DNA of 63,722 nucleotides, the filler included, from Platydemus manokwari (lineage: Eukaryota): NCBI GenBank assembly GCA_037951405.1. It is 6 parts of 6 records of this genome, joined end to end, with 100 filler letters (N's around TTAATTAATTAA, not from the genome) between each part and the next. Parts side by side here need not be neighbours in the genome. Positions count along the whole stretch, not along the records: positions 1 to 9,994 come from JBBMOY011163880.1; 5 more parts are not named here. The stretch is one strand, 5' to 3'. The notes below the pieces were generated by a model, which saw only the letters and a list, made by a program, of their open reading frames with translations, did not search any database and was not told where the DNA came from. Below, one piece after another: positions 1 to 63,722 of this stretch. The translations under genes and the position numbers were made by a program. The stretch's first letter is position 1. Each line of letters begins with the position of its first letter.

Positions 1-239
1 ATTGATTATATTGTTTTATTAAGCTTAATTATATTTGATATCACTATTATCTTAATCCATCTCTATGAGCTCTTGAACAACAATAATAATAATAATATTA
101 ATAATTAAAATTTCAGTTGTTATCTATTAAAAAATATTATTATTTGATATCATTAAAATATCAAATTGGAATTTCTTATTGGAAATTAAAACATAAAACA
201 TCCATCTTGCTTTCTTTGACTTATTTTAATAAAATAATA

Positions 240-1335
240 ATTCAAAATTCAATGAAAAGATCAGATTGACAAAAGCAAGGTTTTGGTGCAGAATTATGTC
301 GCTATTGACAACACTGATTCAATATCGATGTTGATTAGATTGAAAATAATTCTCGTGCATTATCAATTATAAATCATTATTTTAAAACAAATTGAATTCT
401 TTATAAAGCCATTTGAATTCTGTTGTGACAGCAATCGTTGGATTTTCATTTTTCTTTCTTAGACATTATTTTTTTTAATTTGTCCTCAGGCAAAATCTTC
501 TCAAATATAATTTTGTTTAAAATGATCATCATCTTCATCATTGATGATAAATAATCTGGACGCCAATTTTCAAATCAACGAAACTATACTTTATTTTCAA
601 ATAAAATTTTATAATTTCAAGCTGATTTTACTAATAAGGCCGAAAAAACTTTTGTATCGCTCACTTAATCACCATATCCACCGCTTTAATATCCAATTTC
701 ATCAATTATATTTTGCTTTATCCCGAGATTTGAGTATTGTCATATCTCAATAATTTATAATTCATGTTTGTAACTCATGTGGAATAATATTAAAAATGTT
801 CACAACATACAAGATCTTGTTATAAATAGATGATTAGCCGTTACATGTTTTGAGTTCAAGTGATTACGGACATCTAAATGCGATTATATTTTCTTTGCAC
901 ACATATTTTTGACTTTCAATTTGAAAAACACGATAAAATACAAGAGAACACTCAATGTATTTGACAATCTTACATGATATTGTTTTAATATTTCAAAAAT
1001 AATCAATCCAAACAGCATTATTTTCATCTCCAATCTCTAAATATTTATTCACCCGAAGGACATGGTCAACAATTTCATTTTTTTGTCGATGGATTATTTC
1101 TGAGTGACTTTATTTAAATTGCAACATAAAAACTTAAATCATATTCAAGACAAAACTTTCCAACGATATCAATTATTTCCGCAATTTTTTCATTTACATC
1201 TACTATTAAAAATTAAATTGTATCAAAAATAAAATCAAATCCTAAATGATCTGATGGGTAACAGATAATTTGTTAATATTCTACTCTATTTTTCGAAATT
1301 GCAATTTCAAATGGACTTGAAAAACTTTTCTCATT
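240..1335 (-). pseudogene. Decayed intronless TRAF-like gene (zinc-finger remnants, coiled coil, MATH-like start)
   Basis: Minus-strand fragments KKYVCKENIIAFRCP, QDLVCCEHF and TTEFKWLYKEFNLF...ENYFQSNQHRY*ISV resemble TRAF zinc fingers and the first MATH strands. Many stops and frameshifts. Confidence 0.3.
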
Positions 1336-1603
1336 TTGGTTTTAAAAAATTAATTTTAATTTTAAAATTATTAAAATTTATTTGTAATGTTTATTTATAA
1401 ATTTATCTATAATGTTTATAAATAATTGATGTAATTATTTCATTAATTATCTGTGAATAGCAACGTGAAACACATTAAACATATTAAACAAAGTGGTATT
1501 TATATTCTACAGTACGTCATGGATAATATAGTATTTTGAAAATATTAGAAAATATCAACAAAATTGAGGAAATTATTTATCGGAAATTACACAATAATTC
1601 ATC

Positions 1604-1640
1604 ATATATAAGAACGGTAACCAATATTCATTCATTCAAT
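1604..1640 (+). promoter_or_regulatory. TATA box plus Inr-like TCATT upstream of the kinase
   Basis: ATATATAAG at about 1604-1612 is followed some 25 nt later by TCATTCATTC. A CRE-like TACGTCAT lies near 1513. The ATG is at 1655. Confidence 0.45.
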
Positions 1641-1654
1641 AATTATATACAAAT

Positions 1655-2476
1655 ATGTCAAGCAAATCAAGAAATATCACAATCAACGATTATACGATAT
1701 TGAAGACTTTGGATAAAAAACCGAAAGGATCAGTTTATGTTGCAATGAAAACAAATCATTCCAATTCATCTAATCAAACCGTTGTCATCAAGACATACAA
1801 CAAACGATATAACAAATTTTTTCATTCATTTGGACCCGATGAAAGATTAATTCCAAAAGAGATATGCATCAATAAATTGATCAATGATCATACTATTTGT
1901 CCCATCATTCTCGATTCATTCGAAACAAATGATAATTTTTTCATAGTGATGGAACATCTTACTGGTGATTGGGTGGAACTGTTTGAATATACGGAGACGT
2001 TGAGAGCTGAAAAAACCATACAAATCTATTTCACAAATATCATGAAAACCATCATGAAATTGGCGAGTAGAGGAATCTATCACACCGATATCAAACCAGA
2101 AAATATTTTCATTAACACACAGAATTTCGCAATCAAATTAATTGATTTAGAAGAGGCTTTATATTTTAAAGACATTAAAAATCCCATCTCAAAAAGAACG
2201 ATTGGTACAACTGGTTATTGTGCACCAGAGGTTCTACGACGAAATTATTATTATGGAGTTAAAGAAAGTCTAGTTTTTACTATTGGTTGTACTTTATACA
2301 GTTGCATTGAAAGTGCTTTATTATTCGATAGTGATGAAAGAACGATATCTGGTAAAATGGGTCCATTTTGTTCATCATCTAAAACTGTTCAAGATTTAAT
2401 ATTATCATGTGTTCGTAAAATCCCAGAACAGAGGATTCAATTGAATGATATTTTACAACACGAATGGTTCTTTTAA
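1655..2476 (+). CDS. Intronless PIM-related Ser/Thr protein kinase, 273 aa
   Basis: Uninterrupted ORF with VVIK lysine, IPKE alphaC, HTDIKPEN catalytic loop, DLE in place of DFG, GTTGYCAPE and the terminal RIxLxDILxHxWF. Like PIM kinases it lacks the Asp of DxWSxG. Confidence 0.85.
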   Translation: MSSKSRNITINDYTILKTLDKKPKGSVYVAMKTNHSNSSNQTVVIKTYNKRYNKFFHSFGPDERLIPKEICINKLINDHTICPIILDSFETNDNFFIVMEHLTGDWVELFEYTETLRAEKTIQIYFTNIMKTIMKLASRGIYHTDIKPENIFINTQNFAIKLIDLEEALYFKDIKNPISKRTIGTTGYCAPEVLRRNYYYGVKESLVFTIGCTLYSCIESALLFDSDERTISGKMGPFCSSSKTVQDLILSCVRKIPEQRIQLNDILQHEWFF

Positions 2477-5400
2477 TATAATTTTATCATTGGTCTTATT
2501 ATTCATGGGTTTTCTATTTTCTTCATTATAAGACTAAATGCCTTGATAAGTTATAATTTGATTAACAATTTCTTTATGTTAATTTCATATATTTTTAAAA
2601 CCAAATCACTGAGACTATATATATAGTTCGAGTGAGCTGTTATTATTAGTATTAACTGGTTTCGATAGCACTTCATTAATTAATATGGTGACAAAATTAC
2701 CCAAAAATAAGTGAACAATCCTAAAGACTTTAGTTTCTGATTTCAAAGAAGTATTTATTATAGTAGTTAATGTTTGTCCCACCGTAACAATATTGAGACT
2801 GAAATTATACTATTGTACAATACTGTAATAATTATAGTTATCGAGGAATTGAGATTAATTTATAAAAATTTATTTAGTAATACGAAAGTTGTACAATGAA
2901 AAAATAACAGAAAAGAAATCAGGGAAAGTATGCAACACTCAACACAAACTGTTTGGTTGAACAAATTAATAGAAATTAAAAATTGAAATTTCCTCTAACC
3001 CATACGCCGATATACCAGTGAAGATCAGCGGTTGAGCGAATACGGGGATAATTCTACTCGAACTCAACAATCATTTAGCATGCCAGAAATGCATATTGAA
3101 TTAATTCAGTTAGATCTCTGGTTAATTGGCTCAATTAAAAGCCACCTTTAAATACAATTTGCATCGTTATTGTAGTTGTTATTTGATGATGGAATTCAAT
3201 TAAGTGACTTTCCTAGATTTAAATCAACAAGATATTCCCGATTATTCAAATCGTTAATAATTTATCAGCAGTTAGAGGCCGATAATTGATGTTTCCACTA
3301 ATAGATAATTAGGTGTGTATTACTAATCAGAATAATTAATAGTAGACAACATAATAAATATATTCATTGTAATAACAATTGAAAAATGTATGTGTGACCA
3401 TAAAAGAAAGTAGTGTAGTGACCTCAAGAATAAAAAATCGACTGAGGAACTAGGCAGAGCCCTACTTCGATATAAAACTAAGGAAATTTAAGTTTTAGAC
3501 TCCGACAAATTCTGGCTAGACTTGTGCGGTTTAAATATTAGAGATTTAATTAATCATAATGAATAATACATTTATCTAAAAATTTTATGCTTATTGTTGC
3601 CTTAAATGTGATTTTTTATTTTATTGTACGTATTTACAATTATGTGTATTATAGCTATATATGTATGTATATTCAACATTATTGTTATTATTTAATTGTT
3701 TATGTTTATTATCATTTTCATGTTTGCCATTTGATTTCAATTTACACATTTCTTTAGTAGATAATTTAATATATAAATAACTATTTTGTTGAAGGAGGAT
3801 TCACTTAATATCAAACAATAAACGACATCCAATCAACATAATTCAACAATATAACAAAACAATAATATAATTCATTCTTCCAAAATAATAGAAATTAACT
3901 TCCATTTCTGATCCCATATAAATTCAAATCTCTTAAAACGTCCAATTGTAATCCAACAATCCTTATAACTAAATATCTATACTCAACAGCAATTCAAATA
4001 CAATTCGATAGAGCATTTCAATCCAAAGCTCGAGATGCTGAGCAGCATTATAATCCTCTAATAATTAACAATTAAACTTTAAACTTCTATCACCTTATTT
4101 AATTTATTGTGTAACGACTTATTATCACGTATCGATTTATTTTTTCCATGTAATTTTCAACTTAATAAGATCTCATAAATCACGAATTTTACTATATTCT
4201 TTGATTCATAAACCCATCGCAATTATTTATTTTACCATCTAGTCCTTTATCATATGAAATTGGAAAACCAAATAGGTGTCGAAAAATTAAAATAATATAA
4301 ATTAAAATAAATAAAATCTGTAATAAATTAAATATTATTGAAAGCAAAATAATAAAAATAAAATCAACAAATAAATATAGAACTAAAATAAATAGAGATA
4401 AATATAATAATAGTAAGATATTAATTAATGATATTTAAGGAAAGAAGGGTGAAAAATAAGTAATTTAATCGAAAAATTTTAATTCACACGAAAAGTAACA
4501 ATCGTACAAAGACAATAAGAGTAGTGTTAAAAGTAATCATATTTAGCATGATTTTAAAAGCATACATTTTCAGTGTACTCAGTAATTTATAAGAATTTAA
4601 CGAATTTTAATGACCTAGCTTTTATTGAATTTTACTGAATTTTATTATAAAAATAAAATTATTTTACCACACTAAATAGAAAAATTTAATTAAATTAAAT
4701 TAATTAATTAAATAAATTTTAAATCGATATAGTTCACATAATTAAACTGTGGCTAATAATTCAATAAATAATTCCTACGTTATACATCGATAAATAAAGG
4801 GTAAGGTTTTTTATTTTGTTAATTGGTTAATGTCAAACAAAGATCAAAAGTTAATGGGTGCTGAACTCCAACAATTTTGGTGATAAATCGTTAATTACAA
4901 CGCAATATTAATTGTTAAAAATGTCATAATTGTAATTTTTTTGTTTGGATATTGAGTGAGATTCATTTGAGAATTTTTAAAGTGGTGGAATTTCAACACT
5001 TAACGCATTTTATTAATCAAATTAAGAGTTCAAAACTCATTTATCGAGTTTTTTTTTAGATAAACATGATAATTCGACAAGAAACATTGTTGAGTATAAG
5101 AAAATTATAATTTCGAAATTTTTTTTAGAAATATACTCATATATGAACTATGGAGAAATATTTCTGGAAATCAGAAACATTAACTGACTCATGATTATTT
5201 TTTGTTTCATGATATCTGATAGAAGATTTAGATTTCACTTTATGACTTGCCAACATTTTTTAACAAGATCCCAGAAACAATTAAGTAGCTCTAATTTATT
5301 TAAGTCGACATATTATGTATTAAATATAATGTCAATCCATTATATATTATGATTGTATCTTTTACTAAAAAGCAATGAATACATTACAAAAAAATATCTG

Positions 5401-6099
5401 GTTTTTCCTGGTCCGACTACCAGATGGAATTTGTTTATCGTTAAATTACTGAGAATGCGATTTGTAAAATGATATTTCTCGATTTCATTATTTTTCAGAC
5501 TTATGTAATTTTTTAAAGCATCATAATTACCAATATAAATCTTGAGTATTTGTTTAAATTAACTGTATATTTCTGAGATACTAACGAAAATCTTTTACAG
5601 CCATAAGTACGTAGATGATTGAATACAATTAATAATTGTACGATAGAGTATTAAGACACCCATCATACTTTTACACATTTAATATATAACTGATGATTAA
5701 TATTTGAAATGAAAATAATCGTCTCTTTACAACTTAATTTTTGTCTTTTTTCCCCAGCTATCTGAACGATAATTCCATTCATAATTATCAAAAAATTTTG
5801 CAAAATCTGGAATAAAATTACAAATTTCGGAAAAATCCGTAGGTAAATAATATCAATAATAAAATATCGTGCAAAAATGTGCTAGCTAAAATTCCAATCT
5901 TAAGTGATTTGAGCACAAAATATTGAAATTAAAATAGTCATTAAATAGAAATAAGCAACGCCGAGATAATGTTGTTTTCTAAACAAGAAAAATGTGCAAA
6001 AGAAGGCTAGTAAGAAAATTAATGAAATTAGATGCTTTATTGAATTAACACCAATTTAAATCAAAAAAATATGTTATTATCAATTTTTAAGTGAGCACA

Positions 6100-9000
6100 C
6101 TACATTTCGATGCTAAGATCATCGACTCCTTTAAAATTAAACGGTGTAAATCTAAAACCCTCTCCGCGATAGAATTTATTTTGAAATTCCACCCTGAAAC
6201 ATTGATTAAATGGTAAAACGAATCAACAAAATTGTACCAATGTAAACGAAGCGCGTGCAAAAAAGCCGATAATCCCTCCATTAATAAAAGAATTGCAATG
6301 GTCAAAACCGCCCACACTGCAAATATGAAAAACAACACAACACACCCCAGGTAACCGTTAATACCGAGACCGATACGCATGACCATATTCCACAGAACTT
6401 CAGATAGCTCTAAATTGTGAATAATTAAAACAATATCAGAATGGATTTCGTGTATTATTTACGTGAATGAGCGAGGCTAAGTGCCCAGAGTCGTAAATAG
6501 GAAGCGGTATTGGATATACAACCAAGACAATACTCAATGGTATGAATGCATTGATGAACAATTATTTCGCTCATATTAAACTGAAATCAATTTTCAATCA
6601 AGATAACATGACGAATAATTACCTCTTCATGATCTTCTTCATTATCGATCAATTCTATGGCATCCATTTTCACAATTGAATTATTGACCCCATCGACTGG
6701 ACTCCTCAATGATTGATCGACATCAGCCCCCTTAATAAAGCAATTCAATAATCAAGTAATCAATTGATTGGCTTGTTTTACATCATTAACATGTCCAGGA
6801 TCTAACAAAGATATCGATTTTCGAATTTTCTAAAACGAAAAACTGAAGTTCACGTATTTGACCAATGAAAACAAACTTTATGCTTCATCGAATGTTCACT
6901 ATAAAGAATGAGTGGCTTGATGACCAACATCCAAGGAATGCAAATTGCAGCGATAACAACGACGATTGATTGAATTGTCATCTGTCAAATATGTCTTATT
7001 ATCACCTTCAAATCAATATCAATTACTTGATTGCTCATAATCGGGTAACAGTCTTTTGGCGGTGTTTCAACTTTAAACATAAACATATTTATAAGCCCAA
7101 TCATAAGCGATGGAGCACAAAAAGATGTAGGCCCATCGTATTGTAACCATTTAATGAAAATTTCCACAATAAGATATCCGAAAATGGAAACCAGAAACAA
7201 AATTTGCGGAATAAATTCAGTAAAAATGCTTAGATAATTCTTAAAAAAGCATTGATTGAGTGAACTCAAAACAACACCGAACAACATGTGAAAAACTCCA
7301 AAAATAATACTCATTTTCATTTTGACTGAGTTGGTAAATTCAATTTTATTCGTACTAAACTGCCAGGTAGGATCGATACCAAATGGATAAGGATTGCCGG
7401 AATAAAATTTACTATTGGAAGCATTGAGTTGTAAATCATTATTGCCATTTAATGTGGAGTTGTCATAACTCGGATACCAACTTGATCCGAAAATATTGAT
7501 TGATTTGGCAAAGAAATCATTGTAAATCAATCCAGTATACATGGAAAACGTGCCCATCAACAAGATTATATAACGACCGCCAAAAAATATATTCCAAATC
7601 TCATTGTCGCTTTTCTGTCTCTGAATGGAAATAAATAATTAAAACAAAATCTCCTTCCTCATACGTACCAGGAATTTTTTCTCTCTCAAAATGATTATCA
7701 AAGCAAAAAGAAACATGATAAGACCATGACCACAATCACCAAACATCACTGCAAAAAGAAACGGGAATGTAATCACTGTAAAAGGAGCCGGATTAACTTC
7801 ACGATAATTGGCCACACCATAAGCATCAACGATATTCTGGAACGCAGCTGTAAATTTGTTTATTCTATGATATGTCGGTGGAGTAGATTTTTTAATGTTG
7901 TCTCCCAATCGATTGAGAATTGGTTGTATTGTTCCGTTACTTTTTTCCATTCCCGTTCGAAGTGCAGCATAGATTGCCTCCATGTCATTCACTGGACACC
8001 AACATTCACCAATCATGCATTTATCAGTTACATTAACATTGAACAGATTTAAAATCCGATAAATAGCTTTGATCTTTCGAATCTTTATGAACCAAATTCT
8101 TATGTGTTTCGCTGCTGTGATCAACACATTATGTCGATGGTTTTGGGTTTGATCAAGAACCGTTTTTAATTCTTCCATACGCATTTTCACACCTCTAATA
8201 ACTTCCTTTCTTTCGTTTGGATTATCGGTACACGGATAAATGGTAGCATGATAACTGAACATAATGTTGTTACAATAGAATTTTTCAATACCACTTACGC
8301 TTCACATATCTTTCTGACTCGAAGATGTAATTGTTCACCTTGAAAGAAAACCACAAACACCGATTTCGCTACCTTTTTATTTGGCTAAAATTCGAAAGTT
8401 AAAACACTAACATTACAAAATCAGAACTAAACCGTTATCAGATCTTCGAGATCTACTTCAATTTCGCTGAATTTTATGAGAACATTTCCACGACAAGCTC
8501 GCCACAGCATTCTTTCGAAACCAGGTAATTTTTCTCGAAGAATCACACCAGCAATGAATCTACATTTTGAGATAAATAAAATTATCTTAATTTTTTATAT
8601 TTCAAACAAAATTTCACAGCCCTAATTTGGCATTCTAATTTTCAGAATATAACGTAATAGGAGATATTTTAATACAAAGTACAACTGAAATTACATAAGT
8701 ACTTATTACTAACTGATAAGACAATATTTATTTTGTAATTATCTCTATTGAGTTATAACATGTAATAGAAATCATTATTGAATTATTATCAAATTTATCA
8801 TCATTTTATGCATGAATGCGATTTTATCATTAAACTTCGACAAACTGATCTATTTTGAAACGATTTTTAAAAATTCAAGATAAAAAACAATGATATTATT
8901 ACTCACTCAACTTTATAACTTCCCTTATCTGTATCTAACAATTTAAGATCTATTTCCCTATCATCCAACTTATATACTTCAGTAGAATCAATTGATACCA

Positions 9001-9773
9001 TCAATGAATCAGAATCCTGAGTAAAATGTATGTAAAAATAAAATTTTGGCACAGAGGGACACAATCAAATTGGGGATTTTATTTTGCAAAATTAAAAAAA
9101 AATCTTTGATACCTGATGTTAGGATTTTCACCAACAACATTCTCTCTATCATCATAATTTGAATCAATGTCTTGCAAAATATGTGAATCAACACCCTATA
9201 TGATCAGTATTTAAAATCAATGGGGAAAATGATCAAAATATATCACTCTAACCCCTTCAAAAAATACTTTTGTTTTTTGTAATAAGTAATTAAGTTCAAC
9301 GAGCTCAAAGAAATTTTTCTTTAGTTGTTCAAAATTGTTATTGATTTCCTTGAGATCTTCTTCTATACCTTCAAGATTAGTTTCTAAGTCAATTATTTCT
9401 CGTGGCTCCGGTGCTAAAGGATTATCCCCTGTATCCAATATAGGAATAGCGTCTAAATTAATTTCTTTCTCTAAAAATCCTTAGATAATAATTTTATGTA
9501 TTAAGTGTACGGTTTATATGTAATATCAACTTAATTTGCGTTCCATCTCATCGCATCTCCGTACTTCATTTACGAATTTTCTTTGGAAAGCATTGGTATC
9601 AGGAATTGTCTAAATTATTAGAAAATTAGTTAATCTTAATATATTTTAAGAATTACATCAATAAATTCCATAGCTCCTAATTCACCTAACTGGGATATAC
9701 AAGAATATGCAGAATCTGTGTGGAGAAATAATTGGCACAGAGTCATTTCTTCGCTACGAAAGAGACTGCCCAT
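6100..9773 (-). CDS. ATP6V0A: V-type H+-ATPase V0 subunit a (ATP6V0A/Vha100 family), complete multi-exon gene
   Basis: Starts [16 protein letters not shown] at 9773. Exons 9773-9657, 9609-9531, 9479-9253, 9195-9113 or 9016-8907, 8559-8433 and onward, all GT-AG. Motifs [46 protein letters not shown] (essential Arg) and [13 protein letters not shown]. Stop TAG at 6100-6102. Confidence 0.97.
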
Positions 9774-9994
9774 TTCTTCCTAATTTTAAAAAAATAATTA
9801 ATTATAATAATTATTTAAATTATTAAAACAAAAGTTAATTATGTTGAGCTCTTAATAAAAGGAAATGAATTTGAATACATATTGAGTATTATTCATATAC
9901 TTTTAAGAACTATAAAGTTATTTTATGTCGAATTTCAATATTTATGTTAAATATTAAATAAATCTGACAAAACATTTTGATTAATTTTTAAATT

Positions 9995-10094
9995 NNNNNN
10001 NNNNNNNNNNNNNNNNNNNNNNNNNNNNNNNNNNNNNNTTAATTAATTAANNNNNNNNNNNNNNNNNNNNNNNNNNNNNNNNNNNNNNNNNNNN
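9995..10094. other. Scaffold spacer N44-TTAATTAATTAA-N44 (also 19420-19519, 32834-32933, 42131-42230, 54741-54840)
   Basis: Identical 100-bp construct occurs five times; the 12-mer gives stops in all six frames, which marks it as an assembly linker. Confidence 0.95.
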
Positions 10095-10357
10095 GCCAAT
10101 TGTAAATGACGTGGAATGATTCTGCTCTTCTTGTTATCTCTGGCAGCATTACCAGCCAATTCGAGAACTTCGGCAGCTAAATATTCCAATACAGCAGCCA
10201 AATATACTGGAGCTCCGGCACCAATACGTTCGGCGAAGTTTCCTTTACGTAATTTACGATGAACTCTTCCAACCGGAAATTGAAGACCAGCTCGAGAACT
10301 GCGTGTTTTACTTTGGGTTTTTGACATTTTTGCAGATTTTCCAGCTTTTCCTGACAT
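10095..10357 (-). CDS. H2A: Histone H2A, 3' end lost in assembly gap
   Basis: [67 protein letters not shown] is canonical H2A; intronless. Confidence 0.97.
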
Positions 10358-11479
10358 TTCGATTTTTTTTAATATTAAAATTGATTTTCGATATTTATAT
10401 AATTTTCTATATATTACGTTGTGGTACTTAAAATGATCAAACTTAATTTTTAAAAATTCAAATTGTAAATTTATAATTTTTTATTATAAAAATTATTAAA
10501 AAATCAGAAATTAAATTTGACTTTCTATGCGATGTTTTAGTTTTAACTTGTTAACTTTCATTTTATTTTAGTGTTTTGCAATAAGGATCAACATAAAAAA
10601 TTGTGTCGTCATTTGTTGTCATATTTTGTATTGAGATTTTCACTACGTGTTTTATAATAATTTTAAAAAATCAAATATTTTTCCCACGTATTTTGATATT
10701 GTTTTTATAATTTATTTCGCGCTATTTTCAAAAAAACTATCCTTCCAATAATATTTTTTTTGACAAAAAACATGATTTTTCTAAGAATTTAATTTTTGAA
10801 AAAAACCAAATTTAAAATTACAAAAACACAAATCTAATTTTAAAATCACTTTCTGAAATTGACGTGCGTCTTATCAAATGAGAATTTTCATTTTTCTTTG
10901 GCCATTATAATAAAAATCATAAATTTTCTAATGTGGGTTTATATATGAAAGCTAATTATCAAGATAAAACATCATTCGGTAAATTTTCCTGAAAAATTGA
11001 TGTTTAAAATACAAGATATCTTAAACCATTTTTGCCACTAAATTATCCTATTAATTCTTGCATGCAATATTGGCACTTCCAGAATAGAACATGAGAAATG
11101 ATAATATTTAGCAGTAATTGGACATTGTTAGTGCAAATTGTGAGGGTGGGCGGTTGTTCTTATCATATTGAGAGACAAAATTATGAGACATTGGCTGGTT
11201 GAGCGATATGCGCAATGATAGGTTCCGGTGAAGTAAAGCTTGATTTTACAAGTTGGTGACATGAAATGAAGCATAATTAATGAATGAAAACTTAAGTGAA
11301 AAATTTATTTCATTTTAATTTATAAAAATAAACTAGATGAAGTGATATACAATTAATATGTAAAAGTTAAAGTGGAGAATTTTATATATGATATATGTTC
11401 AATATTATTAAATAAGTTCAGAAGTAATGAGAAAAGGGATTATTACGGATGAAATAAAGTTAATTATAAAATCAAATAA

Positions 11480-12300
11480 GAATGATAAGAAGGATATAAC
11501 TATGATTAATGTCCGACTTGTATTGTGTTATTGGGAAGTAGTGTGTGCATTTATTTTCTAATGTGTGCCTTGTATGATGTACAAGTACCTTTTATTAGGG
11601 TACTAATGAATGTGTTTAATGTGGAGTCTTATAAAATTGAGAGGCGCTAGCGGTTTTTGAATGATTTTATGTAAACTGGGAGACAAGGTGAAAAAGTGCT
11701 TAAGTTTGATTTGTTTCTTATTTTCGTCCACTTATTGGAAGATGATTAGTAAGGGAATGTGATATTGTCACTGATCCATTTGATGGCAGCTCTGAGGTCG
11801 TGTGTATGTGTTGAGTTGAGTCTTCGTTTGATAATGAAATCAAGGTGAGAAACAATTTAAAAGCGAAATGGAGTATCGAGTCTGGTGGTAAATCTGAATG
11901 TACATAAAATACTTTGTAAACAATATTCTAGACGAGACGCGGTGAAACCGAGGTCACTAATTTATATTTGAGGATTTTGATCATTCGTACTGAGAATATC
12001 CTTGGATATTTGTCTAATTCCTTTGACAAAGAGCTTGGTTCTGAAATTATTGTTATCAATAATTAGTGTCCAGGAGTCTAGTTACGTTTCGATTTGTTGG
12101 ATGCGAAAGTTAAACGATATGCGTAAAAGGATATTGTATGCTTGGTATTTTTGTGATGTGTGAAAGCAAGATTTGGCAATTGTTTCGAAGTCTATAAGAC
12201 GGAGTTCAGGATATGAGTCATGGAGGCATGGATTGGTAGGACTAATGGTACCCCGAAATATTTGTATAATTTATTAAACAGAATGCTGCTGTACCTTATT
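11480..12300 (-). mobile_element. Degenerate non-LTR (LINE) reverse transcriptase 3' fragment
   Basis: Minus-strand YKYFGV at about 12250-12270 resembles the YKYLG motif of RT domain 7 and is followed by decayed coding-like sequence. Confidence 0.4.
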
Positions 12301-12839
12301 ACTATAAACGGGTTTAAATAATGCACCGTTATAGTATCTAACTTATACTACATTTTCCAAACCGCAAAGGGTAACTTTGCACAGACAATTAATAATAAAG
12401 AGGTTTATAAAGATGTTTCTTATCTAGACTGAGTTTCTAACTTTAATATCATACGCTAACATCCAAGTCAAATTTTTTAATGGTTTTCTAATTGCAACCC
12501 GTTTAATGTGTGCCTATTTTAGGGCTACAATATTTTTAGCTGGCGAAATACGAGAAAGACAAAAAATGTTTTTGAATTAGACAAAGAGTTAATAATTAAT
12601 ATTGAATATATTATAGATTAATATAGATTAATGATAATTTTTGATGTATGGGAAATAAATATTGATTAATGACAAATAAATTTACAAAAAGTCTAATCAA
12701 TTAAAATCAATTATTTTAACAATAAATTATAATTTATCAACTGCTAAATAATCAGATATAAATAAAGGAGTTTTGAATCGATTAATATTGGTTCAAGGCT
12801 TAATTTAGAAATAATATTTTATAAATAAATTGTGTATAA

Positions 12840-13660
12840 AGTGTGGCTTGACAGAGTGGTTTGTTAGCCAGTCATAAAAATACCAAAAGGTGAGAATTCT
12901 ATTTTTTGAAGGAGTTGGTAAAAAGTAAAGGAATATGATGCACTAATTAGAATCCCATAAAACGTTAAATTCATGTTTTAATAATTTAATCAATAATCGA
13001 TTTGACCTTATCTGCTATTTGACTCAAATTTAATATAATCTATCCAGTTAACCTTTCTTTAAGGAAAACCTGATTAGCACTGAAACAGACTTTGTTTGAA
13101 GAAGCAACTCCAGTTCGCTAATTCTAAATAAAATGGTTTTTATTGTCGTGTCCAGGATGTACAACATTGATTTTTATTTATTTTATTCTGATATCCATAC
13201 AAGAAAGCGATTTGAAATTATTATGAATGTAAATTCATTATTATATATGATATTACTCCCTAAAATGCAAATAATAATTTGACAAGAATAATTTCAAAGA
13301 AATCCAACAACCGATCCAATTAATTTTGAAGAGAATAGAATGATTGCAAGAATGCGTCCGTAGGACTGCTAACATAATCGAGTATCATAAAACTAGTATA
13401 TGTTCAGAATAAGGGTCACAAAAATTTAAGATCACCTTTTCGAGTAGAAAGGATTATATTTTGAAATGATCTTTTTAATGAATTTTGAGACACTGTCTAT
13501 TAAAAAGTTGCATTCCAAATGTAGCACATACTATTAATGGCTATGATTTATTCTGATTAGTGTTACTCGACACGATGTATATGGATTGACACACTTTATC
13601 TCTGAGAAATAAGATATAATTGTTCCAATATGTCATTTATCATTGAAGATATTATTTCGA
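12840..13660 (+). pseudogene. Decayed IAP-like gene (two BIR-like remnants and a RING-like end)
   Basis: Fragments (W>*)PVIKIP...FFEGVGKK, NGF...SCPGC, LHSKCS and a frameshifted C-PICH. Reading them requires frameshifts. Confidence 0.3.
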
Positions 13661-14063
13661 TAAATTCAAATTTCATAAACAGAAGCGGCAAAATTTTAAA
13701 TTTTTAAATCCTTCACGAAATTATTCTTCACAGATTTCTCAAATCATTAAGATTCATGTTTTATCAAAAAGATAAGTAACTTAATGGAATTATTGAAAAA
13801 ATTAAATTTTAGAACAGGTACAAATCAAAAGATTAAATCCGATTTCATAATTTATGTGAGTCGCCGGAATAAACTATGACGACTGCTTATAAAAGTTTAA
13901 AAAGTTAAAATTTACGATAAATATCTCTCAATCTATTTCAGTAGTCTGAAATTTTTATTATATTTATCAACACTATTGAAGGTATTAATCTAAATAAATT
14001 TTATAAATTTTTCACAAAGGGAATAAAAATAACTGAGAAATATGCATAAAATCACAAATTTTA

Positions 14064-16620
14064 ATGTATTCACTCTTGCATTTAATACAAAATTATCTGT
14101 GCAGAACATGGAAAACAAAGAATGTAAAACCAGAATTCAAAAATAGACCACTAACAATGAAGCTTGACAAAAACAGTAATGTCTTAAATATAAGGATCGG
14201 ATATCAAAATTATGAATATTCAAGCCCTGGAATTGGAAGACTTAGAAAGACCATTGTCAATGTGATATGCCCGAAAATATGAGAAAAGATACTAAAGAAA
14301 CGTGAAGAAGAAGTAAAATAAAACAGGCACCACCAGAATTTAAACAACATCTTATAATATGTGATGTTGAGCTCATTAGCAGAAAAACAGAACAAAATGA
14401 AAAAATATTCAGAAGTACAATCCAAGGATATATGCACTGACAGAAATACTGAGCTCGAAAGAATAAGAATGGAGAACGCAAAACTTAAAAACCGGCTCAA
14501 AGAAAAAGATAACCAATTCCTCAAAGCCAAGATTAGAAGAAAAAGTCAAATAGAAACAGGAAACATTTCACACAGAGTCGAAATTACAGTGCCATGTATA
14601 AAAGCCCCAACACTGGAGTATCAACATCAGCTCCATTCAATATTGCGGATAAGTGAAGAAAGACAGACATTGCTCCTAGATTTGATGCTGAGTTCACAAT
14701 TGCATTTATCAATAATCGATGAGGCTATACTGAGAGGATCTCCGGTAATTTTATTTTGTCCCTTCGGTGCCTGGCAATTATCATTGGTTCTTCGGTGATG
14801 AAATAGATGAAATAGATGCCTATATACGTGAAGTTACTAAGAACATCAATACCTACTACATTAAATCTTCGGTTGCAGAGGGAATAATTGCACTTAACTA
14901 GGGTTAAATGAAGTAGGTGTCTGCCCATAAATATTGAATCAATACAAGTCAATCATGGCACCTATCAAGATTATACAGGACATTATTGGCCGGATAATTC
15001 AGTAAAAGAGCCAAAATCATTTACCTACTCGGCGATGAAATTATCTACATCAATAGAGAAATGAAACCAATCTACAATATGGAAGAACTTATCCATACAG
15101 AAGTATGAAGGTTATGTAAACTGACAATAACAAATCAACAACAACAGTGACTTCGGTCCCATTGTTTGGGTAATGCAGTAAAAATCAAAACTAAATACAA
15201 GGATATATTGATAAATATCAGCGAAATTTGACCCAAAATTTACAATGTCAAAAGTTCCAGTACTCAACACCTGACTGAATTTAGAAGAGGTCATGAACTT
15301 GTAAAACTAAAAAATGAGTATGTCTATTTCACGAAAAATACACGAGGATTTTATCAAACAGAGAATTCCGACAAAGAAAAAATCTAGTCTTGGATCCATT
15401 TATCAGCAAGCCAATCACAAGAAATCGAATTGATGACATAATTAAAAATCTCAGTTTTAAGTGTTTTAAAAATCGTGATTTAAGCTCTTGTCCGTTTTCT
15501 CTAAAAACAAAACAAAAGATTCTTCTGGTTATCAATGTAAAAAGTGCAACCACCTCCCTACTGGACTGAAAATCGGACACTCACTGAATAGCCCCAGAAT
15601 CTTATCTCAAATACAAACAAGAATATAAGTATCCTGATATGGCATCCAAAATGCCTGACTGAACAAGACCATAACACGAATAGATTATTCCAATTATAAT
15701 TCGGTGGCAGTGGCACCGTTGTCTATTGGTATATGAAAAGTTCTTGCTCAAACTCTAGTTTTTACAAAATAAACATCAAACAAATAAAAGAGAGTGCAAG
15801 AAAGGCCATCATTTAAGCAGGGAGTAAGAGAAATTAGCTAAGATCTCTAGTACTATCGCCAACGAATGTGAAACTAAAATCAACAATATGAATAAGACTG
15901 TTACTAGCTTCCAAACTGGTTGTCAAAATCATCACAACGCCATTAAATGAAATGTACAATAAATTTATTAATGATGTCAAAATCTATGTACAATGAAGGA
16001 ATCAACAAACTGATATCTTGACGAAAAGGATTTGTCAGTAGAACGAGGTAAAACTGATATATGTCTCGGTCAATTTTGAAAATATTTTCCAGCATCTGTC
16101 TTTAAAATAACAACTAGATCAGATGACGTCGACTGCTGTCCAAAAAAGAAAGAGCTGGAAAATCAATCTTGCATAAATTCATGTACGAGTGCCTGTATCA
16201 TGGGCAACCTGATCAAGAAGGACTTAAGTTTGAAATATGTAAAAGAGCTTGATCACTCCAATGTATGTGGCGTACAAAATTTATTCTAAGGGCAATCCTC
16301 AAAAGATTTCACGTCAAGATAGAAAACAATATTCACTTCTGTTTTTTAGTTAACGAGGAAGCCTCTTCTTTGATTAATACCGACATATTGTTTATACTAT
16401 TGGACTAAACGGACCTTGAGTATAAAGCTATGAAAAAATCAGAAGCCTCTACAATAACTGGAATACTGCCTTCCAATTCAGAAATTACATAACCAAGGAC
16501 ATCGCAATCAAAATAGAAATCAAGCAGGGGTATGCAGTATCGATGTTGTTGTTCAGAAGATGGATACAAAGCGAAACCTGTAATATTTGCGCTGCTTCAT
16601 AATGATGAAGATCCCACTAT
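14064..16620 (+). mobile_element. Decayed LTR-retroelement ORF(s): coiled coil, aspartic-protease-like segment and a Cys-rich downstream region
   Basis: ORF 14361-14798 has a coiled coil followed by LLDLMLSSQLHLSII, with DIIGR near 14980 (protease-like spacing). GC is elevated and there are many stops and frameshifts. Confidence 0.4.
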
Positions 16621-17383
16621 ATATCTGGCTTATGTTATTAAAAGCCGGCTTATTAGATAAATATTTTCATCAAATATCTATTTACTTGCTAACTTTTCCG
16701 TTTATAGGAATGTTTTGATCACAAATTAAATACAGATACAAATTGTTCTTTGTTTATTGTGTTGTATGTTTATGTTCTTAACAAACCGAACATGAACTTT
16801 CATTATTGTATAATATGGTTAAGTTGTGTTACTTCACAAATTATGTAACACAAAAGATAATCTATACACATTATCACGATAATCATACTTTGCATCATGC
16901 AAATATTTCGATATTGTAAAATGTGGAAAATAAAAATAGAATGTTTTCCGTTGCATTTCTTTTAAATTTATTGATTTATTGAGTTATTTATTCTTGAAAA
17001 TTGTTGAGTTGAAAATACTGACAACTTAACAAAGATTTGGAAATTTAAAAATTCGTTACCTATCACATCAGACAACGAATTAAGGAAATTCCTACTAAGA
17101 TTTATCAAAAGGAGGGAATTTATCGATTTGAGTTACTTCCATTATTTCATGAAGTATTTTTGTAAAGATTTAGTGAAAATCAATTTTTATTTTCACTATG
17201 AACACAATTGACTAATTGTTTAGAGGATAATGAAAGTTTAGTACGATTCTTTCATTATAAATAAAAATATGAAAAATTTAAAAATCATTTAAAAGACCTC
17301 AATGTAATATATTTTTAAAATGATTGCAGTAATTACATTATAAATATTATTTGAAAATTTTCAAATTCATTAAAATTACAAAA

Positions 17384-17518
17384 ATGGCTGGAAAAATTGC
17401 TGCAAAATCTGTGAAAAAGATAAGCAAAGAAGTTGCTAAAAGCACTGACAAAAAAAAGAGAATTTCCAAAAGAAAGGAAAGGCCACGATTAACATTTGAT
17501 CATTATATTTTTAGCTGA
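17384..17518 (+). pseudogene. H2B: Truncated histone H2B (N-terminal tail only)
   Basis: MAGKIAAKSVKKISKEVAKSTDKKKRISKRKE breaks off exactly where KES-Y begins (17481). An unrelated 12-codon tail then ends in TGA. A TATA-like sequence lies at about 17339. Confidence 0.8.
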
Positions 17519-17529
17519 TTAGTCGGAGA

Positions 17530-18450
17530 TAAAACTGCAATAATTTAAAACCAAAATATTTAATAATCGATACTGTATTTGGAAAATTAATTTTATCCAG
17601 ATTCTTAAATTTCAAAATAAATATAAATTGTTTACAATGAAATCGATAATGTATTTGAGAGTCAATTCTGTGAATGGCTAATTTCATATAATTCTCAAAA
17701 CATTGAGTACAAATATGATCACGTGCATCGATATCGAATTTCCAATATCACCCCTTAAATTTGTTTTTATTGTGTTCCTATATTTTTATTCTATATATCA
17801 ATATTATCTGAAAAATTAAAAAAATAAATTTTAATTCTTTTTAAAATTTTCCTCACAGTGTGTAAACATTTTACATATTTTTGGTACACTTTTATCGAAA
17901 ACATCTTTAGTTTCTTTTACTGAATATTCCATATCGAAATTATTTCTTATATCTCGCACAACTTCTATCAATTCTCGTCTATTAATTGATTATATACAAA
18001 TTTAGAAAGTTCTTGTTTTTTCGAAATCTTTTCCCAGTGTATATGCAGACCATTTCGTAACTCTATGTTATTGAATTCTTTACTTTGTGCTTAAATGTAA
18101 CTAATTTGTGTTCAGTTCTTAATGTGTATCTTCATTAATTGGATGGTTTATTACAAGTTTCGTTCAAGGTTCTTTTTACATTACCATTTCTATATAACGC
18201 TTCTAAAGCTCTTAATTGTTTGAGCACTTCTTATCAATATCCAATAGTTCTCGCAAATTCCTAAGAAGACTCAAAGATTCTTTATGCATTCTGTGCATTC
18301 AAACTTTTAAAATTATTTTCATTTGTTGAGATAAATTCTTCATATGTCTTCGAATATCATTAATATGTTGATTAAAATCTTTGAAATAATAATAAGATCA
18401 TCAATCAATACATACCGTTGAGTGTGCTATATTCATTAATAAAAAATCGA
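17530..18450 (-). pseudogene. Decayed intronless TRAF-like gene
   Basis: Minus strand: helical region, then EMVCIY and KCTKKYVKCL/HCEENF (TRAF zinc finger), then NLRGDIGNSISMHVII...(W>*)PFTELTL, matching the TRAF MATH pattern LNGDG...WPF. Confidence 0.5.
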
Positions 18451-19519
18451 GCTCTCTCAAATCAAAAAGTAAAAAGCTAAATTCGTAAAATAAATGATTT
18501 AATTAAAATTAAATGATTGGTTAATTTTATGATTGAGAGAAAAATTAAAAAATTAAAAGTTATCAATTTAAATAATTTAAAATTTAATTATTTAAATTCT
18601 TTTTTGAAATTTGTATTTTTAATAGATCATATTTTAGAGAATTATATGAAAATTTAATTTAATAATTGCAAAGATTTTAATTTGTTTCGAATAAAACGTA
18701 AAACTTTTAAACGAATATTTCTAATAAATCTCATCATTTTATTGATGTAGCTACTCGTAACAATGATGAAATATTTATATAATCAAAATTTCTCTTCCAG
18801 CAAATATAAAATTAATTGTTCAAAAAGCTTTCAATTATAGGTTAACTTTATAAGTAAACATTTTATAAAACTTATCTCTTTACAATATTCACTGATGTCC
18901 TTCCAAAGATTCACTCAATCATTACGTCACCAGAACCCTACAAAATATTCCAATCCGTATTTTCACACGTGAGAGGCTAACATAATCGCGTTCGATGTGA
19001 ACGATGAGTAATCGCTCCACAAGTTATCTGTTAGACAGATTCATCCATATGATATTAAATAGAGGATGCTGATCACATCAGGTTCTGGCGAATTGCGATT
19101 ATCATTCTTTTGATTTTCCAAACCCAGGTACACTACTTTTCACTAGACAGCAACTAGACAGTTCAATGAGATATACATAAAAGCATTACGGTTGATTTAC
19201 TTGTGACTCAACTTCATGAAAGCAATTTCTTCAAGACATTTCAAATTTTATTTATTTTCAGTTTTACAGAGTGTGTCATTGAAAGTCTTGTTTGGAAAAT
19301 AGAATTAACCAACAGTGATACTTTTCACACGGTGAAACGATAAAGCTCTATTCATAAGCTATCAAAATCAGTCAACATTGTTTGATTTGTTTATACGCAT
19401 CATATTTGTTTTAATTATGNNNNNNNNNNNNNNNNNNNNNNNNNNNNNNNNNNNNNNNNNNNNTTAATTAATTAANNNNNNNNNNNNNNNNNNNNNNNNN
19501 NNNNNNNNNNNNNNNNNNN

Positions 19520-20926
19520 AGTTTTTTAGGTCTAACTAATTATTATAGAAAATATGTAAAAGACTATGCAAAACACGCCAGAATACTCGAAAGCTTTTGT
19601 GGATCCAGTAAGGCAAAACTGAAGTGGTCCGAAGAATGTGAAAACAGTTTCAATAATTTGAAGTCACCGATGATGTCCACTCCGATCTTAGAATTTCAAG
19701 ATATTTCAAAAGGGTGAACTTCATAGTAATGCTGATGGAATGTCTAGAAAGTCTTGTAATTCTTGCAGTCAGTGACAGACGGTTCATGAGGATGCGAAAA
19801 CAGATAAGAACAAAACCAGATTATTAGCTATCCAAGAAAATAAATAAAATGATGAAATCGAAAAAATAAAAATAAAAGAAACAAAATTTGAATTACATAA
19901 AGAGCTGTGCCATGCAAATACGAAAAAGGTGTAGGAATATTTACGTAATAATCTTTTAATACAAGCAAGTGAAGCAACTGTTAGAAGAAAAATAGAAAAG
20001 TTTAAAAAATGTCAAAGAAGGAAAACGTGGACTAAAAAAACAAAAGAAAATGTTTTAAATCAAATACATTTTGGCAATTATTGATCATTTCAGCAAATAC
20101 ATTTCATTGCAAGCGGTAGCCCACCAATATGACAAAATAACAGCAGAGGTGCTGCTAAATAAATGGATTCTAAAATCTGACGCCCCGAAACGTCTACATA
20201 CAGATAGAGGAAGAGTCTTCGATTCCAAAGTTATTTCAGAGCTCTTGACAAAGCATCACATTTTATTGAAACAATCGAGTCCTTACCATCACAGTACAAA
20301 TGGTCTGATCGAACGACAATTTCAAACAATACGTGACGAAATAACGATAAGTAATCAAGACAAGAGATACACAGATTGGGTTGACTTGTTGCCTGATATC
20401 GAATACAATAGAACAATTGGCACAATATTCAGCAGCAGAAATAGTTTTTGGTAGACCTATTAATAAAGAATGACAAGAAAGACAAATTACGGAAGATATA
20501 AATGGACATCGGTTAGAGAATTAGAGAAAACAGAATCAAAAGAATATTGAAAAACAACTGCGGGCTAGATATGATGAGAAGAATAAGGGAGAACCACAAA
20601 CGAAAAGAAAATACAATATTGGCCAATGAGTATTAATAAAAAGAAAAAACCCTAATAAAATGGAAGATAGATACGAGGGCCCATATCAAATAATAGAAAA
20701 AATTCACGACAGGAGTTACAAGCTGAAGAATGAGACTGCGAAAGTTAAAATAAGAAATACAGAGTATTTGAAGGATTTTGAAATAGAGGAGATGTAAGGA
20801 AGATTTGTAAATGGAAATGTGATTGTGATATGTATGATCTGTGTATGTTGTTTGAAAGCATGTTGACTAGTGATTGCGCAATTGTCAGTAACTACAATCC
20901 AATAAACCTCCCAAGATGTTATTACA
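19520..20926 (+). mobile_element. Ty3/Gypsy LTR retrotransposon 3' part with internal deletions, PPT and 3' LTR
   Basis: SFLGLTNYYRKYVKDYAK...W...FNNLK (RT thumb), HSNADGMSR (end of RNase H), HxxLCH and CQRRK zinc finger, IIDHFSKY, LHTDRG and SSPYHHSTNGLIER (integrase core), YEGPY module. PPT GAAATAGAGGAGA precedes LTR TGTAA...TTACA at 20793-20926, which contains AATAAA. Confidence 0.92.
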
Positions 20927-22093
20927 TCATCAATAATAAAATGATGTATATAACATCGTTATTGCATTAAACATATTATTTCAGTGTAAAACGTCTTATT
21001 TGTAACAATACCTTTTTTAAATTTTATTAACATTTTTACGAACAATTGCGTCTAAAACCGTCAATATCAAACTTTATTTGTTCCTACTGTCCGTCAATGT
21101 GTTAATTGGTTATTTGTATTATATATTAAAATTGATTAACTAATTATATATTATATATTATCATTACCTATTATCATTGTTCTTCGACTAATTATATATT
21201 GAATATTATCATTATACATTAATAATATGTAACGTCAATGCTTTTGCTTTGGAATCTTTAAATGTGAACGAGCGAAAGCAAAAATACTTGAGTTTATAAC
21301 TTCAACAATTGACGCCACAACTACTCAAGTTTTGTAAAATTATTATAACATTAGAAGATACCATACATAATGAAAACGTGATGTGCAATAAAATTTTATT
21401 GATCTGTGCAATAAACATTGAAAACTGAGATTTTATAACAATGCAGAATTTTCAATGAAATAGCAATTTCTATAAATAATAGATTAACTAATAAGGATAA
21501 AACATAGTTTTAAAACCAAGTTCTCTTTTTAATCACAACACTTCTATATGATTATTTGAGTTTTTAATTTTTAATTTTCATTATAATAAATTAAGTTAGT
21601 TAATTGCAGATATGTTTAATAATATCATTGCTTATTTTTATAAAATTGTAAAAATTTAGAATATCTATAATTTCCTTCTAATGTTAACAAATGGTTTCTC
21701 GCTAATTGTCAATAAATTTTAATTCAAACTACTTTGATCCGTTTATCAGGTAATTCGACTTTTAATCACCAACATAATTTATATTTGATTTCAAGCATCT
21801 TAAATTCTTCTTAAGAACTTAAATAAAAAAATGCAAAATGTTTATAAACAATATAATTAAACAAACTTTATAGAATTTTGCAATACACTCAGCAAATTTA
21901 AAATTTCATTTTAGGACCTTTTTAACTTTCGACGAATTTTTAATAAATAGTAACATTATGAAAAAAAATCTATGCCAAATAAATAAGTAGGTCAGAATAA
22001 AATAAATTGACACCATTTCTAAATTACTATTTAGAACAAAGATAAAATATGATTCATAGCGAAAATGTTTTATTTTTCATCGACAATAAATAA

Positions 22094-22609
22094 ATCGATT
22101 TGACTTGCAATATAAGTGCAGATTACTCAGTCAGTTCAGTCCACAAAAATAACTTACGAGTTAACTAAGAAATAACGTGCTATGAAACATTGGAATACAG
22201 TGAAACTTGTCTACTAAAACTGAATTTGTCAGTTTGGCATATTCGAAGTGGAAATTTTAATGACGTTCAGTTTGCGGAACTAAAGTTTAAAGTGAAACAG
22301 TGGAAATTTTGTTGAAATTGTCGAACTTTTATGTGTTTAAAAATCTTCCAAGACGGTAATGATGTTACTGTGGTTTTGGTACTCGCTAAACTTACAGAAT
22401 AAATCTAATATGTTTGCATTGTCAAGTTTCCAGACATTAAAGACGAATTAGCCATATCGGAGGTAGAAATAAAAGATTGGAGTGAATTCTCATCTGAGAC
22501 AGTAAACTGTATATTACTTCCGTCGATCAGTACGGACTGGAAACATATTATAAATTGGATTCTTTGTAAAGGATTAATTATTATTGTTAATTGTATTGTG
22601 ATCTTTTAA
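22094..22609 (+). pseudogene. Decayed ORF, possibly F5/8C/fucolectin-like with a hydrophobic C-terminus
   Basis: One frame of 172 codons has only 4 internal stops in very AT-rich DNA. It contains LAISEVEI, several Cys and a hydrophobic tail. Confidence 0.3.
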
Positions 22610-23004
22610 ATCTATATTTAATTTTACTATATCATTTTATGTTTCGTCATTCTATTCATCTCAACATTTTATTTGAGTATTAAAACTATTTTAACATTGA
22701 TAATAGCATGCTTTTATCTGACTTTAATTAATTGTGACAATATTAATTGATGTGTGTAATTATAATAATTATTGTGAGGATTTATAATAAACTGAAATTT
22801 GATAAATTTTATTTCGATTTTGAGATTGTAGGAACCCATATTATGAAATCATAATGTGATTTGCATGGAGCAGGGGTCTCAATCGTTGATGGTTTGAATA
22901 ATTGTAATTAACATATAATTAGATGTCGTGACTTTTCAGTTCATTTTCAATCCGTGCTTTATAAAATAGTAGCTGCTTACAATTATAATAATTATTACAG
23001 CTGT

Positions 23005-23620
23005 TTTTTATTAATGAAATGAAATGTAGGCGAGATGTGAGTTCATTAAACAGAATTGAAAAAGTTGAAATCATGATGGTAAATAAATATAAATCAGTCA
23101 TAATTTACAGGGAAGCAACTGAGCCAACTCTAGGAAAACACAATATTTGCAATGGCAGCAAACCAATCTAATTTTCTAGTCATCGTTCCAAAATATAAAT
23201 CAGGAGTCATTTGACGAAAACAAGAAAAAGGGATAGTCTATGGTTTGATTGATCGTTCCATATCAGTTCTAAGGACACATTATATTTTAATAATTTTAAT
23301 TTATTTATGTCTTGCTCCATTAGATTTTGATACTTTAAATATACCGATATCAAAATTTGGAAACTCCTTATCTTCGCTAACATATGAATGAAACATTTGC
23401 TATCAATCTTTAACGTTTGCATGTTTCGTTTTGTTATCTAAATTGATATTTTAACGCCCTTTCCATCAATTTAGCAAATATGCTGTGTCATTTCACGTTT
23501 ATTCGCTATTATGGTAATTATCTCTTACAATGGTTCACTTATTGTAATAGAAACCAGTGGCCGCTAGAAAACCATTTCTTACTGTAATCAAAATTTCGAA
23601 ACACATCGTATAACAGTGAT
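23005..23620 (-). pseudogene. Decayed BIR-repeat (IAP-like) relic
   Basis: FLAATGFYY, then S(G>*)FIF...RLVCCHC, and HISPT(C>F)HF follow the BIR consensus LAxAGFxY..VxCxxC..HxxxSPxCxF. Confidence 0.4.
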
Positions 23621-23902
23621 GTACCAGAAGTCTGAAATTTTTTAGTCATATATCCATTTCTGTTCTTTAATTCAGTATCGATATTTATAGTGATAATTAT
23701 AAACGAAGATTGTTTAAATTGATAATTTTTAAAGTATCCCAGATCAGGAAACAGATGTCAAAAGATAAACACTATTTTTCAACTTAACTCAACATTTATT
23801 GCTCAAAACTATATCGTTAATCCAAACAATAAACTTTGCAACAACAAAAATCGAATATTTCACAAATATCTACGATATGATTTCATAAAAAAATCACTAG
23901 TC

Positions 23903-26544
<2,642 letters not shown>

Positions 26545-27413
26545 ATTGATTAATAATATTTATTTAAAAGTGAAACTCAGTTAAACAACCTATTTAAATA
26601 GTAGCAACCATAAAGCCAGTAAACAGGAAACATTGTTACACGATAAAACTTATTATTTTGTATAAATTATAAATATAATAAACAATACAGACTAAATATT
26701 TTAAAATAAAATTTCAGTTAATATTCAATTCAATAATTTTTGAATATTTTATAAATAAAATAAGCTGCTATCACATTTGTATCTGTTGTTATTGGCAAAA
26801 AATTAACTTTATAAATTTACCAATTAAAAAGTCCTTCTGTTAATTAAATTAAAAAAGAAGTTTGCTATTGTAAAATAAAAAACCTTGCATAGTTACAAAA
26901 TAATATAAAATCAAAAACCAAGAAAATGAAATCTTAGTTAATTATCATTATAAATTTCAATCGTTCCTAACGATACATAAAAATATTTTACTTCAATGAG
27001 AAATCAAAATATTTTTTTCTTTGATAATTTCTTTTTAAACTTTTATTTTCAATTATATAATACATTCGTTTACTTGTTTCTAAGAATCGTGAAAGAATTT
27101 TATTTTATTAGCATAAACATCTAATATCTCCATATCTTCTTTGATACATGTTAATTTTACGTCTACACTACCTTACTATAAAATTTAGATGTAAACAAAA
27201 CCTAATTCTCGATAATAAATCAAAATAAAGACCTGAATATCGGAATGGGGTTATCTCTTCAACATTATATTTTAGCAGTTGAATGATTAATATTGTATGA
27301 TAAATCTAAAAATTCTTTAAAGATTTAGGTTCAGTACTGTCGATACATAAAATATTTTATTTCATTGACAAATTCTCAACAAATTAAAAATATTTGTTCT
27401 AGTCTCAGTCAAA

Positions 27414-29690
<2,277 letters not shown>

Positions 29691-32600
29691 ATTAATTTAA
29701 TAAAAACTCTTTTTATTGATTAATTAAACAAATATATTAATTAATAACAGCACGTTGAGTATTGATTGGCATGTTATTTTATTTTTATTATTTTTCTCTT
29801 ATTTCTCAAATAATTATAATTATATTTTTATTATAAAGTAATATAATAAAATAATATTTGATCGTCAACATTTTATCAGTATTATATTTATCACCAGAAA
29901 AAATTATTTTAATCATTTCTAATTAATAATTTAAATTTCGTTAATTATTTGTATTGTTTTTAAAATATTTTTGATTTTAAATTTTTAATTTAATTTATAA
30001 AATGATACTGAAATGTATTTATAACTTTATAGAATTAGATAAGTTCAGCAACGATATTCAATTATCTCTTTTAATTTACACGAGTTCTAATAATATATTT
30101 AAACAATTGTAAGATTAAAATGATCTTCCTATTATGTAATAAATCGATTTGTTTATGGAGTTTTCATTGTAGAATGAAATTATAACTTGTAAATGTTATC
30201 TATAATAACAATCGACAATAAGTTCATTAAATCTTGTTAGGTTATTTAATGCCATTTTTAATGATGAATAAATATTTTGTTAACGAATAATTCTATCTGA
30301 TAGAGTATTCTATGAACAATATAGCATAAAAATAATAAAAAATAAAATAACTGAAAATTTTTTAATATATAATTGTATAATTGGAAGTATAAAAAATATT
30401 TTCATTATTTACATTCATTATTTACTGTCTCTAAAGTTTATTATTAAGTCTTATCGGATTTTTGAAAAATCGTTAGAATTACAGATCTGTATATAAATTG
30501 AGAGGATAATGCACAATTAATTGAAAAATAGTTTGAAATTGATCTTAATTATTAAGCTAAACAACTTCCTTATTTGAGAATCTTCAATAATATTGAGTTA
30601 AGTGTAATTTATATTTCTAATTTATTCTTCCAGAATACAAATTTTCTGTCACTCAATAGGAAGACTCTTAATGAGTAAGCCATAACCCAGTGTGATGAAA
30701 AGAGTAAACAAGAATATGTTTAGCCAAAATAAATGAATAGTATTATCAGTGTTTTATTTTCTTTGAATAAACGTCGTTTAAGTCAGATATTTTATACAAA
30801 ATAAATTATTCCATGTCATCTATTATGATGTTGATGTTCCAATGATCAAGATGTTGGGTGTCTGGTGTTTAATAGTGTTATGCAAACTCATCAACTTGAA
30901 TTCTTTAATAAACGATTGTATAATTTGTTCCAATTTATTTTGTTATTCAACTACATAATATTTTATGAATTTTTTAAATTATTTTATTTTCTGTACAATT
31001 TAACCAAGTTAGTTCGATCAAGTTGTTCTTGTAAACAATAAGTGTAGTTATTTCGAAGAGACAGAAATTGCTTAATAAACAATATTTTAGACTGGGAAGT
31101 TCGTACCATATTATTAATTTATTTTTCATTTTTGAAGCTTAAAATAAACTGATTTTTGGAGATATATACTTATTATTTATTTATTTATTTTTATTATAAA
31201 AATAAATTACTTTTATATACTGCATCTTATTCTTGATATTATTATTACAATTTTATTTTAATAGCCTAACGCATGTTTCCACGTGTGTGTATTTCGATGG
31301 TTCAGATAAAAATCAAATCAAGCATCAAAGATATAAATCATAAAATGATAATCAAATATTCAATATCAGTTCAATTGTAAAAAACACGTCAGTTTTAATC
31401 AAATTTTAAATCTAACTTTAAATGTGCCTTTATTTCCCAACACTTTCAACTTTTGTCAAATCGTGTTTGTTGTTATAGTTTCATATCTTAACGTTTATGT
31501 TTCTTCTTTCTTTATACACTACTACCAGGTCTCACTGTCGTTGATATTTTTTCTTCAATCTTGCTATGGGAATATAACACAAATTCGTCCATTAATTTCA
31601 TAATGCTATTGTTGGGTACAAATCCCACCGCAATAATTATATACATTTTTTCAAATTTTCCAAAATTATTTAGACTGATAAATCTAAAAATAGATTAAAG
31701 TAAGTCTATAAATAGATCATATAATTTAAAAAAACACTGTAAATAAGTAAATAATATTTTTAAAATCACGAAATAGTATTGAATAAATACAAAAATAGAA
31801 AATAGTAATGAAAAATATAAATTAAGAAGCTTTGATTAAAATAAATACAAGATCAAACTAATTAAACAAGTTAAAAAAATTATAATCAAGATATTTATCA
31901 CGCAATCGATATTCCACGAGTTACGTGAAGCAAAACTTCGAAAGCTACTATACATTGTTAAGAGAATTAGTCAGAAACTATGATTTTATTCAAGAGAAAA
32001 TTAATTATTGTTTGAAAATCGATTTTTATAATTTTATTGTTATAATGGGTTTCTCACGATAGATAATTTTATTCAAATTCTACTTCGTCATTTCTTTTCT
32101 AACTTCAGTGATAACTATTACGAAAATGAACAAATATTTAATAATTATTAATACATTTAACTTGAACCTGTTGCAACCAAACGGTAATTAATTTTTAAAC
32201 TTGAAATCTAAAATCAAACATCTTGTCCTTCGTACTTGCCGACCAATAGGTGGCAACTATCAGTAATGCTAAAGGCAACTAGAACTCTCACAAATCTCCA
32301 GCATAAGAGTATATAAATTCTTACTCAAAGCGATAACTGTGGCAATAATTAATTTAATTTATTTACTCCTGATTATTTGTTATCAATTGTATTGAATTGT
32401 TATCAATTGCATTGAATAGTTTCAGTTTTAACATTCTATTTGTCTTTACAATTATATTTTATTGGAATATTCATAGCTATTTTGTTTTATTTATAATTTC
32501 TGAATAAAAATTGTACCTGCTGGAGTTAGTTTATAATAATCTTAATATCAAAGCGAATCATTAACAATCTATAGCTCGTAACACCTTTTTAAATTTTACA

Positions 32601-46300: not shown

Positions 46301-49300
46301 ATACTAATGGCGGACGTCAAAATATTATTTTAAAAAATGCGCTTCGTGGAAATAGTAAATATTCAAGGCAACTATAAAACGTTGACGAACTTGATCTTGG
46401 ATCTGGCTCGATGATTTTAGGGAAATATCGCTAGTTATGTGACGTAATTGACATTGACATTCAACGGATGATAAAACTAATAAACAAAATTGTCGCAACA
46501 TCATTGGTGAAGAACTGTTTAAAAGTTCGGATTTTATTCTGAAATCATATAATTATTCGAGAGGAAATATTTATGGATTTCTCACGTATAGTCCGTGTGA
46601 ATATGAGATTGAGGTCGCATGGATTGTTGATACACATCAGTACATTTTGGAATGTCTTCGATGAAGTGCTTCCACACGATGTTCTCGTAATTGATGACTT
46701 CTTCTGTCAATCCAATCTCGAACAATATCTACAATCAAACATAATCCATTGATCACGGAATTGTCAGACCGAACCTGAGCTAAAGTACAAACAGCGGATA
46801 ACCGATTGATAGAGTCAGTGGCAATAATCTTCTTTGTCGAATGTCCCATCCCGTGACCGATAGGGTAACCATATTTATCAAAAGCAGCAAATGCCAGAAT
46901 ATATTGTTCATTGGGTGTCAGCTTGTAAACAGTGAATGTCGACGATAAATCACAAGTCTGCAATGGATATTGGAAAAAGGAAAATGAAAAATAAATCTAC
47001 TTCGATCCCTGTGCCGGGCAATTTATCATCGGTCAATCGCACTTCTGCATTCGGTGAATTAACTGGTCTTGCAAACAGTCTCACCCATCCAATCTAAAAC
47101 AAAACAATTTCAAAATCACCAGCTACCAAACACCATTTCAAAACCTTTGATTTCATAGCATCTGAGATATTCGAATCTAAAACAACGTCAATGTAATCGT
47201 TTCCCTTTCTACTGACAATCGGCGAAGGCAACTTTTCAACATTACCATTGGACTCTTTAACCAGCCGATTTATCTTGATATCAGATAAATTGCTCTCCGA
47301 TTTATCCACCAGGCATTTTATAATCTGGACAATCGATAAAAAGAAAATTGAGTTTCTTACCAATAAGTTTTACCTGTACTGAATCTCGAATATCGGACGG
47401 GGACAAATGATTTTTAATCAAATTTAACAGATGGCCTTGAAAAATAGCCAACAAAATAAGATTCTTGTTGCAAAATTGTATCGATTCTTTGTAGAAATTA
47501 GTCTGACGAATATCGGACATACTGGTATTATCATTTGCTATCACACATGAATAGATGATGATCTCTGCGTAGAATATTGTTAGTAGAATATCACAATGTT
47601 TATTGTAATCAACCTCGAGCACAGATACGTAAAAAGACGAAATTCATTTCTAAAAATAGATCCTCCGATGAATTTTCCATCATCGATGCTTTCTCATCCA
47701 ATATCTGCCCCTGAAATGAATCAATAAATTGCATAAAAATGATCTTTACCAACTTTATTCATGCCATCTAATTTTCGAGATTTATTAAATTGATCGATAC
47801 TAATTTTTAATATTTCCTTAGCCTCAGTGATACATCGTTCAGACTTAGATAACCGATTTGATTTGATAGATTCTATAAATGAGCTCAACGGATATTCTTC
47901 ATCTTCACTCTCTGCAATAACCAATTCATAACGTAACATTAAGCGCATCATTATTATTTTAACCTGCACCGAAGAATCCTGGATCTAACGAAAGTTGTTC
48001 AAGCAATAAAGCCAATCGAATTGTTAATTCCGAGTATGCGATTGAATTAATTTCAGCATATCGAGTAACCGACAGCATGCGATAAGCAGCGTACAAAATT
48101 CGAATCCACTAAAAAATATGAAAATGCCGATACTTCTATGTTACTCATGACCAACACATATACGCACACACATACATAGTAAAAATTTAAAGCTAAATAT
48201 AAACAGGAAGGACTTTAGATTCACAAACAACTAGTGGGAATAGTTTTCACAATTATAGCAGTTATAATGTTCAATCTATATTTTTATATCCTAGCACGAA
48301 ACTTTCATCTTTCAACTATGAGATTCGATAGACATTTCTTTATATTAGGACAAACTTTATCTTAAATATAAACACCATTTTATAATTATCATAAGGAAAG
48401 TGAGAAATTCAAATTGAATTAAATTTTAAAATATTTAATTTTATATAAAATTATATTATTTTGTTTAAATAATTGGATATAAATAGATAATCTGGTGTCA
48501 TGATCTTTCACTTCGTTATCGATATGTGTCTTATAAAATAGTAGCGTCTTATTTGGCAATCACGCTTCTGGTTTCGATTCTGAGAAGATCTATGAATGAA
48601 AATTATGTGAAAGAAGGAGGAATATGTTGAGACTTTGTAGCGAATATATAAAGAAGATATAAGAAGATTTAGAAAAGATATAAAAAGATAGAAGAATTAG
48701 AGAATTTTATGTGGATAACTATGTAGAGTATTCGATACAATCCCAATTAATAATACAAGTAAAATTAAAGACTTTAAAGAAAGGGGGATATCAGAATTTT
48801 AAATTAAATTACATTTTAAAATATTTAATTTTGGGTCGTGATTTTTCATTTTATTTTCGATACGTATCTTATAAAATAGTAGGTATTCACAAGGAGTATC
48901 CCACAAGTAAGCAACCTAGTAGCTTGATTGTCATAATTAACTTATTCTACAAAAGATATCATATGTTTCAACGATTCCGTTAACCAAATGAGATCAAAGA
49001 ATTTATTAGTTCTTTGGAAATATTGTTCGAATTTTACATCTTTGGGTAAATTGTTAACTCGAAAATGACATTCTCTCAACATCAAATCAATAATGTAAAA
49101 CTTTATGAATTTCTTAAAATCTGCTCACAATTCCAATAGGAGAGTCATAGCAACACTAATCACTGCTGGGATTATCTACATGCCAATACTATCTTCTTAT
49201 CCCCCTAAATTATCACTGACTGTATCAACATATTTATATCAATTGTGAATAGAACGGTTGTTCTGATCGATAATTATTTCTTAAACTTTTACATAGTTAC

Positions 49301-52300
49301 TATAATTATTTTACCTTTCCAATTCTGAGAATTGGCTTGGCTGTTTTGGAGTTTTGAGACCCATCTTGGCTGGTGAGAAAAACTGATTTACATTTGTTCC
49401 ACAAAATACAACCGGCTTCAGTCAATATCTCACCATGATATTGATTTATCTAAAGAAATAATCAAAATAAATTGAAAAAAAATCATGCTATAATTAAAGA
49501 TATAAAATATAATCAATATATTATTTATTTTAGCGATCTCTAGGTGTCTCAGTATTTGGACAAATCCATGGACCATTAGCTCATTTTGACCAGTCATACC
49601 AAGTCTCGTGGACGCATTGTTCGTTTGCACTTGTGCAAATGATTCTCCATGAAGTGTAACAATAAATTAGTTGAATAAATTAATAGACACGTTGTCATGG
49701 AGATATTAGCCGTGGAATTATTTATAGACATGAATAAATAATCGTTCAAGAAAATAAGTTAATCGAAAATATCCAAACTACATCAAATTCGTTGTCAAGT
49801 ATTTTCTCGATAAATTCCGCCAAAATGCACAATTGATCTTCAGATTGTTTCAAGTCTATTTCTAAATCATTAATTCAGGTAAAAATCCTTCACAAAAATC
49901 ACTTGTTTTATCTTCTATGGCATCAACTGATGAATTTTCCCGTCTGGATTTCGAAGATTTCGTTTCCTGAGAAAGTTTAATTTTATTAAAAATAAATCCA
50001 CAATGGTCAAGGAAGACAAACCTTGGAATTTGTCGATGAAATCGTTCTGGGTTTGTTTTGAGAATTATTCAAACCTTCAGCAGCCTTTGCTTTGTCATCA
50101 TCGGCTGATGGATTTGCAACCTTTTTATCATCCAAACTGGAACTTTGCGTAGCTTTGTTGGTCAATAAGATAAGATTCAACGTGTTTTTTATAGCCATTT
50201 TATTAGCAACATTTTTCGCATCCTAAGAGCAATTTAGATAATTCCGTTAATAATCAATGACACTTATTTACCTCCAATGCTGACATAAGTGGATCAAGTA
50301 TGCAATTGATGAATGCACTGTTTCCGTACGTATATGCCCAACATATCAACTCAAAGGCGGCATCAATTGTTGTTTCTCGACCATTATTAATGGCCAATTT
50401 TAGCTGATCTATGCCGGGTTCTACATCGATAACTCTAAATTCTTGAATGACTCCTTTCTCTGACTTTGTTGGCACTCCTGCTCTTCCTTGAAAGGGCAAA
50501 AAATAAATAAAGGAATTTAGTAGAATGTTATAGCAGACTAATTTTAATGTTAATATAATCAAAATATTTTGCTAATAGCATAACTTATCGGAAATAAATT
50601 TGTGTCCTTTTTTATTATAATTCCCATTCATATTCTCGATCTCTATTTCCAATATACACCTCTTTATATTTTATAATTTTATTTCAATTTCTACCTCTAT
50701 TTTATTCTCTATTTGTGCTCATACGTAATCTATAATCATAAATGTAATACATAATTCATCCAGATTTAATTTATATTTTTGTTTAAATCAATGCTATCTT
50801 TAATGTAGAATTTCGCCGAATTTCGCATAAAATTATCCAAACCTCACATTGTTATTTTGCTAAAACATAATTCTGTAAGTAATAAAAAAATTTAATAATT
50901 ATTTATTAATTGATTGATTTTATTTGAATTTAAAAGCTTATTCGATTGAGTTGAATTATATGTAGATATGTGTATGTGGGTCTGTATGTATTAATCGCTC
51001 GCACCTGTTATCAAAGCAACAGCAGCGTAAAACATTTCCGAATAAACGTCCAACATTTCCCATTCATTCTCTGATGCTGGTGGTTCTATTTTCCCAATGG
51101 TACGCGTTGGTTGCTTAATGGCTTCAAGAATAGCTAGAATCTGTTGAGATGGACTATCGAACATTTCCTCTAATATTCGTTCAGTTCCTGTTCTCGGCCA
51201 ATTATTCTAAAACATTTTTCCTGATGATTTTTCATATTTATTTCAAACCAATTTTACTTGAAGAACTTCCTTAAAATTGACTTTTGTTTTCGGTCTTAGA
51301 TTCGACTTTGGTCGTCTCCTGGTTTCGAAGGCATTACGTTTGAATATCATGACTCCCATCTAGAAATAGAAACATTATATAATCAGTTAATAATTATATA
51401 TATATGTGTGTGTATTTGTTGAGTGAGATGAAATTTTGCTATAGAAAAATAGAGCTGCACCTTGGAACCCTGGTTATTAGCACCTTAAACATTTGCAAAC
51501 CTTCATAACCATACAGGAATAGGAACCAGCCAATCGCAGCGGAGTTAGATGGCAAACGACAATGGAAAATGGGCCTATCCAAACTAATTATTGAAGGCAG
51601 CGATTATTCAATTATTCAGGAGTATCCGAACAATACATACACACACATGCACATATATATGTAAGTATATATTAAACAGATATTAATAAATCTAAAAATA
51701 CGTTATCATAATGAATGAGATGAACTCAATCTAAAGCTTAAATATTTATACGTTTTATTTATTCAAATAAAGATAAACAATTACTTTAATCGTTGCCTCA
51801 GATATAGCTAGGGCATTTTCCATGGTTGGCTTGTCTGAAGACAATTGGTAAATTTCATTAAGCTCGCTTATCTTTAACAATCCTCGTCTTGCGAATGCCT
51901 AAATTTATTAAAATTTAAATGCACTTATTCGACATTCTGAATCACGACTATACCTCTGCCTCCATATCATGATTGATGTTAAACAGAGCTTCACAAACCG
52001 CTGTGTAAATCGTTGCTCTCCATTTCAAATTGGGAATGTTGAGTAAAGGTATACAAGTCTCTAAACAGCAGGATGCCCATGTCAATGGTTCTATTACCTG
52101 ATACAGAAATTGTATTATTAAGAGCGAACAGAGAGATCGAAAGTAAATCCATCTTAAATCAAACCTTAATCTTTAATGAATAAAATCTCCCTTAGAATAT
52201 GAGACTGATTAAAGTTCGCTGATGAAGCCATTGACAGTCTCAAATTGCATCGAATCTATCATTTTATTAAAGATTCCAATAGAGATATCGAACTTATTTA

Positions 52301-53356
52301 AAAAATCCTTCAATAGTTTAGTAGTCACCTATGTCATTATTTATAATATGAAAGCTGAATAAGAAAAAGTCGATGGAAAAATGAATTTTTCTCAAGGAGC
52401 TAGATGTGATAATGGATCATATTGTGATGTCATAAACTCAGTATGACGTCATTGATCCATATTACATTTAAAAATAGGTTCTATCCATTTAAATGTGCAA
52501 ATAGATCGAAAAGGTGTAAATTACCCCCCCCCCTTCAACACCCCTGTTTGCAAATACAAAACCACCAATCTTACGAGTATTGAGTTACCAGATCGAATAA
52601 GTTTCTGACAAATCGAATATAAAATGACCGTCCCTGAACGGAAAATTATCAAAAAATAATCTCATTCGAACACGAAAGAATTACCATTGTAAACGAGCCA
52701 GCAGTATTTCTCGTTTTTCATTGCCCCACACAGAGCCTGATGAATAAATTGGAGATTTCTCTGACAGATCTGCTGATGGATGACACTGCGCAATTGAGGA
52801 TCGATAAGTCGCAAACATTCAAATTCAGCCAAACAAGCACCGAAAATTGCTGAAATAATTAATTCGAAATTTTCATCTTCATATAGATTGAGGATGTCCT
52901 CGATGTTCCCTTCGAAATTTTTCAAACTTAATTTATGAATTTTTACCAGATATCGTTCATAGCATTGATATTTTGCTATAATCGGGTACTGTAAATCAAT
53001 TGGTCAGTTAATTTTTTTATAAAAAATTATTTAAAATTACTGAGTTCTTAATCAATATTTCTCCCAGTCTCATAACATGTTTGTAGAAAAATGCTACCGG
53101 TAAATTGTTCTCATATTTAGTCAGAAATTCATAAATCTTTGTTGCAATCAATCTAGTTGGAAAATGTTAATTCAAGTTCAATTTCACAATACAATACTGA
53201 CTTCTTTAATTCAATTGTTTTTATTAAATTTTTCAGCTCAAAATCAAATGACTTCTTCAAATTTTCGTTTATCTCATTTTCGGAACAGTTTATTTTATTG
53301 GCATTATCTTTTAATTTGATATTTTTTAAGGCTTTGTTATATAAACTACTTGTCAT
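43367..53356 (-). CDS. CFAP54: Cilia- and flagella-associated protein 54, N-terminal portion, many exons
   Basis: Spliced peptides CWLVYNGTVILYSIC, WASCCLETCIPLL..KWRATIYTAVC, AEAFARRGLLKI, MGVMIFKRNAFETRRRPK, WPRTGTERILEEMFD, LTPNEQYILAFAAFD and DWIKKRNESILG match CFAP54 as I recall it. Confidence 0.9.
48401..48882 (+). mobile_element. TRIM-like or internally deleted LTR element in a CFAP54 intron
   Basis: Direct repeats (AAATT..ATT..ATTTTAAAATATTTAATTT ... TCGATA..T.TCTTATAAAATAGTAG) flank a PBS-like TGGCAATCACG at 48554 and a PPT AAAGAAAGGGGGA at about 48776-48788. Confidence 0.5.
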
Positions 53357-54039
53357 TTGATATTTTGAAAAGATCTAGTGACTAGTTGCTATCATTTGAT
53401 GTTTTAAAACAAACCTCCAATATTTTTAAATTTAATTTTTTAATATAATAAAATATTATTTGAACTCCAAGAAGATCAATAAAACCAAGTCATGGAACTG
53501 TAAAAGTTTGTTGAAACAATATTTGAAAAATAGATAGCAAAAAAAATTATTGACTGTGACATTTTTATTAATTATTTTTATTAATTTAATTTATATTTTG
53601 GAAACCTTATCGAAATGAGGTGCATTGCTAAATCTAATCCAATGACTGTTGGAATCACTCGAGTGCCAGATTTTTTAGCTCATAATAATAATATGATCAT
53701 CATGATTTGTATTATTCAGGTTTTGATTTTGATTTTTGTTTATATTAATTTTTAATGGGCGCTTATTCTTAAATTTGAATAAGCACTATTTTTAAATTAG
53801 ACTATAATAAAAAGGCAGGCTAAAGTTAAAGAAAAAAGGTCCTAAAATAAAATTTTAAAATTGTGGAATGAAATGCAAAAATCTATATAAATTATTTAAT
53901 TAAATTCTTTAATAACATTTTGAATTTCTTGTTTAAGAACTTGAAATTTTTTTTAGTTATTTAGAATCAAATAATATATACACAGGATTTTTAAAATCTC
54001 CTAAAAATTAATTATTTTAAAAATTGGTCAAACTAGGTC

Positions 54040-54410
54040 AAAATATAATTTTTTGAAAATTAGCGAAGACCCCTTTTTTAACATTAGAAGCAAATGGAAT
54101 GATACCCGAAATTTTTGGAGCTATTTTACAAAATATGCGATAAAGAAATAATTGAAAGATGCCAAGAATTAGGTAAATATATTTTAATGCTATATAAGTC
54201 CAAAAATAATTATTTAATAGATTGGATACATAGATCCAGAATATGTCAATGTGGTAATCCAATAAAGAATACACCAAAATCAAGGAAAAATTATATTTGA
54301 AGATGCCACAAATTGGATGCCATAGTATTGGTATTCGAATAGGGACTTGGTTCAACAATTCCGCTTTGTCCCTTTTTGACATTCTCAATATAAGTTATTT
54401 GTGGTTATTT
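54040..54410 (+). mobile_element. Merlin/ISXO2 (IS1595-like) transposase N-terminal relic
   Basis: ICQCG...(W>*)RC...GIRIGTWFNNSALSLFDILNISYLW matches the Merlin zinc-ribbon pattern SIRxGTWFxxSxL..YxW. Confidence 0.65.
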
Positions 54411-54623
54411 TTTTATACGTAACAATCGTGTTTAAGGCAGCATAACTAAATGTACCATTTTGATAATGTTACGATGTATTTGTAATAACATCGTTTGAAT
54501 TCTAAATTATATTTTATGTTTTGGTACATTTGAAATCGTATCATTTTTATGTTGAAAATTAATTATTCATGATCAAAAAGTGGTTGATTAAAAAACAAAT
54601 ATATTGATAATTATATTGACCTA

Positions 54624-54740
54624 TTAGGGTGAACCAAAAGTTCTTTCCGATTTTCTACATCATTTTTTCCAATTGCTTTTTTACCAAATGAAGATGTTTT
54701 ATATACATGTGTTATATATATTTTTAAAGCTCTTGAGCTG
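54624..54740 (+). mobile_element. mariner-like element terminus cut by a gap
   Basis: TA followed by TTAGGGTGAACCAAAAGTTCTTTCCGATTT resembles mariner ITRs. Confidence 0.45.
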
Positions 54741-55000
54741 NNNNNNNNNNNNNNNNNNNNNNNNNNNNNNNNNNNNNNNNNNNNTTAATTAATTAANNNN
54801 NNNNNNNNNNNNNNNNNNNNNNNNNNNNNNNNNNNNNNNNTGTTTAAATGATTTGGTAAAACAAAAACTTTAAACAACTAAAAAACATGAATAACTTTTG
54901 ACTCAGCCTAATAATTCGGTCATCACACCAGTTACTGAAGTCCCCAGGAACCAGTAATATATAAAATCAACCGTCACCATAACATTTTGTTTAATATATA

Positions 55001-55171
55001 CATTATTCCTTCTCCTAACCGGCACTTTTGGGGAATTGGAAAAATGTGCGGTTAAGAGGAGATTTTTTATAAGAAAAATAATAAAGAAGAACCAACAAAT
55101 GAACTTATTATTTTTTATCATTCAAAAATGTGGCGGTTAAGAGGAATTGGTTGATAGGGAGAGGAATACTG
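55001..55171. mobile_element. 171-bp Tc1/pogo-type MITE
   Basis: TA-flanked; imperfect TIRs CATTATTCCTTCTCCTAACC and GGTTGATAGGGAGAGGAATACTG; internal direct repeat AAAATGTG(G)CGGTTAAGAGGA. Confidence 0.7.
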
Positions 55172-55685
55172 TATAATTACGATTTGCCAATGGAAAACCG
55201 TTTGATCAAAGTTGGAGCTCTATTTTCCTTCGAAAATCTCGTTTGTATAATTAATTCCTGCAAACAAGACTTGTTAACAACAATACATTCTCATCAGTAA
55301 ATTTGGATAACTTCATTAAAAAAACGTTGGATTACATTTAAACCAATCACGTTATTTTAAAGTTTAGGAATGTATCCTTCTTTATAAACATCGTGTGCTT
55401 ATGTTCCTAGGTTGTCAATGGTTCCTAAAAAATATATTTTCTACAATTTTTTTTCTAATTACACTTACCGCCTCTTATAAAGAAATTAGAAATTATAAGG
55501 CCATTACATATGCAGTAGAGATTATAATTGTAAAATATTACAGTGGTGATAATGAACTTTTTCTGTGAACTTTTCATTTATGTTCCCTGAAGATTCATTG
55601 AATATTATTCATTTCTTTCGGTTTTTCATTTACTATTTTTATATTAAAAATTAGCACTGCAAAGACAACATCGAAGGAACATTTT

Positions 55686-55823
55686 TTTCTCTTTATAGAA
55701 CAAATATGATCAGAATCCTTTAATATCCATGATCTTGTTATCGTTTTCGTTTGTTTCTCTTTATAGAACAAATATGATCGGAATCCTTTGGTATCTAGGA
55801 TTCTGTTATCATTTTCGTTTGTT
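55686..55823. repeat. About 68-bp tandem duplication
   Basis: TTTCTCTTTATAGAACAAATATGATC.GAATCCTTT...TGTTATC.TTTTCGTTTGTT occurs twice. Confidence 0.85.
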
Positions 55824-57625
55824 CAACAATTCCACTCGATAATAGACTATCGATCATATATGTATATAATTAGCTAAATAATTGATGTACAAAGTTCTAC
55901 TAACATATTTGATCTCAACCCATAATATCAGTGAACACAATCAATTATTCCGATTAAACTTCAAATAGATTTTAACCAGTTATTGATAGCAACTCAATGT
56001 GTTTTTATGATAATCATTTAGAAAGTTGTGTTCGGATTTATTTGTAAAAATAAACAATAAATAAATGGAAATAAATCTTGTTTCTCATATGTTCTGCTAT
56101 TTTAATCAAATAATATATGGATATGTATTTATGATCATATTAATAATAATAATACTATTATTACAATTATCATTATCTGTTGGAGATTTTTAAGTGTAAA
56201 TGTTTGGAAATCTTATCATTAAATATATCAATTATCAAATTTGATTTTGAAAGATTTTGAAAAAACTAAAGATAAATCGATACTGTTTGATCATGGATTT
56301 ACTGAAATCGTATATAGACGATCCTTTGTAAAAGAATTTAATAATTATTAAAATATATATTATCGATTTAATAAGTTGATGTGAGTGATCTTAAAATGAA
56401 ATTATCTCTTGTGTTTAGATTAATAAGAATGAGCAGAAAAACTCGACAAATTTATGCAAACCTTCTAAAATATAGTATTTGTGGCCTTCATTATCATCCC
56501 GTTGAGTTCATGATTTTGTCAACTATAGTTCAAAATAAAATGAAATATCTTTTACAAGAATAGATTATTTAATTCTTTTCAATATATATTCTCAACAATA
56601 TGTAATTCCCTTGGATAATTTATCGAATCTTTCTCGATTTGTGCATCAGTGATCTGGAATATTTATTCCCCACCGACATTTGTATATATTGTTCAGGTAG
56701 CATATGGGTACCTGTGGAAATGTTATTGTTTCCTTTTGACATCATAATGATATCATCTAATGGTAATCGATAGAGTCGATGTTTTTGTTTTCTGAAAATA
56801 AATCTTTCAAACGTCTAAATACAAATAAATGATTTCTTTTTCAGTTTCTTTATAATTTCATAAAATGATGTCCAATATTGACGGCATCCATCAATAAATA
56901 TCTAATTGGTTGGGTTTTTGTACCACCACAGTTAATTAGATAACACTGTTTTGTATTCAAAGTGATGAAACAGTTTAAATTCAAGATTATAGATTTTTTC
57001 ATTTGTGATTTTTCCAAAAAATATTATATTTGGTATATTATTGGATAAAAAGTAGATTTTGTCAGGTATGTTGTTGATTTAATTTTTTCAGACTGTTTAG
57101 TGTGATGTTCAAAAAAATATTCATCATTGCATATTAAGGAAATTAATAATCAGACCTGATCAATATTTTTAGAAAGATTTTAGTATTATTATTATATTGA
57201 TGCCATCCAAATATTTTCTATTTTTGATGTTAATTTAAGAATTTAAGATTTCTCTAATAGAAAGCCATTTATCTATGAATTTACCAAAGAATATGTTGAA
57301 TAATTTAATCTTTAATATTGATTTATTTATTTCAAGTCTTGTTCTTTTATAAAATGTTGCTTGTATTATTTCGAAATCGGTAACCCTTTGCATGTGACTC
57401 GTTAGTGAGTTGTATATCCCATATTTTAAATAATTGTTCATATCAATTATTGAAGTCATTTAATGTTAATGTTTTTGGTGACCATGAGGCGGTGCTATTT
57501 TAATGCTAAACCAACAATTGATACATGCGATCCCATAAGAAATACGTTGGTAATTTTTATGATATTAAAAATTTGGAATCTAATAGCACAATTTTAAGAA
57601 ATGTGTAATAATGATTTTTGTTTAG

Positions 57626-60600
57626 ATTTTTGCACTCATTAGAGATCCACAACAACCTCAAAAATTAATGATCGAATATGTTCATGGTGTTAACCGAACG
57701 TATTTATCTACTGACAGAGATTCTCTATTAGCTTCACTACTTGATGGTGCTCGTTCCAGTGGTAACCGAGATGTCTGTGTCAAAATGAAACCGACAGATC
57801 GGTGGTTACGTTTTGGACCATTAATTGTACCAATGGAAGAAGAGGTGGAATCACAGCATATGAAAATGCTGCAACAAAATCCAGGTTTTTATAAATCTTT
57901 CGATATCTTTGTACACCTCATAAATCAACCTTATTATTTTTATTATAATTCTTATAATGCGTTTATATATATATATATTCCAGTTCACACCCCACACTTC
58001 TAAAAAATTAATTGGGGCATTGATTCTTCATTAAAGACTTTTAGAGGTTTTATAACTAATCAGTGAATCCTTAATTAATTATTTTGATTGGCATATTCAA
58101 TCTCATTTATCACATTTTCTACCACATAATTACTGTTATAATTAAACCGTAACGAACATATAATCAAGGAGTTGTGAACTTGGAAATATGGTGTTATATC
58201 AAACATTATTATGTGACAATCAAAATTTTCTATTTTTATTTTACTAGTTTCTTTGGAATATTTTTATTCTTTGTTTATATTAATTATTTTTGAATTTTTT
58301 TTCAATTTATTTATTTTTTGAAATAATATTATCCAATATTCATTCACCGGAAACATTCATATAACGCAGAAGATCTATTAAATAATTCAGTTATTTGGTT
58401 TCAAGAAGAGATCGAATCTGTGTCATGCTTTCAAATTAAGTTCATTTATTACGAATTTTTATTCATTTTTACGACCTTTGTTTAACTTTTACTGAAATTA
58501 TAAAACACATCCAATATAAATATTGATATTAAAACCACTCAACACAAAATATTGATATTATTAATCTGGATTTGTGATTAACTTGATAATGATAAATTTG
58601 TGTATATTGTGAATGTGATATTTTATTCAAATATCTCCAACATATTTCATTGAATTTTTTATAATATTATATTTAAGTGATATCATTAGTTATTGAATTC
58701 TGCTGTTTCTATGACAATTTTATCCAAATCGATTTGGCTCATTAATTAAAATCATTGTAGTTGTTTCAAAATCTTATCTGAAATATTTAATATCGAATAA
58801 ATTATTATTAACAATGAACTTCAACGAAATTTATTGTGTTTATAGATAATCAATAATTAAATGTGGATTGAATTAAATTTTTAATATTTGATTTTTCAGC
58901 TGGAATGAGTTTTAATGAAGTCGTTTTGAGATTCAATGCAAATGTTTCATACAGCGGTCTTCTGCATGCCGTTACTCAAGATGTTTGTTTATGTTTTATA
59001 ATAATAATAATAATAATGAGCAAGTTTTTTGATTTCAATATTTAGGGACTTTTTGCCGAAAACAAAGAAAAATTAATCAAAGGTGCTTTGAATGCATTAA
59101 TTAATCGAGAAGGAAATCAGGAGGAAATATCATCATCAGATTTAGAAGCACAATTTCATGCTTTGAGACGATTAGTGGCTTCTAAAGCCGGATTTCATTC
59201 ATTCACTCAATTAAACAAGTCAGTTATACTTTGAATAACTCTATTCTTTATTATATTATCGATATAATATATATTTAATATATTGCCGTTATGTTGTATT
59301 ATCCTTAATATTTTATCTTAATATGATACATTGAAAGGACAAAATATGATTAAAACTCTTCATTTATATATATGATCCATCAGTGTTGTTGTGTTAGATG
59401 TTTTAAATAATTGTGTTCTTTCATTTCACTCCATTACCTTTATAGCAGTTTACATTAAAAATACCCAAATATATATATTTGCGAGACAGTCCTAATAAAT
59501 TTACATGCTCGCTAGCGACATATTATGGATTTGATAGATCAGGTTTTATAAATGAAACGAGATTCGCTTTTGAAATTTTCAATAAATAATATTTGCATTA
59601 TTAAATATATAATCGAATCATGGTGAATTGATATGATGATTGGGTTTATTAGCAGTGTTAGTGGGTCCTTATGGTGGATGCTGAGGAGCCTTCGCTGAGT
59701 TTTCATAATGTATTGCTCGACGGAGTTATCAAAATCTATAGAATAAAATTGCTCCAGCTTTACACTACAATGTTTTTGATTTTATTTGAAACCCACTGCA
59801 TGATTTTGTAGAGATCAAACCTACTTGAAATTATATCTTGATTGTAAAGTTTGAAGGAGTTCTAAAGAATCTAAAATTAATATAGGAGTGATTGTAGATC
59901 TCTTTAGGTTACTCCTAACGTTTTTGTTATTTAGTTAAGCTTGTTTTTGAGACAAATAATACATTTTTAAAATCATAATGTCGGAGATTGAAGTTTAATT
60001 TTTTTTTGGATTTTACTTATTCAAGATATCCTTCAAATTCCATTTCATGTTTTAAAAACTCGTTAATTCTGTTGTGGTGTAGAGATGTCGGTTTCAAATT
60101 TGAAATTTCATGAAATAATAAACATTTTAATATTGATTTGGAGTCATTCCAATTTTTCGATTCTTTCAACTCATTTTGGACTTTATATGATAACCATCCT
60201 CTAGACTCTATTTTCTCAGCCTTATTTTTCATGAGTGTAAAAGAGCTTGTAATCGATTTATGAATGCACCATCTGTTATAATGAATGCCAACTATTTCCA
60301 TCAGTACACACCTTGTAATCGACAATAGCAATTTTTATCATAGAATTATTTATAGATAATAAATTTATTAATATATTGGCTCACATATGAACTCACATGC
60401 ATCACGATAATTATATTGAACTATTTTATTTTATAAAAAGGGAATCAATAATGGAAAAATACCCAACAAAACCATTTCTATTAGTGTTGGGTGAATGGAT
60501 ATTTATGTAAATTGATCTAATTTCATTGAATATTGATATATCGTACAAATAAAATCGAAATATCTTGGTCTGTCAGACAGATATTTCCTATTGATTGTAA

Positions 60601-63305
60601 AATATCAAAATGCTGGTGTCTAATAAACAGTGATTTTTCACAAAGAAAATCAATACGACCTTATTGAAATCGATCGATAAAAATTGTTTTTTATATTAAT
60701 TATCTGGACAATTAAAATGCTATTAAAAACTGAAATAATGACTTCATTTAATGAGTAATGAAATGATAAGTTGTTAAGGATTGATAAATTCATTTCATTT
60801 AAACACTGGATATTTATTTGATAGATTTTCTGGATATTTACAGATTATTTCCTGTGATTATATGATAAATAGATGAACATTTTAATATTATAAATATTTA
60901 TCATCAGGATGAGGGAAACGCTCGGAAGAAAGGTAGTATTAGCGCTTAGACGCAATGATGAAGCTGTGGCTCATGCAGCTATCGATACAATAAATGCTTT
61001 AATTCAACCAATGCACGAAAATTATGATATCAGACAAGAACAGCTTAACAAAGCGAGCATCATGTCGAGTCCTAAATTCTTACAAAATCTATTAGATATG
61101 TTTTCATTGCACGTGGTAAATTCTATTGTTTCTAATAAATCCAATATTTGATTATTGAAAATAAGCTCCGTGGCACAGGAGCTCTTGTGATTAGCGTGAT
61201 GCTGGATTTTTTGACTTTCGCCATTTGTCCACCTTATTGCGAGACATCGGATGGTGAATATTTCGATAACTTGCTGAAACTTGTTTCAGATCGCGGTCGA
61301 GTAATGTTCAAATTATTTCATGTGGGTTTCAGTATTTCATATCATTATATATATATAGTTATTGTTGTTAACGAAATTGTATTATGAATTCCATTTGTTT
61401 TTTATGGTTAAAACAATTTTCATTCCAAGGTCAACAATTCGAATATAAATATTGAGTTGACATCCATGGGAAAAGTTCTTCCAAAATTCTATCAAATGCA
61501 TAAATATATTATTGTCTTTTGTTAGATTTTGTTACAAATTTCTGGCAAAATTAGTTCTCCAATACTCGTATAAAATTTGATTTGAGTTGGATGGTTTTTA
61601 TTCTCATATAAAATTCTATCATTATTGACGACAATTTTTTGAGAGAAAATTTAAGGATAAATATTTGGTGATTTTAGTTTTCATCATTAGATCGTTAAAA
61701 TTCAAAACACATTTCAGAGAACAAATTATAAAAATAATCGAACTCGGTTGATAACACTTGATATCTGATTAAAGAAAAATATCGATATTAACTGAGTTGA
61801 GTCCAAACCTGAAAATAATTATTTATATGTAATATATATGAATTCCAAACTAAAGATGTCTAATGAAGTCTCATTCATTCATTATCATCGCATTAAAATG
61901 AATATAAGTCGAGCCTCCATCAATTAATTGACTACATCTCCCAGTAATGACGAAATCATTATTCCTGTTTTAATGATATTAGTGTTCACCAATCGTGTCT
62001 GATATTCTGCATATCTATTTTCTATTTGAGTGATATATTGATCGAGTTCAATTGTATATTGAATATATATCGAACCAATATGGTCAATTGAAAAATTTCT
62101 CTAAAATTTGTTTATATTAGAACACAATTAAATAACAATGAAATTAAGGAACACTTTGTAGAGAATTGAATCATTGACATTTCATTATCTTGTCGAACCC
62201 TTTATTGTCATATCAGGACTTGCTCTTTTTCATAATTTGTTTTATTATATATTAGATAGATAAATAGATAGATTTTTTTATTTTACGATAAAATAGATTA
62301 TTTGAAAAGATTTATGATTTTTATAAATTTGCTCTAGATAGTCACTTGAGATTTTTCAATAGGAATATCGATGTTTATTTCAATTTGAGCTTTCATACAC
62401 AAATACCGAGATAGCATGATCGCATATACAGTTAACTATGTGCCAATTATTTATTCACGAAACAGAAAATCTGATTAAAATAAGTTGAGAAATTAATGAA
62501 TGTAGGATAACTTGTCAGTTTTAAAGGTTTGTTAGGAAATCTTATTTTAATTTGTAGTACTATGGTTTAGATATCGTATCTTTAATACAAAATACTTTTT
62601 TCTTATTAAAAAGAAGTTACAATTGAACTTCAACGCCTCTCCAACTTGGTTACTAGCCATCCAATTCTAAACAACCACTTTATGTTATCCAAACAACACT
62701 TAGTTGATGACATGGTCCAATTTCACTTGTTATATAAATACTGGGTTTTAGTAACCTATTGATAATCTCTGATCATATAGTATTTATTTGATTATTAAGT
62801 AGTTTCTTGTTTCATTTTAATTAATAAATGCATCATATAATTTGTAGCACCCTAGCTTAGCTATTGTTAAAGGAGCTGGCCTTATAATGCAGGCGCTAAT
62901 CGATGAAGCTGAACCTTCTGTTGGAGAGGCTATGCAAGCTCTTTCTCTTGCCGAAGGTGCTTTACCACAACATTTAATTAACGCATGTTTTGCTCGTAAT
63001 AATGATCAGAGAAGTCTTGCCTTTAGGTGATTTCATTTGAATGAAACAATATTTATTAATATATTCCATACAGACAGCTGAATAGACAGTTGATATCGCT
63101 ATGGGTTACTGGCAGCACAGAAGCCAAAGAATTATTGAAAAGAGTGTTGGTAAGGAAATGTTTATGAAATTCTAGTTTTAAATGAGCAATTATTGTTTAT
63201 CTATTGCAGCCCCCGGGCCTTATCTTGTTTTTGAATAGCACAGAAGAGCCGCCAATATCAAATGTTGATTATTTATTTGTAAGAGATAACATGGAAATGG
63301 CACAG
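57626..63305 (+). CDS. DNAJC13: DNAJC13/RME-8, internal exons (5' exons not visible, continues beyond window)
   Basis: Exons near 57626-57884, 58900-58982, 59046-59218, 60908-61115, 61165-61321, 62848-63027, 63074-63149 and 63210-63305. They encode [71 protein letters not shown] and [12 protein letters not shown]. Confidence 0.95.
59650..60331 (-). mobile_element. Penelope-like element relic (RT thumb plus GIY-YIG)
   Basis: Minus-strand ILFYRF...[11 protein letters not shown] resembles GIY-YIG (VYxFxC..YIGKTxRxL). It is preceded by the thumb-like [14 protein letters not shown]. Confidence 0.55.
61750..62230 (-). mobile_element. Possible LINE APE endonuclease relic
   Basis: Fragments HIGSIYI, NDFVITG and QLIDGGSTY occur in the expected order; heavily decayed. 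Confidence 0.35.
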
Positions 63306-63653
63306 GTGAGTTCTTTGTGAATGATTTTTAAGTGTTAATAACATAATAATGATGATAATAATAATGATGATGATAATAATAATGATAATAGTAATAATGG
63401 TATTAATAATAATAATAACAATAATAATAATTGTTCGAATTATATAGGGATCACAAACAATTTATAAAACAATGAATTTAAATACGAAATATTTATATTA
63501 AAACTATCGAGGATGAAAAATATCTTTTTATGTTTCGTTTGAATGTTGTGATAAAGGTGGTTTTTTTGTTAAATTTCTAAAATCGATTTGAATTCGCGCC
63601 TAATTAAATAACAGCAATTAATAATTATTATGTTAATATATAATATTATATTA

Positions 63654-63722
63654 TTAGGTTGTCCCATATGAAATGTCCGATTTTTATATATTGAACTTTA
63701 AATCAAAATTTTTTAAAAACTA
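63654..63722 (+). mobile_element. mariner-like element left terminus running off the window
   Basis: TA followed by TTAGGTTGTCCCATATGAAATGTCCGATTT. Confidence 0.5.

Follow-up and report, generated by a model that had tools for sequence, protein, structure and literature searches.

We propose, with a probability of about 0.77, that the V-ATPase subunit a gene of Platydemus manokwari contains two mutually exclusive exons, A and B, so that a productive mRNA would carry exactly one of them and the resulting proteins would differ only in an acidic loop of the cytosolic arm. The pair, a well-supported prediction, is of a kind already known from the gene unc-32 of Caenorhabditis elegans. All positions given below count along the window, by which we mean the whole stretch of DNA that was analyzed (63,722 nucleotides, filler included, from assembly GCA_037951405.1).

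The gene is complete and lies on the minus strand, with its ATG at 9773 and its stop near 6100; residues 1-836 of the homologues are colinear with 9773-6118, as found by tblastn with the full-length homologues P0002 and P0012. Its parts are the following:

9657-9773, minus strand: exon 1, starting at the ATG at 9773, donor gtaatt (tblastn of P0002 and P0012)
9531-9609, minus strand: exon 2, ending in phase 1 (tblastn of P0002 and P0012)
9253-9479, minus strand: exon 3, first long stalk helix of the N-terminal domain, ending in phase 0 after FFEG, donor gttaga
9196-9252, minus strand: intron 3 to A, 57 nt
9113-9195, minus strand: exon A, predicted alternative exon, 83 nt (3n+2), starting in phase 0, 27 codons plus AG
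9017-9112, minus strand: intron A to B, 96 nt
8907-9016, minus strand: exon B, predicted alternative exon, 110 nt (3n+2), starting in phase 0, 36 codons plus GA
8560-8906, minus strand: intron B to 5, 347 nt
8433-8559, minus strand: exon 5, entered in phase 2, opening the distal lobe (FIAGVI...)
6118-8384, minus strand: remaining exons, including the membrane part (tblastn of homologues; PF01496, E 5.7e-81 and 5e-62)

The full architecture of a subunit a, an N-terminal cytosolic domain followed by a membrane part, is present. The PF01496 profile (V_ATPase_I; curated cut-off 30.7 bits) is matched with 273 bits at 7639-8262, 210 bits at 6985-7563 and 34.6 bits at 9253-9477, exon 3 corresponding to profile positions 41-117; moreover, at about 6500 the membrane part has the conserved stretch with the Arg that plays a role in the proton path (PMC10352029). 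The best named relative in the fragment search was a Schistosoma protein (65%), as would be expected of a flatworm. Short exons and very short introns (47, 51, 57, 96 and 347 nt) make up the 5' part of the gene, and three of its six donors (at 9251, 9529 and 8431) are of the GTT type, as compared with GTA or GTG; the odd donor of exon 3 is thus normal for this gene. A further in-phase donor, gtgata, lies 6 nt downstream of it and leaves the argument for exclusivity unaffected. Exon B is the only one of the 5' exons with a textbook GTGAGT donor, and a donor of this sequence is kept by the last loop exon in all four species examined.

The coordinates, strand, splice sites and phases of A (9195-9113) and B (9016-8907) agree with those claimed by a previous sequence-only reading of this DNA. 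The exons are adjacent and each has its own acceptor and donor, ...atatag and gtatca for A, ...actcag and gtgagt for B; the first base of exon 5 completes a split codon, which encodes Arg when A precedes and Glu when B does. Local translation bore out the claim that either exon joins FFEG to FIAGVI in frame, both 3+A+5 and 3+B+5 being open, whereas joining 3+A+B+5 brings a TGA four codons into B, and joining 3+5 directly shifts the frame and leads to a stop after about 33 codons. One exon at a time keeps the frame and both or neither break it, likewise in the relative L018 described below. Neither in the window nor in L018 was an alternative acceptor or donor found by which a message could hold A and B together in frame; B's frame is shut by an upstream TGA and the sole other AG of the A-to-B intron precedes that stop, so no other AG can bring B in frame behind A. 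The reading frame itself would enforce exclusivity, messages with both exons or with neither being unproductive and, as we assume, probably removed by nonsense-mediated decay. Steric hindrance was considered as the mechanism of exclusivity and is unlikely, because the constitutive introns of the gene measure 47-57 nt and the A-to-B intron is longer, 96 nt here and 241 nt in L018.

A third alternative exon was not found in the intron B to 5, where the one chance candidate, of 59 nt, is not conserved in L018 or in L009, a second contig of the run that contains L018; no second copies of A or B were found in the genome itself. Around their acceptors and over their first bases, exon B (8997-9027) and exon 5 (8547-8577) resemble each other, with 74% identity over 31 nt; the reading frames are different and the likeness is probably due to chance.

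Taken alone, the exon-pair structure is evidence weakly beyond chance, and conservation in a relative carries the case. In trials with first-order Markov sequence of intron composition over a 693 nt span, one candidate made of AG, open frame and GT (at least 83 nt long, 3n+2) arose in 46% of the trials and two separate ones in 8%. Neither did the likeness between A and B implied by the earlier reading (DS..L..IDS and DDRE shared) survive scrutiny: it is not significant in the window (z 1.45, p about 0.1) and is negative in L018, so that the tandem-duplication likeness which is usual, if not obligatory, for exclusive exons is not seen in this pair.

The contig L018 (1165 nt, from a public DNA run) was found by a word search with exon 3, which in protein is 96% identical between the two; it carries exon 3, then A, then B, and double inclusion again results in a stop. 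The A orthologue (L018:335-420) has 86 nt, 3 more than A, and the B orthologue (L018:662-780) has 119 nt, 9 more than B; both are 3n+2 and have AG and GT flanks. In tblastn on L018 the E values were 1.5e-10 for A and 2.3e-10 for B, and at a search space of 1 Gb they still came to 1e-3. The conservation of A and B rests on this one relative: L009 has exon 5 and the next exons, with no loop exon found within 402 nt of intron upstream of exon 5, and a third close relative, L020, is without sequence over the loop.

Between window and relative the synonymous differences reach 0.66-0.93 per site, that is, saturation, and the introns align only at a short motif. Against this divergence, A shows pN 0.16 and pS 0.66 and B pN 0.24 and pS 0.85, codon positions 1 and 2 being better kept than position 3 in both exons (Fisher p 0.002 for A and 0.001 for B). 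Each exon retains its own conserved blocks at both ends in L018 despite the saturated divergence, and both A and B end in residues that match the hydrophobic-x-F pattern found in homologues before the distal-lobe strand. This substitution pattern indicates that A and B are both under purifying selection, in a frame that is translated only if exon 3 comes immediately before, from which it follows that 3-A-5 and 3-B-5 messages should both be translated in this lineage. The earlier claim that one gene provides two forms of the N-terminal domain through exclusive exons is thereby strengthened by selection on both exons, while the splicing itself is still a prediction from sequence.

The relative represented by L018 and L009 has a G+C content of 45-52%, versus 25-30% in the window; taking L009, L018 and L020 together, protein identity is 86-96%, yet G+C is 37-52%. 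The close relatives thus differ from the window by a strong compositional shift within the group.

To place the loop in the protein we used the mammalian a1 chains of solved pumps, in which residues 67-140 correspond to exon 3 and residues 170-211 to exon 5; the segment replaced by A and B is therefore the link of roughly 29 residues that connects the first helix of the stalk with the distal lobe, the domain layout of the cytosolic arm being taken from PMC10352029. The loop has 28 residues with A and 37 with B and is acidic in both; across homologues its length and sequence are highly variable, and a profile search with it returned no family match. The N-terminal cytosolic domain to which it belongs makes targeting and regulatory contacts in yeast and mammals (PMC10352029).

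These data have to be weighed against other accounts of the two exons. If only one exon were ever used, the other being a defunct duplicate or a frame that happens to be open between an AG and a GT, one would point to the ease with which such candidates arise in AT-rich sequence (46% for one, 8% for two), to the lack of significant likeness between A and B and to the run search, which returned no transcript: RNA runs with this locus were not found, the sole match being the DNA run X1, with one identical contig without joints, and cluster-representative and word searches gave no full-length or transcript-derived protein of this orthologue, the word search shutting out full-length kin of exon-sized queries through its length filter. 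Nevertheless, L018 keeps both exons with their splice sites and phase, with indels that preserve the frame and with substitutions of the coding type, between introns that cannot be aligned, and a dead exon would not outlast saturated neutral divergence; we therefore hold the use of a single exon to be very improbable. Only slightly less remote is the view that one exon is a normal coding exon and the other mainly a poison exon that lowers pump output via nonsense-mediated decay. Double inclusion does produce an immediate stop in both species, and the A-to-B intron is long enough for splicing; a poison exon, however, would be constrained as RNA and not as protein, whereas the constraint on B falls on the phase-0 frame, which is translated only when B comes straight after exon 3, and leaves third positions free, and the same is true of A, so that the selected frame argues against a pure poison-exon role. 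An assembly artifact, with one exon represented side by side by copies from two haplotypes or from paralogues, might come to mind in a genome as fragmented as this one (about 2 million contigs); it is hardly conceivable given that a contig of X1, possibly derived from the same data, covers 8300-9993 without a difference, that L018 has exon 3, A and B in the same order on one contig, and that A and B, dissimilar as they are, each occur once in the genome.

A more serious alternative, possible in our view but clearly short of an even chance, accepts that both isoforms are made and holds them to be functionally interchangeable, the loop having only to be acidic and flexible, with no role in targeting. 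The great variation of the loop in length and sequence across homologues agrees with it, as does the fate of the DxxLL-like DLKLL of exon B, pointed out earlier in connection with targeting: its aligned place in L018 reads EHRLI, and the strict signal is thus not conserved. What speaks for exon-specific constraint are the conserved end blocks that each exon has of its own, and rat a1 splice variants are reportedly addressed differently, according to the part of PMC3812966 that cites Poea-Guyon 2006. That one gene yields two differently targeted pumps, as had been suggested, is speculation. For the mutually exclusive pair that we favor, the two loop forms might, by analogy with the known systems discussed below, differ in the cell types or partners that they serve.

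We assume that intronic elements would regulate which of A and B is used, the best candidate being a conserved C-rich/UUGAUU element. In the intron 3 to A, a 12-nt element, TCCCCATTGATT, at 9226-9215 is identical to one in the 66-nt intron of L018 (L018:301-312); it is the longest common word of the two introns (12; shuffle p 0.001) and lies at a similar distance to the acceptor. A gapped copy at about 9077-9056, in the intron A to B, gave a gapped local score with a shuffle p of 0.001 and matches four 31-nt tandem units in the A-to-B intron of L018 (L018:492-616). The two intron elements are direct copies of the C-rich/TTGATT type, found upstream of each alternative exon in both species. Elsewhere in the window TCCCCATTGATT did not recur beyond chance, no complementary partner or docking sequence was detected nearby, and no RBFOX-type GCAUG was seen in the sequence between exon 3 and exon 5. 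A splicing regulator may bind this element, or the element may belong to a branch-site region, UUGAU fitting the usual branch pattern.

Among known systems, the closest is unc-32, whose exons 4a, 4b and 4c are mutually exclusive and measure 155, 107 and 122 nt, all 3n+2 (PMC3627589 Table 1); the choice is tissue-specific, involving intestine, neurons and pharynx (PMC3585155), and exon 4b needs the CELF protein UNC-75 (PMC3627589 Table 1; PMC3585155). Both genes belong to the same protein family and have adjacent either-or exons early in the gene, all of them 3n+2, such that the frame enforces exclusivity; the worm has three such exons, in contrast to two here, where splicing is predicted. A second cluster like exons 7a/7b of unc-32 was not seen in this gene, and no conservation of the worm's CELF-type UGUUGUG element was found. 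We take exon 4 of unc-32 to encode the same loop, between the stalk helix and the distal lobe.

Variation in the same loop, between the matches of exon 3 and exon 5, is also found in ATP6V0A1. The deposited mammalian a1 chains 9bra_a and 6vq6_a differ by 7 residues within residues 141-176, and in the chain set that is 7 residues longer the exon 5 match starts at 177 instead of 170. In mammals a short cassette is inserted in frame, as opposed to the either-or pair described here. The 7-residue difference fits, as we infer, the published N-terminal splice insert. Alternative splicing gives four variants of a1, a1-I to a1-IV, a1-I going to nerve terminals (PMC3812966).

In a wider frame, the exclusive clusters listed in PMC3627589 Table 1 are mostly 3n+1 or 3n+2, and A and B resemble this frame-enforced class in that their lengths are not multiples of three and that double inclusion or skipping shifts the frame, decay being assumed in our case. 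The arrangement also recalls the Dscam type, with adjacent alternative exons and a similar intronic element before each, but it differs in that the elements are direct copies with no docking complement nearby and in that A and B are not detectably homologous; most duplicated exclusive exons, by contrast, do show mutual likeness.

The unusual motif in exon 1 of this gene recurs at two loci that are more distant, L022 and L023. Their loop is encoded by consecutive exons, at 3675-3760 (86 nt, 3n+2) and 3923-4015 (93 nt) in L022 and at 6797-6876 (80 nt, 3n+2) and 7088-7180 (93 nt) in L023; the second exon is entered in phase 2 and both are jointly in frame. None of these exons has significant likeness to A or B. 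The expectation that both exons would be conserved in relatives was thus borne out in L018 and failed in L022 and L023, where either-or conservation is not seen; with consecutive loop exons in these loci, the either-or arrangement appears to be lineage-specific and is without backing from deeper conservation. An a1-like paralogue in the genome itself (L014 and C1262875) has one canonical loop exon of 98 nt with the same phases, and no further loop exon was found in the DNA examined (L014, C1262875). As far as the compared sequences indicate, the either-or arrangement therefore seems confined to the lineage that the window shares with L018.

When L022 and L023 are compared with each other, the second loop exon is highly conserved and the first hardly at all, and in L022 an in-phase inner acceptor at 3945 defines a 71-nt exon that is readable directly after exon 3. 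As to the origin of the pair, we tentatively consider, as an idea more likely wrong than right by a wide measure, that A and B derive from two consecutive constitutive loop exons and not from duplication, and that the loop became an isoform switch independently in three phyla. A shift of the acceptor by one base, or an equivalent change of length, would make the second loop exon readable only after exon 3 and thereby exclusive with the first; an arrangement of the supposed ancestral type, with two consecutive loop exons, is still present in L022 and L023.

If confirmed, the pair would mean that one pump gene gives rise to two a-subunits differing only at the tip of the cytosolic arm, and would add a third animal lineage with splicing variation of this loop, which would then appear as a preferred place for tuning the pump with catalysis untouched. 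It would also offer a compact test case for exon choice in flatworm-like genomes, with short introns and one conserved element per exon. For annotation, a gene model with both exons or with neither would be truncated.

Some further observations concern the surroundings of the gene. A second copy of exon 3 in the genome, L013 (G000:C593436, 243 nt), has 83% protein identity; a closer paralogue, a divergent haplotype and a foreign contig are all conceivable, and its short length stops before the loop exons. Upstream of the a-subunit gene, both distant loci have a kinesin-like gene in head-to-head orientation (L022:208-2297 and L023:2874-3451); the contig of the window ends about 220 nt upstream of the ATG, short of any kinesin neighbor. 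At 9782-9838, just upstream of the start codon, the depth of X1 contigs rises from about 13 to 219, and this is where many of them end; this segment is a dispersed repeat. On the plus strand, 1655-2476 holds an uninterrupted open frame of 273 residues with a protein kinase domain (PF00069, E 1e-34), apparently a kinase gene without introns, on the strand opposite to that of the subunit a gene.
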